IMG/VR virus record: IMGVR_UViG_2974693523_000001
Span: 1 to 38,802 of that record
Length of the DNA stretch: 38,802 nt
Reading direction: 5' to 3' (one strand)
From: a virus
Lineage: Duplodnaviria > Heunggongvirae > Uroviricota > Caudoviricetes > Ackermannviridae
In this document: piece by piece, positions 1 to 38,802 of the stretch
Numbering within the stretch: the first letter of the stretch is position 1
Layout of the letters: each line of letters opens with the position of its first letter
Notes under the pieces: generated by a model
Database searches by the model: none
What the model was told of the DNA's origin: nothing
What the model saw: only the letters and a program-made list of their open reading frames with translations
Program-made: the position numbers and the translations under genes

Positions 1-3
1 CTA

Positions 4-3000
4 TCAGTAGACATTGTTGTCCATTACGATCTGATCTATCTGGCTAGCACTCAACTTACCTTCTGCGGTAAAGCTGAACCATGTGTTACCACCACCATTG
101 AATCTCACGACGGCGTAGTTGGCGAATCTAGAATATACATAAGGAGCCCCAACATTCCCAAGGTTCGTTATCTGAAGATCAAGCAACGTCTCAAACGACC
201 TACCGAAGTATAAATTGAAACTGTTTGAACCAGCATTTAACCAAGCACCATGGATTCTACATGTACCATCTGACCATATTCTAGTATAACGCCAAGTACC
301 CGCCACACCATTTAAATTTGACTCACCAACTTCATAAATTAATTTAACTGATTTTGATTCACCCGTAGTGAGTCCGAATTGAACACCAGATTTCCTATAA
401 GCCGAGTTATCACAAAGTGGTCCGCGTAAACCTTTTGTAAAATGGTTGTTTGCTGCGACCAACATTCCCCATCGAGTCGCCGGACCCGTTCCTTCACCGT
501 TAACATATAAAGGTCTAGCATTACTCGCGGGATCTATAACTTGTGTGTTGTTCCTGTACATGAATATAGACCTAGCGGCAACGTTTGGTTCCGGTGTGAA
601 CAACCAAAGTTGACTAACATTCGCGGTCGCGGTCGAATGGAACTTATTGCCAGAAATTGAAGTCTTAATCCCAGGTGAGTATTTTGAGCCGTCATAGAAC
701 AAGGTGCCACCATAAGTTATGGTTAGATCATTGTCATCATAGAAAAACTCATTTGGTATGGTTTGATTTCCATTTGGAACCTCACGATACGCATAGCCTA
801 TCTCTAGTGGTTTGTAAACGGTCATGCGTTTGTTACCAGATACATAGACGTTTGGTCTTTGACCAGTGTTGTACACTTTAGTTTTAATAGTCACCCAATC
901 TTGAGTAAATGTTCCACCCCTGTTATTACATACACTTACTAATTCACCGTGGGAAAGGTCAAATGAAGTGTCACCACCCACAGTAACCAAGTCCCTGAAA
1001 CTACCAATAAACTCATTATCCTCAATTATCAAATTTTGGAACAACTGTGATTTCTCTTCAGTGTAATGAACAAATCTTAGTGTAAAGGCTGTTCTAGGTG
1101 TTTTGGTTTTGAAGACGTTACCCTTGATAACAAAATCACCATCCTGAATAATTGGTCCACCATCCAAGTTTGCGCGAACCTCAGAATAAAGGATAAAGTT
1201 GCCAGGGTGTGTAAATTCTAAGTTGTTGTCGTAGAAGTACACGTCTGTTGAAATAGGATACCCGTCAAAGAAGGTGTATGTGTTAGGGTAAACACCTGCG
1301 AGCTGTTTGGTTGTTCCTACGTTACCAAACACATAAACTCCTCTACCGCCTTGTATCTCAGTCACCTTATCAGCATTACGATAGATGTTTCCGAACACTA
1401 GTGTCGCAGCAGGAACAATTTCTGTCCTCTGTGTGATTTTGAAAGTTGAGTGACCGTCAATATAGTTATTGGCAAATATAACGTCAGAAGCACCCGTGTT
1501 ATTACTTGTGATTTGGTTACAGTTTTTGAAGGTGCAGTTAACAATCAATACACCGAATGATGCGACTTCAGCGGCAGAAGTAGTAGACCTTGCAAATCTT
1601 ATAGCCGCGTCACCAGCGTCAGTGAAATGGCAACCGTTCACAATTGTGCGCACACTGTTACGCAGATATAAACCTTGAGAACCCCATACTGGAAGAACCG
1701 TATCCTTACCTTTCAAGAATACACCTGACAGAGTGGTATCAACACAAGTGTCTATCCAAATAGGGTACTCAGCAGAACCAGAAACTTTCTTAATTATTCC
1801 ACCAATTATATTAACGCCTGTTTTGTTAGCTATACGAAGCTCGGATCCACCATTACCTGCCAAGTACGTACCATCAACCAGAATAATATCACCGTCTTTT
1901 ACAACTTTAGAGAGCGCTCTCCAACCGTAGTTACAAGCGGCTTGATCATTACCATCAGATATAAAATCACTAACCTTCTTAGCATTGGCAAACGCATTAA
2001 CGTTATAAAAAACACCATTACCAGTACCTGACCAACCAAGCATACTTGACAAGCCTGACGCTAAACCATTCCATGATTGCAATGCAGCTCTTGAAACAGC
2101 AGTCACACCATCATGAGCACTTGTACTTTCTGTTGGTACCCATAAATATGGTTTTATTTGAGGTATTCTATCAGAGTTTGAAAAATAGTTTAGAACGTTA
2201 ATCAATGATTTATTTACGTTCTTCATTGCTGAAATACTTTTTAAATCTGGTGACGTTTTTGATAAAGGATTAAACAATGCAGCCTCAACACCACCTGCAA
2301 TAATAGCAAATGGTTCGTTAGCAAATCGTTTAATAGACGTTATCTGACCACTCACTGGTGGTTGCATAGCATAAACAGCGGTTTGTCCTGTGGTGCCGAC
2401 TGCAAGACGAACCATTGTGGTTCCAACTGGAATTTCATTCTGACCAGTAATATCAGCAACTAATTCAGGTTTTTGTGGGTAAATAACACCTTGATAAATT
2501 TCATCTCTTAGTTCTTTACCACCAGAAATTGAGCTTAATGGGTGTGCATTTTCTACATCCCTAGAACCTAATGTATTATGGGGAAATGCAGGGTTTTGAA
2601 AATTGAATTTTGTAACATCATTTAATGTAGGTAATTCAATACTTACTCTAATATGTTTAACATTACCATTATTTTGTGTTGGATCGGGTAATGTCACAAC
2701 TGAGGTTACACCCAATGCAAACAACTGATCAAAATCGTCTAAAATACCTACCTCACGTATAGTAAATCCACCTATTGTTGCAGGTATTGAAATATCAAAA
2801 TATAAAATGTTTGGTCTGTTTGTGTCTGATATTGGATTTGAACTTAATCCTTGAAATTTAACATTCTTTAAGGATGTTTCAGCACCCGTTATAATGTATG
2901 ATGACCCATTACCATCACCAACAAAAATTTTCTTTATTGTTATTTTATTGATTGCAGTGGCTGAATTCAATCGTGAATTACCAAGATTTGTAATTACACT

Positions 3001-3243
3001 TCTAGATACAATTGTTTCACCATCAACAGATGCAAGACCTAATGAATCCAGTAACTGGTTTACAAGATTTTGGTTATCAGACTCAAATTTTGATAGTGAT
3101 CTCAAAAAGAAACCGTTTTCAAGATCTATAACTTCAGAAAGTTTTATAAATCTTTCTAAAGTGTTTGCTGATGGTTTTAGTTTTTCGTTCAACAGTTCTT
3201 GTATCTGTTGAACTACCTCTGAAAGATCTGATGTACTAGACAT
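4..3243 (-). CDS. Tailspike / tail fibre: N-terminal tail-collar fibre (DUF3751-like) domain, central pectin-lyase-like right-handed beta-helix (putative polysaccharide depolymerase), short C-terminal fibre domain
   Basis: 1079 aa ORF directly downstream of the gp7-like gene. The N-terminal motif IFVGDGNG...IPATIGGFTIREVGILDD...LFA matches tail-collar fibre domains. VSDFISDGNDQAA...DGTY followed by N/G/I/V-rich stacked repeats is typical of beta-helix tailspikes. A late-promoter-like CTAAATA lies 25 nt upstream. Confidence 0.85.
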   Translation of the reverse strand: MSSTSDLSEVVQQIQELLNEKLKPSANTLERFIKLSEVIDLENGFFLRSLSKFESDNQNLVNQLLDSLGLASVDGETIVSRSVITNLGNSRLNSATAINKITIKKIFVGDGNGSSYIITGAETSLKNVKFQGLSSNPISDTNRPNILYFDISIPATIGGFTIREVGILDDFDQLFALGVTSVVTLPDPTQNNGNVKHIRVSIELPTLNDVTKFNFQNPAFPHNTLGSRDVENAHPLSSISGGKELRDEIYQGVIYPQKPELVADITGQNEIPVGTTMVRLAVGTTGQTAVYAMQPPVSGQITSIKRFANEPFAIIAGGVEAALFNPLSKTSPDLKSISAMKNVNKSLINVLNYFSNSDRIPQIKPYLWVPTESTSAHDGVTAVSRAALQSWNGLASGLSSMLGWSGTGNGVFYNVNAFANAKKVSDFISDGNDQAACNYGWRALSKVVKDGDIILVDGTYLAGNGGSELRIANKTGVNIIGGIIKKVSGSAEYPIWIDTCVDTTLSGVFLKGKDTVLPVWGSQGLYLRNSVRTIVNGCHFTDAGDAAIRFARSTTSAAEVASFGVLIVNCTFKNCNQITSNNTGASDVIFANNYIDGHSTFKITQRTEIVPAATLVFGNIYRNADKVTEIQGGRGVYVFGNVGTTKQLAGVYPNTYTFFDGYPISTDVYFYDNNLEFTHPGNFILYSEVRANLDGGPIIQDGDFVIKGNVFKTKTPRTAFTLRFVHYTEEKSQLFQNLIIEDNEFIGSFRDLVTVGGDTSFDLSHGELVSVCNNRGGTFTQDWVTIKTKVYNTGQRPNVYVSGNKRMTVYKPLEIGYAYREVPNGNQTIPNEFFYDDNDLTITYGGTLFYDGSKYSPGIKTSISGNKFHSTATANVSQLWLFTPEPNVAARSIFMYRNNTQVIDPASNARPLYVNGEGTGPATRWGMLVAANNHFTKGLRGPLCDNSAYRKSGVQFGLTTGESKSVKLIYEVGESNLNGVAGTWRYTRIWSDGTCRIHGAWLNAGSNSFNLYFGRSFETLLDLQITNLGNVGAPYVYSRFANYAVVRFNGGGNTWFSFTAEGKLSASQIDQIVMDNNVY

Positions 3244-3246
3244 TTT

Positions 3247-5172
3247 TTAATCCTCTAAGTTTTGATTATTTAGTGAATAAGGTAGTTCTTCATTTACAAA
3301 ATTATCAAACCAATTTATGTCATTAGAAACAGACTGCATCATGTAGATAAGTTTATCAACAGACACAATTATTCTTTCTTTTGAATATCCTAAAGAGTTT
3401 GGTAATTCTTCATTAATAAATTTTTCAAAAGAGTTAAAATCAGCCTCAACGTTATCAACTCCATCACCTATTTGATCTATAAGATATTCTAATCTTCTAT
3501 AGTTAGAACCCATACTTTTAGGTAGAGTTAATTTTACATATCTTACTAGGTCGTTGGCGTTTATTTCCAAAACTGTAACAAGTCTAGAAATTACTTCTAC
3601 GTTCTCACCTCTTGAGTTTACCCAGAAACCAGTAAGACCAAAATCTTCTTCAAGATCTCTCTGAAAATAAAGAACTTTAGGGTTTATTTCATACACTATT
3701 ATTTGTAGTTTTGATGCACCGTCTATTGATGTAACGTTAATATCTTCACTGTTAATAGTTTCTGGTGTATCTAAAAATATATAAGAAGATTTTTCCTCAC
3801 TAACATCAAAAACAATAAACTCCGTTGTTCCTACAGCTAATGAAATTTTACCTATAGTGTCAGCACCGTTAACATAGATCATGTATTTTGAGTTGGGTTT
3901 TAAACCCATTGTTACCCTTTGTGTGGCTTTTTCATCCAAATGATACAAGCCACATAATTGAGGAAGTTTTTTATTTTTTATACCATATGCAGGAACACCA
4001 TTACTTGATAAGTTGTTTATTCTATACTCAATAATGACTTCACCTATGGTATTCAGATGTTTAATATTGTTGATTGGAACAACACCTGATTTATCACCAT
4101 CTATTTTACTTTTTAAAAAAGAATCAACAACATATGGTTCATCACCTTTATAAACAAAGTTATAATCATGAAAATTACCATCAATTTGTAATAGATAACC
4201 GTTGTAGATCAACTGACCATCATATCGAACATTCCATAAATTTTCATTAAAGATTATCTTGTTATCTTTTATCAAAATATCATCAAATAGAGGTCCGTCT
4301 ATTGTTAGACTAATATCAAGATCTTGAAGAGTTCTTAAATAAATTTCTTCACCTTTTTCAACTGTTATCACTTCACCCAATCTGTAAAAACTATTCGGGG
4401 CTCCTGAAGGTATTAATAATGGAAAATCATATGGTCTAACAGAAGATGGTTTGTTATTTTCAATAAACAAACTAAATCCGGCAGGGTGAAAATGTTTCTT
4501 ATATATTTCATGATAAGGTTCAACTACAGGTACTAACTGCCTACCATATGCTTGTACTTGATATGAAAATTCACTATAGAAAACATCATCTCTAAGTTTT
4601 TGTCTACCATCAAGAACGGCATTATCATCCAATTTTGCAATATCAATTTTTGGGTAGTAAACATTAATCTCCCCATCATACAACCAAGAGAAAAACAGTT
4701 TTATGATTTGTTGAGAGCCAGCTATAGATTTTAAATCCTTAAAAATTCTTATGAATCTTTTTTGATCTATACCATATACACCTTTTCTTATACTATCAAA
4801 CTCAGTTTCAAAATCTCTATCTGAATTGATAGCATTTATTTCAATTTTGTTGTTTTCTTGAAAAGCAACCATTCTACCGTCATTAGTCGCTAGAATGCGC
4901 CCATCTTTTAACTTAACAACAATATTTTTCTCTGGTTTGTTTGTGAAATTTCTTTGATCTCTAAGTGTATCAACTTCATTTTTTAGGTTTCTTAATAGAT
5001 CAATATCTCTTTCGTCAGTTAGTATTTCTCTAAGTTTATTCTCCAAATCTGGGGTTAGTAATCTTACCCTATGGAGATAGTTGAAATATTCTTGAAGGAA
5101 TTCAACAAAGATTGGATATTCCTTCAAATAGTGTTTAGGTATAAACCTTTTAATATCTGGAGCGTTTATCAT
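3247..5172 (-). CDS. Baseplate wedge subunit, gp7-like
   Basis: 641 aa. N-terminal IP...EYPIFVEFLQEYFNYL, a KSIAGS..IKLFF..LY motif and HPAGF are typical of gp7-like wedge proteins. It lies directly downstream of gp6. Confidence 0.75.
   Translation of the reverse strand: MINAPDIKRFIPKHYLKEYPIFVEFLQEYFNYLHRVRLLTPDLENKLREILTDERDIDLLRNLKNEVDTLRDQRNFTNKPEKNIVVKLKDGRILATNDGRMVAFQENNKIEINAINSDRDFETEFDSIRKGVYGIDQKRFIRIFKDLKSIAGSQQIIKLFFSWLYDGEINVYYPKIDIAKLDDNAVLDGRQKLRDDVFYSEFSYQVQAYGRQLVPVVEPYHEIYKKHFHPAGFSLFIENNKPSSVRPYDFPLLIPSGAPNSFYRLGEVITVEKGEEIYLRTLQDLDISLTIDGPLFDDILIKDNKIIFNENLWNVRYDGQLIYNGYLLQIDGNFHDYNFVYKGDEPYVVDSFLKSKIDGDKSGVVPINNIKHLNTIGEVIIEYRINNLSSNGVPAYGIKNKKLPQLCGLYHLDEKATQRVTMGLKPNSKYMIYVNGADTIGKISLAVGTTEFIVFDVSEEKSSYIFLDTPETINSEDINVTSIDGASKLQIIVYEINPKVLYFQRDLEEDFGLTGFWVNSRGENVEVISRLVTVLEINANDLVRYVKLTLPKSMGSNYRRLEYLIDQIGDGVDNVEADFNSFEKFINEELPNSLGYSKERIIVSVDKLIYMMQSVSNDINWFDNFVNEELPYSLNNQNLED
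3268..3274 (-). promoter_or_regulatory. Late promoter CTAAATA for the tailspike
   Basis: Plus-strand TATTTAG, 25 nt upstream of the tailspike ATG. Confidence 0.55.
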
Positions 5173-6881
5173 TTTTCAACTCTCCTAATTTTCATTTCAA
5201 CTTTGATGTCACTTATTTCTATAATCTCGTTACGAAGAACATCAAAAATTAAATCATTATCTGAAGGGGTTGCAATTATTCTCGATTGACCCATAAAGCC
5301 ATTGGGTAGATACAAAGAACATAAACCAGTTTCATAGTTAACTTCACCCACATCAGCATTTATGATGAGATTGTTATTGGCGCTGAATAACTGTAGCTTT
5401 CCATTTAAATCCCTTGCATAGTATTCAATAGTTCCAAATCTTATACCATCAACATACACACTATCTTTTTCTATTTTTTTGTTGAATCTTATAGTTGATG
5501 TTACATTATTCAGAACGTCAAATTTTATTTCCAAATCAATTAACATTGAATTAGATACAAATGAGCGATCAGCGTCATTCACATAATTTGATAAAAACAG
5601 TGGATCAAAGTTTCTTTGAAATTTCTTAATGTTAATTGATTCCCAAGCGCGAATACTGTTTGTGACTACTGTCTTCATAGCTGATTCACTTGATGCTGTT
5701 AGTCTTGGGTCCCAGTATTGCTTAAATGCTAATCTAAGGTAAATTATTGATGGATCAACAATTATTGGTGTTATTGAACCAACATTCCTACCTTTTAGAG
5801 CGTTAACAAGATATAATTTTTCTTCATTTGTTAATTTTGCGCCGTTTTCAGGTTTTACAGAGATCATCACATAACCATTTTTCTTTGGTATGTTGTCTTC
5901 TCCACCCCAACAAGCAACATCAGAAGAAGGATAAATTTCTCTTACTATTGGCTTATATTGATTTGCAACAACAGCTAGACCACCACTACCATAAGATAAA
6001 GGTGCATTCAATTTAACACTATCTATGCTTTCTTTTTCCGAACCATTGGCTGATGGTTGTAATAGTGTGACAGTAATATCAGATGAATCACCTATTGTTG
6101 TCAGGGGTGTCACTTTTGTAATACCGTTACCATCAGAACCATCAGTTGCAAGATATTGGAGATAAATAATACCATTACTAGGTTTTTTACTTAATACACC
6201 ATCACCTAGTTCTACAATATATTTTTCATCCCTATCAATAGAAATAAAGAAAATTCTTTGATCTACACCTAAATCAAATGCGTTTCTGTAACGTGTATAT
6301 TCTTCATTACCATCAGTACCAGACACAATAGTACGAATAGTTGTAATGTCTACACGATCGTCATCAATAAGAATTTTTTGAACTCTTTGGCTGTCTATGT
6401 CTTTTGTAATTACTTTCCACGTGCCCTGTAGAAGCGTGATTGACTTAAACTGTGCAATGCCATTGACTACGGCGGTTTGATAGTCTATGCTCGGGGAGAA
6501 CGCGATTGTCTGCCCATCTTTAACACCCACAAAAACTGATGTTTTGCGCAATGTTACTTCTGATAAACTTGAATCAACCCTTACCGTAATATCAGCAAAA
6601 GTTTTTGAACAAACTACCGAATTAGAAATATAACCGTGATTATCTTGAGCAGCAGAAACAACGTTTGCTCTTATTTCAGCTGTTTTGATATATCTTTCAT
6701 TAAATGTTAAGTTTGCGTATAGTGCGCTGTCAGAAGCATGTAATGCCAACACCCTAAGAATTGATCTAATAGCAGAACCTTCATAATTATAATCACTAAA
6801 GGTATCTGTGGTCTTCATATGTTCTATCAGACCCAGTAGCTTGCCATCATAATCTGCGTCTGTAATTGCTATCTTGGACAT
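5169..6881 (-). CDS. gp6: Baseplate wedge subunit gp6
   Basis: 570 aa. FSDYNYEGSAIRSILRVLA, ERYIKTAEIRANVVSAAQ..GY, ELGDGVL, ESIDSVKLNAP and VNYETG are T4 gp6-family motifs. Confidence 0.92.
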   Translation of the reverse strand: MSKIAITDADYDGKLLGLIEHMKTTDTFSDYNYEGSAIRSILRVLALHASDSALYANLTFNERYIKTAEIRANVVSAAQDNHGYISNSVVCSKTFADITVRVDSSLSEVTLRKTSVFVGVKDGQTIAFSPSIDYQTAVVNGIAQFKSITLLQGTWKVITKDIDSQRVQKILIDDDRVDITTIRTIVSGTDGNEEYTRYRNAFDLGVDQRIFFISIDRDEKYIVELGDGVLSKKPSNGIIYLQYLATDGSDGNGITKVTPLTTIGDSSDITVTLLQPSANGSEKESIDSVKLNAPLSYGSGGLAVVANQYKPIVREIYPSSDVACWGGEDNIPKKNGYVMISVKPENGAKLTNEEKLYLVNALKGRNVGSITPIIVDPSIIYLRLAFKQYWDPRLTASSESAMKTVVTNSIRAWESINIKKFQRNFDPLFLSNYVNDADRSFVSNSMLIDLEIKFDVLNNVTSTIRFNKKIEKDSVYVDGIRFGTIEYYARDLNGKLQLFSANNNLIINADVGEVNYETGLCSLYLPNGFMGQSRIIATPSDNDLIFDVLRNEIIEISDIKVEMKIRRVEK

Positions 6882-6910
6882 GATGATTCCTCAAAATAGT
6901 TTATCTACTG

Positions 6911-6917
6911 TATTTAG
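6911..6917 (-). promoter_or_regulatory. Late promoter CTAAATA for gp6
   Basis: Plus-strand TATTTAG in the intergenic gap, about 30 nt upstream of the gp6 ATG. Confidence 0.65.
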
Positions 6918-6943
6918 CAGGTAAACTATTTTGAGAATAGGTT

Positions 6944-7693
6944 TTAAATTGCGCTTAAAAGTTTAACTCTTATTGAGGTATTTGATTGAGTTGTTTCAGC
7001 TCTTACTTCAATGTTAGGTGATGTGGCATTTGCTCTAACAGTAAATATTCTACCTTGTGGTAGATGTTCAAACTCAACACCTATGTTGGCAATACTATTT
7101 CCAGGGGTATAAGAAATAGTTACAACAGATGATTGTACTTTGTCAGCTGTTTTTCCTAAAAGATTAACCCTAATCATTCGGTATTTACCCATAGGAAATG
7201 TTCTTAAAAGTGCGTTTTGTGGTGTTTCAACGTCAATTGTCCTTTCAGCAGCTTCTTCAGGATAAAAATCACGCCATGAAGTAATTGCTTTATCATAGTA
7301 TTGGATCGTTGAATTACCATATTCGTTAACCAATAAAAGAATAACCTCATTACCCACATAATTAGAAACATCAATATTGTTCCTTTGAATAACATCAGCA
7401 ACAACACCCACAAATCTAAGAGAAAAATTTTCAAGTTTTTGAAGGAGCTCATCAGTTAAAACATTACAATTAGGAGCATCATTAATCTGCCCTACCAAAC
7501 CATTACCCTCGGTTCTTTGGCTTAGCTGTTTTAAAATTTCTGATAATGCCTTAGCGCTTATGAGTTGGTCTTCGGATCCTTCCTGCCATGTCTGAAGTAT
7601 TGCATCATTAAGAAGAACATTAGGTATTAAACGGAAAAAGTTTTCTAGTTCTTCAAGGCTAATACTAGCTTCCGCCATTCGTACATCTTTCAT
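6944..7693 (-). CDS. Putative virion structural (baseplate/fibre-associated) protein
   Basis: 249 aa ORF with an RBS (GAGG) at the head of the baseplate block and a CTAGATA late-promoter-like motif ~32 nt upstream. The C-terminal half is beta-rich. I did not recognise the family with certainty. Confidence 0.55.
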   Translation of the reverse strand: MKDVRMAEASISLEELENFFRLIPNVLLNDAILQTWQEGSEDQLISAKALSEILKQLSQRTEGNGLVGQINDAPNCNVLTDELLQKLENFSLRFVGVVADVIQRNNIDVSNYVGNEVILLLVNEYGNSTIQYYDKAITSWRDFYPEEAAERTIDVETPQNALLRTFPMGKYRMIRVNLLGKTADKVQSSVVTISYTPGNSIANIGVEFEHLPQGRIFTVRANATSPNIEVRAETTQSNTSIRVKLLSAI

Positions 7694-7724
7694 ATAAACC
7701 TCAAATTCAAAAAGTTATTTCAAG

Positions 7725-7731
7725 TATCTAG
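7725..7731 (-). promoter_or_regulatory. Late promoter variant CTAGATA
   Basis: About 32 nt upstream of the 249 aa structural gene. Confidence 0.5.
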
Positions 7732-7799
7732 TCAACGCATAAATCTTAAACAGATTTGTAAAATTGATGTAAAAGTTCGAATAAGTAATAAAAAATAAT

Positions 7800-8040
7800 T
7801 TGCTATGTCACTTTACAAAACCGCATAATTAGGGGGATTTAGGGGGGTTCCGCTTCGCTCCACCCACCCTATAATTGATTAGTAATTAGTTAATATAAAG
7901 ATATTAGTTTAATATTTTAAAAAAGTGATGGTTTATTTATTTTATAGTCGCTCCGCTCCTATAAAATAAATAAACCATCATCGCTTTGCGAGTTTGTCTG
8001 TTTCTTGTTTGAATTTTCTGTTCCTCAAGTTTACTCTAAA
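7800..8040. other. Putative replication origin / structured non-coding divergence region
   Basis: No ORF between 7693 and 8154. It holds a perfect 22 bp inverted repeat (7926-7947 / 7959-7980), a G-rich/C-rich hairpin (~7840-7871), an AT-only spacer and three GCGAAGC/GCGGAGC/GCAAAGC-type motifs on the minus strand. Confidence 0.5.
7926..7980. repeat. Perfect 22 bp inverted repeat with an 11 nt loop
   Basis: TGATGGTTTATTTATTTTATAG - tcgctccgctc - CTATAAAATAAATAAACCATCA, read directly from the sequence. Confidence 0.95.
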
Positions 8041-8055
8041 AATCAATTTAAAAAA

Positions 8056-8088
8056 ATGTTTTGTCAGTGAATTAAACAACACTATATT
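8056..8088 (+). promoter_or_regulatory. Promoter for the gp45 replication operon (TTGTCA-N16-TATATT)
   Basis: TGTTTTGTCAG-N10-AACACTATATT. The same two 11-mers with the same spacing occur upstream of gp32 on the minus strand. Confidence 0.65.
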
Positions 8089-8153
8089 GGTTAAGTCAGG
8101 GTAACCTGCTTCATTTAATTGTCATTAATTTTAAATTTCAAGAGAGTAATTTT

Positions 8154-8867
8154 ATGTCTACTAACCAAGCATCAGTATCAGTAGTTTTATCAAAAACAAC
8201 AAGACAAATTATGTCTAACTTTTCAAAAATTTCAGCATCAATGATCCTACAACCCGGGAAAATTCTTCGTGTTGCTGACATGGAAACAGGCACCGTCTTC
8301 GCGCGCTCTAAAATTGAAGAAGAATTTCCTTTTGATTTTCCAATTGTAGACATTTCACAACTTTTGTCTGTAATGGATTTAACAACAATGAAGGATTGTT
8401 CTCTTAAATTTGTTCCAGAAACAAATGAAACCCAAGCACACATCCTACTTCAAGGCTCTGGTGTTTCTGTTCGTTTTGTGGCAAGTTCATCAATGCTAGT
8501 TCAATTACCAGAAGTTGAACCTGAAGTTGAAGATAATTCACCTGACATCATTTTTGAAGCGCCAATCTCACACCAAGCACTAACAGATTTCAAATCAGCA
8601 TGCCGCACCCTCGGCCTAACCCACTGTTTATTGAAAAATGAAAATGGTCGTGCATATGTTGTAGGTCAAGACCCAACAACAGACGCATCTAACGATTATG
8701 TTCTAGATCTTGGTGAAACAAAACTTGATGATTGTGAATTGTATATTCTTCTTTCATCAATTAAGTTTATTGAAAGTGATTACATTTTCCGCGCTACTTC
8801 TGCATTCCTCTTAGGTATGACTCCTAACAAAAAAATCGAATACTTTGTTTCGGCCGAACAAATGTAA
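8154..8867 (+). CDS. gp45: DNA polymerase sliding clamp gp45
   Basis: LSKTTRQIMSNFSKISASMILQPG...FARSKIEEEFPFDFPIVDISQLLSV matches the T4 gp45 N-terminus. It precedes gp44 and gp62. Confidence 0.92.
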   Translation: MSTNQASVSVVLSKTTRQIMSNFSKISASMILQPGKILRVADMETGTVFARSKIEEEFPFDFPIVDISQLLSVMDLTTMKDCSLKFVPETNETQAHILLQGSGVSVRFVASSSMLVQLPEVEPEVEDNSPDIIFEAPISHQALTDFKSACRTLGLTHCLLKNENGRAYVVGQDPTTDASNDYVLDLGETKLDDCELYILLSSIKFIESDYIFRATSAFLLGMTPNKKIEYFVSAEQM

Positions 8868-8926
8868 TTTATTTTGTTGTGACCCCTTTTATTAGGGGTC
8901 TGTCTTAAATTTACTTTGAGGTGGTT

Positions 8927-9958
8927 ATGAGTAATTTAGTTGAAATCAAACCTTTTGATGAAAAAGAATTTGTATACGAACAAAAATGGCGCTGTAACAC
9001 TATTCAAGAAATGGCGTTACCGCAAAGAATTAAAGATCTTATCATGGGATATTTATCAAAAGGTCGTATCCCTTGTATGCTTTTCCATTCAACATCCCCC
9101 GGGACTGGTAAAACAACAACGGCATTCGCTGTGGCAAATGCTATTGGGTGTACAAGACCTCTATATGTAAACGCATCACTTGATACTGATGTTGCCAACA
9201 TACGTGAGAAAGTTTTTAAATACGCATCATCACAAGGTCTTGGCGGTGGTTTAAAAGTGGTTATTCTTGATGAGGCTGAGCGTTTAAGTGTAAACGCACA
9301 GGAATCATTAAAAGGTCTTATTGAGCGTGTTAGTCGCAATTGTGTTTTTGTTCTCACTACAAACAACAAAAATAAATTGGTTGCACCACTTCGCTCACGT
9401 TGTCGTGTAATTGATTATGAGTTCTCTGATGATGAAAAATTAGAGATGATCAAAGCACTTACATTAAGAACAATGGCTATTATCAAATATGAAGGATTTA
9501 CTTGTGAGCCTAAAGTTCTACTCCAGTTAGTAAAACGCTGCTTCCCTGACAACCGTAGATTGCTTGGTACCATTCAGGATTATACCAACATTTATGGTAA
9601 AATTGATGACGGTATTCTTGTACATAATCAATCTGGTGATTTTACTGAACTACTCCGCATTATGGAAGAAAGAAGTTTTATGCGGTTAAATCAATGGGTT
9701 AATGATTATTCAGAAATGTTGGGACCAACATTTTGTGCAGATTTAACTCGTTTCCTTATTACACCACGTGAATTAAATGGTGTTAAGAAAACTATTGTTA
9801 TGCCTGAATCAATTATTGCTGTTATTGATTTCCTTGGTGAGGAACAAAAGTTCCATGAAGTTGCTGATAAATGGTTGTGGACGTTACGTGTACTAACACA
9901 ATTAATGATGACTCCAGCCATCAAATATGATATGGAGGTTGTTAAACATGTCCGATAA
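8927..9958 (+). CDS. gp44: Clamp loader large subunit gp44 (AAA+)
   Basis: EQKWR, Walker A SPGTGKTT, Walker B VVILDE and sensor LRSRC. Start placed at ATG 8927 after GAGG. Confidence 0.95.
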   Translation: MSNLVEIKPFDEKEFVYEQKWRCNTIQEMALPQRIKDLIMGYLSKGRIPCMLFHSTSPGTGKTTTAFAVANAIGCTRPLYVNASLDTDVANIREKVFKYASSQGLGGGLKVVILDEAERLSVNAQESLKGLIERVSRNCVFVLTTNNKNKLVAPLRSRCRVIDYEFSDDEKLEMIKALTLRTMAIIKYEGFTCEPKVLLQLVKRCFPDNRRLLGTIQDYTNIYGKIDDGILVHNQSGDFTELLRIMEERSFMRLNQWVNDYSEMLGPTFCADLTRFLITPRELNGVKKTIVMPESIIAVIDFLGEEQKFHEVADKWLWTLRVLTQLMMTPAIKYDMEVVKHVR

Positions 9959-10352
9959 CCTGATAAAGCCAGACCTATTTGAGTGGGTTAATGCTATCGG
10001 GTATACAAAAACGGATCTATTTAATGACCCTAACGTTGACCAGTCTTCATACGATCCATTTATGGTCACTCGCGCATTGGGTATGAATATTCGTAGTATT
10101 GAATATGCAGATCTAGCGCAGCATCTTAATTTACCAAAGGATATTCATTTTCAGTTTTTGAGGAATATTCTTCCTAAAGGTGAATATAAAGGTAAATGGC
10201 CTAAAAAAATGGAAGTTCATGATGATATTCCTATCATTCAAGAATATTATAAATGTGGTCTTGAAAGAGCGGAGTATTACAGAACATTACTTAACAAGCA
10301 GCAGATCAAAGAAATAAGAAAACGTTTAGATAAAGGCGGTAGAATTAAATGA
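9948..10352 (+). CDS. gp62: Clamp loader small subunit gp62
   Basis: YDPFMVTRALG...HFQFLRNILPKG..KGKWPKK...IQEYYKC. Start placed at ATG 9948 after GGAGG. Confidence 0.9.
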   Translation: MSDNLIKPDLFEWVNAIGYTKTDLFNDPNVDQSSYDPFMVTRALGMNIRSIEYADLAQHLNLPKDIHFQFLRNILPKGEYKGKWPKKMEVHDDIPIIQEYYKCGLERAEYYRTLLNKQQIKEIRKRLDKGGRIK

Positions 10353-11008
10353 TGAAATTAACTGATGTCCTAGACGAGACAAACGTGGCACATACATTGC
10401 ATAGAGATGAATTTATTGAAAGTTATCTTATTGAAGTAAAACTCAAATGTCCTCTTCATCAAATAAAATCAATGTTGAATCGCATTGGTATTGTTAATGA
10501 AAAGGAAAAGAAAGTAGTACAAATTGCACATATTTTAGTATCTCGAGGTAAATTTTACCTAGGACACTTTAAAATGTTCCTTCAAATGCAAGGTAATGAA
10601 TGTGAGATCCTAGAGCGTGATATGGGATATCTTGTTTCTGTGATCAATAATCTAGTTGAGTGGGGTAAAATTGAGTTAGTAGAACCCCATGCAATTGACG
10701 TCAAGTCTCGTTTTGACTGCTACAAAGTTGTCAAAATAAATGAAGTTAGTGATTGGAACTTTGTTAAAAAATTCACTTTTAGAAAAAGAGAGAACAAAAA
10801 TGAAAATAGTACCAAAAAAAGGTTATCTACTGATCAAACCAGCAACAGTGGAAAACAAAACATCGGGCGGGATTCTTCTAACACCAAAAGAAGAGACAAC
10901 AACCCCATCAATCGGAACGATCGTGGAAACGGGACCAAACAGCGAATTCAAGGTGGGAGAGAAGGTAATCTGCGTTCTTGGGGCAACCGCGTTAGAGAGA
11001 ACGGTTGA
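10349..11008 (+). CDS. regA: Translational repressor RegA with an apparent ~75 aa C-terminal read-through extension
   Basis: LIEVKL...LNRIGI.N.KEKKVVQIAHIL..RGKFYLGHFK...LVEWGKIELV matches T4 RegA. The ORF runs 209 nt into groES in another frame. Confidence 0.85.
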   Translation: MMKLTDVLDETNVAHTLHRDEFIESYLIEVKLKCPLHQIKSMLNRIGIVNEKEKKVVQIAHILVSRGKFYLGHFKMFLQMQGNECEILERDMGYLVSVINNLVEWGKIELVEPHAIDVKSRFDCYKVVKINEVSDWNFVKKFTFRKRENKNENSTKKRLSTDQTSNSGKQNIGRDSSNTKRRDNNPINRNDRGNGTKQRIQGGREGNLRSWGNRVRENG

Positions 11009-11072
11009 TATTGAAGGTACCAAACATCTTCTTCTAAGCGAAGAATCAATTCTTGGCTATGTTTTTGAATAA
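10800..11072 (+). CDS. groES: Co-chaperonin GroES (Cpn10), bacterial type
   Basis: MKIVPKKGYLLIKP..VENKTSGGILL...G.IVETG...KVGEKV...IEGTKHLLLSEESILG. Start at ATG 10800, 90 aa. Confidence 0.9.
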   Translation: MKIVPKKGYLLIKPATVENKTSGGILLTPKEETTTPSIGTIVETGPNSEFKVGEKVICVLGATALERTVDIEGTKHLLLSEESILGYVFE

Positions 11073-11081
11073 ATAAGTGTT

Positions 11082-11110
11082 AAAAAGGGGGCTAGTTGTT
11101 AGCCCCTTTT
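11082..11110 (+). terminator. Rho-independent terminator
   Basis: AAAAAGGGGGCTA-gttgt-TAGCCCCTTTT downstream of groES. Confidence 0.7.
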
Positions 11111-11127
11111 GTTTTAAGGAAATTATC

Positions 11128-11964
11128 ATGACTATGTCTACTGAATACTTTAAAAAAATTGAACAGAATAACGCAAATGAATTCATCTCGATTGCCAACA
11201 AAGTTGGTATGTTGAATAACATGTTTGGTAATCAGCGTGTTTATTTATCAGATATGGATTACAGTGATCCAGACCAAATTAACATTGATATGATGAAACC
11301 TGTTTGGAAACAAAGAAAATTAATTGTTGAAGAAACTGAAGAAATTGTAAAAGCTTTTGAAAAACTTGATCACAAAAACATCTTAGACGGTATTGGTGAC
11401 TTCATAACAGTTTACTATGGTGAGCATTATATAAATGCAGAAACCGACGCCACCGTTTACACAGTCCCCACAGCATTACTGAATCAAGATGGTCCAGTTG
11501 ATGATTGGTGTGCAATGCTTAAAATTGCTAATAATAGACTAAAAAGATTTATTGAAGTTAACGAAAAATATGTTCCTGATAGTGGGGTACTTTTTGATTG
11601 TGAAGCTTCATTAAACAGATTATTCCGTATTTTCTTAGGTTTTACAGAAGAATATTTGAAAAAATATTACATCCATGCAATCAGTATTGAAGAAATTTAT
11701 GATTGTGTGCATAAGTCAAACATGACTAAATTTTTTAAACCTGAACAACAACAACAGACAGTTCAATTTTATGAAGATAAAGGTTACCCTATTGAAAAAC
11801 TTGGTGTGACTAATGTTGCTAATGGTTTGTTAAAAATCTATGTAACAAAAAGCTTTGATATGGGTGATAAACACTTTCCAGAAGGTAAATTCTTAAAAGG
11901 TATTGGTTTCACTGAACCTGATTTTGAAGGTGTGCTGGCATTACTCAAAAGCATCAATAACTAA
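11128..11964 (+). CDS. MazG/PRA-PH-like all-alpha nucleoside triphosphate pyrophosphohydrolase
   Basis: LIVEETEEI...ILDGIGDFITVYYG, VHKSNMTK and GKFLKG..F.EPD are PRA-PH/MazG-like motifs. Start at ATG 11128 after AAGGA. Confidence 0.75.
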   Translation: MTMSTEYFKKIEQNNANEFISIANKVGMLNNMFGNQRVYLSDMDYSDPDQINIDMMKPVWKQRKLIVEETEEIVKAFEKLDHKNILDGIGDFITVYYGEHYINAETDATVYTVPTALLNQDGPVDDWCAMLKIANNRLKRFIEVNEKYVPDSGVLFDCEASLNRLFRIFLGFTEEYLKKYYIHAISIEEIYDCVHKSNMTKFFKPEQQQQTVQFYEDKGYPIEKLGVTNVANGLLKIYVTKSFDMGDKHFPEGKFLKGIGFTEPDFEGVLALLKSINN

Positions 11965-11967
11965 ATA
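11961..11967 (+). promoter_or_regulatory. Late-promoter-like CTAAATA upstream of the ParB-like gene
   Basis: Overlaps the stop codon of the MazG-like gene. Confidence 0.45.
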
Positions 11968-12027
11968 CATACAACTATGACCATGGCGCGGTTATTACTG
12001 CGCCTTTTTATTTTAGAGGGTTTTAAA

Positions 12028-12489
12028 ATGGGTGTTTTTTCTAGTATATCTGATTTCAATACTATCATAAATGGGCTCTATATTCCCGGTGGTAACTTGG
12101 CAATTAGTAGATCTCAAATGCCACAAATTGACGATCAGGAGCATTTTAAAAACGTTTTAAAATTAAAAGGTGTATCTTTTGAAATTGTTGATGTTAATTC
12201 AACCGAACTTAGATTAACACAAAATGAAGTAGATAAATGGAAAGTTTTTAAAATGATGAGGGAAATAAGAAGAAAGGGTGTAGGGGCTTTTGACCCAGTT
12301 GTAAGTGGTAATGACAAATATGTGCTTGATGGTTCACATCGCTTTCTTGCGCGTCTTAATTTGTCAAGAAGATCTAAAGTTAAGACCCTAAAAGTTGATA
12401 TGAAAACACAAGATTTAATAGAACTAATCAACAACAATTGGGGTGATTTTAAATTAAAGCGCCGTAATTTATTAGGAAAACACTTGTGA
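12028..12489 (+). CDS. ParB/Sulfiredoxin-like domain protein
   Basis: RSQMPQID...L.LTQ.E....KV...PVVSGNDKYVLDGSHRFLA carries the ParB-N DGxHR signature. Start probably ATG 12028 after GAGG (alternative 11977). Confidence 0.7.
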   Translation: MGVFSSISDFNTIINGLYIPGGNLAISRSQMPQIDDQEHFKNVLKLKGVSFEIVDVNSTELRLTQNEVDKWKVFKMMREIRRKGVGAFDPVVSGNDKYVLDGSHRFLARLNLSRRSKVKTLKVDMKTQDLIELINNNWGDFKLKRRNLLGKHL

Positions 12490-12526
12490 TACAATAATCA
12501 AAATTACTTATTTTATTGAGGTTCAA

Positions 12527-14308
12527 ATGATTTTAAACAACCCTATTCTTAAAGCTAGGTTTACAGAAGAACAAATATATGAACTGGTTGATAAACATTT
12601 CCCATACGATGATTATCAGGGAGAGCAACGTAGAGCAATATTCGAGGCCGTGCGCGCACTTACCCATGATAAAAAGCGTCACGTTCTTATAGATGCACCT
12701 ACGGGGGTTGGTAAGTCCGCTATAGCCGTGACCATTCATAAAGTTTTAGAGGATATGGTATATCTAACAAATACCTCACCAAATCCAATGTTTAGTTGGC
12801 GGACCACAATCTGTACTGTTACTAAATCACTTCAAGATCAATACTGCAAAGACTACTCCGACATTTCTGATTTAAGAGGTAAGTTAAATTACCCATGTCA
12901 CCACGATGCGGGATATTTTGGTAGTGCAAAATGTTCAATTATTGTTTCTTCTGGTTCATGTAAACATAAGGTTGAGTGCCCTTACGTAAAGGCTAGGGAT
13001 CATTGGTTATATTTTGCACCCCTTAGGGTTACCAACTCATCACTAGCAATAGATATGCCTATTAGTCTTTGTGGTGAAGAAACTTCAAGAACACCACTAT
13101 TAATTATTGATGAGTGTCATAAAACAAGACAAACAGTTTTAGACCATACAATAATGGAATTTTCATTATCTGAATTATTGAAATTCCAAAAATTCAAACT
13201 TCCTGGGTCTGATGAGTTAGTTGACAAAACAACAGAACTCCTTAATAACATCTTTAATTGGATGAATAATGGTGGTGCAATTGGTAAAATGTGGCACCCA
13301 GACCATGAATTTATGACCATAGCGGGTTGTTTGCGTGACCTATCTCATGATATTAGTGTTGAGTTGGGTGATATTCTTAAAAAACTTTTAAAAGAAGTTG
13401 ACGTAAACCATGCAATGGTTGAAAAACTTCATAATTGTGTAAACTTCCTCACACAATTAAAAACGTATTGTGATGTTTGTATCCGCACGGATGCAAGTGA
13501 TTTCATTATGCATGATTTTCAAAAAACTTTCAAACCTGATGGTTCAATAGATCAATATTTTATCAGATTAAAACCCATTATAGTGAAAGACGTTATAGAT
13601 ATAGCGTTGTTTAACAAACACAATTATTTTATTCATATGTCAGCAACTGTATGTGGTGCAACTGCATATCTTAGGGAATTAGGTATTAGTGATGAAGAAT
13701 CACACACAATTACTCTTGATAACCCAATCCCTAAAGAAAATAGAAAAATTTTCTATATGCCAGTTGGTAAAATGAATGCCAAAGAACAAAATGAAACTCT
13801 ACCAAAAATTGTTGATGGTATTATTGAATTATCAGAACAATACAAAAATCAATGTGGTTTGATTCATGTATCATCATACAAACTATGTGACGATATACTA
13901 GCGAAAATGCCTAACCATATGCGCGCTAAGATGATCATAGGACGTGACAAGCGTGAAACAATAATGGAATTAAGAAGAGCAAATAACGATGGGCGCCAAC
14001 TTATTGTTATTTCCCCATCAATGAAAGAAGGCGTTGATTTAAAAGGTGATCTATGTCGTTTTATGATCATCGCTAAAGTTCCTTTTGGTAACCTTGGTGA
14101 CCCCGTTATTAAATACATTTGTGACCGCATTCCCGTTACTTACACGCGCGAAACAGTTCTTGACGTAGTACAGTCAACCGGACGTGGAGTCCGCGGTATA
14201 ACCGATTACGCAGACACTTATATTTTGGATGGATCGTTTGATACAATAATCAAAAATGGTTGGAATCTAATACCAGATTGGTGGAAAGAAACGTTTGTTC
14301 AATATTAG
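12527..14308 (+). CDS. DinG/XPD-family (SF2) helicase with an Fe-S cluster motif
   Basis: Walker A APTGVGKS, DEAH-like IIDECH, four Cys (CHHD...C...C...CPY), SAT, EGVDLKGD...IIAKVPF and QSTGRGVR...D. Confidence 0.88.
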   Translation: MILNNPILKARFTEEQIYELVDKHFPYDDYQGEQRRAIFEAVRALTHDKKRHVLIDAPTGVGKSAIAVTIHKVLEDMVYLTNTSPNPMFSWRTTICTVTKSLQDQYCKDYSDISDLRGKLNYPCHHDAGYFGSAKCSIIVSSGSCKHKVECPYVKARDHWLYFAPLRVTNSSLAIDMPISLCGEETSRTPLLIIDECHKTRQTVLDHTIMEFSLSELLKFQKFKLPGSDELVDKTTELLNNIFNWMNNGGAIGKMWHPDHEFMTIAGCLRDLSHDISVELGDILKKLLKEVDVNHAMVEKLHNCVNFLTQLKTYCDVCIRTDASDFIMHDFQKTFKPDGSIDQYFIRLKPIIVKDVIDIALFNKHNYFIHMSATVCGATAYLRELGISDEESHTITLDNPIPKENRKIFYMPVGKMNAKEQNETLPKIVDGIIELSEQYKNQCGLIHVSSYKLCDDILAKMPNHMRAKMIIGRDKRETIMELRRANNDGRQLIVISPSMKEGVDLKGDLCRFMIIAKVPFGNLGDPVIKYICDRIPVTYTRETVLDVVQSTGRGVRGITDYADTYILDGSFDTIIKNGWNLIPDWWKETFVQY

Positions 14309-14320
14309 TAATTTAGTTAG

Positions 14321-14347
14321 AATGGGCTATTAATAGCCCATTTTTTT
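14321..14347 (+). terminator. Rho-independent terminator
   Basis: Palindrome AATGGGCTATTAATAGCCCATT followed by a T-run. Confidence 0.7.
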
Positions 14348-14361
14348 ATAGGTTTTAGATA

Positions 14362-14901
14362 ATGAAAGAGTTTACAATCTATTGTGATGGTTCCAGCGCA
14401 CCAAAAACTTCAAAAAATGCAGGGTGGGGAATTGCAATCCCAATAAGACCTAATGATTATGTGGTCTATGCAGGTCATTTGAAGTCACCATCAACTAATA
14501 ATATTGGTGAGGCTTGGGCATTAACAAATGCAATAAAAATTTTTGCAAAACAGCCCATCAAACTAACCATTTTCAGTGATTCTGAATATGCTCTCAAATT
14601 TGTAAGAAACAGAGCAAATTGGGAACGTGATGGTTTACCACCTGCAAACAATGACATCATTTTACAATGTTGGAAAAACTGGGATGAGTTTAAATCTAAT
14701 GGTGGTTTTTTGGATCCTAGATGGTGTAAAGGTCATGACAAAATTGTAGGTAATGAAGTGGCTGACTTTGCGGCAAAAGCTGGACGGGATTCAGATATAC
14801 ACTTTGGTTCTAAAGGGCTTATTGAAATGAAATATGGTGTAAATATAGTGAAAGCCGTTTATTTCAATTCTCAAGATCAATTTAACTCTTTCATAAAATA
14901 G
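14362..14901 (+). CDS. Ribonuclease HI (bacterial type)
   Basis: IYCDGS, STNNIGE, IFSDSEY and WCKGH...GNEVADFAA carry the D-E-D-D RNase HI active-site motifs. Confidence 0.92.
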   Translation: MKEFTIYCDGSSAPKTSKNAGWGIAIPIRPNDYVVYAGHLKSPSTNNIGEAWALTNAIKIFAKQPIKLTIFSDSEYALKFVRNRANWERDGLPPANNDIILQCWKNWDEFKSNGGFLDPRWCKGHDKIVGNEVADFAAKAGRDSDIHFGSKGLIEMKYGVNIVKAVYFNSQDQFNSFIK

Positions 14902-14911
14902 GGGTCTTAAA

Positions 14912-15544
14912 ATGGCTGAGCGTGATGTTTCTAGGGACTACTATACGGCTGAAGATGATATAAAAATCAACGCCATTATGGTTGAGTGGGTTCCAAAAAG
15001 AAAAGCAGCAATAGAAAAAGGTAATTTACAACTAGCACCAATACCCGAATTTGTTGCTATTAAAGTTCTTGAAATAGCTAATCATTTATCAAGAGCATCC
15101 AAATGGTATAATGCACCTTTTAAAGATGAAATGATTAGTCGTGGTGTATGTGAAACACTTACATATATTCATGGATTTGATCCAACGATGATTGGTGAGA
15201 AGTCAGGTAAAATAAATTTCTTTGCTTATGTAACATCAGCATTGAAAAACTATTTTGGACACCACATTGAGGATGAGGCTTATATCCGATATCTTAAGGC
15301 TTCTAATTATCTTCAATTCAATGCAAGGGATTTAGAAGGTAATGAGACACATATTAGTGAATTTATTGATAACCCTGATGAACAAGATAACACTGATATA
15401 GGTCGTGATATGAGTGAAAGAGTTGCGTTATATGATCAACGGATAAAAGCTAAAAAGGAGCGCGCTGCATTACGCAAGGAAAAACGTACTGCTAAAATAA
15501 ACAAACCACAAAAACATAATTTTTTAAATAACAAAGGGAAATAG
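14912..15544 (+). CDS. gp55: Late-transcription sigma factor gp55
   Basis: IPEFVA...IANHLS...KDEMIS.G...YIHGFDP...NFFAYVT. It precedes gp47 and gp46 as in T4-like phages. Confidence 0.9.
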   Translation: MAERDVSRDYYTAEDDIKINAIMVEWVPKRKAAIEKGNLQLAPIPEFVAIKVLEIANHLSRASKWYNAPFKDEMISRGVCETLTYIHGFDPTMIGEKSGKINFFAYVTSALKNYFGHHIEDEAYIRYLKASNYLQFNARDLEGNETHISEFIDNPDEQDNTDIGRDMSERVALYDQRIKAKKERAALRKEKRTAKINKPQKHNFLNNKGK

Positions 15545-15546
15545 AC

Positions 15547-16674
15547 ATGAGTTTCATACCCGTAGCTGTTTTATTAGGTGACACCCATTTAGGTTGCCGC
15601 AACGGTTCTCATCATATGAGAAGTTTCATTAAAAATTATATAAAAAATCGTGTTGTTGCTTATTGTAAAGAACACAATATCAAACAAATTATTCAAACCG
15701 GTGATATGTTTGATCGCCGCTCAACTCTTTATGCTCGAGATTATTACTATACCCGTAATGATCTAACATCCGATCTCATGTTTAACAACCTTACTTGGAC
15801 AACAATCCCAGGAAACCATGACATTGCACTTGCTGATTCAGTTGAGTTAAGTTGGACTCAAATGGCTGAAGATGTTAGTAATGGATTTATTAAAAACATT
15901 AATAAAGCTGGTGATTATTACGTTGGTGATGTTTTAGTTTGTTTTATTCCTTGGGTGTGTGAAGATAACATTGAAGAAGTAAAACAAGCTGTTGAAAAAA
16001 GCAATGCTAAGATTTGTGTTGGTCATTTTGAGTTTGCTGGTTTTCCAATGTATCAAAATTCCATTGCTGAAAAAGGTACTATTGGTGTTGAAATTTTTAG
16101 AAAATTCCAGCAAGTAATTTCAGGTCACTACCATACAAGATCTGAAAACGGTAATATCCGATATATTGGCGCACCGTATCACCTTAACTGGCAAGACTAT
16201 GCTGATGGGTTAAACCGTGGTTTTGAAGTTATGTATATTAATGAAGAAACCGATGAAATCAAATTTGAATTTGTACAGAATACTGAAAGTGATTCGGTAT
16301 TTCGTGTATTTTATTACGATCAAGCAAATGATCCTGACTACGATAAGTATGTAACCCCAGAATATTTAAATGATGTTTTGGGTTTTAAAGGTCAAATAGT
16401 TAGAGTTCAAGTCTTGAACAAGGAAGCATCAAAGAATAAATTTGATAAATTCCTTCAAGCAATCAAAGCGGCTTCAACTATTGATTACATGGTAATTGAT
16501 AATAGTGAAATTCTTGTTACTAGCGAAGTAGTAATTGACGAAGCAGTTTTACAGATGGATGTTCTTAATGTGTTAAACCAAAAAGTTGATAAATCAGTTG
16601 GTGTTGACACTGCATCAGTGAAATTAAAACTGTTACAAATTAACGAACGAGCACAGAAACGAGAACTTATTTAA
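15547..16674 (+). CDS. gp47: Recombination endonuclease gp47 (Mre11/SbcD-like)
   Basis: LGDTHLG, GDMFD, GNHD, GHFE and SGHYH metallophosphoesterase motifs. Confidence 0.95.
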   Translation: MSFIPVAVLLGDTHLGCRNGSHHMRSFIKNYIKNRVVAYCKEHNIKQIIQTGDMFDRRSTLYARDYYYTRNDLTSDLMFNNLTWTTIPGNHDIALADSVELSWTQMAEDVSNGFIKNINKAGDYYVGDVLVCFIPWVCEDNIEEVKQAVEKSNAKICVGHFEFAGFPMYQNSIAEKGTIGVEIFRKFQQVISGHYHTRSENGNIRYIGAPYHLNWQDYADGLNRGFEVMYINEETDEIKFEFVQNTESDSVFRVFYYDQANDPDYDKYVTPEYLNDVLGFKGQIVRVQVLNKEASKNKFDKFLQAIKAASTIDYMVIDNSEILVTSEVVIDEAVLQMDVLNVLNQKVDKSVGVDTASVKLKLLQINERAQKRELI

Positions 16675-16688
16675 TTGAGGTAACAACA

Positions 16689-19043
16689 ATGAACTTTTTA
16701 GACACACTAAAACCTATTACACCAGATCCAACACCAGTTCCATTTTCAATTGGTGAGTTTACCCAATCACATAAACTAACCTTTTTATGTGGTCGTGCAA
16801 AAAATTTCCGTTCAATTGGTAACAATTTTATGGAAATTTCGTATGTTGATAACCGTTCTACTCTTGTTATTTCTGATGAAAATGGTGCGGGTAAATCAAC
16901 AACTACTGTTTGGCTTATCTATTACGCTGTTACAGGGCAGCCCTATTACAAAAAAGAGAAGGTGGGTTCACTAGTTAACAGTCAAACACGTAAAGACATG
17001 GTTGTTGAGCTTGAGTTCCTTAGTCGTGGTGTTCATTACAAAATTGTTCGTGGTCGCAAACCTGATATTTTTGAGTTACATGTTAAGGAAGGAGATCAGT
17101 TTGTCAAATACCAAAACGATGCAGCAAACTTTGATCTTCAAAACTATATTTGGACTATTCTTGGTTTAGAACCAAAGAGTGGTGCAAAAATGTTAGAAAA
17201 CGCTTGTATTATGGGTCTGGAGCGTTTTCAGCCTTTCCTTACAATGTCAAGTGAAGATCGTCGCTTAATGGTTGAATCTGTATGGGATTTAGGTATTTTC
17301 CGTCATCTAACAGAAGAAGCAAAAACCAGTAGAGCAATCACAAAAAATAAGCTAACTGAAATTTCAACTGAAATTGGTCAAATGGAAGTTGAGCTTCGTA
17401 TGTGTCAAAATAATCTTAATCACATTGACGAAGCAATTGAAAAACGTGATCTATCATGGCGTGATGAAGTTCTACGTCATAAAGCAAGTGTAAACGCTTT
17501 AGAAGACAAGATTGCGGAACATAACAGATCAATTGAAATGTTGATGTTAGAGAGCAATCCAGAAGCAAACGAAAAATATAAGCGCATCCAAAAACAAATT
17601 GATGATCTCAATGATGAATTAAATCTGATTAACGATCGCTTTAGTAAAGCATTGGATGAAGAAATTCAGTTATTGGATGAAAAACGTAAAAATTTGGAAT
17701 CACAAGTAAAATCAGCTAAAATGGATTTTGACAATGTTAGTTTAATGGTAGATGATAAAGAAAATGAGTTGTATTCATCTCGCGAAACTGAAACTCTTAT
17801 CACTAATCGTTTAACTGAAGTTCAATCAAAACTCGAAGAAGTTAAGGAAAAACTTAATAAAACTAAGTCATTCCAACCTAAGATTGAGTTTGAATTACAA
17901 AATGCTAAAGAGCGTCTTGTTAAATTCCAAACACTTGGTGAATGTCCTACTTGTGAGCAATGTATTAGCGCTGACAAAATGCAGGCTGTTGAAGCAGAAA
18001 CACTACCCAAGATTCAGCTATCAACAGAGCACAAGGAAAGGCTTGATGCAGCTATAGCAAAACAGCAAGAGGAAGTTCAAGCTGTCCTAGTAGCTGTAGA
18101 AGCCGTTAGAACCGAGCTTACCCAAGCACAGGCTAAAACGCGCACACTGTTAAATGAACTAAACAATCTACAAGCCGAAAAAAGCCGCAAATCAGCAACA
18201 TTACAGCGGGCTGAAGCCGATTTAGAGCATTGTCCTAAGGACAACGAACAAATAAAAAAACAAAACAAACTATCCCAAGACAACGAAGCTAACTCGATTA
18301 AGTTAAGTATTCAAAAACTTGAGCGTGAGCGCGATCTAGCATTGGAAAATGCACCTAAACAAATTGAGACAATTAAGGCCTCAATTCAAGCGGCCGAAGC
18401 CAGTATTATAGCTATCAATGAAAGCCACCAAGCAAACATCAAACGTCGTGAAGATGAAGTAAATCAATTAGCTGCGGATAAAAATAACATGTTTATGAAT
18501 GTTGGTGCAGCAGAAGCAGAGTTGGAGAGATTAAACGAAACCTATAATAATGTTGATAAAGATCTAAATGAATATGACTTTATCATCGATATGCTAGGTG
18601 AAAAAGAGGGTAAGGCTGACGTTGTGCGTATGTATCTACCTTTCTTAAACGCGAAAATTAATGAATATCTAAGCGGCATGAACATTAATCTTGCTCTTGA
18701 GTTGGATGAAACATTTGAACCGAGTATGAAAACACATGATCGTAATGGACAAACTTTGTTTAGTTTGTCTAGTGGTCAAAGAGCGCGTGTTGACCTAGCG
18801 ATTGTGTTTGCTCTACGCGATGTGGCTAACTTGAAAGCTTCATTCCAATGTAACATACTAATCATGGATGAGATACTAGAATCACTGTCTGGAATAGGTG
18901 TTACAGAAGCCGTAGCTATGATCAAAAACAAGTTCCACCAAAACAATCTTTTCATTATCACACAACGTAATGAGGAGTTCGTTGAGTTCTTTGATCACCA
19001 AGTTAAGTACAGTCTACGTGATGGGTTTACCACCGTTCTATAA
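16689..19043 (+). CDS. gp46: Recombination ATPase gp46 (Rad50/SbcC-like)
   Basis: Walker A ENGAGKS, long coiled coil with zinc hook CPTC, signature LSSGQ and Walker B IMDE. Confidence 0.95.
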   Translation: MNFLDTLKPITPDPTPVPFSIGEFTQSHKLTFLCGRAKNFRSIGNNFMEISYVDNRSTLVISDENGAGKSTTTVWLIYYAVTGQPYYKKEKVGSLVNSQTRKDMVVELEFLSRGVHYKIVRGRKPDIFELHVKEGDQFVKYQNDAANFDLQNYIWTILGLEPKSGAKMLENACIMGLERFQPFLTMSSEDRRLMVESVWDLGIFRHLTEEAKTSRAITKNKLTEISTEIGQMEVELRMCQNNLNHIDEAIEKRDLSWRDEVLRHKASVNALEDKIAEHNRSIEMLMLESNPEANEKYKRIQKQIDDLNDELNLINDRFSKALDEEIQLLDEKRKNLESQVKSAKMDFDNVSLMVDDKENELYSSRETETLITNRLTEVQSKLEEVKEKLNKTKSFQPKIEFELQNAKERLVKFQTLGECPTCEQCISADKMQAVEAETLPKIQLSTEHKERLDAAIAKQQEEVQAVLVAVEAVRTELTQAQAKTRTLLNELNNLQAEKSRKSATLQRAEADLEHCPKDNEQIKKQNKLSQDNEANSIKLSIQKLERERDLALENAPKQIETIKASIQAAEASIIAINESHQANIKRREDEVNQLAADKNNMFMNVGAAEAELERLNETYNNVDKDLNEYDFIIDMLGEKEGKADVVRMYLPFLNAKINEYLSGMNINLALELDETFEPSMKTHDRNGQTLFSLSSGQRARVDLAIVFALRDVANLKASFQCNILIMDEILESLSGIGVTEAVAMIKNKFHQNNLFIITQRNEEFVEFFDHQVKYSLRDGFTTVL

Positions 19044-19143
19044 AATATTTCAAAATATTTTTCAAAAAGGGGCTTGTCACAGCCCCTTTTTCAATTTACT
19101 ATTACTTCATAAACACGGCAAACACTAAAGGAAAGCCAAAATG
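19041..19143 (+). repeat. Promoter/stem-loop regulatory cassette, copy A (PeSL-like)
   Basis: AT-rich UP-like tract, hairpin AAAAAGGGGCT-TGTCAC-AGCCCCTTTTT, -35 TTGTCA (19074-19079), 17 bp spacer, -10 TACTAT (19097-19102) and leader GGCAAACACTAAAGGAAAGCCAAAATG. Near-identical to 34928-35028 on the minus strand. Confidence 0.85.
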
Positions 19144-19374
19144 AAAAAACCAGCTCACAAAATCATCAAATGCAATACTCGTGGAACTCTGTTTGTTGTT
19201 AAACCTGAACACGTTCAATTCCATATTGGATCAACTGTTGTTGGTGAAGTTGCTTCTGTTTCAAAAACAAAAACAGTTAGTAATTTTAGTGGAATTCAAT
19301 GTAAACTGGTTACTGATACAAACGGTACAGTTTATGAAATGTTTTCTGACAAATCACTTCGTAAGGTAGATTAA
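19141..19374 (+). CDS. Hypothetical early protein
   Basis: 77 aa ORF with a strong RBS (AAGGA) directly under cassette A. Confidence 0.7.
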   Translation: MKKPAHKIIKCNTRGTLFVVKPEHVQFHIGSTVVGEVASVSKTKTVSNFSGIQCKLVTDTNGTVYEMFSDKSLRKVD

Positions 19375-19376
19375 AA

Positions 19377-19619
19377 ATGATTGATTTTGAAAAATACTTG
19401 GAGCAACTGCGTGAATACCCACAAGTTGATAATCTGTTTGAAGACGAGGTTAACCAAATGTGGGTTGCTGAACTAACAACTGGTGAAGAAATGCAGTTTC
19501 AGTACATGTGGAACGGCAAGATTAAGGTCACTGCCATAGTGTTAGATAAAGTTGATGCGTGGTTTAGTGAAGGTAATTGGTTGCAAGATATTACCAAAGC
19601 AACTGAATTAGGTCAATAA
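19377..19619 (+). CDS. Hypothetical protein (acidic)
   Basis: 80 aa ORF, translationally adjacent to the previous gene and followed by a terminator. Confidence 0.7.
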   Translation: MIDFEKYLEQLREYPQVDNLFEDEVNQMWVAELTTGEEMQFQYMWNGKIKVTAIVLDKVDAWFSEGNWLQDITKATELGQ

Positions 19620-19620
19620 C

Positions 19621-19645
19621 AAAGGGGGTTTATTCCCCTTTTTTT
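19621..19645 (+). terminator. Rho-independent terminator
   Basis: AAAGGGGG-tttatt-CCCCTTTTTTT. Confidence 0.65.
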
Positions 19646-19657
19646 GAGGTTAAAATT

Positions 19658-19837
19658 ATGTCAATTTTAGAATATTTTCAAATGTTTTGGTTAGTCCCAT
19701 TTGTGGTTTTTGTTACGCCTATTATCATTAAACCATTCACTGATACAAACTTTGTTGATATGATCAAAGTTTCTTCTTTATTTGCTGGTGTTCTCGTTGT
19801 TTTATCACACCTGAGTGTTATTACTCTAATAATGTAA
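19658..19837 (+). CDS. Small membrane protein (59 aa, two hydrophobic segments); not in the supplied ORF track
   Basis: GAGGT RBS, then ATG 19658 to TAA 19835-19837. Translation MSILEYFQMFWLVPFVVFVTPIIIKPFTDTNFVDMIKVSSLFAGVLVVLSHLSVITLIM. Confidence 0.65.
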   Translation: MSILEYFQMFWLVPFVVFVTPIIIKPFTDTNFVDMIKVSSLFAGVLVVLSHLSVITLIM

Positions 19838-19840
19838 TTA

Positions 19841-19847
19841 CTAAATA
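19841..19847 (+). promoter_or_regulatory. Late promoter CTAAATA
   Basis: 29 nt upstream of the 831 aa gene. The same motif lies 25-34 nt upstream of several structural genes. Confidence 0.65.
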
Positions 19848-19876
19848 ACTCAAATAACATAATTGAGGATTCCAAA

Positions 19877-22372
19877 ATGGGACTATTCAAAAATTTAGTA
19901 ACTGAAAATGAACAATTTAACGAAGCTTTCAACCAACCACCTTATGAATACACCTTTGGTAAGAAAAACGCCACTGAGGTGTTTTTTACTTTCCAAGAAG
20001 AAGGTGAAGATAAAGAATACCGCATCATGTTTGCTGCTTCTGCAGGTATGGGTAAAAACGTTCGTCGTATTCTTATTGGTGAGCGCGTAGGCACTAGCAA
20101 CACAACACGCAATGTAATCAAAAAATTTAAAAATCCACTGCGCGTTATTGCTACTTTGACCGCAGCGGTTGAAGAGTTTTTGATCACCCCTATGGGTATG
20201 AAAATTGAAGGTTTTGCTATCTTTATTCCTGCTATTGCAGGTAATCGTTTAGATGAGTTTATGAAACTTCTATTTAAACGAAATGCAAAACTTCGTTCTA
20301 AGTTAGCTCTAGTGGACACAAAATTGAAGCTTGATGAAAAAGGTTTTTATTTGTGGACTGTGCGCAAGGGTAAAAATCCAGCTGAAGTATTTAATGGTGA
20401 ATTGGTTTCTGGTATGTTCCCAGATCAAGTTCTTGGTGATGAAGAATCTACTTCTACTCCTACCCAACAAACCAATGACAATACATATCTATCACCTGAT
20501 GAAGTTGTTGAAAAACTATATGCTAATCTAAAGGGTGATGGGTATGAAATAGATATTCAAAGAAGTATAATGGGTAAAGAATCTGTTTATGTTAAAACAG
20601 ATGATATACGCTCAGTAATTACTGTGAAAGCTACCAAAGAAAAAGTTTATATGGTAGTGCCTGTATTAAATGATAAATTTGAATCTTCTTGGTCAATGAT
20701 CAATGCAAACTTAACACTTCTTATAGGTAGAATAAGAAAAGTTGAGTTGGTTAATATGCAGTCAGAAGAACCTACTCCTAACCCTGAACAAATTTATAAT
20801 CAAAACAGAAATAAATTGGTTGATTGGCAAATTAAGAACGCATTTTATACCGCTTTAAGTAGTTCTTTCAGTCTTGAGAAAGATGACATTATAACGTCTG
20901 CGTTTAACGATGAAGACATGGATGTGATGGGTTTTAGATTCACTAAGAATGGAATGTCTTTCCATTTTGTTGTTGATGAAAGAGATCCAAATGGTACCAG
21001 TTTTAAGGTTTTGAAACGTGGTGCTGTATTGATACAACACCCCGTGAACATAATTGGTATGTCAGAAAAAGACCTCGCGTCTGTTCTTGAAACCCATATC
21101 TTGGATTACCTATCAAAAGGTATTGATAATCAAAAAACTGATTATCAAAGATGTTTGGATGCTGTAGGACAATTAGAATTTGTAACTGGTATTCAATCTG
21201 AAAAAACTGGAAATAATAAGAAAACAGTCTTCAATACAACTGATCCTGATTTAAAAATTGTTGTAAACGACCCAATGATGAGACTTACTTCTATTTTTGT
21301 TTTCAACCCATCAACGGGTGAAGTATTGTTTGAGCGTAAAAATACTGCAGAACAACCTGTATCAAAAATTATTGATGCGCTGTCTACTAAATGGAAAAAC
21401 TTACTAAAGACTAAAAATCAAGTTAGACCTGATTATCAAAAATTTACAACCAGAATGGCAGAACACCGTCTTGTTTTGAGAAACGTTAAGTCTTACGAAG
21501 TAGATGGTTTGAGTACTCTTTACACAGTTGAAGATGATATTGCTGTTGATGTTGATTATAGTGATTTAGAAAATACAAAGATCAAAGTCTATAGTAGATC
21601 TAAAGGGACTGTTTTATATCAAGCTGAAAATGCTGATGATACTACTGCAAACACAATCAAAAAGAATTGGAAAAATATTGTAAATGCAGAACAACAAAAT
21701 TCTACTTTTGATCGAAACCAAACAAATGTTATTGAATATAACTTTGATGGTAATATTGAAACCTTTCAAAAACTTCTAAATGAATTAGTTGCTAACGGAA
21801 GTACGGTAGAAGGTGCCTTGGGTGTTGCAACCATGAAAGGTTGGGACTTTAGAACCCTGACCAACATAATTTATGAACGTATCTTGGGAGTTGCAGGTGT
21901 TACCGTTCTTGACAGAAATAATACTGTATTCCATAGTGGTAACACTATCCATATTGAGTTAAGTCTTAACAATTATTTCAAAGTTGATCTTGAGGCACAT
22001 AAAGTAGAATATTCAGGTATGTTCCAAGATAGCTTGAAATTAAATAAGGATAATAATATTCTTGAAATTTCTGACGCTCTCAATGAGTACATGACTAGAC
22101 TGGCTAATGATATTAGTTTATCTGAAAGTGAGTCTAACAGAATTCTCCCTGATGGTTATCAAGAAAATGTGTTCCGCTTCAAAGTTAAATTCCGTAGTGG
22201 CTCACCTGCTCGTCTCTATGTTCATCCGATCTCAGAAGAAGCTAAAGAAATCTTTGGTGTGGATGAATACAAGACTCTTTGGTTTGAAAGTGATGAAGTG
22301 GGGACTTATGCTGTAGACCGTTTAAATGAATACAGAGAGATTTCAGGATTAGACGATGAAGTAAAAAAGTAG
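19877..22372 (+). CDS. Large putative internal head (ejected) protein with an Alt-like N-terminal domain
   Basis: 831 aa with a late promoter. The N-terminus (..LVTENEQFNEAF) resembles prohead-protease-cleaved leaders. KFKNPLRVIATL / MKIEGFAIFI / KGFYLWTVRKG resembles the N-terminal domain of T4 Alt-like proteins by eye only. Confidence 0.55.
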   Translation: MGLFKNLVTENEQFNEAFNQPPYEYTFGKKNATEVFFTFQEEGEDKEYRIMFAASAGMGKNVRRILIGERVGTSNTTRNVIKKFKNPLRVIATLTAAVEEFLITPMGMKIEGFAIFIPAIAGNRLDEFMKLLFKRNAKLRSKLALVDTKLKLDEKGFYLWTVRKGKNPAEVFNGELVSGMFPDQVLGDEESTSTPTQQTNDNTYLSPDEVVEKLYANLKGDGYEIDIQRSIMGKESVYVKTDDIRSVITVKATKEKVYMVVPVLNDKFESSWSMINANLTLLIGRIRKVELVNMQSEEPTPNPEQIYNQNRNKLVDWQIKNAFYTALSSSFSLEKDDIITSAFNDEDMDVMGFRFTKNGMSFHFVVDERDPNGTSFKVLKRGAVLIQHPVNIIGMSEKDLASVLETHILDYLSKGIDNQKTDYQRCLDAVGQLEFVTGIQSEKTGNNKKTVFNTTDPDLKIVVNDPMMRLTSIFVFNPSTGEVLFERKNTAEQPVSKIIDALSTKWKNLLKTKNQVRPDYQKFTTRMAEHRLVLRNVKSYEVDGLSTLYTVEDDIAVDVDYSDLENTKIKVYSRSKGTVLYQAENADDTTANTIKKNWKNIVNAEQQNSTFDRNQTNVIEYNFDGNIETFQKLLNELVANGSTVEGALGVATMKGWDFRTLTNIIYERILGVAGVTVLDRNNTVFHSGNTIHIELSLNNYFKVDLEAHKVEYSGMFQDSLKLNKDNNILEISDALNEYMTRLANDISLSESESNRILPDGYQENVFRFKVKFRSGSPARLYVHPISEEAKEIFGVDEYKTLWFESDEVGTYAVDRLNEYREISGLDDEVKK

Positions 22373-22383
22373 GTAAGAGTGCC

Positions 22384-22866
22384 TTGGACCTTCTTCTGCC
22401 TTGGGATGCAAATCCCAAGGTTGGATGGTGGGAAGATCTTGATCCAATTATCTTTTACCATGGTACTCACGAAAACAATCTTCAATCAGTTCTTGACAAT
22501 GGTCTTACACGAAAGGATCCTGATACTGGGATGATTTCACTTGCTTTGGAACCTTATACTGCGAACGCTTACGCGGCAATGAGTGGTAGTGGTGGTGAGC
22601 ATAAATTTAGACAAATTGGTGCAAGTGCAACAACCACAAAAGTTGATGAGCGTGTTGTTATCAAGTTTACCATACCTAATGAATGGGTTAAAAAACATAT
22701 GGAACCAAAATTGGGTGGAAATATAGGTGACGCATACAAACGGATGCGCAGTAAAGACCTATATGAACAGTATGAAGGCTCGGATCAACAATACTATCAG
22801 TTTGCTGAGATCCGTGTAGATGCTGTTGTACCACCAAATTTTATTGTCGGTTATATGAAAAAATAG
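22384..22866 (+). CDS. ADP-ribosyltransferase-fold protein (H-Y-E / PARP-Tpt1-like)
   Basis: FYHGT...VLDNGL, ISLA...ANAYA and AEIRV...VPP..I. The only start is a TTG, and the frame is open from 22360, so it may be the frameshifted C-terminus of the upstream gene. Confidence 0.7.
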   Translation: MDLLLPWDANPKVGWWEDLDPIIFYHGTHENNLQSVLDNGLTRKDPDTGMISLALEPYTANAYAAMSGSGGEHKFRQIGASATTTKVDERVVIKFTIPNEWVKKHMEPKLGGNIGDAYKRMRSKDLYEQYEGSDQQYYQFAEIRVDAVVPPNFIVGYMKK

Positions 22867-22875
22867 GTGATAAAA

Positions 22876-23544
22876 ATGTTCAATGTAAAACAATGTTTAG
22901 AAGAAATGCGCTTGAGTATGGTAGGGCTAGAAGGATTTACTGTTCCTAATGTGGTTCCTAACTCAGGCATTGTATTCAACTACTACTGTGAAAACCCATG
23001 CGTTTTTGAAGTGTATGTCGGTGAAGACGGTGGTTATACAATAACTGTTGAGGGGCATCACAAACATTATGGATCTTGGCGTGATTATGTTGATTTTGAA
23101 GATGATTTTTATGACTTCGAAGAATTCTTTGATCATATTGCGCTTCACTATGAACAGTGGTTGTTGGAAGGCAGAATCTCTGATGATTGGGATCCAAGTC
23201 TGATTGAAGCTGAAAGAAGTTTTAGTGGTGTTCAGAGAACTGACGGTGAAGGTGTAGGTCAAGTTGGTGAAGGTGTTGAACCATTTAACACTAAAAATGC
23301 ATTAAATAAGGTGTTGGTTGCAGCAAAATTCCCAAAACGTAAGATACAGCAAACATCCGGTGGTACTGCAATCCACGTTGATTTTGAAGGTGATCATAAT
23401 AAATACTGGATAGAATACACTAAACAATCCAACGGTTCTTGGATATTTAAATTTGGTGGTAATGGCAATAATTTTAAGAAAGACGTTAATGACTACAATG
23501 AGTTGCTAGCCGCAGCCAAGGAAGCCAAAAAACTTCTAAAATAA
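22876..23544 (+). CDS. Hypothetical protein, possibly an internal head protein
   Basis: 222 aa from ATG 22876 (AGGT RBS). It has several L/I-x-E motifs (CLEE, LLEG, LIEA) of the type cut by T4-like prohead proteases and lies in the same late transcript. Confidence 0.6.
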   Translation: MFNVKQCLEEMRLSMVGLEGFTVPNVVPNSGIVFNYYCENPCVFEVYVGEDGGYTITVEGHHKHYGSWRDYVDFEDDFYDFEEFFDHIALHYEQWLLEGRISDDWDPSLIEAERSFSGVQRTDGEGVGQVGEGVEPFNTKNALNKVLVAAKFPKRKIQQTSGGTAIHVDFEGDHNKYWIEYTKQSNGSWIFKFGGNGNNFKKDVNDYNELLAAAKEAKKLLK

Positions 23545-23557
23545 TTGATAATAAGAG

Positions 23558-23580
23558 AAGCCCCATCAAGGGGCTTTTTT
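23558..23580 (+). terminator. Rho-independent terminator
   Basis: AAGCCCC-atcaa-GGGGCTTTTTT. Confidence 0.75.
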
Positions 23581-23616
23581 CTTTAACAATATTCAAATTA
23601 TAATAACCCTTATTTC

Positions 23617-24114
23617 ATGGGATGTTTTATGGAAGTTGAAGAAACTATTGTCGTATTGGATACACATTGTTTAACTGATAGAGAGTTAGCTATCCTATTG
23701 ACCGCTACACACAAAACTATACCCGAAGCCCAAACGCTTCTTAAACAGAGTTTAGGGTTTGTTTCTGTTAATATGATGGGTAAGGGCTTTGCGCCATTAA
23801 TTAACGCTTCTGTCGCTGGTGTGCAGTTTCTAGACGATGGTTCTCTTAGGTTAACCCATATGCGTGAGCCTAGCTCAATCAAAGATCCTGAGATATTACT
23901 CAATGTTATTGACAAACTAACTTTATCAATAGATTTTGAGGTTTGGGTCGAGATGATTGTTTATTTGGGTCTTCGTGATACAATGAAGGCTGCTTTAGAT
24001 GGTTTAGGTCACTTACTAGCACTAGCAGCAAAAACCGATAAAACTGATGTGGTTATTGGTAGGAAATTACGTGACCCTGAACATGATGAATACCCACTAG
24101 AGAATTTACTATGA
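23617..24114 (+). CDS. Hypothetical protein
   Basis: 165 aa ORF (start 23617 or 23626) overlapping the next gene by ATGA. No family recognised. Confidence 0.65.
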   Translation: MGCFMEVEETIVVLDTHCLTDRELAILLTATHKTIPEAQTLLKQSLGFVSVNMMGKGFAPLINASVAGVQFLDDGSLRLTHMREPSSIKDPEILLNVIDKLTLSIDFEVWVEMIVYLGLRDTMKAALDGLGHLLALAAKTDKTDVVIGRKLRDPEHDEYPLENLL

Positions 24115-24521
24115 AAAGAGTATTATTACACAAAACAACAAAATATGTTGTCAAAGATCAAATCAAATCTGATAATGCAACTTGCTTCATTGGTATAGGT
24201 TCACCAAAATCATCAACCCATGCTTATTCTCTAGCTTGGGGTGATCGCGCAAACATGCTTAAATACACTAGTGATGATATTGCGTTTGTTTCTGCCGAGG
24301 GTCAGCGTACAGGTCGTGTATCACCTAAAGCTATAGTTAATATGCTCGAAGCATTAAGACGCGCAGGTGGTACGGCTCTTACAGACAATAGAGAGCATAC
24401 CAATAGACCATACAACATTGGTGAAAGAGAAGTTCAGGATATTTTACGTGGTTTGGGGTTTGTCGCGGTAGAAGAAACTGAACACTTTCTAGTTTGGAAA
24501 CCAATAAACCTTATTTCCTAA
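24111..24521 (+). CDS. Hypothetical protein
   Basis: 136 aa with motifs FVSAEG.R.GR and RPYNIGEREV. Function not recognised. Confidence 0.65.
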   Translation: MKRVLLHKTTKYVVKDQIKSDNATCFIGIGSPKSSTHAYSLAWGDRANMLKYTSDDIAFVSAEGQRTGRVSPKAIVNMLEALRRAGGTALTDNREHTNRPYNIGEREVQDILRGLGFVAVEETEHFLVWKPINLIS

Positions 24522-24593
24522 CACACAACATATAGTATGATTTGCTCTGGAGACACACTAATTATCAACCCAAGTGTGGAGGAGTCAATCATC

Positions 24594-26900
24594 ATGTCAA
24601 CTATAACTGTTATTAAAAGAGACGGAACGCGATCACCAATAGATTTTTCAAAAATAAATTCTGTTGTGATTAATGCCTGTAAAGGGTTAAAAAATGTTTC
24701 TGCTTCTGAACTGATTAGCAAAGCTAAAATTCTTTTTGTTGATGGTGTTACCACGGAACATGTTCAATCAACCCTTATTAAAACCGCAGCAGATCTCATC
24801 AGTATTGATGCACCCGACTGGAGTTACGTTTGTGCCCGTCTAAATGTCTATGACATTAGAAAACGAGCATATGGTTCTTATAATGTACCTCACCTCATTG
24901 ATTGTATTCAAGTAGGTGTCGATAAAGGGTATTATGATAAAACCCTTTTAGAAAACTACACTGCTAGTGAAATGGATATATTTAATGATGTATTAGATCA
25001 TGAACGTGATAATACGTTTACGGCTGCAGCCATGGGGCAATTAGGTGATAAATACTTATTACGAAACAGAACAAAAGGTGATAGAGCGTTTTATGAATCA
25101 CCTCAAATAATGTATATGCTCATTGCGATGACGTTGTTTTCTGTTTTCCCTAGTTCTAGAAAACGTGTTAAAAACATCATCAGTTTCTATAACAATGCAA
25201 CAACATTCAAGTTTAGTTTACCAACACCCATTATGTCCGCCGCTAGAACACCTACCAGACAGTTCAGTTCTTGCGTCTTAATCAAGTGTGGTGATACGTT
25301 AGATTCTATCAACGCTACAGCTACAGCGATCACAAAATACATTAGTAAGAAAGCGGGCATCGGCGTAGATCAATCAATGATCCGTTCTGAGGGTGCGCCT
25401 ATTCGTAAAGGTGAAATGACCCATACTGGTGTAATCCCATTCCTAAAATATCATGTTGCCGCTGTTAAATCATGTTCGCAAGGTGGTATTCGTGGCGGTT
25501 CAGCTACCATGTATTATGCTTGGTGGCATTATCAATTTGATGATATTGTTGTTCTTAAAAATAACCGTGGTGTTGAAGAGAACCGTGAACGCCGTTGTGA
25601 TTACGGTATTCAAATAAATGGTGAGTTGTTCCGTCGCTATTTTGAAAATGAAGACGTTTGGTTGTTGGACCCTTCTGATACTCCTGACCTATACAAAGCA
25701 TTCTTTGATGATCAAGGTGTATTCCAAGAACTTTATGCACATTATTGTAAAAAGGCTGAAGCGGGTTTAATTCGTGGTAAGAAATTAACTGCTGAAGAAG
25801 TGTTAAATAAACTTATCCAACAACGTTCAGAAACCGGTCGTATTTATATTGCTTTTGTTGACAATATGAATGAACAAGGCCCTTTCAACAAATATATTGA
25901 TCCATTGACAATGAGTAACCTCTGTTTAGAGATCGCCCTACCTGTTCGTCAATTTGAAGATCAGTATGATGAAAATGGTCGTATTGCTCTATGTACTCTT
26001 TCATCAGTTAATATGTTGGAAGTGAAATCATTTGAAGAAAAATTGGAAGTTGCTGAATGCTTGGTGTGGGCGCTTAATGGTCTGTTGCGTTACCAAGAAT
26101 ATCCTATGATTCAAGCAAAATTAGCAACCGAAGATTTTGCAACATTGGGCGTTGGTGTTGTTAACTATGCTGCCGCTCTAGCAGAACTAGGTTTTAAATA
26201 CGGTGATGAAAACTCACTAAAATACACAAACCAATATTTTGAAGAATTAGCATATGCTCTAACAAAAGCGTCTGTTGATTTTGCAAAAGAGTTTAATCCT
26301 TGTGGGCGTTGGAAGGACACTTGTTATGGTAAAGGCGTATTCCCACATGAAAAAGCTCACCCAGGAGTTTACCAATTGGTTAGTTATTCACGCCATTTGG
26401 AAGAAAAATGGGATGAATTACGTGAGGAATTACTTAATCATGGAATTGCAAATGCAACCCTAATGGCTGTGGCACCAACAGAAAGTTCTTCACAAGTATT
26501 GAACGCGACAAATGGTATTGAACCACCTATGGAGCCAGTAACCATTAAAGCTTCAAAATCTGGTCTATTCAAACAAATTATCCCTAATCCACATCTTATT
26601 GATAACTATAACTTTGCTTGGTCTACCAAAACGCGCGATTATCTTAACGTTATGGCAGTTATTCAACGTTGGGTTGATCAATCTATTTCATCTAATACAA
26701 CATACGATCCAGATCAATTTGAAGATGGTAAGCTTCCAGCCGAGTTAGTTCTAGAAGACATTATTGACTTCTATACTAAAGGTGGTAAAACACTCTATTA
26801 TTCTAAGTTAAAAGATGGTGCGGGTGAAGAAAAGGACGTGGTTGTAAAAGCAAAACCTCAAGAACCTGATGATTCTGTTTGTGAATCTTGTGTAATCTAA
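24594..26900 (+). CDS. nrdA: Ribonucleotide reductase class Ia alpha subunit
   Basis: ATP-cone (VIKRDG), PTPIM..ART..RQFSSC, SNLCLEI, CTLSS, APTESSSQ..NATNGIEP, KTLYY and a C-terminal CESC pair. Start at ATG 24594 after GGAGG. Confidence 0.97.
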   Translation: MSTITVIKRDGTRSPIDFSKINSVVINACKGLKNVSASELISKAKILFVDGVTTEHVQSTLIKTAADLISIDAPDWSYVCARLNVYDIRKRAYGSYNVPHLIDCIQVGVDKGYYDKTLLENYTASEMDIFNDVLDHERDNTFTAAAMGQLGDKYLLRNRTKGDRAFYESPQIMYMLIAMTLFSVFPSSRKRVKNIISFYNNATTFKFSLPTPIMSAARTPTRQFSSCVLIKCGDTLDSINATATAITKYISKKAGIGVDQSMIRSEGAPIRKGEMTHTGVIPFLKYHVAAVKSCSQGGIRGGSATMYYAWWHYQFDDIVVLKNNRGVEENRERRCDYGIQINGELFRRYFENEDVWLLDPSDTPDLYKAFFDDQGVFQELYAHYCKKAEAGLIRGKKLTAEEVLNKLIQQRSETGRIYIAFVDNMNEQGPFNKYIDPLTMSNLCLEIALPVRQFEDQYDENGRIALCTLSSVNMLEVKSFEEKLEVAECLVWALNGLLRYQEYPMIQAKLATEDFATLGVGVVNYAAALAELGFKYGDENSLKYTNQYFEELAYALTKASVDFAKEFNPCGRWKDTCYGKGVFPHEKAHPGVYQLVSYSRHLEEKWDELREELLNHGIANATLMAVAPTESSSQVLNATNGIEPPMEPVTIKASKSGLFKQIIPNPHLIDNYNFAWSTKTRDYLNVMAVIQRWVDQSISSNTTYDPDQFEDGKLPAELVLEDIIDFYTKGGKTLYYSKLKDGAGEEKDVVVKAKPQEPDDSVCESCVI

Positions 26901-26908
26901 ATTAGATA

Positions 26909-26931
26909 AGGTGGGGGTGAAAACCCCACCT
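26909..26931 (+). other. GC-rich intergenic hairpin between nrdA and nrdB
   Basis: AGGTGGGG-gtgaaaa-CCCCACCT with no U-tract, so it is more likely a stability or processing element than a terminator. Confidence 0.45.
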
Positions 26932-26944
26932 AGAGGAATTAAAA

Positions 26945-28096
26945 ATGAAACATACTGAAAAACTAGCTTGGTTTGATGGTTCTGTTGAAATACAGCGTTA
27001 TGATGTTGTTCGTCATGACCGAATTGAAAAATGGAATAATAAAGGTTTGAGTTTCTTTTGGCGTCCAGAAGAAGTAGACATCACAAAGGATAAATCAGAC
27101 TTTGAAAGTTTACCCGCTAACGAACAGCATATCTTTTTGAGTAATTTAAAAAGACAAATCCTGCTTGATTCAATTCAGGGGCAAGCGCCTTCGCAAATAT
27201 TTGGTCCTCTTGCTTCAACACCTGAAAACGAAAACGCGATCACTAACTGGACATTTCAAGAGTCAATTCATTCTCGTTCTTATACCCATATTATACGCAA
27301 CGTTTTGGCTGACCCTAGTGTTGTGTTTGATAGTGTATTAGAAAACGCTCAAATCGTCTCACTTGCAGAGCAAATTAATAAATATTATGACTCATTGGCT
27401 TCGTATAATAGTATGATGGCAATTATACATGACCCCTATGTCTCTGATAGTGTTAAAGAAGCTGTTGATAAGGAATACAGTCTTTATGAACATAAAAAGG
27501 CTTTCTGGCGTGCGCTGTTTGCTGTGAACGCTCTTGAAGGTGTTCGCTTCTATGTTTCATTTGCGTGTTCCTGGGCGTTTATGCAAATGAAAGAAAAGAT
27601 GGAAGGTAATGCAAAAATCATCAAACTAATTTGTCGCGATGAAAACATGCATCTTGCATACACACAACTCCATATCAACAAAATCACACAAGAAGATCCT
27701 GATTTTGTTGCTATTAAGAAAGAACTTGAATTAGAAATGATCATGCTCTTTATGGATGTGGTTCAACAGGAAAAGGAATGGGCTGAATATCTTTTCAAAT
27801 ATGGTGACATGCTTGGTCTTAATTATGAAATCTGTTGTGATTACATTGATTGGATTGCAAACGCTCGACTAAATGCTATAGGTTACCAATATCCGCTTCC
27901 GTCACCGAGCCAGAACCCACTTCCGTGGACCAATGACTGGATAACATCAGGTCATAAACAAATAGCTCTACAAGAAGCAGAGAACGACGCCTACTTACTA
28001 GGTGCCCTAGGCGGATCATTAACAAAAGCTAGAAAGGTCTTGGCTGATAAGTATAGATATCTTATTAGATCTACAGCTACAGCTGATAAGAGGTAG
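26945..28096 (+). CDS. nrdB: Ribonucleotide reductase class Ia beta subunit
   Basis: FFWRPEEVD, QILLDSIQG, ESIHSRSYTHI, LEGVRFYVSF and IKLICRDENMH. Confidence 0.97.
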   Translation: MKHTEKLAWFDGSVEIQRYDVVRHDRIEKWNNKGLSFFWRPEEVDITKDKSDFESLPANEQHIFLSNLKRQILLDSIQGQAPSQIFGPLASTPENENAITNWTFQESIHSRSYTHIIRNVLADPSVVFDSVLENAQIVSLAEQINKYYDSLASYNSMMAIIHDPYVSDSVKEAVDKEYSLYEHKKAFWRALFAVNALEGVRFYVSFACSWAFMQMKEKMEGNAKIIKLICRDENMHLAYTQLHINKITQEDPDFVAIKKELELEMIMLFMDVVQQEKEWAEYLFKYGDMLGLNYEICCDYIDWIANARLNAIGYQYPLPSPSQNPLPWTNDWITSGHKQIALQEAENDAYLLGALGGSLTKARKVLADKYRYLIRSTATADKR

Positions 28097-28099
28097 AAT

Positions 28100-28246
28100 A
28101 TGTTCATAACACCTAATATTTGTATTGAAAAAAACAAAAAGGGCAAACTGGTTCTAGTTGAGAGTGATATACCACAAGATCCAACATTTATGATAAAATT
28201 GATCAGTTTTATTAGTCTTGTTGGGGTTATCACTTCATTTGTTTGA
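28100..28246 (+). CDS. Small protein with a C-terminal hydrophobic helix (48 aa); not in the ORF track
   Basis: GAGGT RBS and ATG 28100. Translation MFITPNICIEKNKKGKLVLVESDIPQDPTFMIKLISFISLVGVITSFV, followed by a terminator. Confidence 0.5.
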   Translation: MFITPNICIEKNKKGKLVLVESDIPQDPTFMIKLISFISLVGVITSFV

Positions 28247-28260
28247 TTAATGTTTAATTG

Positions 28261-28289
28261 AAAGGTGGTTATTTTTGACCACCTTTTTT
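28261..28289 (+). terminator. Rho-independent terminator
   Basis: AAAGGTGGT-tatttttg-ACCACCTTTTTT. Confidence 0.7.
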
Positions 28290-28353
28290 ATTACTGTCAC
28301 TAATTAGATTAGCTTTAAAATAATGTTCTAATCATCAATTATTAGGAATCAAA

Positions 28354-28620
28354 ATGTTTAATTTAGAAACAAATTTCAATGAAGATAAACCTCAATTAAC
28401 TATAGTTTCCAGTGAAAATTGTGTTAATTGTGTTTCTGTTAAAAACATGTTGACACAAAGAAATATCCAATTTAAAGAATTAAAACTTGGTGTTGATTTA
28501 GAATCAACTCAAGGTACTGGATTAGTGGGACGTGCACTTCCACTGATAGCGTTTGGCTCTGAAGAAATATTTGGGGTCAATAATTTGATGACAAAACTAG
28601 TGAAAGGTGAGATTAAATGA
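28354..28620 (+). CDS. Glutaredoxin/thioredoxin (NrdC/NrdH-like)
   Basis: CVNC redox motif, LP.I cis-Pro region, 88 aa, downstream of nrdAB. Confidence 0.85.
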   Translation: MFNLETNFNEDKPQLTIVSSENCVNCVSVKNMLTQRNIQFKELKLGVDLESTQGTGLVGRALPLIAFGSEEIFGVNNLMTKLVKGEIK

Positions 28621-29045
28621 ATATTGAAAATCGTTGTACTGGTAGAACGATGCGGACTGTATTGAATACCATTGTGGCAGCAAGTGAAGCAAAAGCAGGA
28701 CAAAAGGTTCATCTAATTTGCTACAACCTGCATTATTGTTCAATTTTACGTCGTCAAATAAGGAATGTTCTATCTACCTATCTTCCAACTTTGGAAGGTG
28801 TTGATAGACCATACTCAGCACATAACACTGAGGAAAGACGTTTTATACTGCCTTGGGGAGTTGAGTTATGTTTAGTTGCTGCTACCTCACAAGCAATGCA
28901 TGATGTAAAAGCTAAGAAGAATATCACATACAAAAACTTCTTGGATAACACGGTAACTGACGTTATAGAAATGGATAATACAACACATTTCACCTACAAT
29001 ATTAACCTAAACAACATAGGTAAAAACTATGAAATACAGCTATAA
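28617..29045 (+). CDS. Hypothetical protein
   Basis: 142 aa, ATGA-coupled to the glutaredoxin. Has an R.TGRT N-terminal motif but no full NTPase fold is evident. Confidence 0.6.
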   Translation: MNIENRCTGRTMRTVLNTIVAASEAKAGQKVHLICYNLHYCSILRRQIRNVLSTYLPTLEGVDRPYSAHNTEERRFILPWGVELCLVAATSQAMHDVKAKKNITYKNFLDNTVTDVIEMDNTTHFTYNINLNNIGKNYEIQL

Positions 29046-29424
29046 TTTAGACTTTGCTGAAGCGAGCCGAATAGCCGAAATAGCTCACCAAACCAATAAA
29101 GCGTTTTGCCACGCAATGGGTGATCACAGTCAACCTGATTGGGGTGAAGCCCCTCAGTGGCAGCGAGATTCAGCTATTAATGGTGTCTACTTCACGTTTG
29201 AAAATCCTGATGCACAGCCTTCAGCTTCTCATGAAAACTGGTTGAAAGAAAAGATCGCTGACGGGTGGGTGTATGGTGAAGTCAAAGATCCAGAAGCTAA
29301 AACTCATCCATGTTGTGTACCTTATGAAGAACTACCAACACTGCAAAAGGCTAAGGATTACATCTTCAAAGGTGTTGTTAGGGCATCACTGGATCTACTT
29401 GAAAAAGATTTTGGTAATCTTTAA
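29029..29424 (+). CDS. RyR (ryanodine receptor repeat) domain protein
   Basis: HENWLKEKIADGWVYGEVKDPEAKTHPCCVPYEELP...KD is the RyR domain signature. Confidence 0.85.
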   Translation: MKYSYNLDFAEASRIAEIAHQTNKAFCHAMGDHSQPDWGEAPQWQRDSAINGVYFTFENPDAQPSASHENWLKEKIADGWVYGEVKDPEAKTHPCCVPYEELPTLQKAKDYIFKGVVRASLDLLEKDFGNL

Positions 29425-29433
29425 AACATAATT

Positions 29434-29461
29434 AAAAATGGCGCTTAATTGCGCCATTTTT
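29434..29461. terminator. Bidirectional terminator between convergent genes
   Basis: AAAAATGGCGC-ttaatt-GCGCCATTTTT. Confidence 0.8.
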
Positions 29462-29735
29462 CATATGCCAACTTGTATAAATCCTTGAAGTTTTCTTTTA
29501 AATATTTTTCATTAACATCAATTGGTAACAAAGCATAGATATCAGGGAATTGCCCGCGCATAGCAGCTTCATGTGCCGCATCCCACCCTCTATACCATTC
29601 ATTCATTGTTTCAATATTGACAGGATCTCCAACTTCTCTACCAAACAGTTTATCACTCATATTCACATCAAGTGCGAAAGAACGCTTGCAACCGTTTATA
29701 AAAGCTTCAACACCTATTTGATAATTTGTTTTCAT
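29445..29735 (-). CDS. Hypothetical early protein, possibly Rmf/CrpP-like
   Basis: 96 aa with G.EAF..G...and EWYRGWDAA, under its own sigma70-type promoter. Confidence 0.55.
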   Translation of the reverse strand: MKTNYQIGVEAFINGCKRSFALDVNMSDKLFGREVGDPVNIETMNEWYRGWDAAHEAAMRGQFPDIYALLPIDVNEKYLKENFKDLYKLAYEKWRN

Positions 29736-29764
29736 GTTATTAACCTCGTTATTAGATTAACTTC

Positions 29765-29803
29765 ATAATAAAATGAAAAAGAGGCTTTTACAAGCCTCTT
29801 TCT
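29765..29803 (-). promoter_or_regulatory. Early promoter embedded in a stem-loop (PeSL-like)
   Basis: Minus strand AAAGAGGC-TTGTAAAA-GCCTCTTTTT; -35 TTGTAA (29793-29788), 17 bp spacer, -10 TATTAT (29770-29765). Same architecture as cassettes A and B. Confidence 0.7.
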
Positions 29804-29817
29804 TAATTAAGTTTTGA

Positions 29818-30186
29818 TTAACTTAGACTCATTTGCATCTTTTTGAAGCGATCTTCCACTTGCTCAGCGTACTGCTCCAACAAATCAAATGATGGTTTAT
29901 CACCTAATGTGACAGTAGGCTTCATTTTGTAATAGATCGGACGTAACGCTGGGAATCGAGTCATTAAATCTTGTGTGTTTTGTGCAGTTGTCATAATACG
30001 TGACATAATAGCAACAAGAATTTTTGATCCGGTTGGCAACTTTTCAAAAGTTGACATCTCAGGCTCTTGTGGTTTAACCTTAAATTGACGCTGTTCGCGC
30101 TGAACATACGTTTTGCGTGGTTGATAGCTATCAACCATATCTGATTCAAATTGACGTTCTTTGTTACGGCGTTGACTATGATGCAT
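29818..30186 (-). CDS. Hypothetical protein
   Basis: 122 aa from ATG 30186 with an AAGGT RBS; basic, Q/R-rich N-terminus. Confidence 0.65.
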   Translation of the reverse strand: MHHSQRRNKERQFESDMVDSYQPRKTYVQREQRQFKVKPQEPEMSTFEKLPTGSKILVAIMSRIMTTAQNTQDLMTRFPALRPIYYKMKPTVTLGDKPSFDLLEQYAEQVEDRFKKMQMSLS

Positions 30187-30234
30187 TTTGTTACCTTTCA
30201 AAGTTTATGGACCTAACAGTTACTTGATAGGTCC

Positions 30235-30263
30235 ACATTACAATGACTTTTTTCAGTTGTAAA
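30235..30263 (-). promoter_or_regulatory. Putative early promoter
   Basis: TTTACA-N17-TAATGT preceded by AAAATTTTTTGAAAAA (UP-like) and followed by a GGACCTA...TAGGTCC hairpin. Confidence 0.5.
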
Positions 30264-31604
30264 CTACTTTTTCAAAAAATTTTCTTCAAGGTAGCTTCTA
30301 CAATCTTTTTCAAGTTCTTCTGGTACTTCAATCATTTCCATACCATAATCATCATTTGATTCACTACCATGCATAAACTCAAACTCAGGTTTATATTTGA
30401 GTTCTTGTGTAAAACCCGTATAGTCAACATGATGATGCCACCTATTGTACTTCCAAAGCACTTTAGAAACGTCTGGATGCAGTCTCTCTAGCATTTCAGA
30501 CTTAGGAAGTGTTCCATTAGGCTTATACAGATCATCGGTGTTACCACCTTTCACCGTCTGTGTACATGCTTTATCTGCAAGGAATGTATTGATTAAAGTT
30601 GTACACCATCCAGCTTTAAGAACATCCAAACTTAGAATGGTATCTTCATTATAACGACCACGCCAACGGAATGGTAAATCATTACGAATAAGAAGATATG
30701 AATAGATTCTAGTGTTTTGAATATATGGTGAATTTGCACTAGATGGTGCCCTAAAGAAATAATAGTTCAACCCAGCCATACCAATATTTTCATATCTATT
30801 AACCCAATCCTCAATAGCTCTTAAGAAAGCACCTGTCTTGAGTTTATAGCGCGCATTATTCTTTAACCAAAAGAAACCACGTATGGTATTATCATCAAAT
30901 AACCAATGCCATTTGGCACCAAGTGCAATTGAATGATCCCAACAAAAATTACGAGCACCGCCAGAACCTTTAGGAATAGTGTTTCCTAGTTCATCACAAG
31001 CGTCATAATTTTCTTTATAAGTCATATCAAGTTGAATTATTGTTGCAAATTCCGTTTCAACTCTTTCCTTGTAAAGTTGATATTCGGTTGGTTCAACAAC
31101 AACGTAATGATAAACTTCCATATCACTTAAATGTTTAGACGTACCACAACAATCACTACGACCTTTACTAATCACATATACAGGACATTCACCTTGACGT
31201 GGACCACCTACTATCCTGTTTAGACGTATCATGTTATCCTTATAAGGGTATCTGTACATATTTCTATTTTTAGTGAGATTTTGTTCTATCAGATTAGAAA
31301 AATCATCAAGTGAATACTTTGTATCATCAAAATCAATGTAGATTGTAGTAAACGATGGTTCCTCACCATATGTATGCTCAGGCATATTAGACCAGAAAGG
31401 TTTTCTTTGTTCTGCTATTGAAAGTTCTGGATCTTTAGGTGTAATAAACGTGAATACAGGCTTACCTTTTTTGGGATAAGTGTCAATTTTTAAAGATGGT
31501 ATGTAGATTGTTTTGATATGGGGGTTAAACTTAACCCCCAATTTATCACAAAGTTTAATAAGACCTTGTTCGTCTTTTACCTTAATTTCAAATCTATGCT
31601 TCAT
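30264..31604 (-). CDS. TAGT/GREB1-like GT-A glycosyltransferase, paralog 2 (putative DNA base glycosylation)
   Basis: PVYVISKGRS, VVVEPTEY, GSGGARNFCWDHS, WLFDDN (metal-binding DD), NTRIYS, WRGRYNEDT.LSL..LK.GWCT and KGGNT, plus an N-terminal W..MPE...domain. Confidence 0.75.
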   Translation of the reverse strand: MKHRFEIKVKDEQGLIKLCDKLGVKFNPHIKTIYIPSLKIDTYPKKGKPVFTFITPKDPELSIAEQRKPFWSNMPEHTYGEEPSFTTIYIDFDDTKYSLDDFSNLIEQNLTKNRNMYRYPYKDNMIRLNRIVGGPRQGECPVYVISKGRSDCCGTSKHLSDMEVYHYVVVEPTEYQLYKERVETEFATIIQLDMTYKENYDACDELGNTIPKGSGGARNFCWDHSIALGAKWHWLFDDNTIRGFFWLKNNARYKLKTGAFLRAIEDWVNRYENIGMAGLNYYFFRAPSSANSPYIQNTRIYSYLLIRNDLPFRWRGRYNEDTILSLDVLKAGWCTTLINTFLADKACTQTVKGGNTDDLYKPNGTLPKSEMLERLHPDVSKVLWKYNRWHHHVDYTGFTQELKYKPEFEFMHGSESNDDYGMEMIEVPEELEKDCRSYLEENFLKK

Positions 31605-32952
31605 TTTTCTTTCCTAAGTATTTTTCTTCTAGGTAAGATCTTGAATCAGTATTTTCTGTTTCTTCTGTGTTTATGATAACCATACCATAATTATCAAGAT
31701 CGTCTTTACCGTGCAAGTGTTCAAATTCAGGTTTGTATTTTAATTCATTCTTAAACACTGAATAATCAACAATATGATGCCAGCGATTAAAACGCCATTT
31801 AACTTCTGAAACGTCTGGATGTAATCGCACTAACATCTCCGATTTAGGGAGTGTGCCATTAGGTTTATACAGATCGTCAGTGTTACCACCTTTTACTGTT
31901 TGTGTCGCTGCCTTACCCGCTAGAAACGTGTTAAATTGTACTGTACACCACCCAGCTTTAAGAACATCCAAACTTAGAATGGTATCTTCATTATAACGAC
32001 CGCGCCAACGGAATGGGATGTCATTGCGTATGAGCAAATATGAATAAATGCGGGTATTTGGTGTGTATGGTGGTGCAGCTTGACCAGCTACACGGAAACA
32101 AGCATAATGCAAACCAGCAATTCCAATATTTTCATAACGAAGAACCCAATCTTCCAAAGCCTTGAAAAATGCGCCAGTTCTCACCTTGTATTTAAAGTGG
32201 TTCAAACGCCAGAAAAATCCCGTGGTTGTATTGTCATCCATTAGCCAATGCCAAGCATATCCATTTTTAATTGAATGATCCCAACAGAAATTACGAGCAC
32301 CGCCAGAACCTTTAGGGATACTATTCCCAAGATCGTCACAAGCGTCATAATTTTCTTTATAAGTCATGTCAAGTTGGATGATCGTGGCGTACTCACTTTG
32401 GACACGCTCAACATACAAATCATATTCTTGAGGCTCCACAACAACACTGTGATAGACTTCCATAAGAGTTAAGAATTTAGAAGTAGCGCAGCAATCACTA
32501 CGACCTTTACTAATCACATAAATTGGGAATTGTCCTTGGCGTGGACCACCTACAACGCGATAGGAGCTAATATCACGGTCGACAGTTGGGTAACGATAAG
32601 TTACTACGCTATCTGTAACAGGTTGGTCTAGAAGCGATGAGAAGTAATCGTAATCATAATTCTTATCATCATATACGATCTCAATTTGAGTAAAATCAGG
32701 TTCCTCACCGTATGTATGCTCTGGCATCCCTGCCCAATGTAATTTGGTAGTTTTACTCAAAGTGAGTTTAGGACATGGCTTAAGAAAAGTCATTTTGGGT
32801 TGAGTTTTCTTAATTTGTTTATTCTCAACCTTGATACCTGAAGGTGATAAAAAAAGTTTATAAGACCATTCTGTCAACTTTACTTTAAAATGTTCAGATA
32901 ACACATCTAATGCAGCTTGGTCTTGAACTTTTACCCATATTGATTTTTTCAC
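31594..32952 (-). CDS. TAGT/GREB1-like GT-A glycosyltransferase, paralog 1 (putative DNA base glycosylation)
   Basis: Same motif set (PIYVISKGRS, GSGGARNFCW, WLMDDN, WRGRYNEDT, KGGNT). Start placed at GTG 32952 after GGGGA so that it aligns with the paralog; ATG 32976 is an alternative. Confidence 0.75.
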   Translation of the reverse strand: MKKSIWVKVQDQAALDVLSEHFKVKLTEWSYKLFLSPSGIKVENKQIKKTQPKMTFLKPCPKLTLSKTTKLHWAGMPEHTYGEEPDFTQIEIVYDDKNYDYDYFSSLLDQPVTDSVVTYRYPTVDRDISSYRVVGGPRQGQFPIYVISKGRSDCCATSKFLTLMEVYHSVVVEPQEYDLYVERVQSEYATIIQLDMTYKENYDACDDLGNSIPKGSGGARNFCWDHSIKNGYAWHWLMDDNTTTGFFWRLNHFKYKVRTGAFFKALEDWVLRYENIGIAGLHYACFRVAGQAAPPYTPNTRIYSYLLIRNDIPFRWRGRYNEDTILSLDVLKAGWCTVQFNTFLAGKAATQTVKGGNTDDLYKPNGTLPKSEMLVRLHPDVSEVKWRFNRWHHIVDYSVFKNELKYKPEFEHLHGKDDLDNYGMVIINTEETENTDSRSYLEEKYLGKKNEA

Positions 32953-33016
32953 TGTGATTCCCCACAAATAACCCATAATTACGGATCATATAGTAAGAAA
33001 ATTCAGTGATAAAATA

Positions 33017-33691
33017 TTAATAACCCTTCCAAGCAACACCTTTACCACCATTATGCCAACGTGCAACGTTCATTCCAATTACAATTTCCCATGTATCTGG
33101 ATGAACTTCTGCTAGTCGTGACATAACATGATCCGCGCGATAGGTCTTAACACAATGCTCAGCTAAAGGACCTTGATCTAAACTTTTAAGAATTTCCCAA
33201 GTCATTCTTAATCTTGTTTTTCTGCGAAGTGTTGAGTCATTTTTCAATTTAACAAGTGACATAAACAATCTTAGTCTATATTTTGGTGGTAAATAATGAA
33301 GATTAATACCACGCAAATAAAGAACACCTTTTTCACCAAATTTAACACCGTCACCTCTAAACGCACTAAAGAAAAAAGTTAACGGCCATTCATCCCATAC
33401 GGGTAATGTTTCTTTATGTTTGGCGTTATAACGAAATAAAAATAGACGACCTATGATACCTTTATCAGTTTCAACCCTACTCATAAAGGTTGCAAGTTCC
33501 CTATGAACAGTTTCAGACTTCAAATTAAAGTCTTTTGAAACCCTTCTCATGAACCATGCGTTTGAATCTTTATTATTGCGTTTCGCATTAGGACCTTTTA
33601 TGTCCCTATATTTTGCAATGTAACGCTTGATTAACTCTGGGTAATCATACTCACGTTTATTCAATAATTCATTTGGAATAGGCTTAGCCAT
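33017..33691 (-). CDS. gp2: DNA end protector gp2
   Basis: GRLFLFRYNAKHKETLPVWDEWPL, GINLHYLPP..R and VKTYR..HV.S match T4 gp2. Start at ATG 33691 after AGGGGA. Confidence 0.92.
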   Translation of the reverse strand: MAKPIPNELLNKREYDYPELIKRYIAKYRDIKGPNAKRNNKDSNAWFMRRVSKDFNLKSETVHRELATFMSRVETDKGIIGRLFLFRYNAKHKETLPVWDEWPLTFFFSAFRGDGVKFGEKGVLYLRGINLHYLPPKYRLRLFMSLVKLKNDSTLRRKTRLRMTWEILKSLDQGPLAEHCVKTYRADHVMSRLAEVHPDTWEIVIGMNVARWHNGGKGVAWKGY

Positions 33692-33701
33692 TTGAAATCC
33701 C

Positions 33702-33730
33702 CTAAATATGATCATTCCAGTCCTATCTAG
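33702..33730. promoter_or_regulatory. Back-to-back late promoters: CTAAATA (+, 33702-33708) for gp54 and CTAGATA (-, 33730-33724) for gp2
   Basis: Each motif lies 33-34 nt upstream of its start codon in a 51 bp divergent gap. Confidence 0.55.
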
Positions 33731-33742
33731 TAAGAGGTTAAC

Positions 33743-34672
33743 ATGGACTTCCAAAAATTTGCTGCTCATGCTAGACGCCATGGGTTCATGTTTAATAACC
33801 GTTTTCTTGTGACTATACCATTACCAACAAAAGTTCAAGCAATGTTGGATGGTAACAACGTTGAAGAAGACGATATGGAACAACTATTCAAAAAAGGTTT
33901 TAGAATAGCAACCATTCTTACAGGTGGTAAAGCAACATCAGAGCGCGGTCTTCAAATAATGTGTTCAAGTGCCGAATTCCCGGGACTAAACATAGAAACG
34001 TCAAGTGGTATGCAAAACGGCCATAAGATAACTATTGCAACCGGTAGCTCTAAAGACAAAGCCTCTTTTTCATTTATGATCAGTGCTGACGCATACGAAA
34101 AGAAAATACTTGATGCATGGAGAGATTTCATTGTTGATAGAAGAAATAAAAAGGTTGCATACTATGATGATTACGTTGTTGATATAGAAGTATCAGCACT
34201 AGGCTTAGATGGTTATCCAACATACACCGTAAGATATCTAGAAGCATGGCCTAGCACTTTTTCAAAACTAAATTTAGAAAAACGTGTTCAAACAATGCCT
34301 CAAACCTACTCACTATCATTCACATATAAGCGATTTGATGACGACACACAAGCTTCGACAAATAATTTCTTGCAGAATTCTAGTTTGTATAAGCTAGGTG
34401 AAGATCTAATGAAGGGTGATCTGGAGTCAGCAGCATATAGAGCGCGCGAGGTGATGCTTGATGTAAAGAATGGTACATTCTCAACTAAGCAGGCACAAGA
34501 CGCTTACAATGTGCTCTCTGACGCAATAAACGGTAGTATCGGTGTAGGTGCATCAGACATTGAGGGTATTATCTCAGGGTTCAAAGCTGATGTTATACCA
34601 AGCATAGCAAACTCAGTTGATAGACAAAGTTTATCAGAGCTGAGTGATAGATTAATAGATGGTTTTATCTAA
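33743..34672 (+). CDS. gp54: Baseplate tail-tube initiator gp54-like (tail-tube fold)
   Basis: NRFLVTIP, MCSSAEFPG, ILDAWRDFIVD, YYDDYVVDIEV, Y.EAWP and FTYK. Located beside gp2 and gp32. Confidence 0.75.
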   Translation: MDFQKFAAHARRHGFMFNNRFLVTIPLPTKVQAMLDGNNVEEDDMEQLFKKGFRIATILTGGKATSERGLQIMCSSAEFPGLNIETSSGMQNGHKITIATGSSKDKASFSFMISADAYEKKILDAWRDFIVDRRNKKVAYYDDYVVDIEVSALGLDGYPTYTVRYLEAWPSTFSKLNLEKRVQTMPQTYSLSFTYKRFDDDTQASTNNFLQNSSLYKLGEDLMKGDLESAAYRAREVMLDVKNGTFSTKQAQDAYNVLSDAINGSIGVGASDIEGIISGFKADVIPSIANSVDRQSLSELSDRLIDGFI

Positions 34673-34674
34673 TG

Positions 34675-34705
34675 AAAAAGGGGACTTTAATAAAGTCCCC
34701 TTTTT
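34675..34705. terminator. Bidirectional terminator
   Basis: AAAAAGGGGACTTT-aat-AAAGTCCCCTTTTT between convergent genes. Confidence 0.85.
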
Positions 34706-34708
34706 GAA

Positions 34709-34930
34709 TTATTTTTGTTGTGCTTTTACCCAAGCTTTAAGTTCTGGGTGTACGGTTGCTTCTGGGTAGCAATGTTTAGCATGGGCTACAACCTTTTTAC
34801 TAGAATTTGGATAGCGTGATAGCATGTCAACGCTAAAAACATCAACAATGTGATCTTGTGCTGAACTTGAATAAACAACAATGATTTTTTTGTCAGGACT
34901 AATATTGATAACGTAATTTGAGTATGACAT
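34709..34930 (-). CDS. Hypothetical early protein
   Basis: 73 aa ORF directly under cassette B. Confidence 0.7.
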   Translation of the reverse strand: MSYSNYVINISPDKKIIVVYSSSAQDHIVDVFSVDMLSRYPNSSKKVVAHAKHCYPEATVHPELKAWVKAQQK

Positions 34931-35028
34931 TTTGGCTTTCCTTTAGTGTTTGCCTTAAGTTGAGTTAATAGTAAATTGAAAAATGGGCTGTTGCAAGCCC
35001 CTTTTGAAAAATATTTTGAATTATTTTA
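34928..35028 (-). repeat. Promoter/stem-loop regulatory cassette, copy B (PeSL-like)
   Basis: Reverse complement aligns to 19041-19143: TTGCAA-N17-TACTAT, the same hairpin and an identical 27 nt leader ending in ATG. Confidence 0.85.
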
Positions 35029-36165
35029 GTATGCAACCGCAACACCAGTCATAACCATACCAGTTTCTTTAAACTTTTCTGGTTGTCCGGTGATACCGTA
35101 TTTCAGTAGCACGTACCAATCTTCACTGTAGTATAGAATGTTAGTACCACCCATTGCGAATGATGCATTGCCGTACATATCAGAGGCAAATCCAAAGCCA
35201 AAGCTGTTGAAGTCAGTCTCAGGGATAGCGGCAAATGCAGCTACACCCGCAACTAAACCACGAATATTCTTAGCTTCTTGTTCAAGCCAATTGATCTTTT
35301 GTTCAGCTCCGTCCATGCGTAGTTCAAGTGCATCAATACGGAAGCCGTTAGCCGTGATACGATCGTTCATCACTTTGCCATCCATGCGCAGTTGATCCAA
35401 CTGCACAAACTGACCCGCATCAATAGCCGCTTGTGTGATTTCAAACTCTTTAAAGCGAATATCTTGTGCTTGATCACGCGCTACGCTTTCAGAATTAACT
35501 TGATTGATTTTGCTACCCAGAAACTCATCGCGATTCTTACTTTCGTTTTCCACGCGCTGGGTTTCTTTCTTAAGATCGGCGTTTACCACGGCTTGTTCTT
35601 TCTTTGCTTCGGTAATGCGTTCGTTAGTAGCAACCACGCGATCACTCACATCGTTGGTAAACTCACTAAGTTCATCAACGCGCTTGTTGACTGTGCTCAC
35701 TGTCTTACTAACTGCACCGAGATGAGCGTTCGTGGCATCAACACGCTTGTTAAGATCGGATACTGATTTTTTGTCAGCCTTACCGTTTTCAAGTGCAGTA
35801 ATTTTACTGTCTTGAATTTTGTCATGCGCAGCTGACTCTTCACGGGCAATGTTAATGCCTTCAAGTAGACGTTTGTCACTTTTATGGCGGATCTGGCCTT
35901 CTTCGGAGATGGTTTTTTCGTTAGCGTAAACACGCTCGCGCAATTCCGTATCATCGTATGCTTCGCCGTTGATAGTAACGTTGGCACCCGCATTGATAAC
36001 CACGTTGTCGGCTTTACCAATTGACACATCACAATCATTTGTGTAGCCGCTTTGGTTACATACGTGACCCATAATAACCGCGTTATCAATGTTTGATTGT
36101 GCCCCTAACGTAGCCGCAGAAACAGCACAAAGTGAAAGAACTAAAATATTTTGTTTGCTTTTCAT
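35026..36165 (-). CDS. YadA-like trimeric autotransporter (signal peptide, coiled-coil stalk, C-terminal membrane anchor)
   Basis: N-terminal signal-like MKSKQNILVLSLCAVSAATLGAQS, stalk heptads (LNKRVD, VNKRVD, TNERIT), linker GLVAGVAAFAAIP and four amphipathic beta-strands ending in the aromatic residue of GVAVAY. Confidence 0.8.
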   Translation of the reverse strand: MKSKQNILVLSLCAVSAATLGAQSNIDNAVIMGHVCNQSGYTNDCDVSIGKADNVVINAGANVTINGEAYDDTELRERVYANEKTISEEGQIRHKSDKRLLEGINIAREESAAHDKIQDSKITALENGKADKKSVSDLNKRVDATNAHLGAVSKTVSTVNKRVDELSEFTNDVSDRVVATNERITEAKKEQAVVNADLKKETQRVENESKNRDEFLGSKINQVNSESVARDQAQDIRFKEFEITQAAIDAGQFVQLDQLRMDGKVMNDRITANGFRIDALELRMDGAEQKINWLEQEAKNIRGLVAGVAAFAAIPETDFNSFGFGFASDMYGNASFAMGGTNILYYSEDWYVLLKYGITGQPEKFKETGMVMTGVAVAY

Positions 36166-36214
36166 AAAAACCTCAAATAAGTAAGTAAGAACAAAGTTTG
36201 TTAATACGGAAGTT

Positions 36215-36243
36215 AAGCTAACATGATAAAAAATTCATTGCAA
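36215..36243 (-). promoter_or_regulatory. Putative sigma70 promoter for the YadA-like gene
   Basis: TTGCAA-N17-TAGCTT with an extended -10 TG, just downstream of the gp32 terminator. Confidence 0.5.
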
Positions 36244-36250
36244 CCAAAAT

Positions 36251-36277
36251 AAAAAAGCCACCATACGGTGGCTTTTT
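36251..36277 (-). terminator. Terminator downstream of gp32
   Basis: AAAAAAGCCACC-atac-GGTGGCTTTTT. Confidence 0.8.
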
Positions 36278-36292
36278 GTCAAGTAGGTAAGT

Positions 36293-37363
36293 TTAGTTAC
36301 CGTTTTCCAACTCAGCAAGGAAGTTTTCAAAATCAGCATCAACCATACCACCAGTTTTATTCTGTGATTGGCTTGAGCTTTGATCTTGACCACCATTGTT
36401 TTGTTGACCAGCATTTGAAGATGGAGTTTGTGCCTTTTTCTCCGCTTCTTCTAACGCCTTACGCGCCATTTCAGCAGCATTAACACCAGCACCACCATTA
36501 TCTTCATGAATTGGTTTATGTGACATGAGATCTTGATCTACAGGAATTCCCATAGCTTCCTTGAATCGTTTTTCAAGAACATCGTATGGTTCTTCTTTGC
36601 GCGGATCTACGAAATCAAATAGTGAGTAAGCTTTACTACAGATTTGCTCAATTTCTTCATCTGTTTCTGCAAGACGTGATGGTTGTTGCCACTTACAACG
36701 ACCAAAGTCTTTAGCAACTAGACCAGTCCAGTCACCAATTGTACGCTCTTCACCTTCAAAGTCATACACCAAGTTTGCACCAGTGAATGGACAGAACGGA
36801 TCAGCAATAACAGGATCTGATGGGAATTTTGGAGCACCCGCAGCGTCAAGAACTTTTTTAAGTCCATTACCAAATTTGATCAGGAAAACTTTACCATTGT
36901 TTTCTGGGTTTTGTGCGTCATTAATCACAAGAATATTTGCGTAATATTCTGTTGATGGGATACGCTTTTTCAAAACTTCTTTTAACGCTTTATCGTCCAA
37001 TTCTTTTTGACGGTCCCAGTTAGGGCGATCATATTCACGAACGGGACAAGTATGACCCCAAGTTGCAGGACTGATAGCATTATAATAACGACCAGCAGAA
37101 CCTTTGAATCCGTGACGCAATACAAGAGAAACTGGAGCCAATGGGAAATCAGCTGGAATTTCACCTTTTTCTTGTGCTACGAAATCACACTCAGGTGTTG
37201 GTAGGAAGCGGATAATATTTGAAGAGATCTTTGTTTTTGCGTCAAATACATGTTTCCAGATACGCTCATCTTTTGCAAAACCACCCATCGCTGTGCGTTG
37301 TGCGGCTACCATTTGAGCATTCATACCACTGTTTTGTTTTAAGCGTTCCATTAAACGTGACAT
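36293..37363 (-). CDS. gp32: Single-stranded DNA-binding protein gp32
   Basis: DERIWK, IIRFLP, HGFK...G.YY, CPV, YYANILVINDAQNPENNGKVF..KFG..., DPFCPFTGANL and an acidic C-terminal tail. Confidence 0.95.
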   Translation of the reverse strand: MSRLMERLKQNSGMNAQMVAAQRTAMGGFAKDERIWKHVFDAKTKISSNIIRFLPTPECDFVAQEKGEIPADFPLAPVSLVLRHGFKGSAGRYYNAISPATWGHTCPVREYDRPNWDRQKELDDKALKEVLKKRIPSTEYYANILVINDAQNPENNGKVFLIKFGNGLKKVLDAAGAPKFPSDPVIADPFCPFTGANLVYDFEGEERTIGDWTGLVAKDFGRCKWQQPSRLAETDEEIEQICSKAYSLFDFVDPRKEEPYDVLEKRFKEAMGIPVDQDLMSHKPIHEDNGGAGVNAAEMARKALEEAEKKAQTPSSNAGQQNNGGQDQSSSQSQNKTGGMVDADFENFLAELENGN

Positions 37364-37443
37364 ATTTATTACCTTTCTCTTATTTTCTCTAGCGAGAACA
37401 TTGTTGAATCAATTACTTCTTTTTTGCTGTTGTCAGCTGGATT

Positions 37444-37476
37444 AATATAGTGTTATTAAACCAGCTGACAAAACAC
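37444..37476 (-). promoter_or_regulatory. Promoter for gp32 (TTGTCA-N16-TATATT), same class as the gp45 promoter
   Basis: Minus strand TGTTTTGTCAG-N10-AACACTATATT, overlapping an 11 bp inverted repeat TTGTCAGCTGG / CCAGCTGACAA (37430-37471). Confidence 0.65.
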
Positions 37477-37478
37477 TT

Positions 37479-37709
37479 TTAACTAAAAATTATTTGTGGT
37501 CTATATGGTGTAATATAAATATTGCCTGCCACATTAATAACTTTAATGGATTTTGTCTCTCCATTAAGTTTATATGTAATTACTTCAGCTTTCTTACTAT
37601 GGTGTTCTTCAGGTAGATCTTTCAAATCTTTTAAACTTGCACCACTACCAAATTTTTCTAATACAGCTACCGAAATAGCAGCAATTTCTTGTATTGTGAA
37701 TTCATTCAT
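37479..37709 (-). CDS. Hypothetical protein
   Basis: 76 aa, coupled downstream of gp33. Confidence 0.6.
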   Translation of the reverse strand: MNEFTIQEIAAISVAVLEKFGSGASLKDLKDLPEEHHSKKAEVITYKLNGETKSIKVINVAGNIYITPYRPQIIFS

Positions 37710-37710
37710 T

Positions 37711-37977
37711 TTAAAATAACCTATTTTTATTGACCTTACCCTTAACCATCTTATTGTTAATGGCTTCTACTTCAAGAGCGCGCTTTACACGTACACTAAG
37801 AAGATCGGGTACTTTATCAACTTCAATTTTGTAATCGTCACATAATCCTAGAATAATTTGTGACAGTGGTTGGCCCCTATACTTACCAACTTTTTGTGAA
37901 AGAAGAACCGCATCACTAAACGTGTTGATATCTATAGGTTTATCATATTCTTTATCAGCATGGCTTTGAATACTCAT
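37711..37977 (-). CDS. gp33: Late-transcription coactivator gp33
   Basis: FSDAV...I..LCDDYKIEVDKVPDLLS..VKRALEVEA...MVKG fits the gp33 family; gp32-proximal position. Confidence 0.8.
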   Translation of the reverse strand: MSIQSHADKEYDKPIDINTFSDAVLLSQKVGKYRGQPLSQIILGLCDDYKIEVDKVPDLLSVRVKRALEVEAINNKMVKGKVNKNRLF

Positions 37978-38225
37978 AAATCAATCCCGCTATGTCTGCC
38001 AGCATAATTGTGAGCTGTTTTAAGAATTTCTTTCCAACCTGATGGGCGTTTATCCTTAACCAAATGAGGTTCCATACTCACAGGAGCTGAGAGAATAACC
38101 TGTGTTATTGTTCCACATTCAGCACAGGATGGACAGGGTTCTGATTCTGGTTGCTTGCGATCTGCCATACTCAATTGACGTCCAAAAATGTGCCCACAAG
38201 CACCACATTTATAATCATAGAACAT
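37974..38225 (-). CDS. FmdB-family zinc-ribbon regulatory protein
   Basis: MFYDYKCGACGHIF...PCPSC...GWKEIL. Confidence 0.85.
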   Translation of the reverse strand: MFYDYKCGACGHIFGRQLSMADRKQPESEPCPSCAECGTITQVILSAPVSMEPHLVKDKRPSGWKEILKTAHNYAGRHSGIDL

Positions 38226-38228
38226 AAC

Positions 38229-38516
38229 TTACCCCAATAAGAAAAACACAAATACCATAGCTAATAAAGAAGAAATTTGATAAGGTATAATCTTAATTTT
38301 TTCATTAACTAGATTGGTATATGTATTGTGATTTTTTAGTTCACTGGTGTCAAAGTTACTAACAGTGAACAAACTGTTTTTTAACTTTGTTTCATTTTCA
38401 ACAGAGTTAGCCCTGTATAGAACCAGTATATTATGGACTGTTTTTTGTGAAGTAATAGTTATTAAAATAATAAGAACTACCCTCACAAACAAGTCTATAT
38501 ATTCTAAATAAAACAT
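38229..38516 (-). CDS. Hypothetical membrane protein
   Basis: 95 aa with N- and C-terminal hydrophobic segments. Confidence 0.6.
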   Translation of the reverse strand: MFYLEYIDLFVRVVLIILITITSQKTVHNILVLYRANSVENETKLKNSLFTVSNFDTSELKNHNTYTNLVNEKIKIIPYQISSLLAMVFVFFLLG

Positions 38517-38802
38517 TATGCTTCTCCCATATGTTTCTTGATAATACTGTGATTTCTTAAGATTGAATAAGCATCAGCAAGATCGTCAACGGGTTTTGGT
38601 ACTTTCGTTTGAATATCCAGATGCTTAACTAGATCAAAACCCATTATATCAGTAAATGCTTTAATGATTTCTGGTTTCTCTGCATTACCAGCACCAGTAA
38701 AATATTTTTTAGCTGTTGTGGGTGGTATAATTTCAAATGGTATACCCAACAAATCTAAATTCTGTTTGGTTAGACTACAGCATTCAGCAGTTTGACAAAT
38801 GT
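38516..38802 (-). CDS. RuvC-like Holliday junction resolvase, 3' part (5' end outside the window)
   Basis: PTTAKKYFTGAGNAEK and DDLADAYSI are RuvC C-terminal motifs. The frame is open to the window edge. Confidence 0.7.
   Translation of the reverse strand, partial: ICQTAECCSLTKQNLDLLGIPFEIIPPTTAKKYFTGAGNAEKPEIIKAFTDIMGFDLVKHLDIQTKVPKPVDDLADAYSILRNHSIIKKHMGEA

Follow-up and report, generated by a model that had tools for sequence, protein, structure and literature searches.

TAGT-type enzymes are understood to act in a second step that requires 5hmC or 5hmU. The T6 enzyme, for example, puts the second sugar on DNA in a two-sugar modification (PMC13390438). Phage JGT-like GT-A enzymes also glycosylate DNA, and sequential glycosyltransferase (GT) pairs are known (bioRxiv 10.1101/2023.12.21.572611); the conserved active-site motifs of such enzymes are R ... 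DDD ... ED(Y/F) (Pyle et al. preprint). Metavirome subclass I GT pairs obtain 5hmC by way of a C5-MT and 5mYOX (bioRxiv 10.1101/2023.12.21.572611), and the RB69/DLP3 arabinosyltransferases depend on 5hoC made via a D169N TS homologue (PMC13326640). Within the Ackermannviridae, the 5-NeOmdU pathway of ViI comprises dU-hmt, 5-HMUDK, aGPT-PPlases and a PLP enzyme (PMC5889632), and a recent review describes the thymidine hypermodification pathway as conserved across the family.

The locus that we compare with these systems lies in a 38,802-nucleotide stretch of DNA (the window) and encodes two TAGT proteins, TAGT-A and TAGT-B (Table 1). We take the phage to be Kuja, a cultured, lytic, cholera-type Vibrio phage. 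Its genome of 148 kb is that of an Ackermannviridae-like myovirus, and the Ackermann-like backbone proposed in the first-pass annotation of the window is correct. That annotation had also described two paralogues of ~450 aa in tandem, and the description holds: the two proteins are identical at 284 of 449 positions (63%; BLASTP E = 0). The database form of TAGT-A is 452 aa long and starts at GTG 32952, which had been given as the end coordinate of the pair. The ATG of TAGT-B (31604-31602) is located 11 nt inside TAGT-A, whose stop codon TAG occupies 31596-31594, and a Shine-Dalgarno-like AGGAAAG is present at 31615-31609. Given this overlap and the Shine-Dalgarno-like element, the translational coupling proposed earlier is plausible. 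The candidate promoter falls within the 40 nt that separate the gp2 stop from TAGT-A, and such sites are no commoner here than in shuffled sequence. The 127-aa ORF downstream has no family match. The gp2 gene serves as a synteny anchor to ViI Vi01_065c, and a megablast search with the TAGT locus found no close DNA relative among GenBank phages.

Table 1. Features of the TAGT locus (positions are those of the window)
Feature	Position	Strand	Description and basis
TAGT-A (upstream paralogue)	31594..32976	-	460 aa from ATG 32976; ORF, PF20691, AlphaFold
N1 of TAGT-A, first small beta-alpha-beta-beta unit	32818..32952	-	secondary structure, both models
N2 of TAGT-A, W-x-GMPE adaptor-type domain	32542..32760	-	hhalign, BLASTP
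GT-A catalytic core of TAGT-A	31885..32529	-	family-invariant R, DDN, EDT motifs
TAGT-B (downstream paralogue)	30264..31604	-	446 aa; N1-N2-GT-A layout as in TAGT-A
Catalytic core of TAGT-B	30543-31184	-	
TAGT-A/TAGT-B coupling junction	31594..31615	-	read from sequence
Candidate sigma-70-like promoter TTATCA-16-TATGAT	32985..33012	-	consensus scan, pattern match only
Basic ORF, 127 aa, pI 9.8	29818..30201	-	downstream, apparently same transcription unit
Terminator-like hairpin and T run	29776..29803	-	closes apparent TAGT-A/TAGT-B/127-aa ORF unit
gp2-type DNA end protector	33017..33781	-	directly upstream; phrog_429 at 2.7e-51; 50% identity to ViI gp2

Both proteins belong to the TAGT family, have a GT-A fold and keep their catalytic motifs intact, in agreement with the TAGT/GREB1-like GT-A assignment made in the first-pass annotation. 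They match the Pfam TAGT model PF20691 at 116.9 bits (E 1.5e-33) and 109.2 bits (E 3.6e-31), for a gathering cut-off of 27.5 bits, and cover model positions 1-205 and 2-205. A six-frame search confirmed these matches, and phrog_842 is also matched by both copies. The AlphaFold model of TAGT-A (pLDDT 89, pTM 0.86) gives Foldseek matches that are GT-A enzymes and VIA-align Z values of 11-12.6 to BcsA, GalNAc-T, GnT-I and SpsA; a PDB sequence search with the TAGT proteins gave no match. Across 64 aligned homologues, both copies included, residues R220, D239-D240-N241 and E322-D323-T324 do not vary. The clade has DDN and EDT in place of the DDD and EDY/F of the JGT-like enzymes.

The strings quoted earlier from the two proteins were found (WAGMPEHTYGEEP and WSNMPEHTYGEEP, GLHYACFRVAGQAAPPY and GLNYYFFRAPSSANSPY), and the reported divergence after the DD motif is real. 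Local identity in the segment following DDN is low for the core: the copies share 9 of 20 residues there, but 15-19 of 20 in most of the neighbouring windows. In the tree, TAGT-A and TAGT-B are sister copies (SH-aLRT 100, stem length 0.74), and the pair is an old tandem duplication inside its own lineage. A comparison of the copies yields a saturated pS of 0.71, a core dN of 0.18 and a core omega of about 0.1. Such a low omega alongside saturated synonymous sites shows that purifying selection acts on both copies and has long kept them in the genome. The same values speak against an explanation in which one copy alone is active and the other is a degenerating, or a purely regulatory or structural, duplicate. 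Such an explanation could draw on the His residues of TAGT-A at two positions where Asn is 98-100% conserved in the family (N252H and N282H), or on the longer branch of TAGT-B and its more numerous changes at conserved columns (P294S, Q339L, F340I and G346D). However, every invariant residue of the catalytic motifs is kept in both copies, which are full length and free of stops, and we consider it very improbable. That the copies divide the work between them, as originally suggested, is plausible given that each is intact and constrained and that they differ at near-invariant positions.

Each protein was also said to carry an N-terminal W..MPEHTYGEEP domain. The domain is present and fused as described, and sequence comparison leads us to reread it as the adaptor domain of ParB-like TAGT partners and not as a new catalytic module. 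N1 and N2, which precede the GT-A core in each protein, are both small beta-alpha-beta(-beta) units. In many small phages, a short TAGT gene directly follows the gene for a separate ParB-like partner with a C-terminal W-x-GMPE domain. An hhalign comparison of the adaptor alignment (A2) with the long-TAGT alignment (A1) matched N2 to the C-terminal domain of these partners over residues about 62-133 (probability 98.3%, E 2e-14), the homologous stretch in Kuja being residues about 70-135, and BLASTP matches were also obtained. The corresponding comparison of N1 with N2 gave a probability of 68% and E 5e-5, and the N1 unit of TAGT-A is basic (pI about 9.4). The partner proteins in relatives carry ParB_N, a domain type that is recruited to phage DNA modification (PMC13229309); the first 140 aa of either Kuja copy have no Pfam match, and ParB_N is absent from them. 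A phmmer search of 1.8 billion representatives with the N-terminal module gave two weak matches only, and the ESM Atlas gave nothing above 0.83. Its best structural match is loosely ferredoxin/ACT-like (Z 3.1) and Foldseek E values are above 2, and therefore a fold cannot be assigned. The Kuja TAGT locus is a fused, duplicated variant of the ParB-adaptor/TAGT cassette, in a cultured phage. In this variant, terS and terL are not adjacent downstream, and the pair is instead located beside gp2 and a tail tube gene.

The first-pass annotation proposed a hydroxymethylated-pyrimidine acceptor, noted that the activating enzyme is absent from the window and recommended a genome search for hydroxymethylase, TET/JBP or sugar-nucleotide genes. 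Of these, the search of the 148-kb genome located sugar-nucleotide genes, namely Ugd and an epimerase-like SDR, and detected neither a hydroxymethylase nor TET/JBP; the genome thus lends the proposed acceptor no support. There is no match to TET/JBP PF12851 even at E 0.1, and none to a C5-methyltransferase or a PF13640 oxygenase. Whole-genome tblastn searches gave no match to T4 gp42 or T4 beta-GT, and nothing at E up to 0.01 for ViI dU-hmt, 5-HMUDK, both aGPT-PPlases or the PLP enzyme. The only exception among the ViI pathway proteins is kinase 2, with a marginal 44-residue P-loop match at the dnk gene. The sole thymidylate-synthase (TS) homologue (PF00303) has the canonical L143/D169/N177 signature, by which Kuja is predicted to make ordinary dTMP, and its retention means that thymine is available in Kuja DNA. 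A DHFR gene would have strengthened the case that this homologue is a true TS; none is present, which has no bearing on the question either way. Given ordinary dTMP and the failure to find any of the activating enzymes searched for, the acceptor is probably not a hydroxymethyl-pyrimidine from any known route.

Some of these observations could nevertheless be accommodated if a phage enzyme that escaped recognition (for instance, a highly divergent 5-methylpyrimidine dioxygenase encoded by an orphan ORF) oxidises DNA thymine to 5hmU, after which one TAGT would make a base-J-like glycosyl-5hmU and the other a disaccharide. All characterised TAGT/JGT-type enzymes use a 5hm-pyrimidine or a sugar on it (PMC13390438; bioRxiv 10.1101/2023.12.21.572611). 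Moreover, T-dioxygenases of phages are found together with GTs, ParB-like proteins and terminases, and the Pfam TET/JBP model is reported to miss many divergent phage 5mYOX enzymes (PMC13229309). The retained canonical TS would supply the thymine, and Kuja has many unannotated enzyme-sized ORFs. Indeed, about two-thirds of its ORFs are without a homologue in ViI, and family searches with some of these mostly gave no match; for this reason a cryptic oxidase is conceivable. We nonetheless regard this explanation as unlikely, because the whole-genome searches above gave no candidate and comparative data point the other way. Kuja-specific ORFs searched against Pfam (20) and PHROGs (10) revealed no oxygenase and no second GT, the matches being Dam, an AAA_33 kinase-like protein, an SPFH domain, an endonuclease-like ORF and DUF7440. 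Close TAGT relatives occur in 25 further phage records, 13 of which are at least 90% complete, and none of the 25 matched the TS family or TET/JBP, the latter search having no positive control. A comparison of the Kuja genome with 1,433 ORFs taken from 80 TAGT loci found only replication genes and Ugd/SDR in common. The neighbours of the ParB-TAGT cassettes include terminase, portal and replication initiator genes, together with a SAM-methyltransferase-like gene in some loci, and no oxygenase is among them. An ORF between ParB and TAGT in some loci was considered as an oxidase and rejected, given that its LDLGCGFG motif is SAM-methyltransferase-like (a sequence motif only).

The shared Ugd and SDR genes are of interest as sources of donor sugar. 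In one relative (L014), a single block contains TAGT, UGD, SDR, ThyX, dUTPase and DNA polymerase genes, and its SDR and UGD are 57% and 42% identical to those of Kuja. At the level of motifs (GSSTAFGD and YSLSK), the SDR looks more like an epimerase than like a decarboxylase or dehydratase; NCBIfam gives it no name. ORF251, located downstream of Ugd-SDR, was set aside as a candidate, since it has two homologues only, both DUF7440.

The explanation we prefer, tentatively and a little short of an even chance, is that TAGT-A and TAGT-B are non-redundant, catalytically competent long-form GT-A transferases whose most likely target is the phage's own DNA after replication. We infer what the enzymes act on, in which order they act and where the donors come from, as follows. 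The N1-N2 module would dock the enzyme on DNA or on the replication or packaging machinery, and the DDN motif would bind a metal-UDP-sugar donor. One paralogue would then attach a first sugar to the acceptor, and the other would add a second sugar or draw on another donor. The phage's own Ugd and epimerase-like SDR may supply at least one of the donors, UDP-glucuronate or its 4-epimer. Some points count against a DNA-directed function. Both proteins are near neutral (pI 6.5-6.7), unlike many DNA enzymes; their similarity to the single characterised T-even TAGT is remote; and we know of no chemistry that attaches a sugar to an unactivated DNA base.

This near-neutral charge would also fit a rather different function, in which the pair leaves DNA alone and glycosylates a protein (virion, phage or host), a small molecule or a glycan, with the adaptor recruiting the substrate. 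The absence of an available activated base, the lack of a recognisable DNA-binding fold in the N-terminal module and the position of the locus among virion genes (gp2, tail tube) are consistent with such a role, as is GREB1, a eukaryotic TAGT relative that is reported to O-GlcNAcylate a protein (PMC7968844). However, the genes found around TAGT in the relatives consistently have to do with DNA (ParB_N partners, terminase, and replication or nucleotide-metabolism genes), and the sole phage TAGT of known activity acts on DNA (PMC13390438). Furthermore, the TAGT proteins are predicted to be soluble: neither a signal peptide nor a membrane segment is apparent in the model. We therefore judge a substrate other than DNA to be rather unlikely, while taking it seriously.

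Within the DNA-directed reading that we favour, there is also a bolder version, which we consider improbable, that the Kuja pair and the ParB-adaptor/TAGT cassettes glycosylate a DNA acceptor needing no pre-activation by the phage. Candidate acceptors here include an exocyclic amine, another position on a canonical base or a DNA end. If true, this would constitute a new chemical class of DNA modification, and in Kuja a two-sugar, possibly uronic-acid-containing adduct would replace the family's usual aminoethoxymethyl-uracil. Regardless, a large TAGT clade is present in phages without a detectable route to 5hmC or 5hmU, a situation that is unaddressed in the literature we searched. Kuja is suited to identifying the substrate of this clade, being a cultured lytic phage with a fused adaptor, two constrained copies and donor-sugar genes in the same genome. 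In addition, Kuja and VAP7 represent at least two Vibrio-infecting lineages in which the thymidine hypermodification pathway was not detectable, contrary to its conserved status in the review.

Among the known systems, T6 ggt (T2/T6 beta-glucosyl-HMC-alpha-glucosyltransferase, 261 aa) matches the same PF20691 model, at 35.8 bits versus 109-117 bits for Kuja, and is likewise of GT-A type with a W-x-x-DD(D/N)-T-T motif. The relationship is distant (BLASTP E 0.17, and no significant hhalign result against the T6 sequence by itself). The T6 protein corresponds to the catalytic core only, whereas the N1-N2 module and a C-terminal extension are found in Kuja only. It also acts downstream of gp42, which provides hmC, and of a GT-B alpha-GT, whereas Kuja gave no tblastn match to gp42. 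In the sequential DNA glycosylation pathways, at least two GT genes produce a mono-, di- or trisaccharide on a base, with donors from phage sugar-nucleotide enzymes. Those pathways have an identified activated base, whereas in Kuja, with its two sister TAGT paralogues, we could detect no activating enzyme; the RB69/DLP3 transferases, moreover, best match other GT types (e.g. BshA, sucrose-phosphate synthase).

Closer parallels are offered by the ParB-adaptor/TAGT cassettes, whose catalytic domain is 50-56% identical to that of Kuja. These are two separate genes upstream of terminase, whereas in Kuja the adaptor is fused, the gene is duplicated in tandem and ParB_N is absent. The small phages that bear them resemble Kuja in having no TET/JBP match; they also have no TS-family match, and Kuja has no activating TS homologue. 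The ViI 5-NeOmdU system, finally, belongs to the same virus family and occupies the same gp2 flank, which in ViI holds the dU-hmt/5-HMUDK hypermodification genes where Kuja has the TAGT pair. ViI dU-hmt has L143D, whereas the Kuja TS homologue keeps L143. Among Vibrio relatives, VPALA and 1.244.A still carry dU-hmt together with HMUDK, and VAP7, like Kuja, is without this pair. The Kuja TAGT pair and the ViI pathway presumably serve the same purpose, which is protection of DNA from nucleases.

The two tandem minus-strand glycosyltransferase paralogues, TAGT-A and the downstream TAGT-B, are 63% identical over 449 residues, and each matches the Pfam TAGT family (PF20691) and phrog_842. The first-pass annotation had described two coupled TAGT open reading frames (ORFs), and this observation proved correct in every particular. 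The TAGT-B ATG is preceded by AGGAAAG and sits 11 nt inside TAGT-A, and the database form of TAGT-A is a 452-aa protein starting at a GTG (32952) that follows GGGGA. The adjacent 127-aa ORF has no match in Pfam, PHROG or NCBIfam. Lying between TAGT-B and a terminator-like hairpin, it is likely to share a transcript with TAGT-A and TAGT-B. Elsewhere in the window, a 379-aa ORF has neither a ViI homologue nor a PHROG match.

Features discussed in the text (window positions unless a sequence is named; G000, the whole virus genome, referred to here as Kuja; L003 and L006, stretches of G000; L014 to L060, IMG/VR loci with TAGT relatives; L110, phage PTm1)
Feature	Position	Strand	Remarks
gp2-type DNA end protector	33017-33781	-	phrog_429; upstream neighbour of TAGT-A
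Promoter-like candidate TTATCA-16-TATGAT	40-nt gap gp2/TAGT-A	-	pattern match only
TAGT-A	31594-32976	-	460 aa from ATG
TAGT-B	30264-31604	-	446 aa
127-aa basic ORF	29818-30201	-	pI 9.8; between TAGT-B and hairpin
Terminator-like hairpin	29803-29776	-	downstream of 127-aa ORF
379-aa ORF	35026-36165	-	between tail tube gene and gp32
MazG-like pyrophosphohydrolase region	11077-11964, 11977-12489	+	beside regA
Sole TS-family gene	G000 39138-40025 (L003:1498-2385)	-	just past window end
353-aa ORF	G000 84253-85314	-	N-terminal AAA_33 P-loop kinase match
251-aa ORF	G000 92770-93525 (L006:16770-17525)	-	directly downstream of Ugd-SDR, same strand
Ugd and SDR genes	G000 93.5-95.6 kb	-	
LDLGCGFG ORF	L019:1692-2561		same cluster in L021, L023, L044, L060
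L014 block	L014:1817-8061		exonuclease, long TAGT, UGD, SDR, two small ORFs, ThyX, 228-aa ORF, dUTPase_2; then DNA polymerase
PTm1 extra TS homologue	L110 (NC_049340) ~123231-123866		one TAA stop within match

An AlphaFold model of TAGT-A built from a 64-sequence alignment (pLDDT 89, pTM 0.86) exhibits a GT-A fold spanning residues ~140-400. Its Foldseek matches are exclusively GT-A enzymes, VIA-align gave Z values of 11-12.6 with cellulose synthase, GalNAc-T, GnT-I and SpsA, and no sequence relative of the TAGT proteins was found among solved structures. The motifs R...DDD...EDY/F have been marked as catalytic in phage JGT-like GT-A enzymes (bioRxiv 10.1101/2023.12.21.572611). In the Kuja copies these are R220, D239-D240-N241 and E322-D323-T324, which are invariant in both copies and in all 64 aligned homologues. 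The sole biochemically known phage member, the T6 beta-glucosyl-HMC-alpha-glucosyltransferase, belongs to the same Pfam family (35.8 bits) but aligns only marginally with the Kuja proteins (BLASTP E 0.17).

TAGT-A and TAGT-B are sisters in a maximum-likelihood tree (SH-aLRT 100, stem 0.74; branch lengths 0.33 and 0.56, respectively), and they have in common many derived residues at columns where the other family members are conserved. Synonymous sites are saturated between the copies (pS 0.71) and the core dN of 0.18 gives an omega of ~0.1, which points to an old duplication wherein both copies have been maintained. Given this maintenance and the intact catalytic motifs of both proteins, we judge it highly improbable that only one copy is active. 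Departures at near-invariant columns are N252H and N282H in TAGT-A, and K254R, R258K, F263L, P294S, Q339L, F340I and G346D in TAGT-B. Identity dips locally in the core after the DDN motif (9/20 residues), and the stretch following the DXD motif towards the C-terminus usually helps to define the acceptor site of GT-A enzymes. It is therefore reasonable to propose that the copies might differ in acceptor, for example first versus second sugar, with other readings possible, and the two-step scheme of the first-pass annotation is likewise reasonable if recast as a division of labour between A and B.

For comparison, we assembled 80 IMG/VR loci with close TAGT relatives. None carries a direct tandem pair, and two carry two more distant TAGTs located 7-9 kb apart. 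Most encode a short TAGT ORF (~295-310 aa) overlapped upstream by an ORF of ~206-240 aa, and the two lie directly 5' of the terS, terL and portal genes. A ParB_N domain is present in 6/7 tested upstream ORFs, which end in a ~70-aa segment (EW.GMPEF...VHF...F...IGQ..T.KTK.IWYP) that aligns by profile-profile comparison to residues ~62-133 of long TAGTs (probability 98.3%, E 2e-14). Thus, the 'W..MPEHTYGEEP' N-terminal domain noted earlier is present as described and corresponds to the C-terminal domain of a ParB-like adaptor, here fused to the enzyme. No ParB_N match was obtained with Pfam in the N-terminal portion of either Kuja copy, where its place is occupied by a basic beta-alpha-beta-beta unit (N1). 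Possibly, N1 repeats the small adaptor-type domain that follows it, N2 (hhalign probability 68%, E 5e-5). The N1-N2 module, folded alone (pLDDT 84), gave no significant structural match (best Z 3.1). Fused long-form TAGTs are common, occurring in Aeromonas phage Aeh1, Pectobacterium phage POP12, Tenacibaculum phage PTm1, Paraglaciecola GD virus 1 and many metagenomic proteins. The Kuja pair belongs to an abundant, uncharacterised TAGT clade, of which it is a tandemly duplicated variant with a fused adaptor. In some small phages, an ORF between the adaptor and TAGT carries LDLGCGFG, a class I SAM-methyltransferase-like sequence motif.

The virus record is 148,180 bp, is rated complete and has the window as its first 38.8 kb. 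It encodes a T4-type replication core, and its baseplate is nearest that of Vibrio phage VPALA (43%), followed by those of the Ackermannviridae VAP7, BX-1 and VP-1 (35%); Kujavirus (MN718199) is listed under Ackermannviridae in a review. The whole genome was queried with the five ViI genes that reconstitute the thymidine hypermodification 5-NeOmdU (pathway genes being placed on the ViI record via orf numbers), the dUMP hydroxymethylase, and T4 gp42, gp56 and beta-GT. Only four queries gave matches: gp2 (50% identity), the deoxynucleoside kinase, the MazG-like protein and a second kinase, the last being a marginal 44-residue P-loop match on the dnk gene. No TET/JBP, C5-methyltransferase or PF13640 oxygenase match was found.

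The MazG-like pyrophosphohydrolase beside regA is kept, as is Vi01_131c in ViI. There, aGPT-PPlase1 (Vi01_130c) adjoins, whereas Kuja has no counterpart and carries a 170-aa ORF (phrog_2859, function not known). The 353-aa ORF, possibly a PseT-like polynucleotide kinase, is unrelated to ViI 5-HMUDKs by tblastn.

The sole thymidylate synthase (TS) homologue of Kuja matches best the Vibrio/Haemophilus-type ThyA model, shares 62% identity with thyA of N4-like Vibrio cholerae phages and has a hydrophobic C-terminus; the genome has no DHFR gene. At the diagnostic TS-family positions (PMC13326640), it retains R21, E58, W80, Y94, L143, C146, D169, N177, H207 and Y209, and W83 is aligned with W or with N, depending on which of the two alignments is used. 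Positions 143/169/177 read L/D/N in Kuja, D/D/D in T4 gp42 and D/D/N in ViI dU-hmt, and from this canonical set Kuja is predicted to make ordinary dTMP. Hence, the hydroxymethyl-pyrimidine acceptor proposed initially finds no support in the 148-kb genome, which matched neither gp42, dU-hmt, TET/JBP nor a C5-methyltransferase. PTm1, whose long-form TAGT is 54% identical to Kuja's, has an extra divergent TS homologue reading E/N/D, the published signature (L143E/D169N/N177D) of 5-hydroxy-dCMP synthase (PMC13326640), and this phage may therefore carry glycosylated 5-hydroxycytosine.

The absence of an activating-enzyme match is not peculiar to Kuja. We screened 25 records that contain close TAGT relatives, 13 of them ≥90% complete; none matched the TS family and none matched TET/JBP, the latter in a search run without a positive control. 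No gp42 homologue is present in Aeh1, POP12, henriette 12B8 or 1.124.O, and TS, where present in these phages and GD virus 1, is canonical. Beyond replication genes and Ugd/SDR, Kuja and the 80 loci have no ORFs in common. A cryptic oxidase feeding a base-J-like route is conceivable because Pfam's model fails to detect many 5mYOX enzymes of phages, and ParB-like proteins serve as activators of some thymine dioxygenases in phages (PMC13229309). Given the lack of any TET/JBP or PF13640 match in Kuja, we regard this route as unlikely.

Kuja encodes a UDP-glucose 6-dehydrogenase (TIGR03026, 291 bits). Beside it is an extended SDR of 284 aa to which NCBIfam assigns no name. The SDR motifs GSSTAFGD and YSLSK are, we presume at the motif level, epimerase-like rather than decarboxylase- or dehydratase-like. 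The neighbouring 251-aa ORF matches DUF7440 at its C-terminus, has just two homologues among 5.8 billion proteins and might be a further component of the sugar pathway. At locus L014, homologues of both enzymes (UGD 42%, SDR 57% identity) adjoin a long TAGT, and this single block ties the sugar genes to TAGT with both in a DNA-metabolism context. The TAGT and sugar genes of L014 are embedded in thymidylate metabolism. The target of the Kuja pair is most likely DNA, and action on a non-DNA target seems rather doubtful to us. Our tentative reading, held at somewhat under an even chance, is a DNA-directed pair whose acceptor is not made by any known route.

The dU-hmt/5-HMUDK thymidine hypermodification genes have been called conserved across Ackermannviridae in a recent review. 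In a comparison with ViI (NC_015296), VPALA and 1.244.A, these genes were unmatched in Kuja and VAP7. Phages 1.244.A and VPALA carry a divergent TS homologue beside a 5-HMUDK homologue, in VAP7 the TS is canonical and both the kinase and a TAGT are missing, and Kuja alone among these Vibrio relatives carries TAGTs. In ViI, gp2 is preceded on its own strand by the genes 064c, 063c, 062c, 5-HMUDK, dU-hmt, dnk and dUTPase, whereas the gp2 flank of Kuja holds the TAGT pair where ViI has its hypermodification genes.
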